From contig JAZAMN010000048.1 of NCBI GenBank assembly GCA_036229005.1, forward strand, positions 1-64,000: a stretch of DNA of 64,000 nt. Reading direction: 5' to 3'. Below, in pieces: positions 1 to 64,000 of the stretch; the first letter of the stretch is position 1, and the number at the start of each line of letters is the position of its first letter. A program made the position numbers and the translations under genes. Below the pieces are notes generated by a model. That model saw nothing but the letters and a program-made list of their open reading frames with translations, was not told where the DNA came from and searched no databases. Source of the stretch: Myxococcota bacterium (lineage in GTDB: Bacteria > Myxococcota_A > UBA796 > CAJQPC01).

Positions 1-501
1 GCCGCCACCGTGCTCCTGCGCTACCTCCTGGCCCCGCCGCCCCCCGGCTCCACCCGCCCCCGCGCGCTGAGCGCCAGCCTGCACCTGACCAAGTTCGGCG
101 TGCTCCCCGGCCAGGCCACCCCCACGGTCACCCTCAGCGCCGACGCCGACGAGCTGCAGTTCACCCAGGAGCAGAACGCCTGGGGGGACGTCGACGTGAT
201 CGCCCAGACCCGCCTGCTGGGCCTCTACCGCCTGAACGTGGCGCCCGGCGCGCAGATCCCCCACCACCTGCACCGCGTGATGCGCGAAGCCGAGCTGGTC
301 CTCAGCCCCGGCCTGGTCGGCTGGATCCACGACGGCCCCGACACCCCGCTGGAGCCCGGGACGGTCTTTGAGTGGGAGAAGGAGCTGGCGCATGGGTACC
401 GCAACACCGCGGCCCATCCCGCCAGCATCCTCTGCCTGGACTCCCCGCCATTCCAGCCCACCGACGAGGTCACCCTGCCCCGTCCCGAGCGCACCCCATG
501 A
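1..501 (+). CDS. Cupin-domain protein, 5'-partial; N-terminal part possibly dihydroneopterin-aldolase-like
   Basis: Frame is open from base 1. Cupin metal motifs PHHLHRVMREAE and LAHGYRN are present. Stop overlaps the next ATG (ATGA). Confidence 0.6.
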   Translation, partial: AATVLLRYLLAPPPPGSTRPRALSASLHLTKFGVLPGQATPTVTLSADADELQFTQEQNAWGDVDVIAQTRLLGLYRLNVAPGAQIPHHLHRVMREAELVLSPGLVGWIHDGPDTPLEPGTVFEWEKELAHGYRNTAAHPASILCLDSPPFQPTDEVTLPRPERTP

Positions 502-1199
502 GCGCCCGCGTCCTGGTCACTGGAGGCGCCTCGGGCATCGGCCTGGGCATCAGCCGCGTGCTGGTGGAGGCCGGCTTTGAGGTGGTGGTGTGTGGTCGGC
601 GCCAGTCGGTCCTCGCCGATGCCGAGCAGTCCCTGGGTGTGCGGGGGCTGGTGTGGGATCTGGTGAACCCCCAAGGCCTGGTCCACGCAGCCGGCCCCTT
701 GACCCACCTGGTCCACTGCGCGGGCAACGACGCCAACGTCCCGCTCGCGGACTGGCAGGCCCACCACTTCTCGGACTGCTTCGCCCTGCACGCGGTCGCC
801 ACCGGCCTGTTGATGCGGGACTGGGCCGCCCAGGCGCCCAAGGGGGGCTGCTTTGTGGGCATCTCCTCCACCCTGGGACGCCGGAGCGCCCCGGGCAAGG
901 GGCCCTACGCTGCGGCCAAGGCAGCCATGCAGTCGATCTGCCAGACCGGCGCGATGGAGCTCGCCCACTCAAAACTCCGGGTGAACACCGTACTTCCCGG
1001 GATCGTTCCCACCGCGATGACCCGCGTCCCGCGCTGGCCGGGCAGCGATGTCAGTGCGCAGCTCGAAGACTTCCGGCGCATGCACCCCCTGGGTCGCCTG
1101 GGCCGCCCGGAGGAGGTCGGCGACGCCGTGCGCTACCTGCTGGAGGCCGAATGGGTGACCGGCGCGGAGCTGGTAGTGGATGGCGGCCTGAGCCTGTAA
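498..1199 (+). CDS. SDR family oxidoreductase
   Basis: TGGASGIG, YAAAK, RVNTVLPG, PLGRLG and VTGAELVVDGG motifs. ATG at 498 is coupled to the upstream stop. Confidence 0.9.
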   Translation: MSARVLVTGGASGIGLGISRVLVEAGFEVVVCGRRQSVLADAEQSLGVRGLVWDLVNPQGLVHAAGPLTHLVHCAGNDANVPLADWQAHHFSDCFALHAVATGLLMRDWAAQAPKGGCFVGISSTLGRRSAPGKGPYAAAKAAMQSICQTGAMELAHSKLRVNTVLPGIVPTAMTRVPRWPGSDVSAQLEDFRRMHPLGRLGRPEEVGDAVRYLLEAEWVTGAELVVDGGLSL

Positions 1200-1239
1200 G
1201 CCCCGCCGCCGCTGGCCGTTGTCCCCCCGGAGACCGCCC

Positions 1240-1782
1240 ATGTTCCTGCTCTTCCCCCTCTTCTTGACCCCGCCCCCCGCGCAACCTGTGGCCCGGGTCG
1301 GGTCCTGCCCCTCCGGCTACTCGACCAGCGGCGACTTCTGCAACCCCGGCAGCTCAGCCCGCTACGCCGTCCCGCGCACGGGGTCCTGCCCCTCCGGCTA
1401 CTCCTCCAGCGGCGACTACTGCCTGGCGGGCTCCAGCGCGACGCACGCTCTGCCGCGCACGGGGTCCTGCCCCTCCGGCTACTCCTCCAGCGGCGACTAC
1501 TGCCTGCAGTCATCCAGCGCGCCCGCGCACACCGACATGAGCCCGCGGGCCCTGCCGCGCACGGGGTCCTGCCCCTCCGGCTACTCCACCAGCGGCGACT
1601 ACTGCATCCCGGGCAGCAGCGCGCGCTACGCCGTGGTCAAGGTGGGGAGCTGCCCCTCGGGGTACTCGACCAGCGGTGACTACTGCTTGGCCAGCTCCAG
1701 CGCGCGACTCGCCGTGCCCAAGGGCGGGAGCTGCCCGTCGGGCTTCTCCACCAGCGGCGACTACTGCCTGTCCAGCGACTGA
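1240..1782 (+). CDS. Secreted Cys-rich repeat protein (6 x GSCPSG[YF]S[TS]SGD[YF]C)
   Basis: Hydrophobic N-terminus MFLLFPLFLT followed by six ~27-aa two-Cys repeats. Confidence 0.8.
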   Translation: MFLLFPLFLTPPPAQPVARVGSCPSGYSTSGDFCNPGSSARYAVPRTGSCPSGYSSSGDYCLAGSSATHALPRTGSCPSGYSSSGDYCLQSSSAPAHTDMSPRALPRTGSCPSGYSTSGDYCIPGSSARYAVVKVGSCPSGYSTSGDYCLASSSARLAVPKGGSCPSGFSTSGDYCLSSD

Positions 1783-1786
1783 GAGC

Positions 1787-2034
1787 GGGCATCCGGGGTC
1801 GAACGCCCGCGCAGACTGGGCATCCGGGGTCGAACGCCCGCGAAGACGGGGCATCCCGGGTCGAACGCCCGGGCAGACGGGGCATCCGGGGTCGAACGCC
1901 CGCGCATGCTGGGCATCCGGGGTCGAACGCCCGCAGATCCGCGGGTCTCTGGAGCGAACGCCCGAGAAGTGCCCTCCAGCCGGGCGTTCACACCCCGATG
2001 CCCCCCAAAGCCGGGCGTTCACACCCCGATGCCC
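1787..2034. repeat. REP/BIME-like array: five tandem 31-bp units, one degenerate unit, two inverted units
   Basis: GGGCATCC[GC]GGGTCGAACGCCCG at 1787, 1818, 1849, 1880 and 1911; degenerate copy at 1943-1964; reverse-oriented CGGGCGTTCACACCCCGATGCCC at 1981 and 2012. Lies between convergent genes. Confidence 0.9.
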
Positions 2035-2038
2035 GGCC

Positions 2039-2926
2039 TCAGAGAAGCTGCAGCGTGTCGTCGTCGCCGACCCCGCCGTTCTCGTGCCCCTTGAGGGCCA
2101 GCAGCTCCTTGTCCAGCAGGTGGCTGACGCGCACGTTGCTCAGAGCCGCCAGCATGTTGCCCTTCACGTTGTTGTTCTGGGCGTGGAGCCGACCGATCAG
2201 CGCCTTGACCTCCTGGCGCTGCATGTTCTTCTGGCTGCCGCAGAGGTTGCAGGGCAGGATGGGGAAGCCCACGAGCTGCGCGTACTCGGCGATCTCGCCC
2301 TCGTCGCTGTAGGCCAGCGGGCGGATCACGATGTTCTTGCCGTCGTCCGCGAACAGCTTGGGCGGCATGCTCTTGAGCTGCCCGGAGAAGAGCAGGTTGA
2401 GCATCGCCGTCTCGATCAGGTCGTCGCGGTGGTGGCCCAGGGCGATCTTGTTGCAGCCCAGCTCTTCCGCCGCCGAGTACAGGATGCCGCGGCGCAGGCG
2501 CGAGCACAGGCTGCAGAAGGTCTTGCCGGCGGGGATCTTGTCCAGCACGATGCTGTAGGTGTCCCGCTGCAGCATCTTGTAGGTGTAGCCGTGCTCGTCC
2601 AGGTAGTCGGAGATCCGGTGCTGCTCGAACCCGGGCTGCATCTGATCCAGGTTCACGGCCACGAGCTCGATGTCGAGCTGCGCGCGCTCCTTGATTCGCC
2701 GCAGCAGGTGCAGCAGGACCCAGGAGTCCTTGCCGCCGCTCAGGCACACCATGATGCGGTCGCCGGGCTCGATCAGGTTGAAGTCCCCGTTGAGCTTCCC
2801 GATCTCGCGCATCAGGCGCTTCTCCAGGCGCACGCGCTGCCCCTTGCGGGTGGGCTGCTGCTCGCTGGTCTCTTCGACCGACGGGGCGATCGAGGGGGCG
2901 GTGGCGGCGGTCTCGTTGGACTTCAT
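2039..2926 (-). CDS. ttcA: tRNA 2-thiocytidine(32) synthetase TtcA
   Basis: PP-loop SGGKDS, CSLCSRLRRG, GHHRDD, IRPL and PCNLCGSQ motifs. Confidence 0.95.
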   Translation of the reverse strand: MKSNETAATAPSIAPSVEETSEQQPTRKGQRVRLEKRLMREIGKLNGDFNLIEPGDRIMVCLSGGKDSWVLLHLLRRIKERAQLDIELVAVNLDQMQPGFEQHRISDYLDEHGYTYKMLQRDTYSIVLDKIPAGKTFCSLCSRLRRGILYSAAEELGCNKIALGHHRDDLIETAMLNLLFSGQLKSMPPKLFADDGKNIVIRPLAYSDEGEIAEYAQLVGFPILPCNLCGSQKNMQRQEVKALIGRLHAQNNNVKGNMLAALSNVRVSHLLDKELLALKGHENGGVGDDDTLQLL

Positions 2927-2991
2927 GGGGGGCTCCCGGCGCAGGCGGCCCACCCTAACCGGCAGGGCCGGGATCGGATAGAGGGGCGCTC

Positions 2992-3531
2992 ATGGCCCGC
3001 TACCTGCACCCCGACCGCGAGATCTCCGTCGAAGACGACAAGGGCAGGATCGGCTGCGCCAGCTTCGGCCTGCTCTTCTACGCCTCCCTCATCGCCGGGC
3101 TGGGCCTGGTCGCGCTGCTCTGCGCCGGCCTGACCCTCAACTCCGCGTTGATGGCGACCACGTCCCCCAAACAGCTCACCTCCGGCGTCGAGACCGAGTC
3201 CTGGCGCCTCTCCGAGCTGCGCCGCTGGGAGATCCTGGCGCCCGGCGACACCCCCCAGCTCTACCACGACCACTCCGAGTGGGCCGACGGCTCCAGCGGC
3301 TGCATCGTAGTGGACGGCGCGCTCACCCGCTGGGACGACGAGCTCAGCGCGGGCACGGTTGTCCTCGCTGGCGCCGAGGTCGGGTACGACGGTCCCCAGG
3401 ACGCCCCCGAGTCCGTGTGGGTGAGGGACGATGTGCAGCGACTGGACTGCCCCTTCGGCCCCGAAGAAGGCAGCGACCGCTTCTTCCGCATGCTCCAGGC
3501 CGAGTCGGCCGCAACCCCAGGCAGCCCATGA
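2992..3531 (+). CDS. Hypothetical membrane-anchored protein
   Basis: One N-terminal TM segment, typical codon usage, stop overlaps next ATG. Confidence 0.7.
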   Translation: MARYLHPDREISVEDDKGRIGCASFGLLFYASLIAGLGLVALLCAGLTLNSALMATTSPKQLTSGVETESWRLSELRRWEILAPGDTPQLYHDHSEWADGSSGCIVVDGALTRWDDELSAGTVVLAGAEVGYDGPQDAPESVWVRDDVQRLDCPFGPEEGSDRFFRMLQAESAATPGSP

Positions 3532-3926
3532 GCCTCTCCGATCTGCAGCCCGGCCCCATCCCCGTGTTGGTCAAGACCCCGGACACCGGCAAGTCCGCGC
3601 CCGGTCAGGGCCAGCTCGTCCCCGTGCCCGTCAGCCAGCGCGGTCCCAAGGCCGCCGGCGTCGCCTTCATCGCCCTGCTGCTGATGGTGCCCCCCACCAT
3701 CTTCTTCGGTCCCCACGTCATCATCACCCTGCCCGTGGGCGCGGTGGTCGCCTACGTCGCGTGGACCATCTGGTCGGTGGACACCAAGGTCGAGCAGATC
3801 CAGGTCGCCTGCCCCGGCTGCAAGAAGGACACGACCCTGGACGGCGGCAAGGCCGCGGACGAGATGAACGACCAGTGCCCCGAGTGCCAGCGCGCGCTGA
3901 CGCTCTACCCGGGCAAGGAGAGCTGA
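3528..3926 (+). CDS. Hypothetical 2-TM protein with C-terminal zinc ribbon
   Basis: Two TM helices, then CPGC...CPEC. ATG at 3528. Confidence 0.7.
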   Translation: MSLSDLQPGPIPVLVKTPDTGKSAPGQGQLVPVPVSQRGPKAAGVAFIALLLMVPPTIFFGPHVIITLPVGAVVAYVAWTIWSVDTKVEQIQVACPGCKKDTTLDGGKAADEMNDQCPECQRALTLYPGKES

Positions 3927-3930
3927 GCCC

Positions 3931-4644
3931 ATGGCCTGGAAGACCCTCCCCCACTCCCCCGTCTCTCCGGTCATTCCAGGCATCTGGCAGGTCCAGGGCA
4001 CCCTGCCCGGCGGCAACCCCCTCCCCCGCACCATGGCGATCTGGGCCCTCCCTGACGGCGGCCTCTGCATCCACTCGGCCATCAACCTGGACGAGCCCGC
4101 CATGGACATCCTGCTGGAGCTCGGCGAGCCCCGCGTCCTGGTGGTCCCCAACCGCTTCCACCGCATGGACGCGCAGGCTTGGAAGGAGCGCTTCCCGGCC
4201 CTCGAAGTCCTGGCCCCCACCGCCGCACGCCAGCAGGTGGACAAAGTCATCAAGACCGATGGCGCCTGCGAGGACAGGCTGCCCGCGCTGGGCACCGAGT
4301 GCCTGCAGGGCGGCGGTCTCAAGCCCCTGGAGCTGGTCTACAAGGTCCCCGGGAGCGACGGCGGCCACGCCCTGGTGTTCACCGACACCTTCTTCAACCT
4401 GCCCGAGCACTTTGGCGGCTTCACCGGCTTGTTGATGCGCTACATCACCGGCTCCACCGGCATCGTGGGCATCTCCCGCCTGGGCCGCCTGCTGGGCATG
4501 TCCAGCGCCCCTCAGTACGCCGACTGGCTGGAGGCCCAGAAGACCGCGGAGCTGCGCGCGCTGATCCCGGGTCACGGCGCCCCCTTCGTCGGGCCCGAGG
4601 CCTGCGCGGACGCCCTGGACCAGGCCATCCAGAACCTGAGATGA
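3931..4644 (+). CDS. MBL-fold / DUF4336-like protein
   Basis: RTMAIWALPDGGLCIHS, PNRFH, VFTDTFFN and IPGHG motifs. Confidence 0.7.
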   Translation: MAWKTLPHSPVSPVIPGIWQVQGTLPGGNPLPRTMAIWALPDGGLCIHSAINLDEPAMDILLELGEPRVLVVPNRFHRMDAQAWKERFPALEVLAPTAARQQVDKVIKTDGACEDRLPALGTECLQGGGLKPLELVYKVPGSDGGHALVFTDTFFNLPEHFGGFTGLLMRYITGSTGIVGISRLGRLLGMSSAPQYADWLEAQKTAELRALIPGHGAPFVGPEACADALDQAIQNLR

Positions 4645-4656
4645 GCCGGCCCTGAG

Positions 4657-5565
4657 ATGCGCCCGGACGCCCGCCGCTCCCTGCCCATCCAGGGGCCCTT
4701 CGATCTGCGCGGGACCAACCTCAAGCTGACGCGCTCGGATCCCACGCTGGAGAAGGGGCGCACGCACTTCGCCAAGGCCACCCGGACGCCAGCGGGCCCC
4801 GCCACGTGGGCGGTTCACCTCGCTTCGGCCGATCAGTTGGACTTTCTGGCGTGGGGCCCAGGTGCCGGGTGGTGTGCCGAGCGGGCCGAGGGCCTAAGCG
4901 GCCTCTGGGACCAGGGCTGGGACTGGGATCCGGGCCACCCCGTCGTCCGCGAGCTGCAGCGGCGCCGGCCCGGGATGCGGATGCCCCGGCACCAGAACCC
5001 CTTCGAGACCCTGGTGCCCATCGTGCTCGGCCAACTCGTGCAGGACGTCGAGAAGGTGCGCGCCATGCGCCTGATGACCCGCGCCCTCTCCGAGCCGGCC
5101 CCCGGCCCCGTCGACCTGCTCCTGCCCGTGGCTCCCCGCGCCCTGGCCCGCGTGAGCACGGCCCGCCTGCGCTCCTTCGGCGTCTTGGGCTTCCAGGCCC
5201 GGACCCTGCACGAGCTCGCCTTCTGCGCCTCCCGCCTGCTGCCCGCCGCCGAGCTCCCGGAGCAAGAGGCCCGCGAATTGCTCCTGAGCGTCCCCGGGAT
5301 CGGCGAGTGGAGCGTGGGCATGGCTGGGATCCAGGGGCTGGGGCATGCCGATGCGGTCCCCTGGGGCGACTACAACCTCCCGGCCCTCTTGGCCCACAGA
5401 CTCGCCGGCATCGATCCCGCCAGCGAGGTCACCCGTGCGCAGCAGGAGCAGTGGCTGGCGCCCTGGACGGGCAACCGCGCGCGCCTGCTCAAGCTGCTCT
5501 GGGCCACGGGCGGGGGACCCAAGCGGCGCCACGCCAAGGCGGCGCTGCGCCCCATCGATGAGTAG
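4657..5565 (+). CDS. DNA-3-methyladenine glycosylase II (AlkA-like, HhH-GPD)
   Basis: FETLVPIVLGQLV, LLSVPGIGEWS helix-hairpin-helix, DAVPWGD. Confidence 0.8.
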   Translation: MRPDARRSLPIQGPFDLRGTNLKLTRSDPTLEKGRTHFAKATRTPAGPATWAVHLASADQLDFLAWGPGAGWCAERAEGLSGLWDQGWDWDPGHPVVRELQRRRPGMRMPRHQNPFETLVPIVLGQLVQDVEKVRAMRLMTRALSEPAPGPVDLLLPVAPRALARVSTARLRSFGVLGFQARTLHELAFCASRLLPAAELPEQEARELLLSVPGIGEWSVGMAGIQGLGHADAVPWGDYNLPALLAHRLAGIDPASEVTRAQQEQWLAPWTGNRARLLKLLWATGGGPKRRHAKAALRPIDE

Positions 5566-5577
5566 GCGCCAGCGACG

Positions 5578-6873
5578 CTACTCGGCGACCTGCTGGGTGA
5601 TGTAGGAGATCGCCAGGCACATCTCGTCGTCGGTGCCGTCGCCCCAGGCCACCGTCTGGTCGGTGGGGTTGTCCCAGGTGCAGCTCAGGTGCAGGGTGTC
5701 GCCCTCGCCCACGTTGACCGGCTTGAGCAGCTCGTAGCTGCGCTGCCAGTTGAAGTCGTAGTTCTGGGTGTCCAGCAGGCAGGTGCGGCTGCCGTCGGCG
5801 TGCTCGACCTCGAAGCGGGCGCTCTGCCCCAGGGTGTGCATGTGCATGGCGACGCTGCGGAAGGCGAAGTCCTCGCTGGAGGACAGCGCATAGCTCCACT
5901 CTTGGGTCACCCCGTCGGTCTGGGCGGGGATGATCATGCCGCCGTCGGGGTCGTCCTCCTTGAGCACCCACACCGGGTCGGTGAAGGGCTGCACATTGCC
6001 CCAGCCCTGGCTCTCGGTCTCGATCTTGAGGTCGATGCCCGACAGGTCCGGCCCGGGGCTGCTGCCGGGCTCGACGTAGTAGTGCACCTGGAAGGCGACC
6101 ACGGAGCCGGGCTTGACCCGCAGGCCCGTGCCCTCAGGGAAGAGGTTGGCGCCGCCGCCCGGGGCCCAGGAGCCCAGCCACTTCATGTTGTAGAGGGAGA
6201 ACACGTCGCCGCCAGGGCCGCCGTAGCAGCGGTAGCCGGTGCCCTCGTCTCCCTCGTCCAGGGCGCGGTACTGCGCCACGTCGCCCTCGGGGATGATGTA
6301 GGGGATGACGTGGTGGACGGTCTCCAGATCGCCGGGGCTGACCTCGAAGCCGGTCACCCACACGTCTTCCTCGTAGGGCCAATCGATCAGAAAGCAGCGG
6401 TAGTCATCCGGGGAGCCCGAGGGGGTGTACCCCTCCGGCATCTGGAGGCTCAGATCCACGCGGTCCAGGGGCTCCGCCTCGATGGGATCCGGCAGCGTGG
6501 CGGCCTCGGCGGGGTCTCCCTCGGGCATGCCCCCCTGCACCCACTCGGCCAGGGTCGCGATCTCGTCGTCCGTCAGGGAGAAGTCCCCGGCGTACTCGTT
6601 GCAGTCCCCGCTGGCCTGCCAGGGCGGCATCGTGCGGGCCTCGGTGACGATCTCGACCACCGGCCCCATCGCGGAGAGCTTGTCGAAGCTGGAGAGATCC
6701 ATGGCCCCGAGCACGCCCTCGGCGTTGTGGCAGCCCACGCAGCTCCGCGAGACGATGGGTGCGATGTCGGCGTGGTAGCTCAGGTCGGTGGTGACGACCG
6801 GCTGGGTGTCCTGGGTCTCGGTGGTCCCAGGGGTGTTCACGTCGCAGGCGAGCAGCAGGAAGAAGGCGTTCAT
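5578..6873 (-). CDS. Lipoprotein: c-type heme domain plus copper type II ascorbate-dependent monooxygenase
   Basis: Lipobox LLAC, CVGCH heme motif, VHH, HMH and EMC copper ligands. Confidence 0.85.
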   Translation of the reverse strand: MNAFFLLLACDVNTPGTTETQDTQPVVTTDLSYHADIAPIVSRSCVGCHNAEGVLGAMDLSSFDKLSAMGPVVEIVTEARTMPPWQASGDCNEYAGDFSLTDDEIATLAEWVQGGMPEGDPAEAATLPDPIEAEPLDRVDLSLQMPEGYTPSGSPDDYRCFLIDWPYEEDVWVTGFEVSPGDLETVHHVIPYIIPEGDVAQYRALDEGDEGTGYRCYGGPGGDVFSLYNMKWLGSWAPGGGANLFPEGTGLRVKPGSVVAFQVHYYVEPGSSPGPDLSGIDLKIETESQGWGNVQPFTDPVWVLKEDDPDGGMIIPAQTDGVTQEWSYALSSSEDFAFRSVAMHMHTLGQSARFEVEHADGSRTCLLDTQNYDFNWQRSYELLKPVNVGEGDTLHLSCTWDNPTDQTVAWGDGTDDEMCLAISYITQQVAE

Positions 6874-6882
6874 GCCGAGGTT

Positions 6883-9800
6883 CTACACCAGAGCGCGCAG
6901 CGCCTCCAGCTCATCCAGCATGCCCAGGTCCTTCATCGGAGCGCCGACCACGCCCAGGGTGCGCTCCTGCTCCGATTGCCAGCCTCGCAGGTGGCATCCG
7001 CGGACCAGCGCCTGACCAAGCAGGCCCAGATCCGGATCGGCCTCGCTCAGCCGCGGCGCCTGCTGTTCGGCGCGGTCCAGGTGTCGGGCCAGGCCGGCGC
7101 GGTCGTCCCGGTGCATCGCGAGGGTGGCCAGGGCCAGAGACACCACCACCAGCGCGGTGGGGCGGTTCAAGCGGCGCAGCATCAGGTTGGCGCGCTCCAG
7201 GTGCCGATCCGCCGCCTCCAGCGCCCCCGCGCTGAGCTCCACCAGGCCCAGGTTCAGCTCGGGGTAGGCCACGAGCTGCTCCACCCCGACGCTCTCCCCG
7301 ATCTGCAGGGCCTCCAGGTAGAGCCGGCGGGCCCCGCTCAGGTCTCCCTCGCTCCGGGCCCCCTCCCCCAGGGTGTTCAGGATGTGCACGCAGCGCAGGC
7401 GGTTGCCCTGTCTGCGGTAGAGCTCAAGCTGCCCCTCCAACAGCTCCTTGGCCTCCGCGCCGCGCCCCAGGTGCACCAGGCTCCAGCCCAGGGTGCGCTC
7501 GAGCTGCAATCGCCAGACCTGCTCCTGGGGGTCCAGGGTCTCAGGCAGGCGGGCGAGCCGGCGCTGGATCTGGACCACCGCGGCCTCGTGCGCCCCCTGA
7601 CGCCCCAGCCAGCGGGCCACGCGCGCAGTGAGGCGCAGCTTGAGGTCCACGCGCCCCAGGCTGCGCACCAGCCGGTCGCACTCGTCGAGCACCCCGGGGA
7701 CCTCGTCGGGGATCACCTCCATGCGCCGGGAGACGTCGGAGAGCAGGATCTCGGCCAGCAGGGTCTTGTCCTCCAGCGCGCGGGCCCGCCGCTCCGCCGA
7801 GCGCACGATGGGCCCCGTGTTGGCCATGCCCCGGCTCCACCCCAGCCAGGCGCGGTGCAGGTCGTGGCGCACCCAGACCGGCGCGTCCGGCCGGCCCCGT
7901 CGCAGCAGCTCCAGGCGATGGATCAGCCGCTCGGCGGGGACGCGATCTCCCACCTGCAGGTAGCTGTGGGTGAGCGCGACGTAGGCCGCCACCGCCTGCT
8001 CGGTGCGGCCCGCCTGCTCCAGGTGGTGGGCGCAGCGCTCCCGGTTCTGCAGGCTGGACTTGCGCGCCAGCATGTCGGCGCAGGCCTGGTGAAGCCGCTT
8101 CCACTGCCCCGTCTCCCGCACCACCCGGAGCAGCGACTCCCGCAGCAGCGGGTGGGCGAAGCGCCAGACCTTGGCCCCGCTGGCGGGCTCGGGGAAGGCC
8201 AGCTCCAGACGGGTGTAGACCTCGACGTCCTGCTGGGGGTCGAAGGGCGCGCCCAGAGACAGACAGATCCGGCGCATCTCCCGCACCGAGACCTCCTCCC
8301 CCAGCACCGCCGCGGCCATCAGCGACAGCCCCCGGGAGCTCTCCAGGACCGGCTTGAGGCGCCGCATGAAGGCCAGGTGCACCGTGTCGGGCAGCTCCGG
8401 GAGCACGCCCTCGCGCAGCCGAAGCCCCCTGGGACCGGGCTCCAGCAGTCCCCGAGCCGCCCAGTCTCCGACGATCTCCAAGGCGAAGTCGGGGTGACCC
8501 TCTACCCTCAAGCTCAGGTGGTCCACCAACTCGGGCTCCAGGCCCACGAGCTGCCGCAAGAAGGCCCCCTGCTCCTGCGAGGTCAGGGGATGGATCTCCA
8601 GCCTCCCACCGGGCAGCGCGGCCAGGAGCTGTGAGAGCAGCTCCCGCGCCACGGGGGAGCGCCCCAGGAGCTGCGCGTCGTAGGTGCCCACCAGCAGCAT
8701 GGGGAGCTTGGGGGCCAGTCGGAGAACCTGCTGCAGCTCCGCCAGCGTGCCCCCGCCCCACTGCAGGGACTCCAGCATCAGGATCACCGGCCGCTCGCGG
8801 CAGAGCGCCGTGAGCACCCGCGCGATGGTGACGCCGCGCTCCTCGGGGCTGGCCAGGGTGGTGTCCTCGCCCAGCCAGGCGGGCCCCAGCAGGCGCGCGA
8901 CCGTGGACACCTCGCTCTGCAGCGCGATCCCCCGCAGCGCCCGGGTGAGCTGGGCCCGGCGCTCCTCGCGGGGCAGAGGCAGCAGCCCAAAGTGACGCGC
9001 GAGCATCCCCGAGAAGCCGTGGCTGCGCGCCCGCTCGGGGGCGTGGCGCACCTGTAGAGCCAAGCCCAGCCCGCGCTCCTCGGCCCGCCGCATCAGCCAG
9101 TCCGCGAGCCGCTCGGCGCCCAGGCCCTCGCTGCCCTCCAGCGCGACCATCCGGGGCCGTCGCTCAGCGTGCACGGCGCCAAGCTCACTCCAGACCTCCC
9201 GGCGCTCAGCGTCCCGCCCGACCTGCGGGAGCTGCCGGATCCGCAGCACGCCCAAGCCAACCCCGGCGGGCAGCGGCTGCGCAGGCTCCTCTCGCCACGC
9301 CGCCCCCTGGAACACCGGGGTGGCCCCCAGGCGCGGGCTGCGGCCCATGCGGACCTCCTCCAGCGAGGCCGCCGCGTCCGCCGCCCGCTGAAAGCGCTGC
9401 AGCGGGTCCTTGGCCAGCATGATGCGCAGCCAGGCCTCCAGGTGCGGCGGAACGGGCACCACCGGTCGGAACGGCGGCAGCTCCTCGTGCAGGTGGGCAT
9501 CCAGTGCCTCGTCGACGCTGCGGCCGCCAAAGGGTGCGTGGCCAGTGACCAGCCGCCAGGTGGTGGCCCCCAGCGCATAGAGATCGGCCGGCGGCCCCAG
9601 CACCTCGACCCGGATCTGCTCGGGGGGCATGTAGTTCGGGGTGCCCGCCAGCCCGCTGTTGCCCAGCATGTTGCTGCTGCGCCAGGCCAGCCCAAAGTCC
9701 CCCAGGCACACCCGCCCGTCCCCTGCGAACATGAAGTTGGCGGGCTTCACGTCCCGGTGGATCAAACCGTGGGCGTGGGCGTGGGCCAGCGCCGCCAGGG

Positions 9801-10170
9801 CCCCGTGCAGCACCTCGAACAGGGTCTGGCCCCCCAGCCGCCCGCGCAGCCCGGTCAGGCTGCCCCCCGGCATGAACTCCATCACCAGATAGGGCGCCCC
9901 CGCGCGCACCAGCGGCCCCAGCTCGTGCCCGGCCTTGACCACGCCCTGGTCCAGCAGCCGGACGATGTTGGGGTGGCTCAGCCGCCCCGCCGCCCGCGCC
10001 TCGATTCGGAAGGCCGCCAGCCGGTCGGGATCCGGCTCCTCCTCCCCGGTGAGCACCTTGATGGCAAGGGGCAGCCCCGTGGTTGGCTCCCGCGCGCGCC
10101 AGACCACGGCGCTCGCGCCGGCGCCGACCTGGGCGATGAGTTCGTAGGGACCAAGGTGCACGGGGACCAA
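6883..10170 (-). CDS. Ser/Thr protein kinase - AAA/STAND-like - TPR protein
   Basis: HRDVKPAN, DFG and GTPNYMPPE kinase motifs; central NTPase-like region; helical TPR-like C-terminus. Confidence 0.85.
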   Translation of the reverse strand: MVPVHLGPYELIAQVGAGASAVVWRAREPTTGLPLAIKVLTGEEEPDPDRLAAFRIEARAAGRLSHPNIVRLLDQGVVKAGHELGPLVRAGAPYLVMEFMPGGSLTGLRGRLGGQTLFEVLHGALAALAHAHAHGLIHRDVKPANFMFAGDGRVCLGDFGLAWRSSNMLGNSGLAGTPNYMPPEQIRVEVLGPPADLYALGATTWRLVTGHAPFGGRSVDEALDAHLHEELPPFRPVVPVPPHLEAWLRIMLAKDPLQRFQRAADAAASLEEVRMGRSPRLGATPVFQGAAWREEPAQPLPAGVGLGVLRIRQLPQVGRDAERREVWSELGAVHAERRPRMVALEGSEGLGAERLADWLMRRAEERGLGLALQVRHAPERARSHGFSGMLARHFGLLPLPREERRAQLTRALRGIALQSEVSTVARLLGPAWLGEDTTLASPEERGVTIARVLTALCRERPVILMLESLQWGGGTLAELQQVLRLAPKLPMLLVGTYDAQLLGRSPVARELLSQLLAALPGGRLEIHPLTSQEQGAFLRQLVGLEPELVDHLSLRVEGHPDFALEIVGDWAARGLLEPGPRGLRLREGVLPELPDTVHLAFMRRLKPVLESSRGLSLMAAAVLGEEVSVREMRRICLSLGAPFDPQQDVEVYTRLELAFPEPASGAKVWRFAHPLLRESLLRVVRETGQWKRLHQACADMLARKSSLQNRERCAHHLEQAGRTEQAVAAYVALTHSYLQVGDRVPAERLIHRLELLRRGRPDAPVWVRHDLHRAWLGWSRGMANTGPIVRSAERRARALEDKTLLAEILLSDVSRRMEVIPDEVPGVLDECDRLVRSLGRVDLKLRLTARVARWLGRQGAHEAAVVQIQRRLARLPETLDPQEQVWRLQLERTLGWSLVHLGRGAEAKELLEGQLELYRRQGNRLRCVHILNTLGEGARSEGDLSGARRLYLEALQIGESVGVEQLVAYPELNLGLVELSAGALEAADRHLERANLMLRRLNRPTALVVVSLALATLAMHRDDRAGLARHLDRAEQQAPRLSEADPDLGLLGQALVRGCHLRGWQSEQERTLGVVGAPMKDLGMLDELEALRALV

Positions 10171-10171
10171 G

Positions 10172-10894
10172 CTACTTGAGGGCCTGGGCGATCGCTCTCA
10201 CACAGCCCTGTACTCCCAACGCCTCCGTATCCAGCGTCCTGTGCGCCTGACCGTACAGCGGCGCCCGGCGCTCCAGGATGCGCTGCAGCTCCGCCAAGGG
10301 GTCCGCCCACCCCGACATCGGCCGCAGGTCCCCCTGCTGCCGCACCCGCTCCAGGTGGGCCTCTGGCGACGCCTGCAGCCACACCACCTCGGCCCCGCCC
10401 AGCAGCATCCGCCAGGCGACCTCCTCCAGCACAAGGCTCCCGCCAACCTCGACGATCGCCGGCCCGCTGTGGTCCAGCACTTGTCGCACCGCGCCCTCCG
10501 CCTGCGCCCGGTAGCCCTCGGGCCCCTGGAACTCGAACAGGTCCCCCAGCCGCATGCCCGCCCGCTCCTCGATCACCTGGTCCAAGGACACAAAGGGCCA
10601 CCCCAGCGCCTCCGAGAGCGCGGCCCCCACGCTGCTCTTGCCGGCCCCGCGCAGCCCCACCAGCGCGACCTTCGCCGGCGCGTCGAGATCCGCGAGCAGC
10701 TCCGAGAGCGGCATCTCCAGCGCCCCGGCGAGATCCAGCAGCCGCTGCAGGCTGGGGTTGGCGTCCCCCCGCTCGAGCTGCACCAGAAAGCGCGGCGACA
10801 GCCCGGCGCGCTCGCAGAGCTGCTTCTGTGACCAATCCCGACTGGTCCTCAGGCGACGGACCCGACGGCCCAGGATCTGATGGGGAGAGCGCAT
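10172..10894 (-). CDS. boxR: BzdR/BoxR-type regulator (XRE HTH plus shikimate-kinase-like domain)
   Basis: N-terminal HTH (SPRFLVQLERGDANPS), GLRGAGKSS, RVRQQGDLRPM. Divergent from boxC. Confidence 0.85.
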   Translation of the reverse strand: MRSPHQILGRRVRRLRTSRDWSQKQLCERAGLSPRFLVQLERGDANPSLQRLLDLAGALEMPLSELLADLDAPAKVALVGLRGAGKSSVGAALSEALGWPFVSLDQVIEERAGMRLGDLFEFQGPEGYRAQAEGAVRQVLDHSGPAIVEVGGSLVLEEVAWRMLLGGAEVVWLQASPEAHLERVRQQGDLRPMSGWADPLAELQRILERRAPLYGQAHRTLDTEALGVQGCVRAIAQALK

Positions 10895-10897
10895 GCC

Positions 10898-10911
10898 TGC
10901 ACTATAGTGCA
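10898..10911. promoter_or_regulatory. Perfect palindrome TGCACTATAGTGCA, probable BoxR operator
   Basis: TGCA-N6-TGCA between divergent boxR and boxC. TGCA repeats are typical of BzdR-family operators. Confidence 0.75.
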
Positions 10912-10923
10912 TTCATGTTGCCC

Positions 10924-10951
10924 TTGAAACCCTGACCTGGCGCACTATACT
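10924..10951 (+). promoter_or_regulatory. Sigma70-type promoter for boxCB
   Basis: TTGAAA (10924) - 16 nt - TATACT (10946). Overlapped by a degenerate operator copy GCACTATA. Confidence 0.6.
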
Positions 10952-10983
10952 TCCCATCCCGTAGCAGACAGGATTGATGCCCG

Positions 10984-12654
10984 ATGGCCGATGTGACCTC
11001 CGAACCCCGCGTCTCCTTCGACACCACCCCCTACCAGTGGACCCACTGGAAGCTGGACCTGGACGGCGAGAAGGCCACCATGACCATGGAGATCCAGGAG
11101 GACGGCGGCCTGCGCCCCGGGTACGAGCTCAAGCTCAACTCCTACGATCTGGGCGTGGACATCGAGCTCTACGACGTGCTCCAGCACCTCCGCTTCGAGC
11201 ACCCCGAGGTCCGCGTCGTCACCGTCACCAGCGGCCTGGACCGGGTCTTCTGCTCTGGCGCGAACATCTACATGCTCGCCAGCTCCTCCCACCCCTTCAA
11301 GGTGAACTTCTGCAAGTACACCAACGAGACCCGCTGCTCGATGGAGGAGCCCGAGTCCCCCCGCTTCATCGCGGCCCTCAACGGCGCCTGCGCCGGCGGC
11401 GGCTACGAGCTGGCCATGGCCTGCGACGAGATCTACCTGGTCGATGACGGCAGCTCCGCCGTCTCCCTCCCCGAGGTCCCCCTCCTGGGCGTCCTCCCCG
11501 GCACCGGCGGCCTGACCCGCCTCACCGACAAGCGCAAGGTGCGCCGCGACCTCTGCGACGTCTTCTGCACCAAGGCCGAGGGATTCCGCGCCAAGCAGGC
11601 CGTGCGCGGCCGCTTCATCGACGGCAGCTTCCCCCGCTCCAAGTGGGCGGACGGCATCGCCCAGGCCGCCGACAACGCCCTGTCCTCGCTTGGGGAGCGG
11701 GCCCCCGCCAAGGGGATCTCCTGGGACAAGCTCAAGGTCCAGGAGGGTGAGGACGGATCGCTCCACTACAAGCACCTCTCCCTCACCTTCGACAACGACC
11801 AGCGCATCGCCACCCTCGAGCTTCGGGCCCCAAGCGAGGTCCCCCCGACCGACGCCGCCGCCCTGCACGCTCTGGGCGTGGACGCCTGGTCCCTGGCCGC
11901 CTTCCGCGAGCTGGAGCACGCCATCTTCGAGCTGCGCTTCAACCACCAGCAGCTCGGCCTCATCCTGCTCAAGACCTCCGGCGACGCCGACAAGGTCCTG
12001 GCCTGGGACGAGAAGCTCGCTGAGCTGGCGGACGCCGGTGACTGGCTCGCCATCCAGACCCGCGCCTTCCAGCGCCGCACCCTGGGCCGCGTGGACAACA
12101 TGTCCCGCTCCATGTTCGCTCTGCTGGAGGAGGACCACGCCTTCTCCGGCATCCTCTTCGAGCTCGCCCTGGCGGCCGACCGCTCCTACATGTTCCTGGA
12201 CGACGACGGCGAGAACAGCCTGTCCCTGAGCGTGGCCAACGGCAGCGTCGCAGGCGGCGGCCCCTTCCCCATGGCCAACGGCCGCACCCGCTTGGAGAAC
12301 CGCTTCTACGGCGAGCCCGAGAAGGTCGCCGAGCTGCTGGGCGCCGAGCGCTCCTTCGACGCCGAGGAGGCCGAGGAGCTGGGCCTGGTCACCCTGAGCC
12401 TGGACGACATCGACTACGAGGACGAGGTGCGCATCGCCATCGAGGAGCGCGCCTCCCTGAGCCCCGACGCCCTGACCGGCATGGAGCAGAACCTGCGCCA
12501 GGCCGGCTCCGAGGGCAGCGAGGGCCGCATCTACGGCCGCCTGAGCGCCTGGCAGAACTGGATCTTCCAGCGCCCCAACGCCGTCGGTGAGCAGGGCGCC
12601 CTGACCCTCTACGGTCAGCCCGAGCGCCCCGACTTCGACTTCCGCCGCACCTGA
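10984..12654 (+). CDS. boxC: 2,3-epoxybenzoyl-CoA dihydrolase BoxC
   Basis: LKLNSYDLGVDIEL, FCSGANIYML, NFCKYTNETR and GRLSAWQNWIFQRPNAVG motifs. Confidence 0.95.
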   Translation: MADVTSEPRVSFDTTPYQWTHWKLDLDGEKATMTMEIQEDGGLRPGYELKLNSYDLGVDIELYDVLQHLRFEHPEVRVVTVTSGLDRVFCSGANIYMLASSSHPFKVNFCKYTNETRCSMEEPESPRFIAALNGACAGGGYELAMACDEIYLVDDGSSAVSLPEVPLLGVLPGTGGLTRLTDKRKVRRDLCDVFCTKAEGFRAKQAVRGRFIDGSFPRSKWADGIAQAADNALSSLGERAPAKGISWDKLKVQEGEDGSLHYKHLSLTFDNDQRIATLELRAPSEVPPTDAAALHALGVDAWSLAAFRELEHAIFELRFNHQQLGLILLKTSGDADKVLAWDEKLAELADAGDWLAIQTRAFQRRTLGRVDNMSRSMFALLEEDHAFSGILFELALAADRSYMFLDDDGENSLSLSVANGSVAGGGPFPMANGRTRLENRFYGEPEKVAELLGAERSFDAEEAEELGLVTLSLDDIDYEDEVRIAIEERASLSPDALTGMEQNLRQAGSEGSEGRIYGRLSAWQNWIFQRPNAVGEQGALTLYGQPERPDFDFRRT

Positions 12655-12708
12655 GCCGACCGGCCCTCACGGCCCCCCTTCCCTGGACCCCGCACCCTGG
12701 AGCCCCCC

Positions 12709-14124
<1,416 letters not shown>

Positions 14125-14139
14125 TGGGCCAAGGGGCGT

Positions 14140-14799
14140 TCAGCGCTTGAGCGTCCCCTTCCCTGTCGCGTCCAGCCAGGCCGTGTCCAGCGAGATGCTG
14201 AGCACGGCCTGTTCCATGTCGGTCCACTGCAGCGTGGCCGCCGCCCCGGTGTCCCAACCCTCGCTGCTCTCGATGATCAGCGTGCCGGACCAGGCGTCGA
14301 GCTCCCACAGGTAGGGGTCGTCGGGGGTCATCGTCAGGGTGGCCCCCAGCAGCTTGCGCCCCCAGGAGTCGTCGGCCGGGATCTCGCAGACCACCTGCAG
14401 CTCGAAGTCGATCAGCGCCCGCTCCATCGTCGCCGGACACTGCAGCTCGAAGTCGTAGGGGGTGTTCTCGAACCAGCCGCGGGCGGAGATCGGGATCGTC
14501 GCGCTGTAGCTGCCCTGGGCGTCCACCACCCCATCGCAGTCGTTGTCGGTGCCGTCAAAGACCTCGTCTGCGCCCGGGTTCACATCCGGGTCCCGGTCAT
14601 CACAGTCGACCTCGGAGGTGTAGGAGTCCTCGTCGCGATCCCAGGGTCCCGTGTCCACCTCTCCGCTGTCCGTCTGCCCCGAATCCTCGCCGATCGAGTC
14701 CGCAAGCGAGGTGCTGTCGTCCGTCTCCCGATCGGGAATGTCAGGCTTGGAACAGGCGATGGCGAGCAGGGCAAACATGCCCCAGCAAAGCGCATTCAC
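14140..14799 (-). CDS. Lipoprotein with putative metal-binding motif (DCDD...DNDCDG)
   Basis: LAIAC lipobox and DCDDRDPDVNPGADEVFDGTDNDCDG. Confidence 0.75.
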   Translation of the reverse strand: MNALCWGMFALLAIACSKPDIPDRETDDSTSLADSIGEDSGQTDSGEVDTGPWDRDEDSYTSEVDCDDRDPDVNPGADEVFDGTDNDCDGVVDAQGSYSATIPISARGWFENTPYDFELQCPATMERALIDFELQVVCEIPADDSWGRKLLGATLTMTPDDPYLWELDAWSGTLIIESSEGWDTGAAATLQWTDMEQAVLSISLDTAWLDATGKGTLKR

Positions 14800-14908
14800 G
14801 GGCTGTCGTCCACCCTGGCCGGAAATGAAGCGAAATCAGACGAAAGAAGGTGTAGGTGCCGGCCGATGTTTTTTGGGACAAGTTGTCTCTGTCTAATAGG
14901 ACCCACTT

Positions 14909-15277
14909 GTGGCTGATCCGCGAAAGCACATCTTGGTTGTCGATGACGAGGGCGTGGTCCTCAAGACCCTGCTGCGTCTGCTGTCCAAGGACTACGAGGT
15001 CCACGGCGCCGAGAGCCTCGAGGGCGCGCGCGCACACCTGAGCACCCAGAGGCCCGCCGCGCTGCTCTTCGACCTGCACCTCAAGGATGCCGGGCCGGAC
15101 GCGATCCTGGAGACCCTCGCGGAGTTCCAGCTCCAGGACTGCACGGTGTTCATGTCCGGGGGTCGCATGGGGACCGAAGACGACAGCTCCTTCTCCGAGC
15201 TCCCCGGCCCCCTGCTGAGCAAGCCCTTCAACCCGGTCCAGCTCCGCCAGCTCCTCCGCGGGGTCATCGAGTCCTGA
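14909..15277 (+). CDS. Single-domain response regulator
   Basis: ILVVDDE, LLFDLHL, FMSG and LSKPF receiver motifs. Confidence 0.85.
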   Translation: MADPRKHILVVDDEGVVLKTLLRLLSKDYEVHGAESLEGARAHLSTQRPAALLFDLHLKDAGPDAILETLAEFQLQDCTVFMSGGRMGTEDDSSFSELPGPLLSKPFNPVQLRQLLRGVIES

Positions 15278-15295
15278 GCAGGTTAGCCTTCGGCG

Positions 15296-15814
15296 ATGCC
15301 CGACCGCTTGATCCTGGACTTCGACCTCAACGGCAGCCCCGTCAGCGCCCTGGCGCCGGCCAACCGCAGCCTGCTGGACCTGCTGCGCGAAGACCTGGGA
15401 CACACCGGCTCCAAGCACGGCTGTGACATCGGGGACTGCGGCGCCTGCACGGTGCTCCTGGACGGCAAGCCTGTGCTCGCCTGCATCACGCTGGCCGCCA
15501 GCGCCCAGGGCCGCCAGGTCCGCACCATCGAGGGCGTCGGTGTGCCCGAGCCCAGCGTGCTCCAGCAGTGCTTCCACGAGCACGTCGCCTCCCAGTGCGG
15601 CTTCTGCACTCCGGGAATCATCATGGTGCTGGAGGCCCTCTTCGAGGCGGATCCCGACCCCAGCGAGCCGGCCATGCGGGAGGCCCTGGGCGCCAACATC
15701 TGCCGCTGCACCGGCTACACCAAGATCCTCTCGGCGGCCATCGACGCCCGCGAGCGGCTCAACGGTCGCCCCCCAAAGCCCCCTGTGCCCACCTTCGCCG
15801 CGGAGATGGAGTGA
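15296..15814 (+). CDS. hcrC: [2Fe-2S] subunit, xanthine dehydrogenase family (HcrC-like)
   Basis: GCDIGDCGACTV, QCGFCTPG and NICRCTGY motifs. Confidence 0.75.
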   Translation: MPDRLILDFDLNGSPVSALAPANRSLLDLLREDLGHTGSKHGCDIGDCGACTVLLDGKPVLACITLAASAQGRQVRTIEGVGVPEPSVLQQCFHEHVASQCGFCTPGIIMVLEALFEADPDPSEPAMREALGANICRCTGYTKILSAAIDARERLNGRPPKPPVPTFAAEME

Positions 15815-18129
15815 GCGTCACCCACCACGGCAAGGTCGACGGCCTGGACAAGATCACCGGCCGCGCCCAGTTCACCGATGACCTGAGCCGCCCCGGGATG
15901 CTGCACGGCGCCTTCCTGCGCAGCCCGCACCCCCACGCCCGCATCCGCAGCATCGACACCAGCGCCGCCCTGGCCATGCCCGGCGTCCACGCGGTGATCA
16001 CCGGCGCCGATCTGCCCATGAACTACGGCGTCATCCCCGTCGCCATGGACGAGCACGCGCTGGCCATCGACAAGGTCCGGTTCGTGGGGGAGGAGATCGC
16101 CTGTGTCGCAGCGATCGACCGCACCACCGCCCTGGCCGCCGCCAGGGCCATCGTCGTCGACTACGACATCCTGCAACCCGTGCTCACCGTCGAGGACGCA
16201 CTGTCCAAGGACGCGCCGCTGATCCACGAGGGCCGCCGCAAGGCCTCCAACGTGCTGCGCCGCGTTCGCCAGCGCTACGGGGACGCCGATGCCGGCTTCG
16301 AGGCCGCCGACATCGTGCTGGAGGCCGACTACGACTACCCCGGGTCCACCCACGTGGCCCTGGAGACCCAAGTCGCGCTGGCCGAGATCAGCTCCGAGGG
16401 GCTGCTCACCCTGACCAGCTCCACGCAGATCCCGCACTACCTGCACCGCATCCTGGCGCGCGTGCTGGAGCGCCGGCCCCAGAGCATCCGGGTGGTCAAG
16501 CCCCACATGGGCGCCGGCTACGGCGGCAAGTCCGACCCCTTCGCCAACGAGCTCTGCGCCGCCGCCCTGGCCATCAAGACCGGCCGGCCCGTCAAGATCA
16601 TCCTGGACCGGGAGGAGGTCTTCTACGCGCACCGGGGCCGTCACCGCACCAAGATGTCCCTCAAGATGGGGGTCACCCAGGACGGCCGCATCACCGCCGC
16701 CGACTTCCAGGCCTGGGCCGAGGGCGGCGCCTACGCCAGCTACGGCGTCGTGACCGCCTACTACTTCGGCGTCTTCCTGCCGCTGCCCTACATCCTGGAC
16801 GACTGGCGCTTCACCAGCCACCGCTGCTACACCAACCACCCGCCCTGCGGGCCCAAGCGCGGCCACGGCGCCATCCAGCCCCGCTTTGCCCTGGAGCAGC
16901 ACCTGGACCGGCTGGCCCTCGCCATTGGCATGTCCCCCGCCGAGCTGCGCAAGCGCAACAGCGTCCAGCCGGACACCGAGACCTCCAACGGGCTGCGCAT
17001 CACCTCGGTCGCGCTCAACGAGTGCATCGACGCCGTCGTCAAGGCCAGCGGCTTCGACGACAAGTGGGGCAAGCTGCCCCCCGGGCGCGGCATCGGCATC
17101 GCCGCGAGCGCCTACATGTGTGGCGCGCTGCACCCCATCTACGCCAGCGAGGCCCCCCAGTCGGCCGTCCAGATCTGCGGCGACCGCAGCGGGCGCATCG
17201 CGATCTACTCGGGCACCTCGGACATCGGGCAGGGCAGCAACCACATGCTGGCCAAGATCGTGGCCGACACCTTCGACATCGACCCCGTCGACTGCCGGGT
17301 GTGGGAGGCCGACACCGACTTCACCCCGGTGGACATGGGCTCCTACAGCTCCCGGGTCACCTTCTTCGCGGGGAACGCGGCCCTGCGGGCGGCCGAGCAG
17401 CTCCGGGACACCATCGTGACCGCCCTCTGCGCCCACTGGGAGTGCCAGGACATCCGCTTCAAGGGCGGCGAGGTCTTCTCGGTGGGGCGGGCCGACGAGG
17501 AGCGCTCCTGCAGCTTCGCCCAGGCCCTCACCTGGGCCGAGGAGAGCGCGGGCACCCTGGCCTTCGTGGGCCACTACACGCCGCCCAAGATCGGCAACCG
17601 CTTCCGCCGCCAGTCCGTGGGCCCCAGCCCCGCCTACTCCTTCACGGCCCAGGTCGCGGAGGTCGAGGTCGACCCCGACACCGGCGAGGTCCGCGTGCTC
17701 GAGATCTGGTGCGCCCACGACGCCGGCAAGGCCCTGAACCCCGTCATCGTGGAGGGCCAGCTCGAGGGCTGCGTCTACATGGGTGTGGGGGAGGCGCTCA
17801 TGGAGCACCACGAGTTCACCGGGCCCATGGGCCGCGGCCGCAGCCTGCACCGCAGCCCCTCCATCCTGGAGTACAAGATCCCCACCATCCACGAGACGCC
17901 GACCATCCACAGCATCATCGTGGAGTCCAACGACGCCGAAGGTCCCCGCGGCGCCAAGGAGGCCGGCGAGGGCCCCCAGCTCCCCACCGTCCCGGCCATC
18001 GCCAACGCCATCCACGACGCCGTGGGTGTGCGCCTGGAGACCGCCCCCTTCACCCCGGACCGGGTGCTCAGCGCGATCGAGCGCCAGCGCCGCGCCCAGG
18101 CCCGCAAGGCCGACCAGGGGAGCGTCTGA
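15811..18129 (+). CDS. hcrA: Molybdopterin subunit, 4-hydroxybenzoyl-CoA reductase alpha-like
   Basis: XDH-family fold motifs plus RGHG, GSYSSRVT and AKEAGEG, which resemble HcrA. GTG start overlaps the upstream stop. Confidence 0.7.
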   Translation: MSVTHHGKVDGLDKITGRAQFTDDLSRPGMLHGAFLRSPHPHARIRSIDTSAALAMPGVHAVITGADLPMNYGVIPVAMDEHALAIDKVRFVGEEIACVAAIDRTTALAAARAIVVDYDILQPVLTVEDALSKDAPLIHEGRRKASNVLRRVRQRYGDADAGFEAADIVLEADYDYPGSTHVALETQVALAEISSEGLLTLTSSTQIPHYLHRILARVLERRPQSIRVVKPHMGAGYGGKSDPFANELCAAALAIKTGRPVKIILDREEVFYAHRGRHRTKMSLKMGVTQDGRITAADFQAWAEGGAYASYGVVTAYYFGVFLPLPYILDDWRFTSHRCYTNHPPCGPKRGHGAIQPRFALEQHLDRLALAIGMSPAELRKRNSVQPDTETSNGLRITSVALNECIDAVVKASGFDDKWGKLPPGRGIGIAASAYMCGALHPIYASEAPQSAVQICGDRSGRIAIYSGTSDIGQGSNHMLAKIVADTFDIDPVDCRVWEADTDFTPVDMGSYSSRVTFFAGNAALRAAEQLRDTIVTALCAHWECQDIRFKGGEVFSVGRADEERSCSFAQALTWAEESAGTLAFVGHYTPPKIGNRFRRQSVGPSPAYSFTAQVAEVEVDPDTGEVRVLEIWCAHDAGKALNPVIVEGQLEGCVYMGVGEALMEHHEFTGPMGRGRSLHRSPSILEYKIPTIHETPTIHSIIVESNDAEGPRGAKEAGEGPQLPTVPAIANAIHDAVGVRLETAPFTPDRVLSAIERQRRAQARKADQGSV

Positions 18130-19100
18130 TGCTGCCGCTGCCCACCTTCTCCCTGCTGCACCCCGAGCGCGTGGATCAGGCCCTGGAGATGTTCCAGGCC
18201 CACACCCAGGCCCGCTACGTGGCCGGCGGCACCGACCTGCTTCCCTCCATGAAGCAGGGCCTGTTCTCGCCCCCAACCCTCATCAGCCTGGAGCGCCTCT
18301 CCGAGCTGCGCGGCGTGAGCGTCCAGGACGGGCTGCTGCGCGTGGGCGCGATGACCTCGCTGGCGGAGCTGGCTGCGTCCCCGCTCGTACAGCAGGCGGC
18401 CCCGGGGTTGGTCCAGGCAGCCCGAGGCATCGCCACCCCCACCCTCCAGAACATGGGCACCATCGGCGGCAACCTGCTGCTGGACACCCGCTGCCGCTTC
18501 TACAACCAGAGCGTGTTCTGGCGCGGCGCCCTGGGAGAGGGCACCCAGTCCGGCTGCCTCAAGTGCGACCCCCAGGGCATCTGCCACGTCGCGCCCAAGG
18601 GCACCGGCTGCTACGCCGCGCACTCCGCCGACACCGTGCCCACGCTCATGCTGCTGGACGCCCAGGTCGAGATCGCCACGCCCGGTCGGGGCCGGCAGCG
18701 GGTGTCCGTCTCCGAGCTCTACGGCCCCGATGGACGCGAAGGCGGCGCGGACGGTCGCCTGCAGCTCCCCCCGGGTGCCCTGTTGGTGGCCCTCTGGCTG
18801 CCCCAGGACCAGCCCGCCACGGTGCACCGCAAGCTGCGCACCCGCGCCGCGATCGACTACGCGCTGTTGATCGTGGCTGCCGGCCCGCAGGGGGTGGTCG
18901 TCTCGGCCGTCGGCCCCCAGCCTCAGCGCATCACCGGCGTCGACCAGGCCCTGGCTGATGGAGACCACGAGGCCGTCGCGGAGGCCGCCAGCAAGCAGAT
19001 CCAGCCCCTGAGCACGCACATCCCGCCCGTCCCTTGGCGCAAGAAGATGGTGCGGGTGCTGGTGCGCCGCGCCCTGGAGGATCTCGCCGGAGGCACCTGA
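18129..19100 (+). CDS. hcrB: FAD subunit with [4Fe-4S] insert, HcrB-like
   Basis: AGGTDL and TIGGNL motifs; Cys-rich insert RCRFYNQS...CLKC...CHVAPKGTGCYA. Confidence 0.75.
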   Translation: MLPLPTFSLLHPERVDQALEMFQAHTQARYVAGGTDLLPSMKQGLFSPPTLISLERLSELRGVSVQDGLLRVGAMTSLAELAASPLVQQAAPGLVQAARGIATPTLQNMGTIGGNLLLDTRCRFYNQSVFWRGALGEGTQSGCLKCDPQGICHVAPKGTGCYAAHSADTVPTLMLLDAQVEIATPGRGRQRVSVSELYGPDGREGGADGRLQLPPGALLVALWLPQDQPATVHRKLRTRAAIDYALLIVAAGPQGVVVSAVGPQPQRITGVDQALADGDHEAVAEAASKQIQPLSTHIPPVPWRKKMVRVLVRRALEDLAGGT

Positions 19101-19195
19101 GCCAGCTCAGGACTCAAGCAACTACCGCCCGCCGCGCGCATCCGATATCGTGCGCGACGCCAACCCCCGCGGCCCTGTCCGCCAAGGAGCAAAGC

Positions 19196-19795
19196 ATGAA
19201 CGCCTCCAAGACCCTGGCCATCGCGGCCCTCTCTGGATTGCTCGCCGGCGCCGTCGCCTGCGGTGACAGCGAGACCTCTGAGCCCGCTGCCAAGACCACC
19301 ACCGAGCAGCCCGCCGCCGTCGCCAAGACCGACGCGGAGCAGCCCGCCGCCATCCCCGAGCATGGCTGCCGCGGCATGAACGAGTGCAAGGGCCAGGGAG
19401 GCTGCCACGTCGAGGGCGCCAACTCCTGCGCCGGCGCCAACGAGTGCAAGGGCAAGGGCGGCTGCTGCACCATGAAGGACAAGTCGGCCTGCCCCGAAGA
19501 GGGTGAGGGTGCCATGGAGGCCGGCGAGGCCACCGAGGCCACCGAGGCTCCTGCCAAGGAGGCCGCGACCAAGTCGGCCACCACCAAGACCGCCCCCACC
19601 AGCACCGACGGCAACGCCCGCCGCGCCTCCGGCGACGCGCCCACCGTGGGCACCGAGAGCGGCGGCCGCCGTGGCTCCGGCAGCACCGAGACCACGACCA
19701 CCACCGAGGGTGGCCGCCGCGGCGCGACGACCGGCACCACCACCACCGAAGACGCCGGGACCACCTCCGGCGTGGGCAGCTCCTCCCGCAGGTGA
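19196..19795 (+). CDS. Cys-rich lipoprotein RiPP precursor (bufferin BufA2-like core)
   Basis: Lipobox AVAC (C22), two CxGxNECKGxGGC repeats, directly upstream of DUF692. Confidence 0.75.
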   Translation: MNASKTLAIAALSGLLAGAVACGDSETSEPAAKTTTEQPAAVAKTDAEQPAAIPEHGCRGMNECKGQGGCHVEGANSCAGANECKGKGGCCTMKDKSACPEEGEGAMEAGEATEATEAPAKEAATKSATTKTAPTSTDGNARRASGDAPTVGTESGGRRGSGSTETTTTTEGGRRGATTGTTTTEDAGTTSGVGSSSRR

Positions 19796-20646
19796 GCGGT
19801 CCCAAGCCCACCGGAGCCCGCTTTGACCTCCCCTACCTGGGGGTCGGAGTGGGCTTTCGCGTGCCCCACTACGGCCAGGTGGTGCGCGAGCGCCCGGAGA
19901 TGGACTGGTTCGAGGTCATCTCCGAGAACTTCATGGGCGACGGCGGCTCGCCCGCCTGGCACCTGGAGCGCCTGGCCGACGCCTACCCCGTGGTCTGTCA
20001 CGGCGTGAGCGCGAACCTGGGCGGCGCCGAGGACCCCGACCACACCCGCCGCCTGGCCCGCCTGGTGCAGCAGCTCGACCCGCCCTGGGTCAGCGACCAC
20101 CTCTGCTGGACCCGCGCGGACGGCGTGGCCTCGCACGACCTGCTCCCCCTGCCCTACGTGCCCGAGATCATCGAGCACGTCGCCGACCGCATCAAGGCCC
20201 TGCAGGACCGGCTGGGCCGGCCCTTTGCCGTCGAGAACCTCAGCTCCTACGCCACCTTCAAGGCCTCCCAGATGCCCGAGTGGGAGTTCCTGGGGCGCGT
20301 GGCCGAGCGCGCGGACTGCGCCATCCTGCTGGACGTGAACAACGTGTTCGTCAGCGCCTGCAACCACGGCTTCGACGGGCAGCGCTACCTGGACAACGTG
20401 CCCCTTGAGCGCGTCGTCCAGGTCCACCTGGCCGGGCACAGCGTCACCCCCACGCACCGCCTGGACACCCACGACCACCCCGTGTGCGACGAGGTCTGGG
20501 CCCTCTACGAGGCCCTGCTCCAGCGCCGGGGCCCGGTGACCACCCTGATCGAGTGGGACGCCAACATCCCCAGCTTCGAGCGCCTGCAGCAGGAGGCCGC
20601 CCAGGCCCGGGACCGCATCGCCGCCCTGGAGCCCCAGGATGTCTGA
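19792..20646 (+). CDS. MNIO / DUF692 multinuclear non-heme iron oxidase
   Basis: FEVISENF, SDHLCW, HDLLPLP, LLDVNN, HLAGH, DTHD and LIEWD motifs. Confidence 0.93.
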   Translation: MSGPKPTGARFDLPYLGVGVGFRVPHYGQVVRERPEMDWFEVISENFMGDGGSPAWHLERLADAYPVVCHGVSANLGGAEDPDHTRRLARLVQQLDPPWVSDHLCWTRADGVASHDLLPLPYVPEIIEHVADRIKALQDRLGRPFAVENLSSYATFKASQMPEWEFLGRVAERADCAILLDVNNVFVSACNHGFDGQRYLDNVPLERVVQVHLAGHSVTPTHRLDTHDHPVCDEVWALYEALLQRRGPVTTLIEWDANIPSFERLQQEAAQARDRIAALEPQDV

Positions 20647-21397
20647 GCTCCCCGCCGACTGGCAGCGCGCCCTGGTCCACATGATCCGCGGCGCCGCCCC
20701 CGCCGACGGCGCCCTCTTCGCCGGCAGCGACAGCCTCAGCGGCGACGACCAGCTCGCCATCTACCGCGAGCAGTTCCAGCTCCGCGTGCCCGAAGCCCTC
20801 CGCCAGGACGCCCCCGGCCTCCACCACCTGCTGGGCGCCCAGGCCGATCTGACCTTCGGCCGCTACCTGCTGGAGTGCCCCCCCGACTCCTGGTCCCTGG
20901 ACCACCTGGGCCGCCGCCTGGAGGCCTGGCTTCTGGCCCAGCAGGCGCCCATCGAGCAGGTGGAGATGGCCCGCGTGGACGAGGCCGTCCAGCGCATCTT
21001 CTTCGCCCGGGAGCCCGTCCCTCTGCGCCCTGATGACCTCGCTGGCATGCCAAGGCTCAAGCGGTCTTCGGGGCTGGAGATGCTGCGCCTGACCCGGTCG
21101 GTTCACCGATACCGGGCCCAGGCGCTGGGTGGTGAGCCCCCCGACCCCATAGAGCCCGGGGACTTCTTCCTCCTCCTGCACAGAAAGCAGCGGCGCGTAC
21201 GCCACCTGGAGGTCCACCCCGCCTGCTACCACCTGCTGCAGCACATCGAAGCCGGCATCCAGCCCGCCGTCGAGGACACACTGGCGTCCGGCCTGATCGA
21301 CGCTGACACCCTCGGGGCGCAGATCTCCGCTTGGTTCCGCGTGTTCGCCGAGCGGGGCCTGGTGGAGCTGGACACCGGGGGAGCGCGCGCCGGTTAA
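20639..21397 (+). CDS. DUF2063-type MNIO partner protein
   Basis: QLAIYREQF, EMARVD; overlaps the end of DUF692. Confidence 0.8.
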   Translation: MSELPADWQRALVHMIRGAAPADGALFAGSDSLSGDDQLAIYREQFQLRVPEALRQDAPGLHHLLGAQADLTFGRYLLECPPDSWSLDHLGRRLEAWLLAQQAPIEQVEMARVDEAVQRIFFAREPVPLRPDDLAGMPRLKRSSGLEMLRLTRSVHRYRAQALGGEPPDPIEPGDFFLLLHRKQRRVRHLEVHPACYHLLQHIEAGIQPAVEDTLASGLIDADTLGAQISAWFRVFAERGLVELDTGGARAG

Positions 21398-21421
21398 GCG
21401 GGGGGCGACTCGGAGACCTCC

Positions 21422-21901
21422 ATGGCCGAACGTGACGCCCTCATCGCCGCTCTGCAGCCCATCCTGGCCACCCTGAGCACCCTGGACCCCCAGGACCCCC
21501 AGGCCGCCATGGCCACCCTCAACGAGCGCCACCCCATCGCCTCCCTGGGCGAGCTGGCCGCCTTCGTCCGCCTGGGCGTCGAAGAGGGCTGGCTCTGCGA
21601 TCGCGAGGCCAACGGCGTCAAGTTCTCCCGCGTCGCCAAGCCCGCCGACCCCATGGCCGCCGGCATGAGCATCGACGCCGTCCACATGTGCGCCGCCGGC
21701 CCCGGACACACCCACCCCAAGGGCGAGTTCGACCTCTGCTTCGCGGTCTCCGGCGACCCCCGCTTTGACGGCAAGCCCCCCGGCTGGACGGTGTACCCTC
21801 CCGGCTCCTGGCATGAGCCCACCGTCTCCGGCGGCGTCATGGACATCCTCTACTTCCTCCCCGACGGCGCCATGCGCTTCGAGGCCAAGCCCCAGCCATG
21901 A
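21422..21901 (+). CDS. DUF4863 / PnbB-like cupin
   Basis: GWLC, HTHPKGEFDL, GWTVYPPGSWHEPTV and LYFLPDGA motifs. Confidence 0.8.
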   Translation: MAERDALIAALQPILATLSTLDPQDPQAAMATLNERHPIASLGELAAFVRLGVEEGWLCDREANGVKFSRVAKPADPMAAGMSIDAVHMCAAGPGHTHPKGEFDLCFAVSGDPRFDGKPPGWTVYPPGSWHEPTVSGGVMDILYFLPDGAMRFEAKPQP

Positions 21902-22602
21902 GCGAGCGCCCGCAGCCCAGCCCCCCGGAGCGCACCCCCTTGCAGCGCGCCGGGGCCCACCTGCGGGCCGCCTTCATCCTCTTCCACTGCGTCGCCATCT
22001 TCCTGATGGCCTTCCCCTCGCCCGGCTCCGCCATGAAGAAGTCGGCGTGGCGGGATCCCACCGTCCAGGCCGAGTTCGCCGCCTGGACCGAGCGCATCAA
22101 CGGCTGGGGCGCGGACATCACCCAGCAGGAGCTCGAGGACGAGCTCTGGGAGCTCGCGCTGGTCTACACCGAGGGCCGCAACACCCTGCTCAAGCCCCTG
22201 CGCCCCTACTACAAGTACACCTGCACCCCGCAGTCCTGGCGCATGTTCGTGGCGCCCCACCGCTACCCCGCCAAGCTCGAGATCCACGTCAAGATCGACG
22301 GACAGTGGGTCCCCGCCTACATCGCCCGCGACCCCGAGCACAACTGGCAGGGCCGCGCCCTGGACCACGACCGCTTCCGCTCGGCCATCTTCCGCTTCTC
22401 CTGGTCCGCCTACGCGAAGACCTACAAGAGCTTCCAGACCTGGGTCGGGGTGCGCGCCGCCGCGGACTTCCCTGAGGCCACCCACGTCCGCACCCAGTTC
22501 CAGAAGTACAAGACCCCCTCCCCCGAGCAGGTCAAGAGCGGCAAGCGCCCCAAGCCCAAGGTCATCCTCACCCGGGTGCAGGACCTGGAGGACTACCGAT
22601 GA
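21898..22602 (+). CDS. HTTM-partner membrane protein (SdpA/DUF5819-like)
   Basis: N-terminal TM and QSWRMFVAP motif; coupled to the HTTM gene. Confidence 0.6.
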   Translation: MSERPQPSPPERTPLQRAGAHLRAAFILFHCVAIFLMAFPSPGSAMKKSAWRDPTVQAEFAAWTERINGWGADITQQELEDELWELALVYTEGRNTLLKPLRPYYKYTCTPQSWRMFVAPHRYPAKLEIHVKIDGQWVPAYIARDPEHNWQGRALDHDRFRSAIFRFSWSAYAKTYKSFQTWVGVRAAADFPEATHVRTQFQKYKTPSPEQVKSGKRPKPKVILTRVQDLEDYR

Positions 22603-23609
22603 AGGCCTGGTCCCGACTCGTCGCCCTGCTCTCCACCAAGGAGCACCCGCGCGTCCTGGCCCTCTTCCGCATCGCCCTGGGCCTGTGCGCGGTCTACACC
22701 ATCGGCACCGTCATGCTCCACGGCGTGGTCGACGACGTCTGGATGGACGTGGCCGACGGCGGCTACAGGCACCTCACCCGCGGCAACTTCCTGGTGCAGT
22801 GGCTGGGCGGCACCAGCCCCCAGATGGTGTGGGGCATGAGCATCACCGCGCTGGTCGCCTCCATCGCCATGACCCTGGGCCTGGGGGGCCGCTTCACGGT
22901 CTTCTTGACCCTCTGGACCGTCACCGCCGCCACCGACTTCAACTCCCAGGCCTCCGGCAGCTACGACGAGCTGCTCTCCTCGGCCATCTTCCTGCTCCTG
23001 CTGGGCCGCCCCACCCAGACCTTCTCGCTGGACAGCCGCATCCGGCGCGGCCGCTTCATCGACCACACCCCCATCTACGCCTTCCCCCGCTGGATGGCGC
23101 TGTTCCAGCTCGTCCTGGTCTACTGGGCCACCGGCATGCAGAAGCTCTCCTTCTACTGGGTCCCTGGCGGCGAGTGGAGCGCGCTCTACTACATCCTCCA
23201 GCAGCCCTCCTGGCAGCGCTGGGACATGAGCTGGGTCGCGTACATCTACCCCCTCACCCAGGTCATGACCGGCCTCACCTGGTTCTGGGAGGTCGGCGCC
23301 CCCCTGCTCCTGCTCGCCTTCTGGTACCGCCACACCCGGCAGCGCCCCGGCCGCCTGCGCCGCGCCTTCAACCGCATCGACTTCCGCGGCATCTACGCCC
23401 TCATCGGCATCGGCCTGCACCTCTCCGTGTTCGCCACCATGGAGGTCGGCCCCTTCTCCTGGGTCAGCCTCTCCTACTACCTCTGCTTCTTCTCCCCCGA
23501 CGAATATCACCGCGCCTGGCAGCGCCTGATGCGCGCACTGGGCCGCGCCCCTGACACGGATGTCGCGGTTGTTGAGCCCGCCAAAGAGGCAGTAGATCCT
23601 CCTCACTGA
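22599..23609 (+). CDS. HTTM-domain membrane protein (SdpB/VKGC-like)
   Basis: LALFRIALG, SLD, QLVLVYWATGMQKL, WE and LH...VGPFS motifs; multi-TM. Confidence 0.85.
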   Translation: MKAWSRLVALLSTKEHPRVLALFRIALGLCAVYTIGTVMLHGVVDDVWMDVADGGYRHLTRGNFLVQWLGGTSPQMVWGMSITALVASIAMTLGLGGRFTVFLTLWTVTAATDFNSQASGSYDELLSSAIFLLLLGRPTQTFSLDSRIRRGRFIDHTPIYAFPRWMALFQLVLVYWATGMQKLSFYWVPGGEWSALYYILQQPSWQRWDMSWVAYIYPLTQVMTGLTWFWEVGAPLLLLAFWYRHTRQRPGRLRRAFNRIDFRGIYALIGIGLHLSVFATMEVGPFSWVSLSYYLCFFSPDEYHRAWQRLMRALGRAPDTDVAVVEPAKEAVDPPH

Positions 23610-23621
23610 GACGGAGGACCC

Positions 23622-24788
23622 ATGCCCTTTCTGACCCTGCTGCTCGCCTGTGAGCAGCCCCTGGTGCAGGCCCCCGACCCGGGCTCCTGGACGGACCTGG
23701 ACCTCGAGGTCGGCGTCGCCGGTCAGCCCGTCGGGCCCCACTCCACGCTCTACAGCGACGGAGATTGGAGCATCCGAGGCCCGGCTGGTGGCACCCAGGA
23801 GATCCTCACCGGCCCCTGGCAGCCCGAGCTCCTGGACGCCAGCGGCCAGCCCGTCGCCCTGGTCAACAGCCCCTTCACCTCCCACTGGGAGCCCTACGTC
23901 CAGGACACCGACCACAACGACTGGGCCCCCCGCTGGATCGCCCCCGCCGGCCTCACCCCCGGCGAGACCTACAGCTTCTCCAGCCTGTTCTTGGACGGCG
24001 ACCCGGCCCAGCCCTACCCGCTGGACGGCGAGCTCTCCTTCACCGTCGCCGAGCTGGCCCCCGACACCTTCTCTCTGGAGGAGGGAGATGTCTTCCGCGT
24101 CGAGGGATACCGGCTCAACGTCCTGGACTCCATCCTGCAGGCCTACGGCACAAGCTGGCTGCGCATCGGCCAGGTCACCGAGTCGCAGGTCCGCATGGAG
24201 CTGATCATCGAGTCCGACTTCCGCTGCCGGGCCGTCAACGCCTGGGTGGATCGGGATGGCGACAGCCTCCGCTGGCAGACCCAGGAGATCCGCCTCCCCT
24301 ACAGCCAAGACATCGAGCTTGTCGGCCAGGGCATCTTCGTGGATCTGCCCCTGAGCGCCGACGGCGACTTCATCGCCGGCCAGGCCAGCATGACCGTCCA
24401 GGCCGCCGGCTTCGATGCGCTCATGGCCGCGTCCAACGACGACTGGCAGGACGGCGAGCTCTGCGATCTCATCGCCGGCTTTGGGGCCTCCTGCTTCCCC
24501 TGCCTGGAGGGCGAGGGCGAGTGCCGACACTTCTACGTGTCCGATCTGCATGCGGTTGCCCTCGCTGACGCCGAGGCTGCTGCGTTTGATGAGGACCTGC
24601 CCACCTGCGGGGTGGACGCGAGCAGCCTCGAGCTCCCCGTCATCGACCTCTCCGGCCTGGACCTGGACTGCGGCTGCACCACCGCCGCGGGCTTCTCCTC
24701 CGCCTCCCTGGGCTGGCTCGCTCTGGCCCTGGTGCGGACGCGACGGCGCAAGAAGCGCAAGGGCGGGGAGGACGGGAAGCAGGCATGA
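23622..24788 (+). CDS. Secreted/lipoprotein with MYXO-CTERM-like tail
   Basis: LLLAC N-terminus; C-terminal CGC-TM-RRRKK. Confidence 0.75.
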   Translation: MPFLTLLLACEQPLVQAPDPGSWTDLDLEVGVAGQPVGPHSTLYSDGDWSIRGPAGGTQEILTGPWQPELLDASGQPVALVNSPFTSHWEPYVQDTDHNDWAPRWIAPAGLTPGETYSFSSLFLDGDPAQPYPLDGELSFTVAELAPDTFSLEEGDVFRVEGYRLNVLDSILQAYGTSWLRIGQVTESQVRMELIIESDFRCRAVNAWVDRDGDSLRWQTQEIRLPYSQDIELVGQGIFVDLPLSADGDFIAGQASMTVQAAGFDALMAASNDDWQDGELCDLIAGFGASCFPCLEGEGECRHFYVSDLHAVALADAEAAAFDEDLPTCGVDASSLELPVIDLSGLDLDCGCTTAAGFSSASLGWLALALVRTRRRKKRKGGEDGKQA

Positions 24789-25871
24789 GCGTCCTGCTCC
24801 TGGCCCTCGCCTGCGGGGAGGAGCTGGCTGACAGCGGGCAGCTCCTGTCCTCGGAGGTGGCGGAGCTTCGGCCCGCCCAGCGAGCCGCTCCCCACAGCAC
24901 GCTCGCGGCCGACGTGCTCACCATCCGAATGGCCCCCACCGGCGAGGAGCTCGACCTCAGCGAGCGCTGGGCCCCCGCCGTCCAGGACCCGCACGGCGTC
25001 CAGGTGGTCTTGGCGCCCTACCCCTCGGAGGACGCCTTCATCGAGCACCTGTACCCACTCCCTGAGGGGCTTCGGCCTCCGGTGCTGAGCTGGCAGGCCG
25101 CCGATGGGCTCACTCCGGGCGCCTACCAAGTCCTGGGCGTGACGGCTCCGGGCGGCCAGCTCCATGGCTTCTCGTCCCCCATGGAGTTTGAGGTGCAGGC
25201 CCTCGCCGTGAATCTAGACGGCCTGGAGGCAGGGCAGGTCTGGGAGGTTGAGCACTGGATCGGAGAGGAGTGGTCCAGACTGGCGCTGTCCCACTTGCGG
25301 TTCTTCATCCGCATCGCAGCGGCGCGAAGGGAGCAGGTCGACGTCCAGCTACTGGCATCCTCCGGCGGGCCACCTTGCGGTGTGGTCGCCCTGTCCATGG
25401 ACCGCGATGGCGGGGAGCTGCGCTGGTCGAGGCGGGCCCTGACCTTGCCGGTGCGGAACAGCGAGCCCATTGCGCTGATGGGCATGGAGCTGCTGCTCCC
25501 CATCTCGGAGGGGGGCGAGATCGCAGCAGGCCGGGCGCAGCTCCTCGCCGAAGCTGCCGGTCTCGATGCGGCCATGGGGGTCAACACCCCGGAGTGGGAG
25601 GCCGGGGACCTCTGCGCGCTCACCCAGAGCTGCCTCCCCTGCTCCGACCCCGAGCTGGACTGTCTCCCCGTTCACATCAGCGACGTCTGGGCCTCTCCCC
25701 TGTCCTCGGATGAGCTCGCGGCCTTCGACGGCCAGGAGATCCAGTCCTGTCAGGCGGACGCCCAGGCCCTCCCCGTCCTGGACTGCGGCTGCACCACCGC
25801 CGCGGGCTTCTCCTCCGCCTCCCTCGGCTGGCTCGCTCTGGCCCTGGTGCGGACGCGACGGCGCAAGAAGC
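24662..25871 (+). repeat. 95-bp direct repeat (24662-24756 and 25777-25871)
   Basis: 94/95 identical; the single mismatch is at 24710/25825. Confidence 0.9.
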
Positions 25872-25915
25872 AGGCCCAGCGTGCCCAGGACAGCGGGGAG
25901 CCGTCGGAGGCCTGA
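24785..25915 (+). CDS. Paralog of the preceding protein with the same C-terminal tail
   Basis: LALAC N-terminus; shared PHSTL, GLTPG and AAGxDA motifs; near-identical tail. Confidence 0.7.
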   Translation: MSVLLLALACGEELADSGQLLSSEVAELRPAQRAAPHSTLAADVLTIRMAPTGEELDLSERWAPAVQDPHGVQVVLAPYPSEDAFIEHLYPLPEGLRPPVLSWQAADGLTPGAYQVLGVTAPGGQLHGFSSPMEFEVQALAVNLDGLEAGQVWEVEHWIGEEWSRLALSHLRFFIRIAAARREQVDVQLLASSGGPPCGVVALSMDRDGGELRWSRRALTLPVRNSEPIALMGMELLLPISEGGEIAAGRAQLLAEAAGLDAAMGVNTPEWEAGDLCALTQSCLPCSDPELDCLPVHISDVWASPLSSDELAAFDGQEIQSCQADAQALPVLDCGCTTAAGFSSASLGWLALALVRTRRRKKQAQRAQDSGEPSEA

Positions 25916-25955
25916 GCACCGGGTTAGACTGGCTGTCCCCTCCCAGGAGACAGAC

Positions 25956-26684
25956 GTGTTCCAGACCGCCATCGTCATCGGCGCCAGCTCCGGCATCGGC
26001 GAGCACATCGTCCGCAAGCTCGCCGCCCGCGGCACCACCGTCTGCGCGGTCGCCCGCCGCAAGGAGCGCCTGGAGGCCATCGCCAAGGACTGGCCCGGCC
26101 GCATCCACCCCGTCGTCCACGACGTGCGGGACTACGACGCCGCCCCCGATCTCTACGACCAGATGCTGGAGACCCTGGGCGGCAAGCTGGACTGCTTCAT
26201 CTACAACGCCGGCGTGATGCCCCCGGTCGAAGAGTCCGAGTACAACTGGGACAAGGACCGCCTGATGATGGAGGTCAACCTGATGGGCGCCGTGCGCTGG
26301 TTCAACCTGGCCGCCCCCACCATGGAGGCCGCCCGCAGCGGCACCCTGGTCGGCGTCTCCTCCGTCGCCGGAGACCGCGGCCGCCGCGGCTCGCCCATGT
26401 ACACCGCCTCCAAGGCCGGCCTGACCGCCACCATGGAGGCCCTGCGCAACCGCCTGGACCGCTACGGGGTCAGCGTGGTGACCGCCAAGCCCGGCCCCGT
26501 GCGCACCGACATGACCGCCGGCATGCAGCTCCCCCTGATGATCGAGGCCCACGAGGCCGCCGAGGGCATCCTGCAGCTCGCCGAGCGCGGCACCGGCAGC
26601 GGCTACGTCCCCAAGACCTGGATGCCCATCATGAACGTCATCAAGGTCGTCCCCAGCTTCATCTTCCGCAAGACCAACATCTGA
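25956..26684 (+). CDS. SDR, DprE2-like
   Basis: GASSGIG, SSVAGDRGR, YTASK and KPGPVRT motifs; coupled to a DprE1-like gene. Confidence 0.75.
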   Translation: MFQTAIVIGASSGIGEHIVRKLAARGTTVCAVARRKERLEAIAKDWPGRIHPVVHDVRDYDAAPDLYDQMLETLGGKLDCFIYNAGVMPPVEESEYNWDKDRLMMEVNLMGAVRWFNLAAPTMEAARSGTLVGVSSVAGDRGRRGSPMYTASKAGLTATMEALRNRLDRYGVSVVTAKPGPVRTDMTAGMQLPLMIEAHEAAEGILQLAERGTGSGYVPKTWMPIMNVIKVVPSFIFRKTNI

Positions 26685-28120
26685 TGTCTGTGCAGCCGGC
26701 TCTGGAGCGGCCCCTCAACCAGCTCCCCCGACGCGTCTTCGACGGCTTCGGCATGGCCCACCGGGCCCTCTCCCCCTTCCTGACGCCCACCTCCGCCGAC
26801 GAGCTCGCCGCCATCTTCCAGCGGGCCGCCGAGCTGGAGACCACCGTGGCCTTCCGCGGCTCCGGGCGCAGCTACGGCGACGCCGCCATCAACGGCCAGG
26901 GCATGGTCCTGGACATGCGGTCCATGAACCGCGTGCTCTCCTGGGATCGCGAGACCGGCGTCATCGAGGCCGAGCCCGGCCTGAGCATCCAGCAGCTCTG
27001 GCAGCGCACCCTGCCCGACGGCTGGTGGCCCCCCGTGGTGCCCGGCACCAGCTTCCCCACCCTGGGCGGCTGCCTGGCCATGAACATCCACGGAAAGAAC
27101 CACTACAAGATGGGCGGAATCGGCGACCACGTCCAGGAGATCGACCTGGTCACCCCCGCCGGCGAGATCCACACCCTCTCCCGCGAGCAGCGCCCCGAGC
27201 TCTTCCACGCCGCCATCTCCGGCTTCGGCATGCTGGGCGCCATCACCCGCATCAAGCTCCAGCTCAAGCGCGTGCACGGCGGCCGCCTGCGCGTCGCCCA
27301 GTGGGCCGTCCCCGACCTGCGCGCCCAGTTCGAGGCCTTCCAGGACGCCTCCCGCTTCGACTACTTCGTGTCCTGGGTCGACTGCATCGGCGGCGGCGCT
27401 GCCGGTCGCGGCCAGCTCCACCGGGCCACCTACACCGCCCCGGGCGAAGACCCCATGGGCACCCGCACCCAGAACGTCGCCGGCCAGTCGCTGCCCAAGA
27501 CCATGATGGGCGTCCCCATGCCTCTGGTGCCCACCGTCCTCAAGATCTTCTACTCCAGCAACCTGGGCGTCCACTTCACCAACGAGGCCAAGTACCGCGC
27601 CTCCACTCTGGGCAGCACCGCCGACTACTACCAGTCCCACGCCGCCTTCCACTTCCTGCTGGACCAGATGCCCGGCTTCCGCAACGCCTACGAGCCCGGC
27701 GGCTTCCTCCAGTACCAGCCCTTCGTGCCCGCGGAGAACGCCGAGCGCGTGTTCAACGAGATCCTGCGCGTCTCCAAGCAGCGCGGCATCATGAGCTACC
27801 TGGGCGTCCTCAAGCGCTACCGCCCCGACGACTTCCTGCTCTCCCACGCCCTCGACGGCTACAGCCTGGCCCTGGACTACCCCATCACCCGCGCCAACCA
27901 GGCCCCCCTCTACGCCATGCTCCACGAGCTCACCGAGCTCGTCCTGGACGCCGGCGGCCGCTTCTACCCCGCCAAGGACAGCATCCTGCGGCCCGAGCAC
28001 TTCCGCCGGGCCTTCGGTCAGGAGGCCATCACCAGGTTCCGCACCCTGCGGGACCAGTGCGACCCCAACCGCATCCTGCGGACCAACTGGGCTGCGCGGG
28101 TCGGCGTGGACGAGGGGTGA
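26684..28120 (+). CDS. FAD-binding oxidoreductase, DprE1-like
   Basis: RGSGRSYGDAA, PVVPGT, IHGKNH, GFLQYQ and GGRFYPAKD motifs. Confidence 0.8.
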   Translation: MSVQPALERPLNQLPRRVFDGFGMAHRALSPFLTPTSADELAAIFQRAAELETTVAFRGSGRSYGDAAINGQGMVLDMRSMNRVLSWDRETGVIEAEPGLSIQQLWQRTLPDGWWPPVVPGTSFPTLGGCLAMNIHGKNHYKMGGIGDHVQEIDLVTPAGEIHTLSREQRPELFHAAISGFGMLGAITRIKLQLKRVHGGRLRVAQWAVPDLRAQFEAFQDASRFDYFVSWVDCIGGGAAGRGQLHRATYTAPGEDPMGTRTQNVAGQSLPKTMMGVPMPLVPTVLKIFYSSNLGVHFTNEAKYRASTLGSTADYYQSHAAFHFLLDQMPGFRNAYEPGGFLQYQPFVPAENAERVFNEILRVSKQRGIMSYLGVLKRYRPDDFLLSHALDGYSLALDYPITRANQAPLYAMLHELTELVLDAGGRFYPAKDSILRPEHFRRAFGQEAITRFRTLRDQCDPNRILRTNWAARVGVDEG

Positions 28121-28160
28121 TTGTTCACGGGGGAGCGGCCTGATCCGCTACCCTCCCCCC

Positions 28161-29762
28161 ATGCCCCGCAAAGAACGCTACTGGTCCAAGCGCGCCCCCC
28201 AAAGCTCCGGCCCCTGGGACGCCATCGTCATCGGCTCCGGCATGGGGGGCATGACCACCGCGGCCATGCTCGCCAAGATGGGCAAGAAGGTCCTGGTGCT
28301 CGAGCAGCACTACGTCCCTGGCGGCTTCACCCACAGCTTTCGCCGCAAGGGCTACGTCTGGGACGTCGGCGTGCACGCCGTCGGCGAGGTCACCCGCCAC
28401 AGCATGCCCGGCCGCCTGCTCCACCACCTCACGGACGGCCGCCTGCAGTGGGCCTCCCTGGGGCCGGTCTACGACGACTTCGAGTTCCCCGACGGCGTCC
28501 ACATCGGCTTCCCGGACAGCCCCGACAAGTTCCGGGCCGCCCTCCTGCAGGCCTTCCCCGACGAGCAGCCCGCCATCGACGCCTACCTGGCCGCCGTGCG
28601 CGAGGTCAGCGCCGCCATGAAGGGCTACTACTTCTCCCGCGCCCTCCCCAAGTGGATGCTCCCCGCCCGCTGGCTCATGTCCAGCAAGGCCGAGCGCTAC
28701 CTCTCCCTCAGCGCCCAGGACGAGATCGCAAAGCTCACCGACAACCCCCGACTTCGCACAGTCTTTGCCGCCCAGTGGGGTTACTACGGCGCGCCCCCCA
28801 GCCGCGCGTCCTGGGCCATGCAGGCCCTGGTCGTCAAGCACTTCATGCACGGCGGCTACTACCCCGTCGGTGGCTCCGAGCGCATCGCCGTCGAGCTCCT
28901 CCGCACCGTCTCCGAGGCCGGCGGCTGGACCCGCATCTGCGCCGACGTCGCACAGATCCTCGTCCAGGGAGGGCGGGCCGTCGGCGTCCGCATGGCCGAT
29001 GGCGAGGAGATCCACGCCAGGCAGGTCTTCTCCGCCGCCGGCATCCGCGCCACCACCACCCGCCTGCTCCCCCCCGAGTTGCGCACCCAGCCCTGGAGCC
29101 AAGAGGTCCAGCGCCTCAAGCCCGCCTCCGCCCACGTCTGCCTCTACATCGGCTTCAAGGGCGACATCCGGGCCGCCGGCGCCGGCAGCGCCAACCGCTG
29201 GTTCTGGAGCACCTGGGACACCGAGCACACCGTCTGGGACATCTCGGATCCCGACAACCTGCCCCCCGCCCCCATCCTCTACTGCAGCTTCCCCTCTCTC
29301 AAGGACCCGGAGCACGAGGAAGGAGCGGATCTGCGCCACACAGGAGAGGCTGTCACCTTTGTCCCCTGGGAGGCCTTCGAACACTGGAGCGGGACCCCTT
29401 GGCGCAAACGAGGTGCGGCCTATGACGCCCTCAAGCAAAAGCTCCAGGCCGGCCTCCTAGCACAGTTTCAGCACAAGATGCCCGCCCTGGCCCCCTTCAT
29501 CGACCACGTCGAGCTCTCCACCCCGCTGTCCAGCGAGTTCTTCGTGCGGCCCGTCCAGGGCTCCATCTACGGCCTGGAGCCCACCCCCGAGCGCTTCGCC
29601 GCCCAGTCCCTGCGCCCCCAGTCCCCCGTCAAGGACCTCTACTTCTCCGGCAGCGAGGTCGCCGCGGTCGGCGTCATCGGCGCGATGATGGGCGGCGTGC
29701 TCGGCGCGGTGGCGGCCGAGCCCCGGAAGGCGATGGGCCTCATTCGCAGCATCGGAGGCTGA
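28161..29762 (+). CDS. Phytoene desaturase / retinol saturase family FAD oxidoreductase
   Basis: IGSGMGG, LEQHYVPGGFTH, WDVGVH and STPL motifs. Confidence 0.85.
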   Translation: MPRKERYWSKRAPQSSGPWDAIVIGSGMGGMTTAAMLAKMGKKVLVLEQHYVPGGFTHSFRRKGYVWDVGVHAVGEVTRHSMPGRLLHHLTDGRLQWASLGPVYDDFEFPDGVHIGFPDSPDKFRAALLQAFPDEQPAIDAYLAAVREVSAAMKGYYFSRALPKWMLPARWLMSSKAERYLSLSAQDEIAKLTDNPRLRTVFAAQWGYYGAPPSRASWAMQALVVKHFMHGGYYPVGGSERIAVELLRTVSEAGGWTRICADVAQILVQGGRAVGVRMADGEEIHARQVFSAAGIRATTTRLLPPELRTQPWSQEVQRLKPASAHVCLYIGFKGDIRAAGAGSANRWFWSTWDTEHTVWDISDPDNLPPAPILYCSFPSLKDPEHEEGADLRHTGEAVTFVPWEAFEHWSGTPWRKRGAAYDALKQKLQAGLLAQFQHKMPALAPFIDHVELSTPLSSEFFVRPVQGSIYGLEPTPERFAAQSLRPQSPVKDLYFSGSEVAAVGVIGAMMGGVLGAVAAEPRKAMGLIRSIGG

Positions 29763-29877
29763 GGCTTCCGGGGGAGATCTCAGACCGGGGCGCGACACAC
29801 TTTCCGGCCCACCGCCCAAAACACCGCTCCCACTGACCCCTTGTCGCAACTCCCCCCCAAGCGAGGTCACCCGTAGT

Positions 29878-29893
29878 AGGCACGGCTCTTGCT
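29878..29893 (+). promoter_or_regulatory. Sigma54 -24/-12 promoter candidate
   Basis: AGGCACGGCTCTTGCT matches GG-N10-GC and the TGGCACG-N4-TTGCW consensus, 12 nt before ATG 29906. Confidence 0.6.
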
Positions 29894-30103
29894 GAGCTCC
29901 TGGGCATGCGAGACCACACACAGATCCTTGGCGTCCTCCTGGGCACCGCAGTCGGCGACGCCCTGGGCCTCCCCTTCGAGGGCCTCTCCCCCCGACGCAT
30001 CGCCCGGCTGGCGCACAGGCCCCGTGCCGGGGCAAGACTGCGCCACCAGTTCTTCCTCCGCCGGGGCATGGTCTCCGACGACACCGAGCACAGCGCCCTC
30101 CTA

Positions 30104-30275
30104 GTTCTGCCGGTCCGAAGTCACAACACGGAATAGTCCGGCAGAACGCCGGGCCCGAGTGGGCCCGCGGGGGTGCGCCGGAGGCGCATTCCGGGGGTGT
30201 CCCCCGGAGAAGACAATAGTTCTCTGAATCGCAAGTCCCGCCACCAAGGGTGTTGGGACTTGCGATTCAGAGAAC
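30104..30275. mobile_element. 172-bp non-autonomous structured element (MITE-like), copy 1, flanked by TA...TA
   Basis: Ends GTTCT...AGAAC, five hairpins. Removing it plus one TA restores the reading frame (HSALL|AAALAAS). Confidence 0.85.
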
Positions 30276-30498
30276 TAGCCGCCGCGCTGGCCGCCTCCAG
30301 CGACCCCGTGGACTTCCAGCGGCGCTTCGCCCGCCGCCTCCGCGCTTGGTTCTGGACCCTCCCCGCCGGCATCGGCATGGGGACCCTCCGGGCCTGCCCG
30401 CGCCTGAGCGTCGGCGTCTCACCGGAGCGCTCCGGCGTCGACTCCGCTGGCAACGGCCCAGCCATGCGCAGCGCGCTGCTCGGCGTGGCCCTCCAGTG

Positions 30499-30676
30499 GT
30501 TCTGCCGGTCCGAAAATGCAGGCAAGGAGAGCGTCCGGCAGAACCCGGGCCCGAGTGGGCCCGCGGGGGTTGCGCCGTCAGGCGCACTTCCGGGGGTGTC
30601 CCCCGGAGAAGACAACAGTTCTCTGCAGCACGAGTTCCGACACTCGAAGGGTGTCGGAACTTGTGATTCGGAGAAC
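30499..30676. mobile_element. 178-bp structured element, copy 2, flanked by TG...TG
   Basis: Same ends and same five-hairpin layout as copy 1, with diverged loops. Confidence 0.85.
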
Positions 30677-31363
30677 TGGTACAGATCCCCGCCTACGTCT
30701 CCGCGGCGACCACCCTCACCCACACAGACCCCCGTGCGGAGTCCGGCGCCCTGGCCGTGGCCCTCGCGGCCCACCACCTGGCCCGGGGTGTCCACGGCCC
30801 CGAGCTCTTGAGCGTGGTCGCCGAGGCCCTGGAGGAGCCGGAACTCCGCGCCCTGATCCACCAGGCCGCCGACCTGGCCCTCCAGCCCGCCCCCGTCCCT
30901 GCCCTCATCCAGGCCCTTGGCCTGGAGGCCGGCGTCACCGGCTTCGTCAGCCACACCGTCCCCGTCGCCCTCACCCTGGCAGCGATCGCCCCCGACTTCC
31001 CCTCCGCCATCGAGCGGGCCATCGCCCTGGGGGGTGACACAGACACCGTCGCCGCCATCGTGGGCGCCCTGTGCGGGGCGCGCTTCGGGCCCGACGCCAT
31101 CCCCCCGGAGTGGGTCGCAGGCATCCGTGACTGGCCCCTGTCGGTGCCCAAGCTCAAGGCCCTCGCGGCGGCCCTGGCGGAGGGAACGCCGCCCCCCCGG
31201 ATCTCCTGGTTCGGCAGCCTGCTGCGCAACCTGGGGGTGTTCATGCCGCTGGTGTTTGGGCACTTGGGGCGGCGGGCGTTGCCGCCGTATTGAGGGTGGG
31301 CAGATCGAGCCGACCGGCCACGGCGGGGACGACGGTGGCTCAATCTGATCCCCAGTCCCTCGG

Positions 31364-32281
31364 TCAGAGCGCCGGCCCCCTGAACACCCCACCCTTGTCC
31401 CGGTCCCGATGCCACCGGATAAAGCGCAAGTCCACCGGCCCATAGCCAGGAAGCGGCTCCCGCAGGGGCTTCCCGTGGAACTGGCGCAAGCGGGCCACCG
31501 CCTCGCTGGTCCCTGTGAACTCCGCAGACACCAGCACACGGCGCTCGTCACTGAGGGTCCAGGCTCCCTTGTCAAAGAGCATGTGCAGCGTAGGCTCCAG
31601 CGCAACACCGTTGTTGCTGAGGTCCGGACCGCCCATGGAGTGCCACTTGACGTGGGCCGCTTCCACACCCAAGAAGCGTCCCCCGAGCGCCGCCCGGAAC
31701 CCCGTCACCGCGCAGCGGTGCTCATAGCCCCGGAGCACCCGGCGCCGAAACCCAGGATCCCGGCGCCGCCGCAATACCGCCTGAGGGACCAGCTCCGCCA
31801 CCTCCAATGGCAGCTCCCCTGACACCCCCACGGCCTCCAGGATCTCCTCGTGCAGCGTGTCAGGAAAGTGCCTCTCCAACAGCGCCTGCACCACCTGCGT
31901 TCGCAGTACCCCGTCGGCAAGTAGTGCGTCCGCGAGCTCCGCAGGCAGTCCCCCATGGGTCTGCCGGAGGGCCCCCATTCTGGGGAAGCCACCGCGCTGA
32001 AGCGGCAGGTGGTCCGCATCTGAGACAGTCCACAGCCCATCACTGCGCAGGTACCAGTAGGGCAGCTCCGGCTGGTGTCTGGACAGCACCGGCGGCGCGT
32101 AGCCGTCCAACAAGGGCTCCAGCGCTTCCTCCACCTCCGCGAAAGACAACACGCGGGCCCCTCGCTCCAGCGCTGCTATCGCGACCAGCAGCAACAGGGG
32201 CTTGTGCGGCGCCCTGCGCTCCCCGCGCGTGTAGACCTTGAGCGCTTGTACCCGCCCCAGCACCTCCGACCTGCTCATCAT
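31364..32281 (-). CDS. SBD-HNH phosphorothioate-DNA-dependent restriction endonuclease-like
   Basis: N-terminal RAPHKPLLLL and PYWYL (sulfur-binding-domain-like); C-terminal RDPGFRRRVL, EAAHVKW, NGVAL and HMLFD HNH motifs. Confidence 0.8.
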   Translation of the reverse strand: MMSRSEVLGRVQALKVYTRGERRAPHKPLLLLVAIAALERGARVLSFAEVEEALEPLLDGYAPPVLSRHQPELPYWYLRSDGLWTVSDADHLPLQRGGFPRMGALRQTHGGLPAELADALLADGVLRTQVVQALLERHFPDTLHEEILEAVGVSGELPLEVAELVPQAVLRRRRDPGFRRRVLRGYEHRCAVTGFRAALGGRFLGVEAAHVKWHSMGGPDLSNNGVALEPTLHMLFDKGAWTLSDERRVLVSAEFTGTSEAVARLRQFHGKPLREPLPGYGPVDLRFIRWHRDRDKGGVFRGPAL

Positions 32282-33102
32282 GGTCCCACCTCCACCGCCC
32301 GCTCCCCACCCCAGATCCACTCCGACCAGCTCCCCACATACAGGCGCCCCGGAATCCCCACCACCGCCGCCGCGAGCAAAATGTGACAGCCAGTCACGCC
32401 CGACCCACAGCTCGCCAGCACGGCATCCACATCCCCAAAGCTCTGGGCCAACGCCGACTCCCCCAGGAAGCGCCCATCGACCCCCAGGTTCTCCTGCCAG
32501 GGCCTGCTGCGCGCACCCGGGATGTGGCCGCGCACCGGGTCCACCGGGTTGGGCTCCCCCCGAAAGCGCGCGCCGCTGCGGGCGTCCAGCAAAGGAGTGC
32601 GCTCGGAAATGCTACGCGTGACCTCGCTGATGGAGACAAAGTGAGAGGCGGGCCAGGGAATGGGCGAGAGGCCAGGCGGTGGAGACGGGGTTGACGCAGC
32701 GGTCGAATCCCTTTCCTCCAAGGGCCCCTTCCCGGCCTGCAGGCCGCCATCCAGCACCGCGCAGGGCACCCCGATGGCGCGCAGCATCCACCACAGTCTC
32801 GCGGCGATGGCTCCGCCGGCGTCGTCGTAGGCGACCACCGGCCCGAGCAGCCCCAGGCGACCTCGCACAGAACAGAAGCGCTCGGGGCTCGGCAAGGGGT
32901 GTCGGCCTCGCGCGCCCGGTGGGTCGGAGAGATCCACGTCCAGATCGGCAAAGACGGCGCCGGGGATGTGCCCGGACAGGTACTCGGCGCGCTTGGGGCC
33001 CTGATCCAGCGACCAGCGGCAATCCACCACGCGCACCTGCCCCAGGTGGGCCATGAGCCAGTCGGCGGAGACCAGCGGCTGCGGGAATGAGAATGTCTGC
33101 AT
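32278..33102 (-). CDS. Tandem rhodanese sulfurtransferase (SseA-like)
   Basis: GHIPGA twice, GRHPLP, LDGG, CGSGVT active loop and LYVGSWSEW. Confidence 0.9.
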   Translation of the reverse strand: MQTFSFPQPLVSADWLMAHLGQVRVVDCRWSLDQGPKRAEYLSGHIPGAVFADLDVDLSDPPGARGRHPLPSPERFCSVRGRLGLLGPVVAYDDAGGAIAARLWWMLRAIGVPCAVLDGGLQAGKGPLEERDSTAASTPSPPPGLSPIPWPASHFVSISEVTRSISERTPLLDARSGARFRGEPNPVDPVRGHIPGARSRPWQENLGVDGRFLGESALAQSFGDVDAVLASCGSGVTGCHILLAAAVVGIPGRLYVGSWSEWIWGGERAVEVGP

Positions 33103-33144
33103 GGGGTGCAGCGTACAGCAGGCCTGGACACTGTAGAATCCCCC

Positions 33145-35649
33145 ATGCCCCTCGCAAGCGCCCTGCCCTTCGTCCTCTCGCCGTCCACCACGGAGCTGCC
33201 CTATGGCGGCCCCGGCAGCCAGGGGCCCGACCGGGACTGGGACCTGCTCGCGCTGCACCTGGATCTGGACCTCCAGCCGGAGCAGGGTCGGGTGGAGGGG
33301 TCCGTGACGCTGCGCTTCTCTCGGATCACCCCCCAGCCCGGTCCCATCGTGCTGGATCAGGTGGGCCTGTCCATCAGCGAGGTCACCAGCGCCGAGGGCC
33401 TGCCGATGCAGTGGGAGCAGGTCGGCGACCACCTGGTCATCCAGCCGGTCCTGAACATGGAGGGTCAGTCGGTCAAGGTCCACTACAGCGCGGAGCCCCA
33501 CACGGGCCTGCACTTCCGCCGGCCAGGGCCGGACAGCCCAGACAGCGCGCTGCACCTCTTCTCCCAGGGCGAGGGCGAGGACAACCGGCACTGGATCCCC
33601 CTCCCCGACCACCCGGGCGACCGCTTCGCCTACTCGGGGCGCTTCACGGCGCCCGAGGGCCTCAAGGTGCTCTCCAACGGCCAGGGCACCCAACACAAAG
33701 ACGGGAGCTGGCACTACCAGATGCAGCACGATCTGGTGGCCTACCTGGTCATGGTCGCCGCGGGTCCGTATCAGGTCTACGAGTACCCCACGGACGGCGT
33801 GCTCACCCAGCAGTGGGTGCTCCCCGCCTACAGCGAACAGAGCGCGCGCAACGTGGGCCACCGCCTCCCACAGATGTTCGAACACATGGCCCAGCGCACG
33901 GGCATGCCCTACCCCTGGCCGGTCTACCGCGAGGTGTACGTTGAGCGCTTTCTGTATTCGGGCATGGAGAACACCACCGCCACCGTGATGTCCTCCGACC
34001 GCGTGCTGCTGCCCGATGACCTGGCCGCGACCCGCCGCTGGGGCGAGAACGTGGTGGCCCACGAGCTGGCCCACCAGTGGTTCGGGGACGCCCTGACCTG
34101 CGACACCTGGAGCGAGCTGTGGCTGAACGAGGGCTTCGCCACCTTCATCGCCCACGACACCCTGGCCACCCTGAGCTGGCAACCCCAGGACTACGCCTGG
34201 TCCACCCACACCTGGGTGCGGCGCTCCCAGAGCTCCGGGCCGCTCTCCGACCGGGGCTGGTCCCCCGGAGACCACGGGCGCCCCAGCAACAACGTCTACA
34301 ACCACGGCGCGATGGTGCTTCAGATGCTGCGCGTGATGCTGGGCGAAGAGCTCTTCTGGGCCGGCATCCGCCGCTACGTTGCCGACAACCGCATGGGCCT
34401 GGTGGAGACCGCCGACCTGCGCGCCGCCATGGAGGAGGTCAGCGGCATGCACCTGCGCTGGTTCTTCGACCAGTGGGTGCACGAGCGCGGCGCCCCCAAG
34501 GTCAGCGTGCGACACCGCTATGACGCACAGTCCGGGACCCTGGTCGTGGACATGCGACAGGAGGCCCCCAAGCAGAGCCCGCTGCGCACCCTGATGGTGG
34601 AGCTGGAGATCCCGGGCAGGGGCATCGAGCGGCTCTGGCTCAGCGAGGCCCAGAGCACCGTCCGCATCCCGGTGGACGGCCGCCCCAAGTATGTGTCCGT
34701 GGACCCCCAAGGCGGGCTGCTGGCCGACCTGGACGTCACCCAGAACGAGCTCCAGTGGGTCGCGCAGCTCGAGAGCCCCCACCCCTACGCGCAGCTCCAG
34801 GCCATCCTGGCGCTGCAGGACTTCGGCGGCCCCCAGACCCTGGTCGCGCTGGAGGCGCTTGTCCGGGACCCCAAGCAGTCCCAGCGCTTCCGCGCCCAGG
34901 CCATCGAGGCCCTGGACACCCACCCCGCCGCCCTGTCGCTGCTACAGCAATATGCGACAGACGCCGATCCGGTGCTTCAGCAGGCCGCCATCGCCGCGCT
35001 GGGCCGCCGACCGGAGCCTCAAGCCCTGGGGACCCTGCTGGGGCTGTCTCAGCTCCTCCCCGACGTGCAGGCCACCTGGATCCGGGCCGTCGCTGGTCAC
35101 AGCCCCGACAAGGCCGTGCGCCTGGCCCGAGGCATGGTCAGCGGTCGCCCCGGCGCCCCCGCGAGCCCCCAGGAGTCCGCCGCGCTGCAGGTGCTGGGCG
35201 AGCACGGCGACGACAGCGATCTGCGCCGCATCCTCAAGCGCATCAGCCTGTCCTCGCCGGAGTCCATGTTGCCGAGCGCGATGAACGCCGCGGCGAGCCG
35301 GGTGTTGGACCCCGACCGTCCCGAGGGCCACCAAGCCCTCTCCTCCAGCTTCACCCGAGCCGTCGTGCCGCTGCTGGGCTCAGACGCGCTCCGCACCCGC
35401 CAGCGCGCCATCTACGGGCTGCAGCAGGCCGGAGACACCCAGGCCATCCCGGCGCTGCAGGTCCTGGCCCGGAGCAGCCGCGTCCCGGGGACCGCCGACT
35501 CCTGCGCCGACGCCATCGAGGCCATCCGCGCCCGCCAGCAGGCCCCCGAGCTCCAGGACGACAACGCCCTGCGCGCTCAGCTCGAGGGGCTGCAGGAGCA
35601 GCTCGACGCCCTGGAGGAGACGGTCCAGGCGCTCCAGGAGCGATACTGA
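33145..35649 (+). CDS. M1 aminopeptidase with HEAT-repeat C-terminus
   Basis: SGMEN and HELAHQWFGD...WLNEGFA motifs. Confidence 0.92.
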   Translation: MPLASALPFVLSPSTTELPYGGPGSQGPDRDWDLLALHLDLDLQPEQGRVEGSVTLRFSRITPQPGPIVLDQVGLSISEVTSAEGLPMQWEQVGDHLVIQPVLNMEGQSVKVHYSAEPHTGLHFRRPGPDSPDSALHLFSQGEGEDNRHWIPLPDHPGDRFAYSGRFTAPEGLKVLSNGQGTQHKDGSWHYQMQHDLVAYLVMVAAGPYQVYEYPTDGVLTQQWVLPAYSEQSARNVGHRLPQMFEHMAQRTGMPYPWPVYREVYVERFLYSGMENTTATVMSSDRVLLPDDLAATRRWGENVVAHELAHQWFGDALTCDTWSELWLNEGFATFIAHDTLATLSWQPQDYAWSTHTWVRRSQSSGPLSDRGWSPGDHGRPSNNVYNHGAMVLQMLRVMLGEELFWAGIRRYVADNRMGLVETADLRAAMEEVSGMHLRWFFDQWVHERGAPKVSVRHRYDAQSGTLVVDMRQEAPKQSPLRTLMVELEIPGRGIERLWLSEAQSTVRIPVDGRPKYVSVDPQGGLLADLDVTQNELQWVAQLESPHPYAQLQAILALQDFGGPQTLVALEALVRDPKQSQRFRAQAIEALDTHPAALSLLQQYATDADPVLQQAAIAALGRRPEPQALGTLLGLSQLLPDVQATWIRAVAGHSPDKAVRLARGMVSGRPGAPASPQESAALQVLGEHGDDSDLRRILKRISLSSPESMLPSAMNAAASRVLDPDRPEGHQALSSSFTRAVVPLLGSDALRTRQRAIYGLQQAGDTQAIPALQVLARSSRVPGTADSCADAIEAIRARQQAPELQDDNALRAQLEGLQEQLDALEETVQALQERY

Positions 35650-35655
35650 GCGGCC

Positions 35656-37500
35656 GTGCGAGAGACCCTCACCACCATCGGCCGCTACCGCATCCTGGGC
35701 CTGCTGGGCGAGGGTGGGATGGGCCTTGTGTATCGCTGCCAGGCGCTGGACCCAGAGGTCTTCGAGGCCCAAGGCGGCCCCGTCGCGGTCAAGCTGCTTC
35801 ATCGACACCTGGCGTTGAACGCCGGGGTTCGTGAGCGCTTCGAGGCCGAGGCGCAGCTCGGGATGGCGCTGGACCACCCGGGCATCGTCAAGGTCCACGC
35901 GCTGATCCAGGAGGCCGACAGCCCCGCCCTGGTGATGGAGCTGGTGGAGGGCGCCCCGCTCTCGAAGCTCCCCCTCCCCCTCCCGCTGGCCGAGGTCTGG
36001 GCCGTGCTTCAGCAGGTGGGTGACGCCCTCGCGGCGGTCCACGCGGCCGGCATCGTGCACCGGGACCTCAAGCCAGCGAACATCATGCGCACGCCCCAGG
36101 GACGCGTGGTGCTGCTGGACTTCGGCATCGCCAAGCAGGGCATCGGTGGCGCCACCCGCACGGGCCTCGCGCTGGGCACCGTGCAGAACATGGCGCCCGA
36201 GCAATACACAAACGCCAAAGCGGTGGACGCCCGAGCCGACGTTTATGCGACAGCCCTACTGGCCTTTGAGCTGCTCGCGGGCGCGCCCCCCTGGCCGGCG
36301 GAGCTCTCCGAGTTCGAGATCCTCACCCGCAAAGCCCAGGGCGATCTGCTCCCCCTGGCCAGCTTCCGCCCCGAGCTGCCCGCCGCCCTCTCGCAGGTGC
36401 TGGCGCTGGGCCTGCAGCCCGATCCCGCGCAGCGCTTCCAGTCCGTGTCCGCGCTGATCGGTGCAATGGAAGCTGCCGGTCTCGCCGCTCTGGCTCAGCA
36501 GTCCCCCCAGCCTCCGGCTCCGGAAGAGGAAGCCAGTCCTCGCCGGGACCCGGATCCGGGCCCACCGCCCGAGCCCCCGGGTGTACCGACGGTGGACCCA
36601 GATCCTCCCGCCGCCGAGGTCACCGGTCCCCTGTCGCAAGAACCCCCAGACAGCCCTCCGGTCCCAAGACGCAGAAACCGCTGGCTGTGGCTGGTCCCCA
36701 CCCTGGGTCCGCTGCTGCTGCTCGGGGGCGCCTGGGTGGGCATGCGCGCGATGCGTGGGCCGCTGCTGGGCAAGCACGGAACCCGCCTGGTCGAGGTGCG
36801 CCCGGGGACCGCGCTGGTCGGCCCCAAGCAGACTCCGGCCGTGCTCACCTACAGCTACCGGATCGCCACCACCGAGGTGACCCAGGCCCTCTATTCGGAG
36901 CTGATGGACGGCCCCGGCTGCGTGGACGACTGCGCGCCCGAGCTGCCGGTGCACGGGGTCACCTGGATGGATGCGGTGGTGTTCTGCAACCGGCTCAGCC
37001 TGCGGGAGGGCCTGACGCCGGTCTACTACGTGAGCCCCGAGGGCGCGGTCTGGGACACCCGCGCGGACGGCTACCGGCTGCCCACCGAGGCGGAGTGGAC
37101 CCGGGCGGCGCAGGCGGAGCAGCTCGACCCCTTCGCCGGCAGCAGCGACCCCGCCCAGGTGGCCTGGTTCGGAGACAAGGTCTGGGCGGACGACGCCCCC
37201 GCGCTGCTCCCCGCCAACAGCCAGGGCCAGGTGCACGCGGCCGCCTCCCTGGCGCCCAACGCTTGGGGTCTGTACGACATGAGCGGAAACGTCGCCGAGT
37301 GGGTCTGGGACTGGGAGGGCGCCCCCGACGCGCTGCTCCCCGACCCCACCGGCCCCGCCCAGGGCAGCCGCAAGCTGGTCAAGGGCGGTAGCTACCTGAT
37401 GGCCGCCCACTACGCACAGGTGGACGCCCGCGCCTCCCGCGCGCCCCTGGACCCCACGCCGGGTGTGGGCTTCCGCATCGCCCGCGGGCCCCTGCCATGA
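35656..37500 (+). CDS. Ser/Thr kinase - TM - FGE-sulfatase (SUMF1) domain protein
   Basis: HRDLKPAN, DFG, RLPTEAEW, NAWGLYDMSGNVAEW and GFRIAR motifs. Confidence 0.9.
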   Translation: MRETLTTIGRYRILGLLGEGGMGLVYRCQALDPEVFEAQGGPVAVKLLHRHLALNAGVRERFEAEAQLGMALDHPGIVKVHALIQEADSPALVMELVEGAPLSKLPLPLPLAEVWAVLQQVGDALAAVHAAGIVHRDLKPANIMRTPQGRVVLLDFGIAKQGIGGATRTGLALGTVQNMAPEQYTNAKAVDARADVYATALLAFELLAGAPPWPAELSEFEILTRKAQGDLLPLASFRPELPAALSQVLALGLQPDPAQRFQSVSALIGAMEAAGLAALAQQSPQPPAPEEEASPRRDPDPGPPPEPPGVPTVDPDPPAAEVTGPLSQEPPDSPPVPRRRNRWLWLVPTLGPLLLLGGAWVGMRAMRGPLLGKHGTRLVEVRPGTALVGPKQTPAVLTYSYRIATTEVTQALYSELMDGPGCVDDCAPELPVHGVTWMDAVVFCNRLSLREGLTPVYYVSPEGAVWDTRADGYRLPTEAEWTRAAQAEQLDPFAGSSDPAQVAWFGDKVWADDAPALLPANSQGQVHAAASLAPNAWGLYDMSGNVAEWVWDWEGAPDALLPDPTGPAQGSRKLVKGGSYLMAAHYAQVDARASRAPLDPTPGVGFRIARGPLP

Positions 37501-38753
37501 CCCGGCGAACCTGGCTCTTGGGGACCGGTCTGGTCCTGGCTCTGGGGCTCTTCGTGGGCTTCGGCCTGGATCCTCTGCGGCGCAGCGCCATCCTGCTCTT
37601 CGACGTTGGCTACGCGGTGACCACCGACTCGCTGCAGCCGGACTTCTCGGGAAAGGACGCCGAGCGCCAGCGCGTCGACATCGCGCTCACCCCCGTTCTG
37701 GACGGTCTGCACCAGCTCACCGACCTGCAGCCCATCCCGGGCACCGACCACCAGGCCTTCGTGCTCCAGAAGACCGGCGAGCTGCTCTGGGCGGACCTGG
37801 AGACCGGCGCCACCCACACCCTGCTGGAGCTGGAGGTCGTCACGGACTCCGAGCAGGGCCTGCTGGGCATCGCGGTCACGCCCGACTTCACACAGTCTCG
37901 GCGGGTCATCCTGGACTACGTGGTGCGCAATGGCGGCGACTTCACCGTCATCCGGGAGTTCACCCTGGAGGGCCCGCCCGACAGCGGCCGCCTGGTGCCC
38001 GGCGAGATCCTGCTCTCGGTCCCCCAGCCCTACCAGAACCACAACGCCGGTCAGATGCACTTCGGCCCCGACGGCATGCTCTACATCTCCATGGGCGACG
38101 GCGGCTTCCGCTTCGATCCCCAGGGCAACGGGCAGAAGCTGGAGAGCCTGCTGGGGACCCTGCTCCGGGTGGATGTGTCCACCCCCGGGACCCTGACGGT
38201 GCCCTCGGACAACCCCTTCGTGGGACGCGCGGGCGCCCGCGAGGAGATCTGGGCCTACGGCCTGCGCAACCCCTGGCGCTTCTCCTTTGACCCCCAGGGT
38301 CGCGTGGTGCTGGCCGACGTGGGCCAGGATCTGTGGGAGGAGATCGATCTGGTCCAGGCCGGCGACAACCTGGGCTGGGATCTGATGGAGGCCACCCACT
38401 GTGTGGAGTCCGGCTGCACGGCGCCCCCAGGCCACGTCCCCCCCGTCTACGAGTACGGCCACGACGAGGGCCAGTCCATCACCGGCGGCTACGTCTACAC
38501 CGGAGACCGGGTGCCCGAGCTGCGGGGTCTGTATGTGTTCGGGGACTTCGTGCGCGGCCGGATCTGGGCGCTGGAGCTGCCCCAGGACCGCACGCAGCCG
38601 GTGCAGGAGCCCAAGGCGCTGGGGCGCTGGCCGGTGCTGCTCTCCAGCTTCGGCGTCGACGGCGCGGGGGATCTGTATGTGCTCGACTACGGCCAGGGCC
38701 GGGTGCTGCGGGTGGACGCCCCGGCAGCGAGCCCACCGACTCCCGCCCCTTGA
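37497..38753 (+). CDS. PQQ-dependent glucose/sorbosone dehydrogenase family
   Basis: EQGLLGIA, NHNAG, FGPDG, AYGLRNPWR and SITGG motifs. Confidence 0.9.
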   Translation: MTRRTWLLGTGLVLALGLFVGFGLDPLRRSAILLFDVGYAVTTDSLQPDFSGKDAERQRVDIALTPVLDGLHQLTDLQPIPGTDHQAFVLQKTGELLWADLETGATHTLLELEVVTDSEQGLLGIAVTPDFTQSRRVILDYVVRNGGDFTVIREFTLEGPPDSGRLVPGEILLSVPQPYQNHNAGQMHFGPDGMLYISMGDGGFRFDPQGNGQKLESLLGTLLRVDVSTPGTLTVPSDNPFVGRAGAREEIWAYGLRNPWRFSFDPQGRVVLADVGQDLWEEIDLVQAGDNLGWDLMEATHCVESGCTAPPGHVPPVYEYGHDEGQSITGGYVYTGDRVPELRGLYVFGDFVRGRIWALELPQDRTQPVQEPKALGRWPVLLSSFGVDGAGDLYVLDYGQGRVLRVDAPAASPPTPAP

Positions 38754-38759
38754 GCCGCG

Positions 38760-40256
<1,497 letters not shown>

Positions 40257-40325
40257 GCCTCAGCCTACCCCAGCCCAGAGGCCCCGCCAGCGACACAGAC
40301 TGTCCAGCGGGCGGGACGCCCTGCG

Positions 40326-40619
40326 CTACTGGGGCAGCCGGATCTCCGGCTCCTTCTCGCGGGCCTTGTAGAGCAGCACCGTGCGGCCCAGGACCTGCAC
40401 CAACTCGGCGCCGGAGGCCTCGGCCAGCTCGGGGGCGACCTCCTTGGGGGCCAGGGTGTCCTGACCGACCTTGAGCTTGATGAGTTCGTGGAGCTCCAGC
40501 TCCTCCTGGATCTTGGCGACCAGGCCAGGGGTGACGCCGCGGCCACCGAGCTGCACGGTGGGAGAGAGGTGGTGGCCCAGGCCGCGCAGGTAGCGGCGCT
40601 GCTTTCCAGTGAGGGACAT
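40326..40619 (-). CDS. yhbY: RNA-binding ribosome assembly protein YhbY (CRM)
   Basis: LTGKQRRYLRGLGHHL, HELIKLKV and VQVLG motifs. Confidence 0.92.
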   Translation of the reverse strand: MSLTGKQRRYLRGLGHHLSPTVQLGGRGVTPGLVAKIQEELELHELIKLKVGQDTLAPKEVAPELAEASGAELVQVLGRTVLLYKAREKEPEIRLPQ

Positions 40620-40757
40620 GCTGACTGACTCCAGAGGGACGCCCCCCTAACCGACCGACGCGCTGCGGTCCTCGTCGGCATGGCACGGAGCCCTTCGGCC
40701 CTCTGGGTGGCGCCCCCGAATGCCGGGTTAGGCTGGGGTGTCCTGTGCTGAAAGGAG

Positions 40758-41192
40758 GTGCTGGTGCTTGCCCTGCTGCTCACGCTGCTCGCAGCGACTC
40801 CGTGGCCCGACCCCTGGGCCGCTCGGGGCTCGGGCGACGTGGAGATCCTGTCCACCGGCGAGGTCATCCCGACCCAGGACGAGATCCTGACCGACGGGAA
40901 GTACACCGTGCTGGACGTGGGCGCGCCCTGGTGCGCCCCCTGCCACGACGCTGCCCGCGCGCTCCGGGGCTACGCCGAGGGGCACCCCGACACCGCGATC
41001 CGGGTGGTCACCCTGGACGGCACCCCGGCCCAGTCGATGGCCGCGCCGGCGGCTGTGCTGGCGGAGCGCGGGAGCCTCCCGTGGCTGGTGGTCTACGCGC
41101 CGGATGGCGAGCGGGTCTACGCCGGGAACAGCCCCGCGAAGGCGCTCAAGAAGCTCGATCGGGCGCGCCGGAAGGATCAGCGCAGCGATTGA
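40758..41192 (+). CDS. Exported thioredoxin-like protein
   Basis: Signal peptide, WCAPC, AAAGGAG ribosome-binding site. Confidence 0.85.
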   Translation: MLVLALLLTLLAATPWPDPWAARGSGDVEILSTGEVIPTQDEILTDGKYTVLDVGAPWCAPCHDAARALRGYAEGHPDTAIRVVTLDGTPAQSMAAPAAVLAERGSLPWLVVYAPDGERVYAGNSPAKALKKLDRARRKDQRSD

Positions 41193-41270
41193 GCCCAGCC
41201 TGTCCTCGCCGGCGGATTGGGGCCCCTGAAACGCCCGCAGAGCAAGGGGTTTCAGGGTTATAGTCGCGGC

Positions 41271-43058
41271 ATGATTCTGCTCCTGTCCTCCCTGGCCTCC
41301 GCCCAGCCCCCCGCCCCCCCGGACGCCGGCCTGCTGCCCCCGGGGGCGGAGATCGAGCGCGCGCTGGCGATCCACGTCTCGAACGCTGGATTGCGCCACC
41401 TGGGCGACGGGATCGAGGGCCTGGTGCCGGACGGGATCCCGGTGACCAACCTGGCCGGCGAGTTCGAGTGCGACTCCGAGGGCACCACGCCCCTGAGCTA
41501 CGCGCTGGACGCCACGGACCTGGTCCTGGTGGCCGAGAACGTGGACCTGCGCACCCAGGACGGGGCGCTGGACATCACCATCTACATGACCCTGGCCAGC
41601 ACCCCCGCGCAGCTCACGGTGCAGGGCGACTGCAGCTTCCTCCAGGACCTGGACGAGGTCTGTGACGTCGAGATCCCCACCACCCTGGTGGTGCTGGACA
41701 TGTCCATGGCCCTGGAGCTGGTCGAGGGAGAGGACGGCCTCCCCCACGTCGAGGCCACGGTGAGCGACCCGACCTTCGAGGTCTCCCCCATCGGCAACCC
41801 GCTGGACAACTGCGTGCTGGCCAACGCCATCGGCACGCTGCTCAACACGGACGAGGCCATCCTCTCCAACCTGGTGACCAGCCTGGTCGAGCCCGAGCTC
41901 GCCGGCATCGGCGCGGACCTGGAGACCACGGTCGAGGACGCGCTGGACTCCCTGGTCGTGGACACCAGCTTCGCCCTGGGCGCCGCGGAGCTGGACCTGA
42001 TGCTCTACCCCACCCTGCTGGAGCTGGGCGACGCGGGCCTGGTCCTGGGTCTGGGCGGCAGCGCGCTGCCCAGCCAGACCTCCGACTGCGTGGAGGACCC
42101 GGGCGGCTCGGAGTTCAGTGATGCCCCCTGGCCGGACTTCAACGACACGGCCTGGGAGACCAACCTGGAGTACGACGCGGGGCTGTACCTGTCCAAGGAC
42201 TTCGTCGACCACGTGCTCTACAACGTCTACGTCTCCGGCGGGCTTTGCCTGGAGGTGTCGGACCTGGGCGGCGCGCCGCTGAGCACGGACATCTTCGGCC
42301 CCATCTTCGGCGAGAGCTTCGAGGCCCTCTACCCCGAGAGCCAGGCTATGGCGCTGGCCACCAACCCCTCGGTCGCGCCCACCATGCGCTTCGAGGCGGA
42401 CGGCGCCCCCCTGCGCCTGGATCTGGACGGCTTCGGGCTGAACATCGCCACCCAGATCGACGACCGGCAGCACCGCCTGACCCGCGTGGACCTGGTCGCC
42501 GAGATCGGCATCGACCCCGGCCTGAGCAGCACCGCCCTGGAGCCGGAGCTGATCATCGACCCCGAGGCCATCGTGTTCGAGGAGACGGTCAACGAGTTCC
42601 TGGAGCCCGGCTACAGCGACGGCCTGGTGGACTTCGTGCCCACCGTGCTGGGGACCTTCCTGCCCGAAGACCTGCTGCCCAGCATGGCCATCCCCAGCCT
42701 CTACGGCATCGGCCTGGACGGCGTGTACTGGCAGCCGGACGACGCGGGCCAGTGGCAGGGCGGCTTCGTCCTGCTGGACGTGGACTCCGTGGACCCCATC
42801 GACGCCCCTGGCTGTGACGGCGGCTCCCTGGGCTGTGACGGCGGCGAGGGCCTGGACATCGAGGCCGCGCTGGGTTGTGACCAGGGCCTGGGCTGCGAGG
42901 CCGACGCTGGCTGCGAGGACGCCTCCTGCGCCACCCCGACCGCTCGCGGGGGCCTCAAGGACTCCAACCGCCGCTTCCTGGTGCCCAACCGCCTCATCCT
43001 GGTCGGTCTGCTGGGCTTCTCGGTGCTGCTGCGCCGCCGGGAAGAGGACGACGAGTAG
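41271..43058 (+). CDS. Acidic secreted protein, possible BPI/LBP-like fold, MYXO-CTERM-like tail
   Basis: Signal peptide; C-terminal GC[DE] repeats, TM and RRR. Confidence 0.65.
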
Positions 43059-43097
43059 CGGGACAGGGAGCGAGGGGCTCTGGTCCCCTCAGAGCCA

Positions 43098-43132
43098 AAG
43101 AGGCCCACCTCCTGAGCGGGGGTGGGCCTCTT
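43098..43132. terminator. Hairpin between convergent genes (probable bidirectional terminator)
   Basis: AAGAGGCCCACC / GGTGGGCCTCTT 12-bp perfect stem. Confidence 0.65.
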
Positions 43133-43180
43133 CGCCTCTGTGCACCCGGCGCCCAAGAGCCCCGGGCCAGCCAGCGAGGA

Positions 43181-44236
43181 CTACCTGGACGCGACCGGGG
43201 TGCCCATCTTGGCGTCCATGTCGTTGACCAGGGCGCTGAGCTCCCCCATCGCGGAGTCCGGCAGGTGGCGCCGCAGGGTCCCGTGGTAGTCGACGGGGTC
43301 CAGCACCTTGCCGGCCTTGTCCATCTCATAGTGCAGGTGCGGCGCGGTGGAGCGACCGGTGTTCCCAGAGGCCGCGAGGACCTGGCCAGCCTGCACGTAC
43401 TGCCCCTCGCGCACCTGCAGCGCGTCCAGGTGCAGGAAGCGCGCGGTGGTGCCGTCGGGGTAGCGGACCTCGATGCAGTTGCCGTTGTACTTGTGGTTCC
43501 AGTTCACGCGGGTGACGGTGCCGGCCTTGGGCGCCACGACGTCGGTCCCCACCGGCGCCCGGAAGTCCATGCCCTTGTGGGTGGGCCGGTCCTTGAGCAG
43601 GGAGGTGATGATGTCGTAGCCCTCGATGGGCCCCCCCTGCAGCCGCAGGGAGGCCTCGCTGCCGTCGGGGCGCCAATACGACGCGAAGCTGTCACCGGGG
43701 GCCTGGAAGCGGTAGGCCTGCAGGGTACGCCCCAGCTTCTGGCTCTTGTACCAGGCGGCGGCGATCTCGGGCTCCTGGCCCTCGACCGGGCGCCAGAGCA
43801 GCCAGACCTCGTCGCCCTTCTGGACGTCCCGGCGCAGGTCCAGGTCCCACATGAACAGGCGGCTGTAGACCGCCGCGAGGGCGTCCGCGTCGGTGTCCAC
43901 CTCGTTCGAGATGGTCCGGGCCAGGGAGTGCTCGACCTTGGCGTTGGCGACCTGCCAGCCCTCGGCGCGCGCGCTGGGGCTGAGCTCCGCGGCCTGCTGC
44001 TCCACGACGGGGGCGGCGACCTCGGCCACCACGGGGTCGGCGGAGGGGGCCTGCTGCAGGGTGGGCGCGGGCTGGGCCGCGGGCGCCTCGACGCTCTGCA
44101 CCACCGCGGCCGGAGCGTCGGCGGGGGTCCGGTCATCGAGCTTGATGACCATGATGACGTTGAGGACCAAGGAGGCGCCCAGCAGGGCGTAGAGGGCGTA
44201 CGGGGGTACGTCGGGCTGGTAGCGATCAGAGCGCAT
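43181..44236 (-). CDS. M23 family metallopeptidase
   Basis: HKGMD, FLHL and GNTGRSTAPHLHYE motifs; N-terminal TM. Confidence 0.92.
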   Translation of the reverse strand: MRSDRYQPDVPPYALYALLGASLVLNVIMVIKLDDRTPADAPAAVVQSVEAPAAQPAPTLQQAPSADPVVAEVAAPVVEQQAAELSPSARAEGWQVANAKVEHSLARTISNEVDTDADALAAVYSRLFMWDLDLRRDVQKGDEVWLLWRPVEGQEPEIAAAWYKSQKLGRTLQAYRFQAPGDSFASYWRPDGSEASLRLQGGPIEGYDIITSLLKDRPTHKGMDFRAPVGTDVVAPKAGTVTRVNWNHKYNGNCIEVRYPDGTTARFLHLDALQVREGQYVQAGQVLAASGNTGRSTAPHLHYEMDKAGKVLDPVDYHGTLRRHLPDSAMGELSALVNDMDAKMGTPVASR

Positions 44237-44423
44237 GACGGGGACCTGGGCAGCGAAGGACAGCGGGGAGCGACAGCGAGGGGGGGATCCGCATGGGTTC
44301 GGACGTGCCGACCGGAGGGATCTGCGCGATCGAAGGATCACCCCCTACCCTGGACACGTCAAGAGCTTTCTTGAGAAAGTCGTTGAAGTCCCGATGAGGC
44401 GCTGCTTGGGGTAGGCTTGCCCC

Positions 44424-44957
44424 ATGATGAGCGATGCACTTCCCGCGGCGCTGCTGGTCGGCCCCATGCTGGAGGGCCTGGACCTGCTCTCCCGCAAGGC
44501 CTTCTTCGAGTCCCTCCCCTCGCGGCGCCTGATCGACGGCGAGACCCTCTTCCAGGAGGGCGCCAGCGGCGATGTCCTGTACATCGTCGCCGACGGCTGC
44601 GTGGTGACCGCCAAGACTCTGGCCGACGGCCGCTCCCTGGAGTTGGACCGCGCTGCCCCTGGAGACGTGGTCGGCGCGATGGCTGTCATCAGCCCCGCGT
44701 CCAGGACGGGGACAGCGACCTCGCATGGCTACACGCGCGTACTGAGGCTCAGCCGGGAGCGGTTCCGGGCGTTGCTCTCCGAGCGTGACCCCGCAGCCGA
44801 AGCCCTCCTCCGCTACACCACCGGCAGGATCTGCCGCCGACTGCGCCAGCTCGACGCCCGGATCGCGCTGGCACACGACATCCACGCGCGCGTGGGCCAG
44901 GCCGACCTCTTGCGCCGAGTGAACCAGATCCAGGCCCTGGGGAAGGTCAGCCAATGA
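44424..44957 (+). CDS. Stand-alone cyclic-nucleotide-binding domain protein
   Basis: LFQEG, LYIVADG, PGDVVGAMA and RTGTA motifs. Confidence 0.8.
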   Translation: MMSDALPAALLVGPMLEGLDLLSRKAFFESLPSRRLIDGETLFQEGASGDVLYIVADGCVVTAKTLADGRSLELDRAAPGDVVGAMAVISPASRTGTATSHGYTRVLRLSRERFRALLSERDPAAEALLRYTTGRICRRLRQLDARIALAHDIHARVGQADLLRRVNQIQALGKVSQ

Positions 44958-45469
44958 TGGAGCTCAGGGACGTCTCGCTCTTCAACAAGCTCAGCCCCGA
45001 GGTCAGCGAGGCCGTGGGCGCGCGCTTTGTGCGCAGTCAGGTCGAGGAGGGCCAGGTGGTCTTCCGCGAGGGCGAGCAGGGCCACAGCCTGGTCGTGATC
45101 CTGGACGGGCTCTTTGAGCTGCTCCGGGAGGGCCCGGCCGGCGACATCCACCTGGCCGATGTCGGTGAGGGCCGGGTGCTGGGGCTGGTCTCGCTGATCG
45201 ACCCCGGCCCCCGCACCGCCACGCTGCGCGCCATGTCGGATGGTGAGATCGCGGTGCTCGACCAGCTCACCTTCAACAAGCTCTGGGAGGCCGAGGGGGA
45301 CGCCGCCGCCGCGATGCACCAGCAGATGGCCGTCGCGTCCATCGGAGAGCTGCGCTCCGCGGAGCGCCGCCTGGCCGAGCAGCTCCGGGAGCCTCTGGCC
45401 ATCGACGAGCCGGTGCTCACCTCCCTGCTGGAGATGGCGGTGTTCAAGGCCTCGGACCGGGTGGGCTGA
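44954..45469 (+). CDS. Stand-alone cyclic-nucleotide-binding domain protein
   Basis: VFREGEQG and PRTATLRA motifs. Confidence 0.8.
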   Translation: MMELRDVSLFNKLSPEVSEAVGARFVRSQVEEGQVVFREGEQGHSLVVILDGLFELLREGPAGDIHLADVGEGRVLGLVSLIDPGPRTATLRAMSDGEIAVLDQLTFNKLWEAEGDAAAAMHQQMAVASIGELRSAERRLAEQLREPLAIDEPVLTSLLEMAVFKASDRVG

Positions 45470-45511
45470 GGCGCGGCCGCAGAGGACTTGGGGGCGCTGA
45501 GGGCGGAGGCG

Positions 45512-46273
45512 TCAGCCGGCGTGTGCGGGCTCCAGGGGCTTCTGGTCCGCAGGCAGCGCATCGGCCATGGCCTGATGGAGCTCGGCCAGGTGCTGGTCCA
45601 TGGTGTCCAGGCTCCAGTCGCTGGTCTCGATGGGCTCGAGCACCGTGATGGGGAGCTCCGTCTTGTTGAAGGTGGTCATCTCCTTGAGGGGCCAGTTCTC
45701 GTGGGCCTTGGCCACGACGATCGGCACGATGGGCAGCCCCGTCGCGATGGCCAGGTGGACCACGCCCTTCTTGAGGGGCTTGAGGCGGCCGTCCTTGGAG
45801 CGGGTGCCCTCGGGCCACATCCAGATGGACATGTCCAGCTCCCGCACGGTGTCGCCGATCTCCTTCATGCCCGCGATGGCCTTGTCCCGGTTCTGGCGGT
45901 CGATCAGCAGGTGGCCGCTCAGGCGGTAGGCCCAGCCAAAGAAGGGGACCTTGGCGACCTCCTTCTTGGCGATCCCCGCCCCGCCGATGGGCAGCAGCCA
46001 CATGCCCAGGAAGATGTCCGTCATCGAGGTGTGGTTGGAGATGTAGATGGCCGGCTTTGCCCGGTCGATGATCTCGCGGTTCTGGATCTGCGGCTTGGCG
46101 CGCACCATCCACAGCAGCACCGGAGACATCCAGTGGCCGTAGTAGTTGCAGGCCTTGATGCGCGCGCCGCGCCAGGGCAGGAGCAGAACGAGCACCACCA
46201 GCAGCAAGGCCGCGGTGCCCAGGACCCAGCTCAGCCCCAGGCCGAGCCGCAGGATGCCGTCAATCTTCTTCAC
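45512..46273 (-). CDS. 1-acyl-sn-glycerol-3-phosphate acyltransferase (PlsC family)
   Basis: NHTSMTD, IDR and WPEGTRS motifs. Confidence 0.9.
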   Translation of the reverse strand: MKKIDGILRLGLGLSWVLGTAALLLVVLVLLLPWRGARIKACNYYGHWMSPVLLWMVRAKPQIQNREIIDRAKPAIYISNHTSMTDIFLGMWLLPIGGAGIAKKEVAKVPFFGWAYRLSGHLLIDRQNRDKAIAGMKEIGDTVRELDMSIWMWPEGTRSKDGRLKPLKKGVVHLAIATGLPIVPIVVAKAHENWPLKEMTTFNKTELPITVLEPIETSDWSLDTMDQHLAELHQAMADALPADQKPLEPAHAG

Positions 46274-46282
46274 GCGCCCTCC

Positions 46283-47458
46283 CTAACCCGCTGAGGGGGC
46301 CGCGCCCCCGCTGAGAATCTCCAGATACAGCGCCTCCAGCCGGGCAGCCTGTGCGTCCCAGGTGCAGCTCCGCGCCACACCCGCCCGCGCCTGCTCCCCC
46401 AGCTCCCTGCGTCGCTCGGCGTCCTGGGCGAGGGCCACCAGCGCCGCAGCGAAGGCCTGCGGGTCGTGATTGGGCACCGAGACCACCCCCGGCAGCGCCT
46501 GCGCGCTCCCCTCCGAGGCCACCGTCGGCAGCCCCAGGCCCAGGTAGTTCAGCAGCTTGATCGGGTAGCCCGAGCAGACCGTGCGAGGCAGCGCCGCGAT
46601 GTCAGCCGCGGCGATGATGTCCCGCACCTGGGCCCAGTCCTCTCGGAGGAGGAAGCGCTTCCGGGCGGCCGGGAGCTCTGCGGCCAACCGCTCCCACTCT
46701 GTCAGCGGTGACGCCGAGACCATGACCAGCCCAAGCGAGGACACCGAGAGCATGGCCTCGATCAGGATCTCGAGGTCCTGGTAGGCGTCCGGGTTCCCCG
46801 CGTAGACCACCCAGACCCGATCCCCGAACCCGTGCTCGGCCCGCGCCCGCGCGCCATCGGCGCCCTCGAAGTCCTCCAGGTCCACCCCTGGCGGGATCTG
46901 CTCCACGCGCCTGCACCCCAGCCCCTCCAGGATCGGCAGGGCGCTCTGGGAGATGGCCACGCTGGCGTCCGCTCGCCGCGGGATCTGCAGGTCCAGGACC
47001 CGGCCCAGCCGCCGCGCTGCCCGCTGCGCCAGGGGGTGCTCGAAGTAGCGGTGCAGCTCCTCGCCCATGGTGTTGTGGTTGTTGTAGACCACAGGCACCC
47101 CAGTGAAGCGCCGGGCGATGTAGGCCGCCAGGGGGGCCTCGTAGTTGTGGGCGTGGAGGATGTCGGGGGGGCGGCCGCCGGTGCGGCGGTGCAGCGTGCT
47201 GAGCTGCAGGGCCATCGCGAGGTCCAGCCCGGGCTTCACCCAGTCGGGGCCGGCCCGCATGTTGTTGTAGCCCGGGACCCGCGGGGTCCTGAGCACCTCG
47301 ATGCCCTCGGGGAGCTCCCCCTGACCGTGGTGGTAGCAGGCCACCGTGACCCGGTGCCCCCGCCTAGCCAGCGCGCGGGCCATGCCCGCCACATAGACCT
47401 GCGAGCCCTGGGGGCTCGGGAAGGGAAACGCAGCGGCCTGGACGATGTGGAGTGGCAT
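46283..47458 (-). CDS. Glycosyltransferase family 4
   Basis: ALARRGHRVTV, DILHAH, IPPGVD and PIKLLNY motifs. Confidence 0.85.
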   Translation of the reverse strand: MPLHIVQAAAFPFPSPQGSQVYVAGMARALARRGHRVTVACYHHGQGELPEGIEVLRTPRVPGYNNMRAGPDWVKPGLDLAMALQLSTLHRRTGGRPPDILHAHNYEAPLAAYIARRFTGVPVVYNNHNTMGEELHRYFEHPLAQRAARRLGRVLDLQIPRRADASVAISQSALPILEGLGCRRVEQIPPGVDLEDFEGADGARARAEHGFGDRVWVVYAGNPDAYQDLEILIEAMLSVSSLGLVMVSASPLTEWERLAAELPAARKRFLLREDWAQVRDIIAAADIAALPRTVCSGYPIKLLNYLGLGLPTVASEGSAQALPGVVSVPNHDPQAFAAALVALAQDAERRRELGEQARAGVARSCTWDAQAARLEALYLEILSGGAAPSAG

Positions 47459-47538
47459 CCAGCCGCCTTCTACCCAGCCGGAGCGTCTCGATCCACGCGC
47501 GGTGGGTATATACTCCTGGCAATTGGAGAGGAGTCGAG

Positions 47539-48174
47539 ATGACCACCCTGACCCTTGGGCTCTTGAGCGCGCTGCTTGGCTGTGAGGCCGACTGCGCCGC
47601 TGGATTTGGCCGCGCTTCGGACGGCAACTGCTACCCCCTGGAGGACACCGCTGGGGAGGAGGGCGACGCTGACACCGACGCGGACGCGGACGCCGATGCA
47701 GACGCGGACGCGGACGCCGACTCGGACTCCGATGCGGACGCCGACGCCGACGCGGATGCGGACGCCGACTCGGACTCCGACGCGGACGCCGATCCCGAGA
47801 ACTGCCCCTCGGACCTCACCGCCATCTGCGGCACCCTCTCCGGCACCAACCCCAACGCCGCGCTCTCCGTGGTCGCGCTGACCAGCGCCGAAGCGGAGTC
47901 CCCCTCCGGCGTGTACTTCGTCACCCCCGAAGACGCGGAGCTGTGGGCCTGGCCGGCCAGCTACAGCATCTTCACCCAGTTCGACGAGTCCAACCCCGAA
48001 GACGACAGCACGCCCCTGCCCCCGGGTGAGTACGTGGTGGGCTTCGCGGTGGACGAGAACGGCGACGGCCAGCCCAACCCGGACGACGGGATCAGCCTGT
48101 ACGACGGCGGGAACACGATCACGGTCGAGTCGAACGTGCCCACCACGGGCATCGACTTCACCTACCCCTTCTGA
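47539..48174 (+). CDS. Lipoprotein with Asp-Ala/Asp-Ser repeat linker
   Basis: LLGC lipobox, (DA/DS)n at ~47664-47793, DENGDG loop. Confidence 0.8.
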   Translation: MTTLTLGLLSALLGCEADCAAGFGRASDGNCYPLEDTAGEEGDADTDADADADADADADADSDSDADADADADADADSDSDADADPENCPSDLTAICGTLSGTNPNAALSVVALTSAEAESPSGVYFVTPEDAELWAWPASYSIFTQFDESNPEDDSTPLPPGEYVVGFAVDENGDGQPNPDDGISLYDGGNTITVESNVPTTGIDFTYPF

Positions 48175-48261
48175 GGCGACTCAGAGCTCAGGCGGGGACA
48201 GCCTGTCCTCGTCTGCACCGGCGCCGGCCCTTGGGTCGGCGCTCTCTTGTTTGGGGTGCGC

Positions 48262-48897
48262 TCAGGGAGCCGGGGGGTGGGCCAGACAAGGCTCGACGGG
48301 CATCAGCCTCCCCTCCTCCCCGTCGATCCAGGGCATGAACTCCCCAGCGGTGACCGGACCGGCGATGGCCAGCAGGGGCTCCGCGCTGACCCCAGCCAGG
48401 GAGCAGGACTCCGAGACGGTCCAGGCCATGTCGCCGCGCAGCTTGACCTGTGCACCCTTGCCCGGACGGAGGCCGACCCTGACGCTCCGGGGCTCCTGGG
48501 CGGCGCCTCCCTCCAGCGAGAGGCGGGCCTGCGAGAAGCCAGCGCGCTCGGCGCTCCCCAGCACGATCAGCAGGTCGGAGAACGCAGCGTCCGGAGAGAG
48601 CTCGACGTAGAGTTCCCCGACAAAGCGCTGGTCGGAGGCGGCTTGTCGGCCCTCTTTGGTCTTGTCCTCCAACTCCGCGACCAGGGGGGCGTAGTACCCA
48701 GCCTCGGGCACCGCCTGCCAGCGAGGAAAGGCTTGGCCGTCCAGGTGCAGGCTCGTGGGTGAGAGCCCGACGCCAACCCGGCCCACCCACTGACCGGCGG
48801 GATCCGGGAGGCCCTTGAGCTCAGCGGGGACCTCGCCCAGGGGGAGGCCCATCGGCAAGCCGATCGGCGAGCCCAGCGTCAGGAGCAGGGCCCACAT
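48262..48897 (-). CDS. Hypothetical exported protein
   Basis: ORF follows the epimerase by 3 nt and has a hydrophobic N-terminus. Confidence 0.5.
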   Translation of the reverse strand: MWALLLTLGSPIGLPMGLPLGEVPAELKGLPDPAGQWVGRVGVGLSPTSLHLDGQAFPRWQAVPEAGYYAPLVAELEDKTKEGRQAASDQRFVGELYVELSPDAAFSDLLIVLGSAERAGFSQARLSLEGGAAQEPRSVRVGLRPGKGAQVKLRGDMAWTVSESCSLAGVSAEPLLAIAGPVTAGEFMPWIDGEEGRLMPVEPCLAHPPAP

Positions 48898-48900
48898 GGC

Positions 48901-49902
48901 TCAGAGGCCCGTGCGCTCGGAGCTGGCGAAGCGGGAGCCGCCCTCCCAGAGCAGGTCCGCGCAGGTGTCGCGCAGGCAGACGTTGGGGTCCCGAGTGGAG
49001 AAGCCCAGCTCAGCGCGGGCGCGCGTGTCGTCCACGTACCAGAAGTGGGTGGCCTGGAGCATCGCCACGCGGTCGATGGTGAAGCCGAAGCCCAGCCCGT
49101 CCTTGCCCAGCCCGGGGAAGGTCTCGAACACGCGCTTGGTGAGCAGGCGCGGCGCGGTGATGGGGGGCGCGGGCTTGTCCAGGATCTGCGCCAGGCGGTT
49201 GTAGAAGACCTCGAAGGTCATGTTGCCGCCGCCGAGCAGGTAGCGCTGGCCTCCCCTGCCCTTCTCGAAGGCCGCGGGGACCACCTTGGCCACGTCGCGC
49301 ACGTCGACGAAGCTGAGGCCACCCGGGGGCGAGGCCGGGACCTTGTCCTCCAGGAAGAGGCGCACGGCCTTGGTGCTCTCGCCGGTGATGTCCCCGGGCC
49401 CCAGCAGCAGCGAGGGGTTCAGGGAGACGATGGGCATCTCGTCCGAGGAGAGCTTGAGCGCGGACTCCTCGGCGAAGAGCTTGGAGCGGTAGTACGGCCA
49501 CTTCTGGATGAGGTCGTAGGGCGGCGAGGCGTCCTCGTCGCGGGCCTCGGGCTTGGCGGTGACCGCGACTGTGCCCGAGGTCGAGAGGTACACGACCTTC
49601 TTGACGCCGGCCTCGCGGGCGGCCTCCAGGGTGCGCTCGCTGCCCAGGACGTGCAGGTCGTAGAGCTTGCGGGCGTCCTCGGGGTCGTGGGAGACGAGGC
49701 CAGCGCCGTGCACCAGCCAGTCGCAGCCCTCGAGGTGCTCGGCGAAGGTGGACGGGTCGGTGACATCGCCGGAGACCATCTCGGCGCCGGGCACGTGGGT
49801 GCCGGAGCGGGAGAGCCCGATGACGCTGTGGCCCTGCTCGCTGAGCTCGCGGACGATGTGGCGGCCCAGGTAGCCGGAGGCGCCGGTGACGAAGACCTTC
49901 AT
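48901..49902 (-). CDS. NAD-dependent epimerase/dehydratase (elb cluster)
   Basis: TGASGYLG, YYRSK and FVDVRDVA motifs; coupled to elbD. Confidence 0.88.
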   Translation of the reverse strand: MKVFVTGASGYLGRHIVRELSEQGHSVIGLSRSGTHVPGAEMVSGDVTDPSTFAEHLEGCDWLVHGAGLVSHDPEDARKLYDLHVLGSERTLEAAREAGVKKVVYLSTSGTVAVTAKPEARDEDASPPYDLIQKWPYYRSKLFAEESALKLSSDEMPIVSLNPSLLLGPGDITGESTKAVRLFLEDKVPASPPGGLSFVDVRDVAKVVPAAFEKGRGGQRYLLGGGNMTFEVFYNRLAQILDKPAPPITAPRLLTKRVFETFPGLGKDGLGFGFTIDRVAMLQATHFWYVDDTRARAELGFSTRDPNVCLRDTCADLLWEGGSRFASSERTGL

Positions 49903-52900
49903 GCCTGCACCTCCGTGAGGCCAAAGACGCGGGAGAGTTCGATCAGCAGGGGGATGTCGTTGGTCTTGATGGCCCCGGAGAAGAACTCGGGGGGCTCCGG
50001 CGTGTAGCCGTCCACCAGGATCTTGCGCATCATCTCCTCGCTGGTCTTGACCACGCAGTCCGCGGCGCCGCCGGGCGGCTTGCCCTTGGCGACGGTCGCG
50101 CCCTCATCGTTGACGATGACGTGGTAGCGGGCGCCCTCCTTCCCACCCAGGGAGAAGTACCAGGACACGGGCTTCTTGACGCGGTCGGCGATGAGCCGGG
50201 CGGCGAGGCCACCGAAGGCCTCCTCCACCGGGTTCACCCGCTTCTGGCCGAGATCCTCCAGGTCCTGGGGCTCGAGCTGCCGCAGGTCCAGGACATCGCC
50301 GTCACGCAGGGCCTCGACCGCGCGCTGGGAGAGGCGGGCGGCGTGGCGGGCGGCCATGGCGGGCTTCATGCCCTTGGTGAGGCGCTTGACCTCTCGGACC
50401 TCCAGGGCGGGGCCGATGCGCACGCTCAGGTCGCGCCCGCGGGGGAGCACGGCGCCCTTGGGCATGGCGTCGAAGGTGCCGTCCAGGTGCATGGGCAGGA
50501 TGTCGACGTTGGTCTCCATGGAGAGCCAGCCCACCAGGGGGCGGAACTCGCCGATGGTGCCGTCGGTGCGGCGGGTGCCCTCGGGGAAGAGGAGCACCAC
50601 GTTGCCGGCGCGGACCACGTCGATGGCTTGGCGCAGGGAGGCCCGGAAGCCCCGCTTGCGGTCGATGGGTTGCAGGTTCGTGAGGCGCTCGAAGTAGGCC
50701 ACCACGTACTTGTTGCCCTCGAAGAAGTAGTCCTGCGCGGCCAGGGCCACCAGCTTGTAGCCGTACTGGCCCAGGGCGTACTTGACCAACCCCATGTCCA
50801 GGTGGCTGCAGTGGTTGGAGACCACGATGGTCTGGCGGTTCTGGGGGATGTAGGCGCGGCCGTAGATCTTGCAGTTCAGGGCGGTCTGGTAGAGCTCGCG
50901 CTGCAGGAAGCCAAGGCCAGCCTTGAGGGGCTCGGCCACCACGTCGGGCAGCTCGACCTTCTCGCGCACGTCCTCTTCGATCTCGACGGTCGTCCTGGGG
51001 GCCTTGGCCATGCGGAGCACGTCGGCGACGGTCTCGGCGTGCTGCAGGTCGTCCGCGTCCACGCTGCCGGCGCCCATGGCGTCCAGCGCGGAGGCCAGCT
51101 CCACCCACATCAGGGAGTCGAAGGCCAGCTCCTCGACCATGTGGGTCGTGGTGGTGACCTTGTCGGGGGACACGCCGGCGACGGAGGCGATGGCCTCTGC
51201 GACGGGGCCCGCCAGGGACTCGCCCTTGCGCACGGTGATGGTGGCGGCCTGGATCTTCTCCAGGACCTTCTTCACCTCCTTGCGCTGCACCTTGCGGGTC
51301 TTGGTGCGGGGCAGGTCGGCATCGACCAGGTGGATGACGGCCGGGCGCTGGTTGCCGGGCAGCTCCTTGATCGCCTTCTGCAGGCTCTCCTTGGCCTTGG
51401 CGTGCACCGTGGCGCGGTCCAGGTCCTTGTGGGACTCCAGGTCCGCCACCGCGAGCATGCCCAGGCGCTCCCCGCCGCGGGGGTCGGGGATGCCCACCAG
51501 GCCGTACTCCTTGACGTAGTCATGGTCGGGGCCCAGGGTGTTCTCGACGTCGTCCAGGTAGATGTTCTCGCCCGAGGCCGTGACGACGACCTCCTTGGCG
51601 CGGCCCATGATGCTCAGGTTGCCGCGGTGGTCGATCTTGCCCAGGTCGCCGGTGTGCAGCCAGCCGTCCTGGATGGCCTGGCCGGTGGCCTCTTCGTTGT
51701 TGAAGTAGCCCTGCATGACGTTGGGGCCGCGGGCGACGATCTCGCCGATGCCGTCCTTGTCCGGGTTGAGGATCTTCACCTCGACCCCGGGGACCGGCTT
51801 GCCCACGTGCCCCGCCTTGGCGCCGGGCTTGCCCTTGGCGACGGTGAGCACGGGTGCAGCCTCGGTCAGGCCGTAGCCCTCCGCCAGGTGCAGGCCCAGG
51901 CCCTGGAAGAGCTCCTGGGTCTGCTTGGGCAGCGCCGCGGCGCCGGAGATCAGGAAGCGGATGTTGCCACCCAGGCGGTCGTGCACCTGGCCGAACATCA
52001 CGCGGCCCAGGTCCAGGCCGGTCTGCTTTCCGATGATGCGGTTGAGCTCCAGGCTCGCGTCGAACGCGGTCTCGAAAACCTTGCCCTTCTCGCTGACCTG
52101 GCCCCGGATGCGTCGCTCCAGGAGCTGCCACAGCGCGGGCACACCCACCATGGCCGTGACCTTGCCCTCCTTGAGGCCGTAGGTCAGGCGTTCGCCGGTG
52201 AGCTCGTCCAGGTAGTAGACCCGGGCGCCGCGGGAGAGCGGCAGCAGCAGGCCACAGGTGAACTCGAAGGTGTGGTGCATGGGCAGCACCGACAAGAGCC
52301 GGTCGCTGTCCTTGAGGGGGAAGGTGGCGGCGAGGGAGCCGATGAGCTCGGTGAAGTTGCCGTGGCTCAACATCACACCCTTGGGCACGCCCGTGGTCCC
52401 GGAGGTGTACAGGATGCTGGCGAGGTCATCCTTGGTGAAGCCGAGCTCCGGCAGCCCATCGATGGCGCCGTCCTCACACAGGGCGTGGATGTCCTGGACG
52501 GGGATGCTCAGGACCTCGGCGAAGGCCTCCCGGCTGGTCTCATCCAGGATGGCGAGCACCGCCCCGGAGGCCTGCTGGATGTTGGCGGCCGGCAGCGGCG
52601 CCATGCCTGCCTCCACCGGGACCGCGATGGCCCCAGCGCGCAGGATGCCGAAGAAGGACACCGCCCAGTCGGGGTGGTTGTCCGCGGAGAGCATCACCTT
52701 GTCGCCGGGCTTGACGCCGGAGTCGATGAGCCGGCGGGCGGCCGCCATGGACCGGTTGCGGAACTCCGCGAAGCTGAGGGCCTGGAAGCCGTCCTCGTGG
52801 GTGACCAGCAGCGCGGGGCGCAGGTCGTGGCGCTCGGCGATCTCGTCCTGCAGGTCCAGCAGGCTGTCGTAGGCACGCAGGGCCCGGAGGGGCTTCTTGA

Positions 52901-54593
52901 GCTTCTCCTCCAGCTCGGGGGCCACGTTCTCCTGGAGGCCGGGGCCGTGGACGTTCAGGATGTAGTCCCGCCAGTCGATGGTCTCGGGCTTCCAGGGGAT
53001 CAGCGCCTGCTCATCCTGGGTGCAGCGGGCCAGGGCCGCGCGCGTGTTCTGGCAGGAGAAGCGGTAGCTGTGGGTGGCCGTGAAGGGCACGAAGATGTCC
53101 AGGATGCGGCCCTGGATGTTCATGCTCTTGGAGAAGCCAGCGAGCTGCTTGGAGGCGGGCTTGGTGAGGGGGGCCAGGGGCCCGCCGAAGCGCTTGAGCA
53201 GGTCGCTGGCGCTCTTGGCGACCTTGGAGATGGGCTCGGGGCCGATGCTCCGGTAGCGGTCCACGGTCGTGGGGTGGGCCTCGAGGCGGGCCTCGATCTG
53301 CCCCATCAGGGGGTTGTCCGAGTGCTCCAGCTTCCACTGGCGCTTGTGCAGGCCCACCAGCTCGATGAGCCGGTACATCCCCAGGGGGGAGGAGTCCGAG
53401 CTGCCGTACTGGTAGACCACCTCGTGGGTGCCCTCGCAGAGCTCGGCCAGGGACAGCACCATTCCCGCGGCGACCATGTCCACCGGGATGATGTCCAGCA
53501 CGGATTCCTTGTTGGCCGGCACGCCGATGGGCGACTTCATGGCCAGCAGGATCAGGGGCGCGGAGGTGTTGATGCCCTCGCACCAGCCCACCCGGGGGAA
53601 CTCCACGGCGGACTCGATGACCGCGGGCCGGACGATGCAGAACTCCAGGCCCGCGTGGCAGAGGAGCTGCTCGCCGATGGACTTGGTGTAGGTGTAGGTG
53701 TTGTGCCAGCCCCAGAACTTGGCGCGCTCCATGCCGTCATCGCGCAGCCGGTTGTCGATGAAGCGCCGGCGCACCTTCTCCAGCTCACCCTTGAGCACGG
53801 AGCCGCGGGTGGGTTCGCCCTTCTTCTTGAGGTTGGCCTTGGCCTGGTCCAGGAAGTCGGACTGCCGGAAGGCGTCGTTGGCGCGGTGCCGCACGTGCTC
53901 GACCATGTCGACGCACTCGGCAATCTCGCGGGCCGGGTCCCAGTGGGAGGGGTCCAGCTCGTCGGCCTTGGGGAAGGGGTAGATCTTTGGGTCCACCTCG
54001 TCCACCTGGCCGGTGCGGTCGCCGGCCACGTAGCAGGTGGAGGTGTGCATCATCTTGCAGCCCGGACCCAGGTCCTTGCACAGCGCGATGAGGTTCTGCA
54101 TGCCGAAGGCGTTGGCGTTCAGCGCGTAGTCCAGCGGGGGCGTGAAGTCGACGATGCCGGCCACGTTGACCAGCACGTCGATCTTGCCGCGGATCTGGTC
54201 CCGGATCTCCTGGGGGACGCCCGCGAAGTCCTCGCTCACGTCGCCCGGGATGGGGGTGATCTTCTGCTTGAGGAAGTCGTCGTAGCCGTCACCGTGGGTG
54301 TCCCGCAGCGGGTCGAAGACCTCGGAGCTGGCCACCTGCTCCCAGAAGCGGTCGTGGGAGCTCAGCTTGATGCTGCCGTCCTTGCGCTTGCGCTGACGGA
54401 CCACCATGTAGATGTGCTCGACCTCGGGGAAGCGGTCCAGCAGCAGGCACAGCCAGACCTTGCCCAAGAAGCCGGTGCCGCCCATCACGAACAGGGTCTT
54501 GCCCGTGAGCTGCTCGCGCACGGACAGAGGGCCCTTGACCCGCCCGGAGAAGGGCAGGAGCTGGGGGGTGTCAGGGGTGCCAACGCTGGACAT
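49899..54593 (-). CDS. elbD: ElbD-like multidomain ether-lipid enzyme: fatty acyl reductase - acyl-CoA synthetase - ACP - acyltransferase - SCP2-like
   Basis: GGTGFLGK and YTYTK (FAR), YTSGTTGVPKG (ACS), FDSL (ACP), NHCSHLD and FPEGTR (AGPAT). Confidence 0.88.
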   Translation of the reverse strand: MSSVGTPDTPQLLPFSGRVKGPLSVREQLTGKTLFVMGGTGFLGKVWLCLLLDRFPEVEHIYMVVRQRKRKDGSIKLSSHDRFWEQVASSEVFDPLRDTHGDGYDDFLKQKITPIPGDVSEDFAGVPQEIRDQIRGKIDVLVNVAGIVDFTPPLDYALNANAFGMQNLIALCKDLGPGCKMMHTSTCYVAGDRTGQVDEVDPKIYPFPKADELDPSHWDPAREIAECVDMVEHVRHRANDAFRQSDFLDQAKANLKKKGEPTRGSVLKGELEKVRRRFIDNRLRDDGMERAKFWGWHNTYTYTKSIGEQLLCHAGLEFCIVRPAVIESAVEFPRVGWCEGINTSAPLILLAMKSPIGVPANKESVLDIIPVDMVAAGMVLSLAELCEGTHEVVYQYGSSDSSPLGMYRLIELVGLHKRQWKLEHSDNPLMGQIEARLEAHPTTVDRYRSIGPEPISKVAKSASDLLKRFGGPLAPLTKPASKQLAGFSKSMNIQGRILDIFVPFTATHSYRFSCQNTRAALARCTQDEQALIPWKPETIDWRDYILNVHGPGLQENVAPELEEKLKKPLRALRAYDSLLDLQDEIAERHDLRPALLVTHEDGFQALSFAEFRNRSMAAARRLIDSGVKPGDKVMLSADNHPDWAVSFFGILRAGAIAVPVEAGMAPLPAANIQQASGAVLAILDETSREAFAEVLSIPVQDIHALCEDGAIDGLPELGFTKDDLASILYTSGTTGVPKGVMLSHGNFTELIGSLAATFPLKDSDRLLSVLPMHHTFEFTCGLLLPLSRGARVYYLDELTGERLTYGLKEGKVTAMVGVPALWQLLERRIRGQVSEKGKVFETAFDASLELNRIIGKQTGLDLGRVMFGQVHDRLGGNIRFLISGAAALPKQTQELFQGLGLHLAEGYGLTEAAPVLTVAKGKPGAKAGHVGKPVPGVEVKILNPDKDGIGEIVARGPNVMQGYFNNEEATGQAIQDGWLHTGDLGKIDHRGNLSIMGRAKEVVVTASGENIYLDDVENTLGPDHDYVKEYGLVGIPDPRGGERLGMLAVADLESHKDLDRATVHAKAKESLQKAIKELPGNQRPAVIHLVDADLPRTKTRKVQRKEVKKVLEKIQAATITVRKGESLAGPVAEAIASVAGVSPDKVTTTTHMVEELAFDSLMWVELASALDAMGAGSVDADDLQHAETVADVLRMAKAPRTTVEIEEDVREKVELPDVVAEPLKAGLGFLQRELYQTALNCKIYGRAYIPQNRQTIVVSNHCSHLDMGLVKYALGQYGYKLVALAAQDYFFEGNKYVVAYFERLTNLQPIDRKRGFRASLRQAIDVVRAGNVVLLFPEGTRRTDGTIGEFRPLVGWLSMETNVDILPMHLDGTFDAMPKGAVLPRGRDLSVRIGPALEVREVKRLTKGMKPAMAARHAARLSQRAVEALRDGDVLDLRQLEPQDLEDLGQKRVNPVEEAFGGLAARLIADRVKKPVSWYFSLGGKEGARYHVIVNDEGATVAKGKPPGGAADCVVKTSEEMMRKILVDGYTPEPPEFFSGAIKTNDIPLLIELSRVFGLTEVQA

Positions 54594-54596
54594 GGA

Positions 54597-56198
54597 TCAG
54601 CCCTCCTCGGCGGGGCTCACATCGGCCATCAGCATGGGGGCGATGCGGAAGCAGGTGATGGAGGGATCGGAGCCGTGCTCCTCCCGGGCCATGCGCAGGG
54701 CCTCCTCCATCGTGGGGGCGGTCTCGTAGCCCAGGATGCCGGGCACGTACTCGTTGTCGGCGCCGACCACGATGACGCGGCCGTAGTGCTGCCGACCGTT
54801 CTCGCCCCAGTACCACATGTAGAAGGGGTGAGCGGGGTGGTAGGCGTGGCCCGAGCGGTACATCTGGATGTACCCGGGGTGCTTGACGTACTCGCCCTCG
54901 TACTTCTTGTGGAGCTGCATCGCGTCGCGGGTCCGCGGCAGGATCTTGTGGAAGAACTCGGTGTACGCGGGGTGCTGCTCGCGGTCGAAGATGTCCGAGC
55001 AGGGGTGCAGCACGATGCAGGTGCCGCCCTTCTTGACCAGGGGCACGCCCTTGTAGAGGTTGAAGAGGTAGCCCTGCGCCATGACCGCCACGAGCAGCGG
55101 GTTCAGGAAGGCGTTGACGTTGTAGGGGCTGATGTAGGGCACCGGGAAGATGCCGATGTCCGCCTGGCCCTCGATCGGCACCAGGAGCTGCTCGTAGCAC
55201 TTCTCCAGGCAGGCATCGTGCACGGGGGTGCAGGCGCCGGCCCAGACACCGATGACGCCGTAGGGCGCGGGCACCTTCTCGAAGATGGCCTGACGGGCGG
55301 GCTGCGGCAGCCACTCCAGGGAGCGGATCAGCGCCTTGAGGGCCCGGGACTCGTTCGCGCTCAGCTCGTCCTCGTTCTTGGACAGGAACTCGAGCGGTGT
55401 GTCGAACATCCGGTTGTTGACGGTGGACTCGATATGGAAAACGTTGACCTTCTCCTCGATCAGCTTCCCCACCTCGGTGAGCTTGTCCGAGAGCGCGGAG
55501 GCCTCGGGGACCATGTAGGTCTTGGAGGCCCGGATGGTGGCCGGGTTGTGGTGCTTCTTGAGGGTGGTGTAGCCCACGAGCCCCGTCGCCAGGGACTTGT
55601 ACCCGCCGTTCATGGGGACGAAGGTCAGGTTGCAGTAGACGACCAGGTCGGACTCGGCCGCGCGGCGGTTGATCTCGACGTCGATGCCGGCCTCGGTGGT
55701 GCCCAGGTACTTGAGCCCACCGGGCTTCTCGGCGTCGTGGTTGTAGAGCCGGTCCGGGTAGTAGCGGTCCACGATCTCATCGCCGAGCTGATGCCGGATC
55801 TCCTTCTCGGTCATGGGCCGGTGGAAGGCGGTCGCGATGATGAGGTGGATGTCGGTGATCCCGTAGTCCCGCAGCAGCTCCAGCACGACCTCGACCTGGT
55901 GCTGACGCACGTCGGGGCGCTTCATGGGGGGCAGAGGCATGGAGAGGTCATCGATGGCGATGGTGACCTTCATGCCGGGGCGCAGCATGGCGTAGAGCGG
56001 CTCGCTGCCCAGGGGATGGTTGATGGCGTAGCGCACCGCCGCCTTGACGTCGTTCAGGGGCGTCATGGGGGGCTTGGGGTACATCACCCGGGAGCCCACC
56101 GGCAGGTTGTACTCCTTGATCCGCGTGCCGTGGAAGAGGGCGCGGGGCTTGGAGCGGTGGTCGATGGTGACGACGCAGGGGTGCGGGGTCTTGGCCAT
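54597..56198 (-). CDS. Lactate-racemase-like (LarA/DUF2088) protein of the elb cluster
   Basis: IAIDD, ATAFHRPM, NHDAE and GGYKS motifs; directly upstream of elbD. Confidence 0.78.
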   Translation of the reverse strand: MAKTPHPCVVTIDHRSKPRALFHGTRIKEYNLPVGSRVMYPKPPMTPLNDVKAAVRYAINHPLGSEPLYAMLRPGMKVTIAIDDLSMPLPPMKRPDVRQHQVEVVLELLRDYGITDIHLIIATAFHRPMTEKEIRHQLGDEIVDRYYPDRLYNHDAEKPGGLKYLGTTEAGIDVEINRRAAESDLVVYCNLTFVPMNGGYKSLATGLVGYTTLKKHHNPATIRASKTYMVPEASALSDKLTEVGKLIEEKVNVFHIESTVNNRMFDTPLEFLSKNEDELSANESRALKALIRSLEWLPQPARQAIFEKVPAPYGVIGVWAGACTPVHDACLEKCYEQLLVPIEGQADIGIFPVPYISPYNVNAFLNPLLVAVMAQGYLFNLYKGVPLVKKGGTCIVLHPCSDIFDREQHPAYTEFFHKILPRTRDAMQLHKKYEGEYVKHPGYIQMYRSGHAYHPAHPFYMWYWGENGRQHYGRVIVVGADNEYVPGILGYETAPTMEEALRMAREEHGSDPSITCFRIAPMLMADVSPAEEG

Positions 56199-56233
56199 GG
56201 TGGGTGCTTCCGGTCTCAGAAGGGGGGGCGCGG

Positions 56234-56938
56234 TCAGTCGCGGATGATGTCGACGCGGGAGGGAGTCTCGATGTCCAGGACGGGCCAGTCGTAGGCCACG
56301 GCCAGGCGCCGGAGCTTGGGGTCCGGGTTGATGCAGTGGGGGTGGCCCACCACCGAGAGCATCGGGACGTCCGAGTAGGAGTCCGAGTAGGCGTGCGAGG
56401 TGCTCAGGTCGTGGCCGTGCTTCTTGGCGTCCGCGACCATCAGGCGGGCCTTGGTGGGGCCAGCGACCACGGGCCGCAGGAGCTTGCCGGTGGCGATGCC
56501 ATCCTTGAACTCCAGGCGGTTGGTCAGGATGTCGTCTGGGTTGACGCCCAGCTCCCGCGCCAGCGGCCGGATGGTGAAGTCCAGCGAGCCCGTGATCAGG
56601 ACAACGCGGAGCCCGGCGTCCTTGCACTTCTGGATGAGGTCGCGCGTGCCCGGGAAGATGCGGGGAGCGACGGTCTTGTCGTAGGCCTCCTCCGCCAGCA
56701 CGTGCATGCGGTCCTCGGTCATCCCGCGGAAGTTGTGGAAGAGGAGCTCGTTGAAGAGCCGCCGGTCACGAAGCTCCGCCAAGGCCATCTGCGGGCCGTT
56801 CAAGAGGGCTTGGCCGATACGGCGAGCCGACTTGAGGGGCGAGGCCTGGTTGGCGAGGAACCACACCGTGGGGTGGATGAGGTTGGTGCCTACCAGGGTG
56901 CCGTCTACGTCGAAGTACGCAGCGCTGCTCACGTCCAT
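56234..56938 (-). CDS. HAD-IB family hydrolase (elb cluster)
   Basis: FDVDGTL, ITGS, AYSDSYSD and INPD motifs. Confidence 0.9.
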   Translation of the reverse strand: MDVSSAAYFDVDGTLVGTNLIHPTVWFLANQASPLKSARRIGQALLNGPQMALAELRDRRLFNELLFHNFRGMTEDRMHVLAEEAYDKTVAPRIFPGTRDLIQKCKDAGLRVVLITGSLDFTIRPLARELGVNPDDILTNRLEFKDGIATGKLLRPVVAGPTKARLMVADAKKHGHDLSTSHAYSDSYSDVPMLSVVGHPHCINPDPKLRRLAVAYDWPVLDIETPSRVDIIRD

Positions 56939-57184
56939 GCCTCCTGGGCTGACGGGCGCAGGTAATGGTTTGACGATGGCCCTGCCACCCCCCTGGGATC
57001 GGTGCGAATCTGCCTTCGCAGCGCGTCCATCGCTGCGCAGTTGACCCCCGGTCAGCTATCCGAGCCCCGCGCGAACGCAGCGCCACGCCCTTGGACCCAG
57101 GCGCCGCCCCGGCTCGTCCTCCCGCCGGCGCCCCCCGGCCAGAGCCCCCGCGGGCCCGCTTTGTCACGGATTAGCCACCGAGCG

Positions 57185-57871
57185 CTACTCGGGACCGACG
57201 GCCTTCTGCAGCGGGAGTCGGTAGCCGGCCTGGTAGCCCGCGGCGTCCCAGGAGTAGCCGAAGGGCACCTCGCGCTTGAGGCTGTGTCCGTGGGCCTGCA
57301 TCCAGGCGTAGAGGCCGCGCCGGGACTGCCGGACCAGGGCGGTGGACAAGCCCACCCCTTCCTCGTCGCGGAGCTCAGCGAGCCGGAGCTCGAGGGCCAA
57401 CAGAGCGGACATGGTGAAGTCGTTGGCTCTGCGGGCCAGCTCCACCTCTCCCTCCCCCTGGTGGCTCCCCAGCAGCAGCGCGCGCTCCAAGGTCATCGTC
57501 CGGGACAGCACCATGAACAGGTGCTCGGCGACCTGCACGTTCGAGCGGCGGCCGTAGAGGCTCCCCCTCCCCTGCCCGCTCCGGTACGCCCCCACACACT
57601 CGCAGTGCCGCGAGACCAGGGTCAGCAGGCGGCAGCGCCACATCCGGGGGCCCCCGAGCAGGATCTCCTGGCGGACGAAGGGGTCGGCGGCGTCCAGGGC
57701 CTCCCGGTCCAGGCCAGCGAGGTTCAGGCTCTGCTCCCGGAGGAGCTGTCGGGCGAAGCGCGCGGCGGCCTCCCCCTCCGGCGTCCCCTGTTGATCCCGC
57801 GCCAGGGCGAAGAGCTTGCGCGCCCGCTCCTGGTGCCGCTGGGGGTCCACTGCGCGCTGGGTCATCCACAC
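57185..57871 (-). CDS. DUF2786-domain protein
   Basis: RKLFALA...EGEAAARFARQLL N-terminus and GYQAG C-terminus. Confidence 0.65.
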   Translation of the reverse strand: MWMTQRAVDPQRHQERARKLFALARDQQGTPEGEAAARFARQLLREQSLNLAGLDREALDAADPFVRQEILLGGPRMWRCRLLTLVSRHCECVGAYRSGQGRGSLYGRRSNVQVAEHLFMVLSRTMTLERALLLGSHQGEGEVELARRANDFTMSALLALELRLAELRDEEGVGLSTALVRQSRRGLYAWMQAHGHSLKREVPFGYSWDAAGYQAGYRLPLQKAVGPE

Positions 57872-57971
57872 CTCCGAGGCTGGCTCACGGCCTCCCCCCT
57901 GAGAGTGCCTCGCGCGCGCCCGGGTTCGTCAGGAAGGTGCCAAGGAACCCCGGCTGCAATAGCTGGCAGCC

Positions 57972-58340
57972 ATGCTCGCCTTCTTCAAGCGCCTCCGTGA
58001 CCGCCTCAAGCAGCTCTTTGACGACTACGGCTACGTCGCGCTGTCGATCTACTGGGCCATCTTCTTTGGCTCCATCGGGCTGTTCTACCTGGCCATCAGC
58101 CGCGGCGTGGACGTGCCCGCCCTGTTCGCCCGCGTGGGACTGGACGGCTCCGAGCTCGCCGAGAAGGCCGGCACCGTCACGGTCGCCTACGCCGCCACCA
58201 AGGTGATCCAGCCCTTCCGGATCCTGCTCACCCTGGCCCTGGTGCCCCCCATCGGGAACTGGTGGAAGAGGCGAAAGGGCGCTGAGCTGCCCGACAACGC
58301 TGCGCCCACCTCCCCCACCGAGCCCCCCTCCTCCACCTGA
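57972..58340 (+). CDS. DUF1279/FAM210-like membrane protein
   Basis: LKQLFDDYG and AYAATKVIQPFRILLT motifs. Confidence 0.75.
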   Translation: MLAFFKRLRDRLKQLFDDYGYVALSIYWAIFFGSIGLFYLAISRGVDVPALFARVGLDGSELAEKAGTVTVAYAATKVIQPFRILLTLALVPPIGNWWKRRKGAELPDNAAPTSPTEPPSST

Positions 58341-58378
58341 CGGAGATCTGTAGTTCGGCGAGGTCACCGGCAGGCGGA

Positions 58379-58407
58379 TTGACGCTGAAAAGGACTATCA
58401 TTAGTAA
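58379..58407 (+). promoter_or_regulatory. Sigma70 promoter overlapped by a Fur-like box
   Basis: TTGACG - 17 nt - TAGTAA. TGAAAAG-G-ACTATCA (58386-58400) resembles the 7-1-7 TGATAAT-N-ATTATCA box. Confidence 0.55.
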
Positions 58408-58429
58408 CAGGGCCTCCAAGGCACGGCCC

Positions 58430-60736
58430 ATGCTCCCTGTCCTCGCGCTGCTCCTCCAGTCCTCGCCCGTGTGGGCCCAAGCCCCCTCCCCCCCGGTGGG
58501 AGCGCAGGACTCCAAGCCTGGCGAGCCCGACCTCGGCGAGGTGGACACAGAAGACTCGGACACCGAGGATTCGGAGGCCTCGGATCAGGAGCCTGCAGAT
58601 CAAGACACCGCGCTGGATCTCGACGAGCCCGGCCTCCGCATGATCGTGCGGGGGGAGCGCGGGACGCCCCGGGTGGCTGGCTCGGCCCAGTCCCTGAGCG
58701 AGGAGGACCTGGAGCTCTTCGAGTACGACGACATCACCCGCGTGCTCAACGCGCAGGTGCCCGGCGTCAGCACGCGCACCGAGGACGGCTACGGCCTGCG
58801 CCCCAACATCGGCATCCGCGGGGTCAACTCCGAGCGCAGCTCCAAGGTGTCCCTGATGGAGGACGGCGTGCTGCTCGCGCCGGGCCCTTACGCCGCGCCG
58901 GCGGCCTACTACTTCCCCATGAGCACGCGCATGGTGGGCATGGAGGTCTTCAAGGGCCCCGCCGCCGTGCGCTACGGACCGAACACCGTGGGCGGCGCGC
59001 TGAACCTCATCACCCGGCCGGTGCCCACGGACGGCTTCGACGGCCAGCTCGACCTGGCGGGCGGGCTCTACCAGACCGGCAAGGTCCACGCCTGGGCCGG
59101 CTACGGAGGCGAGCGCTGGGGTGTCCTGGGCGAGGTGGCCCACCTCCAGAGCGGCGGCTTCAAGGAGCTGGACAACGGGGGCCCGACGGGCTTCTCCCAC
59201 ACCGAGGCCATGGCCAAGGTGGCCTTCCGCCCCGACCCCAAGCAGCAGTGGCAGCTCAAGCTGGGCTACACCCACGAGACCAGCTTCGAGACCTACACGG
59301 GGCTGAACGCGGCGGACTTCGCGGAGACGCCCTACCGGCGCTACCTGGCGACGGCCAACGACCGCATGGACTTCCAGCGGGGTCAGGCCGAGCTCTCCCA
59401 CAGCCTGCGGCGGGGCCAGTGGGAGCTGCGCAGCGTCGCGGCCGTCCACGCCCTGGACCGGAGCTGGGGCAAGCTCAACGGCTTCGAAGACGGGCCCACC
59501 TTCTACGACGTGCTCAAGGCCCCCGAGGGCGACGACGAGTACGGCGTCTACATGGACGTGCTGCGCGGCGACGCGGACAGCGGGGACCTGGTGCTGGAGT
59601 ACGGCACGCGGGACCGCCAGTACCTGAGCTCCAGCGTCCAGAGCACCGCCCGGTGGAGCACGCACGGCGAGCACCTCTCCCAGCAGCTTGAGCTGGGGGC
59701 GCGCGTGCACGTGGACCAGGTCTGGCGCACCCACACCGCGGACTTCATGGGCGTGGAGGGCGGCGCGCTGGTGGACCTGGACCGCGAGACCCGACTGGAT
59801 CAGGACAGCTACGCCCAGGCCCGCGCCCTGTCGGTGTACGCCACGGACGACCTGCGCTTTGGGCGCCTGCACGTGCTCCCCGGCCTGCGCCTGGAGGCCA
59901 TCCAGAGCTTCAAGCACGAGCTGACGGAGGCCCGGCCGGATCCCGTGCTGCGGGTCACTCCCCTCCCCGGTCTGGCCGTGCTCCACGAGCACAACAGTTG
60001 GTGGAGCAGCTTCGCGGGCGTGCACCGCGGCTTCACCCCGGTGGCCCCGGGCCAGGAGGCCGAGGTCGACCCGGAGGTGAGCTGGAACTACGAGGCCGGC
60101 GTGCGCTTTCACCAGGGGCCCACCCAGCTCGAGGTGGTGGGCTTCTTCAACGACTACAGCAACCTGACGGGGCAGTGCAGCGTCAGCGGCGGCTGCGTGG
60201 GCGAGCAGGTGGACCTGCAGTACAACGGCGGCGCGGTGTTCGTGGAGGGCGGCGAGCTGGCGGCTCGACACACCATCTTCCTGCCCGCCCAGGTTCAGCT
60301 CCCGGTGGAGGCGACCTACACCTTCACCCACACGCGCTTCCGCACGGCCTTCGTCTCCGAGTTCCCCCAGTTCGGCAGCGTCCAGATCGGCGACTCCCTG
60401 CCCTACCTGCCGCGACACCAGGCAAGCGCCCGGGTGGGCCTGCAGCGGGAGCGGCTGCACCTGGCGGCGGGGGTGATGTACCGCGGGGCGATGCTGGACG
60501 AGGCCGGGGCCTGGCCGCCCAGCGACAGCGCGGATGTGCCTGCGCAGGTCCTCGTCGATGCCACGATCCACGTGCAGGCGAGCGAGCGGCTGGAGGTCTA
60601 TGCGGTGGGGACGAACCTGCTGAACGACCAGAGCCACACCTCCTGGAGACCGGTGGGGCTGAGGCCGTCCGCGCCCAGGCAGGTCATGCTGGGCGTCAAG
60701 GTCACGCCGGGGAGCCCCGCCACAAGCACGGATTGA
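58430..60736 (+). CDS. TonB-dependent receptor (FecA-like)
   Basis: EDGYGLRPNIGIRG, MEDG, EVFKGP and YGPNTVGGALNLIT plug motifs; NLLN...PR C-terminus. Confidence 0.92.
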   Translation: MLPVLALLLQSSPVWAQAPSPPVGAQDSKPGEPDLGEVDTEDSDTEDSEASDQEPADQDTALDLDEPGLRMIVRGERGTPRVAGSAQSLSEEDLELFEYDDITRVLNAQVPGVSTRTEDGYGLRPNIGIRGVNSERSSKVSLMEDGVLLAPGPYAAPAAYYFPMSTRMVGMEVFKGPAAVRYGPNTVGGALNLITRPVPTDGFDGQLDLAGGLYQTGKVHAWAGYGGERWGVLGEVAHLQSGGFKELDNGGPTGFSHTEAMAKVAFRPDPKQQWQLKLGYTHETSFETYTGLNAADFAETPYRRYLATANDRMDFQRGQAELSHSLRRGQWELRSVAAVHALDRSWGKLNGFEDGPTFYDVLKAPEGDDEYGVYMDVLRGDADSGDLVLEYGTRDRQYLSSSVQSTARWSTHGEHLSQQLELGARVHVDQVWRTHTADFMGVEGGALVDLDRETRLDQDSYAQARALSVYATDDLRFGRLHVLPGLRLEAIQSFKHELTEARPDPVLRVTPLPGLAVLHEHNSWWSSFAGVHRGFTPVAPGQEAEVDPEVSWNYEAGVRFHQGPTQLEVVGFFNDYSNLTGQCSVSGGCVGEQVDLQYNGGAVFVEGGELAARHTIFLPAQVQLPVEATYTFTHTRFRTAFVSEFPQFGSVQIGDSLPYLPRHQASARVGLQRERLHLAAGVMYRGAMLDEAGAWPPSDSADVPAQVLVDATIHVQASERLEVYAVGTNLLNDQSHTSWRPVGLRPSAPRQVMLGVKVTPGSPATSTD

Positions 60737-60794
60737 ACTTGGTTCAGGAGAACGCAAGGGTTAAGGTCGACGGCGGACCAGCCAGAGACCCAAA

Positions 60795-62108
60795 ATGCCC
60801 CAGACACGCCTCCAGCGGCCGGCAACCGGCACCGAGACCACCAGCACCGGCACCGAGACCACCGAGCTCGGCACCGACAACAGCGCGCTGCAGATCGCCA
60901 CGTACACCGTGGTCTCTGGCGACAGCCTCTGGAAGATCGCGCAGCGGCTGCTGGGCAACGGCAACCGCTACATGGAGATCTACGAGGCCAACCGGGACTC
61001 CCTGAGCAGCCCCGGGTCCATCCGCGTGGGACAGGTCCTGCAGATCCCCGGCGCGACCCCGGCGGTCGAGGAGACCCCCACCCGCGAGGAGGAGGTCGAG
61101 TCCGGGATCGAGGCCGGCAGCGACGCCAACGAGGCGGTGCTCAGCGGGCAGGACCCCACCAGCTCCGTCCAGGAGACGCCCCCCGACAACCTGACGGAGT
61201 TCCGCGCGGGCTCAGCGGGGACCGAGGGCATCACCTTGGCGGCGGGCGCCTGGCTGACCCTGACCACGGACCACATGTCCGGCGGTGCGTACCAGGTCTG
61301 GGAGAACGTGGCCAAGGACCACGGCATGTCCGAGAAGCACCTGGTGGCCTTCAACCAGCACGTCGAGAGCGTGTCGGTGGGCGGCGACCAGGAGACCGGA
61401 GAGGTCGTGACCCCCGACCTCGCCGTGGGCGTGCGCATCTACATCCCCTCTGCGGCTGAGATCCTGCTGGCCCAGTGCCGGGAGCGTACCCAGTCGCTGA
61501 ACGAGGCGACCGCGCTCTACACGGAGCTGTCGGGCACCCACAACCTGTCCATGCTGACCACCGCGCGCGAGCGGGCCAGCGGGACCGTCGGCGTGGGCTA
61601 CGGCACCTCGGGTGACGGGGGCGTGTTCTACAGCCAGAACCCCGAGCTGGCCGGCGCAAGCAGCCGCCGCACCAGCGAGATCAACGGCCAGACCGAGTAC
61701 CGGGTCAACTGGGGCGCCGACTTCTGGAAGTGCAGCGTGTTCCTGAACGACGTGGCCTTCTCGTCGGGCTACCGGCCGGACATGACCGACAACAACCACT
61801 ACCGGTTGGCCGGGCAGCTCCACCAGTCCAACGAGTGGGAAGAGGTCTCCGTGAAGGACGCGCGACCGGGCGACGGCTGGCAGCGCTTTGGCGGCACCCG
61901 CTCCAACGAGAGCCACAACGCGGTGCTCTCCAGCTTCGTGACGGTGAACCCCGTCAGCGACACCCACGAAGAGTGGGAGTTCTCCATCATCGGCGCGGAG
62001 TCGGAGCGGGCCGCTGAGTCCGACCGCTCGCACACGATGCTCAAGGGCACCAACGAGAACACCCAGGGCAAGAAGATCCGCTTCTTCCGCCCCAAGTACA
62101 GCCGATGA
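60795..62108 (+). CDS. LysM-domain protein with a possible Cys-His hydrolase C-terminus
   Basis: YTVVSGDSLWKIAQRLLG...IRVGQVLQIP; C-terminal WKCSVFL and SHNAV. Confidence 0.75.
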   Translation: MPQTRLQRPATGTETTSTGTETTELGTDNSALQIATYTVVSGDSLWKIAQRLLGNGNRYMEIYEANRDSLSSPGSIRVGQVLQIPGATPAVEETPTREEEVESGIEAGSDANEAVLSGQDPTSSVQETPPDNLTEFRAGSAGTEGITLAAGAWLTLTTDHMSGGAYQVWENVAKDHGMSEKHLVAFNQHVESVSVGGDQETGEVVTPDLAVGVRIYIPSAAEILLAQCRERTQSLNEATALYTELSGTHNLSMLTTARERASGTVGVGYGTSGDGGVFYSQNPELAGASSRRTSEINGQTEYRVNWGADFWKCSVFLNDVAFSSGYRPDMTDNNHYRLAGQLHQSNEWEEVSVKDARPGDGWQRFGGTRSNESHNAVLSSFVTVNPVSDTHEEWEFSIIGAESERAAESDRSHTMLKGTNENTQGKKIRFFRPKYSR

Positions 62109-62581
62109 GCATGGCCAGTCTGCTGCTGGGGGCCACCCTGGGCCCGGCTCCCGCGACCATCGCCGAGATCTCGCTGGACTTCGAGGAGTCCGAGCCCCAG
62201 AGCTGGGTGCTCGTGGAGACGCAGCGTTGGGAGGGCAAGTCCCTCGCTGGCGCCGCAGAGCAGCAGGATCCCATCACCACCCAGCTCACCCCGAAGGTGA
62301 AGCGGGATGCGGGGGTGGAGACGATCCAGCTCTCCGGCTACCACCTCTCCGAGCACGAGCAGCCCGGGGACACGCGCGTCACGGGGGTCCTGCTCCTGAC
62401 CGTGTCCGGCGACTCCGTGAGCGGCTTCTGGTACGAGGACCACCAGGAGGTGCCGACCATGCTGTGGAGCGTGACGGGCACCTGGGAGCGCTCGGGCAAG
62501 GGCGGCGCGCTCAAGCTGGCGCTGGCGCCAGTGGATGGTGGGCCGACGGGCAGCGCGACGGGGCTGATGCGCCAGGACTGA
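62105..62581 (+). CDS. Hypothetical exported protein
   Basis: ATGA overlap with the LysM gene; hydrophobic N-terminus. Confidence 0.65.
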   Translation: MSMASLLLGATLGPAPATIAEISLDFEESEPQSWVLVETQRWEGKSLAGAAEQQDPITTQLTPKVKRDAGVETIQLSGYHLSEHEQPGDTRVTGVLLLTVSGDSVSGFWYEDHQEVPTMLWSVTGTWERSGKGGALKLALAPVDGGPTGSATGLMRQD

Positions 62582-62596
62582 GTGGCCGGGGATCCC

Positions 62597-63928
62597 TCAG
62601 AAGTAGATGCGGCTCTGGAGGAAGAGCTGGCTGGGGTAGAAGCCCAGCTCTGAGTTCACCCCCAGGTGCTCGTAGAGCGCGTCCCCTTCGTAGAGGGCTC
62701 CCGTGTCGGGGTCGAGGAGATCGGTGAGCTCGAGCTCGTCGGGGCGCGCACCCAGCCCGTAGAAGCCGCCGGCGCTGACGACCACGTTGTCGCTCACAGA
62801 CCACGAGATGCCGGGGACCAACAGGGCGCTGGGGTCGGTCAGGTTGCCGATGACGGCGAGGTTGGCGTGGACCAGGGGGGTGATCTCCTGGGAGACGGAC
62901 ATCGAGCCGTAGAGCACGCCCGCCAGCCAGAGCTCGCCGCGGGCGTAGCGGTCCCCGGTGAGCTGGCCCAGGTACTCGTCGGGGTCGGTGGTGCCCAGGG
63001 TCTGCAGGTAGAGCTCGCCGGTGAGGGTGGTCTTGGCGCCGGGCCGCCACAGGGCGCTGGTGGCCACGCGGAAGAAGGGGTCCTCGGCGTCGCGATCGGC
63101 GGGCAGGGTGTAGGTGGCGTCGGCGGTGAGGCCCACGGGGCCGGCGTAGGTCGCCAGGGTGGCGCCGAAGACCTCGTCGCCTCGGATCTCGCCGAACATC
63201 AGGCCGACGTCGTTCCGGAAGAAGGTGCGCTGGGCGTAGAGGGCGTAGACCATGTCCTGGGTCCCCCAGTCGCCGGGGTCGTCCTGGTCCAGAGTGGCCG
63301 GGAGGAAGTCGCTGCCTGCCCAGGCGGCGACGGCGGTGATCTGGGTGGAGAAGCCAAAGAAGAGGTCCACGCGGGCGGCGTCGACGCCGGGCTTGTACTC
63401 CTGGTCGATGGTGGTCGGGAAGAAGGGCGCGACCAGGTCCAGGGGGGCGAAGCCGAGGCCGTTGCCCAGGGTCACGGGTTGGCGGCCCACGGTGACGCGC
63501 GCCGGGCCCCCCTGCCAGCGCAGCCAGAGCCGGTCGGTGCGGCCCTGAAGGGTGAGGGCATCGTCGCCGCGGGCGGGGTCCCGGTTCTCCCAGGCGACCC
63601 AGGTGGCGTCCAGCAGCTCAGGGGCTTGGAGGCCCACACCGGCGGAGGCCAGGCCGCTGGCGGCGCTGGGGGTGCGGAGGGTGACGGCGTGGTGGGCCTC
63701 GGCGGAGAGGGGCCCCCAGTCGGCGCTGAGCTTGAGGCGGGCGTCGTGGATGCCGGAGGCGGTGGGGTCGGCGGGCAGCACGCCGAAGCTCTGGAGCAGC
63801 GCGTTCTCATAGGGCGCGCTGACCACCAGAAAGCTCTTGAGGTCGCCGTGGATCTCCCCCGTCGGGCGGCCCCAGCCGGACTCGGGGGGCTCCTGCGCCA
63901 GGGCAGCGCCCAGCAGCCACCAGCTCAC
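62597..63928 (-). CDS. Putative outer-membrane beta-barrel protein
   Basis: Signal peptide, VTVGRQPVTLG, KPGVDAAR and terminal YF. Confidence 0.7.
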   Translation of the reverse strand: MSWWLLGAALAQEPPESGWGRPTGEIHGDLKSFLVVSAPYENALLQSFGVLPADPTASGIHDARLKLSADWGPLSAEAHHAVTLRTPSAASGLASAGVGLQAPELLDATWVAWENRDPARGDDALTLQGRTDRLWLRWQGGPARVTVGRQPVTLGNGLGFAPLDLVAPFFPTTIDQEYKPGVDAARVDLFFGFSTQITAVAAWAGSDFLPATLDQDDPGDWGTQDMVYALYAQRTFFRNDVGLMFGEIRGDEVFGATLATYAGPVGLTADATYTLPADRDAEDPFFRVATSALWRPGAKTTLTGELYLQTLGTTDPDEYLGQLTGDRYARGELWLAGVLYGSMSVSQEITPLVHANLAVIGNLTDPSALLVPGISWSVSDNVVVSAGGFYGLGARPDELELTDLLDPDTGALYEGDALYEHLGVNSELGFYPSQLFLQSRIYF

Positions 63929-64000
63929 TTGCGGATGTCCTCGACGATCTGCCCGTCCACCAGCTTGAGCACGCGCTTGGCAGCGTGCATGACCTTGGGG
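63925..64000 (-). CDS. C-terminus of an ABC transporter ATP-binding protein (partial)
   Basis: ...PKVMHAAKRVLKLVDGQIVEDIRK*, a LolD/MacB-type ending. Confidence 0.7.
   Translation of the reverse strand, partial: PKVMHAAKRVLKLVDGQIVEDIRK

Follow-up and report, generated by a model that had tools for sequence, protein, structure and literature searches.

The window analysed here, a stretch of 64,000 nucleotides from the genome of a Myxococcota bacterium (G000; 6.4 Mb, assembly 94% complete), contains an ADP-ribosylglycohydrolase gene (PF03747) that is interrupted by two copies of a short non-coding element and split into three pieces on the forward strand. The first piece lies at 29906..30103 (PF03747 positions 1-57, E 1.5e-11), the second between the two copies at about 30275..30499 (PF03747 60-136, E 4.4e-9), and the third at about 30677..31293 (PF03747 146-287, E 1.1e-26). 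This host gene was the sole family match beneath the copies, and its pieces surround both of them, so the initial annotation was wrong in stating that no ORF lies nearby. Copy 1 carries an in-frame stop.

Copy 1 (30104..30275, 172 bp) belongs to subfamily A and copy 2 (30499..30676, 178 bp) to subfamily B of a family of elements 172-180 bp in size, and both lie on the forward strand. All five hairpins previously described (H1 to H5) were found at their claimed positions in both copies. In copy 1, a left terminal inverted repeat (TIR) of about 26 bp (30104..30129) makes up the 5' arm and the "loop" of H1, and the 3' arm of H1 lies at 30138..30147 in inverted orientation. The central core (30151..30218) comprises H2 (30151-30166), a G run, H3 (30174-30188), H4 (30190-30208), and an A-rich linker that leads into a TA. 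In H5 (30219..30275), the right TIR (30250-30275) pairs with an internal copy of itself. The H5 stem is perfect over 21 bp, as had been claimed, with pair 22 being the first that is not Watson-Crick, and copy 1 shows repair at three positions that are mismatched in its subfamily. Copy 1 is flanked by TA on the left (30102..30103), which from the sequence appears to be a target-site duplication, and by TA on the right (30276..30277), which pairs with the internal TA at 30217-30218. Copy 2 is built of the same parts (left TIR 30499-30524; core 30547-30617; H5 30618-30676) and is flanked by TG at 30497..30498, where the adjoining upstream bases also differ from the empty allele described below, and by TG at 30677..30678, the complement of the internal CA at 30616-30617.

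The element ends read TA-GTTCT...AGAAC-TA. Ten bp of the left end recur in inverted orientation as the 3' arm of H1, and the 5' arm of H5 repeats the whole right TIR, with TA in front of it. The TIRs are imperfect, ungapped, and about 26 bp long, with left/right identities of 19/26 in subfamily A, 14/26 in B, and 16/26 in C (18/26 for copy 1 against its own right end); the TIR of subfamily B is weak (shuffle p 0.05). We compared positions 11-26 of the left ends with the right ends and found a mean identity, out of 16 positions, of 12.3 for A against A (cross pairs 7.5-9.3) and of 9.8 for C against C (cross pairs 7.5-8.3), while B showed no inner match to its own right end (6.0 of 16). Because these positions match the right end of their own subfamily in A and C, though not in B, the H1 "loop" is the inner half of the TIR. 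The earlier description of the loops as diverging is therefore misleading for H1.

The genome contains 22 near-full copies of the family, 18 full-length and 4 truncated, which can be grouped into subfamilies A (n=8), B (n=5), and C (n=9). The mean numbers of differences from the subfamily majority sequence are ~2, ~11, and ~5, respectively. Internally deleted derivatives retain the ends, the smallest being 36 bp (at C1), and derivatives with both ends but without the core were found at C1, C31, and C30. Tandem pairs occur at C62 and C74, with TG or CA as the spacing dinucleotide. A solo left-type TIR was observed in an intergenic position at C31:291485 (reverse strand), with neither a transposase nor a partner end behind it. 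Beyond this genome, a search for the exact element in 40 relatives returned just 3 weak partial matches, the H4-linker pattern was found in 0 of 181 class genomes, and searches of the genome contig collection, viral contigs, and plasmids and phages gave 0 matches. A metagenome scan with H1 uncovered 120 loci, none of them with the remaining element (best profile E 0.017), and Rfam returned 8 weak matches, the best at 29 bits, all far under the gathering cut-offs.

To describe the insertion sites, we analyzed the dinucleotides next to both ends, taking gene ends from a codon-bias gene caller made for this analysis. At the H5 end, TA comes next in 19 of 23 cases, and in 18 of the 23 the stop of a predicted gene is formed there, a bias far above the null of 0.119 given by the share of stop TAs among TA sites that are non-coding or in stops (p 4e-13). 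At the H1 end, TA precedes the element in 9 of 23 cases, and a stop is formed at 3 of the 23. Fourteen of 22 loci lie between convergent genes. Identical flanking dinucleotides were found at 8 of the 20 G000 loci with both ends, and TA flanks either end of all four complete copies of subfamily A. The flanks at the H1 end that are not TA are mostly CTG (8) or CCA (1), together 9 of 14. Of 32 copies in relatives for which the two ends were found, 24 (16/18 and 8/14) are flanked by TA left and right. The flanks at C1, C14, and C56 do not fit a duplication of 3 or 4 bp. From these flanks we infer a duplication of TA that later decayed. CTAG is the lowest 4-mer of the genome (observed/expected 0.067 genome-wide and 0.32 in intergenic regions), and TAG stops after C are rare (136, versus 2598 for TGA). 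Since CTAG is the most depleted 4-mer, decay of the junction would explain the TG flanks of the older copies. A Vsr gene, which would have explained the erosion of CTAG, was not found in G000. At five further loci with older or divergent elements (C37:35372, C68:107, C16:36685, C46:3025, and C18:46364), the interior of the terminal hairpin complements 4-6 nt of the last codons of the host gene, and these loci look as if the stem had extended into the flank.

The window stretch was also found in marine metagenome runs; no RNA dataset was among the listed holders of it. In run X4, one contig of 5062 nt lacks both window copies. Its joints connect 30102 to 30278 (with an added G) and 30494 to 30676 (with an added CC), and the reading frame is kept at both. 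Run X2 has filled alleles at the window sites. Conversely, the flank of an element in X4 exactly matches G000 at C14:97336, 11 nt past a TAG, where no element is present; this was the one exact match among four loose ends tried. The empty-site alleles that the initial annotation had proposed to look for thus exist at both window sites in X4 and seemingly, for an X4-filled site, in G000. The occurrence of empty and filled alleles in different runs shows that the insertions are strain-variable. At both window sites the empty allele of X4 reads CTGG, not CTAG, which requires that the site eroded in X4 or that the element went into TG. For the window sites, an alternative to TA insertion and decay is that the copies entered at TG and that their arms were later corrected against each other. 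One CTG-type locus is filled and unchanged in X2, X4, and X7, meaning that erosion in progress was not observed.

Other features of the window were noted in passing. The C run at 31191, close to the 3' end of the ADP-ribosylglycohydrolase gene, is longer by one C in X2 and X4, so the last codons of their allele may differ. An HNH_2 endonuclease gene (PF13391; 31364-32320, reverse strand) directly follows the broken gene and weakly matches PADLOC models of HNH and type IV REase. The X2 and X4 contigs no longer fit from 31306 onwards, which suggests that the HNH_2 gene may be strain-specific. Elsewhere in the window, two neighbouring genes share a 95-bp tail that is 99% identical (24662-24756 and 25777-25871) and that presumably encodes a C-terminal sorting-like motif. 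A coding tandem repeat of 81-bp Cys-rich units lies at 1283-1785, and a coding tandem run of Asp-Ala/Asp-Ser at 47640-47816.

The genes of transposase type in G000 are two IS110 genes, IS4, IS630, and IS3-like genes, and five RAYT-like genes, and the ends of the element are absent from all of these loci. The resident IS630 (at C3) was rejected as a partner because its ends match copy 1 at only 7 and 5 of 26 positions. IS630 elements prefer CTAG targets, and the flanks of the C3 element fit this preference. A matrix of the element ends was then run over 79 transposase loci and scored high at two places in one of them, L243, in a genome of the same family (G012). L243 is an IS630 of 1358 bp with two overlapping ORFs (NF033545, 102 bits against a cut-off of 100). 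It is flanked by CTA on the left and TAG on the right, and it also sits on a TAG stop. Copy 1 matches L243 at 19/26 positions left to left and at 18/26 right to right, compared with 14 and 15 when the ends are crossed. Copy 2 matches at 14/26 on the left and 19/26 on the right, and subfamily C matches poorly (12/26 and 16/26). For positions 5-26 of copy 1 the shuffle p-values were 2.5e-5 and 9.5e-4, which are optimistic because L243 was picked from the 79 loci by a matrix of these very ends. An end pattern joining the element and L243 matched 20 of 181 other class genomes, and transposases 53-61% identical to L243 were found at 5 of 18 loci examined. The cognate transposase itself is missing from the 94%-complete assembly, in which tblastn matched only the unrelated C3 IS630 (26-28%), and a larger element with these ends was not found among the contig ends listed.

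Taken together, the ends, the TA flanks, and the match to L243 suggest that the elements are likely IS630-dependent MITEs. The earlier reading of a non-autonomous mobile family is borne out by the 22 near-full copies, the empty allele, and the ends matching an IS630, and among the transposase leads then proposed it is the IS630 lead that received support, from a complete element in a related genome. Readings based on a bridge RNA, IS91, or an integron were dropped after the TIRs and the TA duplication had been seen.

We favor, with a probability of about 0.85, the following account of how the family moves and persists. An IS630-family transposase supplied in trans would cut the element out and paste it into TA, duplicating the TA. 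Each end begins with G, so that an element inserted at the TA of a TAG would rebuild the stop. Insertions that rebuild a stop would survive, and most insertions within genes would be purged. The downstream junction would then always be CTAG and would decay to CTGG or CCAG. H1 and H5 would each represent an end folded on its internal inverted copy, with the two arms kept in step by template switching, and the "compensatory" changes would come from this process. The H2-H3-H4 core may be an inherited module, probably retained as a stable 3' structure in the transcripts of the flanking genes, most of which are convergent; this is the weakest step of the account.

The initial annotation had proposed that the folded strand is under selection beyond what a TIR-bearing MITE needs, and the strongest competing explanation takes up this idea: the folded plus strand of the whole element, as RNA or ssDNA, would be under direct functional selection, and the IS630 ends would only carry it. 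Such selection is compatible with transposition, and we regard it as possible though clearly the less probable account. Folding is strong in both window copies (z-scores -10.4 and -8.6; 0 of 200 shuffles as good), and the plus strand folds better in 18 of 18 copies, both as RNA and as DNA, although these 18 copies represent only about three independent lineages. The pairs of H5 that are not Watson-Crick comprise 46 G-T, 8 A-C, and 22 others. Strand-biased deamination was considered as the origin of the G-T pairs and found no support in the counts of A>G (18), C>T (6), T>C (19), and G>A (18). The two covarying H5 pairs named before are real (columns 139/173 and 145/167). Across 13 of the 18 aligned full-length copies, both members vary in 10 of 59 pairs, an outcome seen in 0 of 500 shuffles, with relatedness ignored. 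Nine of these pairs are in H5 and one is in H2, and within the genome covariation is lacking from H1, H3, and H4, which corrects the earlier general claim that the stems co-vary.

The private changes in H5 of the 18 copies argue against strict selection on the pairing: 19 break a pair, compared with 6 double compensations, 6 repairs, and 2 wobbles. The 19 breaks beside 12 compensated or repaired changes fit arm-to-arm template switching better than strict selection on each copy. Template switching is known to perfect inverted-repeat arms in bacteria (PMC5941160, excerpt). The host-side dinucleotide also covaries with its internal partner in copy 2, at C62, and at C20:43199. The derivatives at C1, C31, and C30, which have both ends but no core, also speak against selection on the whole folded strand. 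Selection beyond the needs of a TIR-bearing MITE thus loses the part of its case that rests on H1 and H5, which are fold-backs of the TIRs, with H5 pairs broken more often than kept and double changes explained by template switching. The part that stands is the persistence of the layout and of the H3/H4 core from genus to genus in altered sequence, which goes beyond what a bare TIR MITE requires.

This persistence was seen in five more genomes of the order, G011 (two families), G138, G007, G127, and G093, which have the same five-hairpin layout with changed H3 and H4. The two families of G011 are ~198 bp long and the single family of G138 is ~171 bp, with the hairpins in the same order and scant sequence match to the G000 family outside the core (right ends were not found at 4 of 16 loci of the first G011 family). 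With a covariance model restricted to the core, matches were obtained in 5 of 140 other genomes of the order, including G007, G127, and G093, which had not been used in building it. The core matches read in these three genomes lie within TA-flanked elements with fold-back ends, not counting the G007 locus L334, which was left out, and L337 and L345, for which ends were not found. The pairing of H3 and H4 is kept across genera despite the changed sequence. The ends of the G093 elements resemble another IS630, L298 (18/26). The preference of the H5 end for stops is present in G011, and in G007 and G138 this end rarely closes a long open frame. G007 shows no strand preference and G093 shows the opposite one, which counts against selection on the plus strand. 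Outside the family, core-like units were found at 30 intergenic places in G000, compared with 0-3 in shuffles; however, the reversed control gave 19 matches. A canonical terminator was not found.

It is conceivable, at rather long odds, that the core is a portable module, either an RNA 3'-end protector or an ssDNA site for a host factor, shared by at least seven MITE families in the order that swap IS630 ends, and that selection has favored the folding of each TIR onto its internal copy as a means of controlling transposase access or of shielding the 3' end of the host gene. As a separate observation, a core of G run, hairpin, G-C hairpin, and A-rich stretch occurs in other intergenic repeats of G000, often in arrays (C43:28100-28900, C2:82000-83200, C54, C71:197600-199000, C17, C35, and C11:39952). 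Several of these repeats start at a TAG stop followed by TT, and IS3-like and IS4 copies adjoin such repeats.

A REPIN-like element moved as ssDNA by an HUH enzyme (RAYT/TnpA), with (G/C)T(A/G)G as a REP-like head, is very unlikely. The ends do read (G/C)TAG-TTCT, GTAG REP ends often supply TAG stops (PMC3733652, excerpt), and the genome has five RAYT-like genes, which fall under the family cut-off. However, the HUH/RAYT lead was not sustained: there was no PF01797 match in the genome, and none of the five genes has the element within ~1 kb, three of them lying between tandem arrays of a different type. An invariant GTAG head is lacking; the TA derives from the host, and the first base varies with the host codon (C, G, T, or A). 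In addition, TnpA-REP cleaves at CT or CA (PMC8266576, excerpt), and the 26-bp TIRs match an IS630. By the features described for RAYT and REPIN in the available portions of PMC3733652, PMC3116915, PMC6006769, and PMC8266576, membership in this group is hardly tenable. The five RAYT-like HUH genes (L145-L149, at C27, C21, C32, C24, and C52) are paralogous, and each has GGTGTC/GACACC inverted motifs before it. An array of 31-bp units in two inverted blocks lies in the window at 1751-2039, and similar units flank the RAYT-like gene on C24.

An equally improbable reading is movement by another enzyme family, either an IS110 recombinase that uses a 2-nt core or an IS5/IS701 enzyme that targets YTAR, with the mixture of TG and TA arising from exchange of the core. 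It would suit the mixed flanks, the TG or CA between tandem copies, the CTGG empty alleles, and the two resident IS110 genes, but the IS110 and IS4 loci of G000 lack such ends, which leaves the IS110 lead without a partner, IS5 N-terminal domains were absent from 4 genomes of the genus and IS701 and IS1182 domains from G000, most copies in relatives have clean TA/TA flanks, and the 3- or 4-bp duplication fails at the three loci given above. A multi-copy IS110 (C4:147349-148863 and the ends of C5, C22, and C42) was observed to begin a few bases past TGA stops.

We compared the family with known systems, drawing on the available portions of the cited papers. Features of IS630-type MITEs found here are a length under 500 bp without a transposase ORF, dispersed copies, TIRs of 24-30 bp, TA duplication, a TIR match to an autonomous IS630, and filled and empty alleles; among the features compared, a cognate transposase in the same assembly is the one lacking. 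The classic MITE of the IS630 kind is RUP of Streptococcus pneumoniae, which with IS630-Spn1 shares a non-coding length of 100-200 bp, TA termini, IS630-like TIRs, intergenic location, and a stable predicted structure (PMC2229807, excerpt). Unlike RUP, the present elements are GC-rich, fold each TIR on its own internal copy rather than the 5' end on the 3' end, have a three-hairpin core and a strong bias towards TAG stops, and lack a cognate IS in the assembly. IS630 elements insert at TA, duplicate it, and have imperfect inverted repeats of ~24 bp, and by description the present elements share with ISY100 imperfect inverted repeats of 24-26 bp and a duplicated TA target, but ISY100 encodes its transposase (PMC2170065, excerpt). 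L243 is placed in NF033545. The CIR repeats of Caulobacter and Brucella share two independently folding terminal arms, a linker, and TA termini (PMC2229807, excerpt), but they are ~110 bp long with a GANTC motif that was not noticed here, whereas a transposase family could be assigned to our elements. ERIC and Correia/NEMIS are likewise TA-flanked MITEs and affect the mRNA of adjacent genes by RNA structure, an effect shown in those systems (PMC2229807, excerpt); unlike the present family, they have a single long stem and are AT-rich. GTAG-REPs and REPINs with RAYT are also hairpin repeats at gene 3' ends that often supply a TAG stop (PMC3733652, PMC3116915, and PMC8266576, excerpts), in contrast to which our elements have no invariant GTAG head and no adjacent RAYT, and carry a TA duplication and IS630-type TIRs. 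IS200/IS605 derivatives are characterized by subterminal hairpins, a conserved target of 4-5 nt without duplication, and a Y1 TnpA, and the elements depart from them with regard to terminal hairpins, TA duplication, and the missing PF01797 match, and from IS110/IS1111 in that their ends are not shared with the resident IS110.

The family probably consists of IS630-type MITEs, set apart by their doubly folded-back ends and conserved core. The family and its core appear to be undescribed: no description was found in the literature searched, including two MITE reviews (PMC10969869 and PMC3184786), although supplements may list such MITEs. The match at both ends would tie this MITE lineage to a specific IS630 group. 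The family would also provide a clean case of persistence, in which insertion at TA rebuilds a TAG stop and the junction then decays, and it suggests that compensatory changes in DNA hairpins can arise by template switching and not by selection on RNA.
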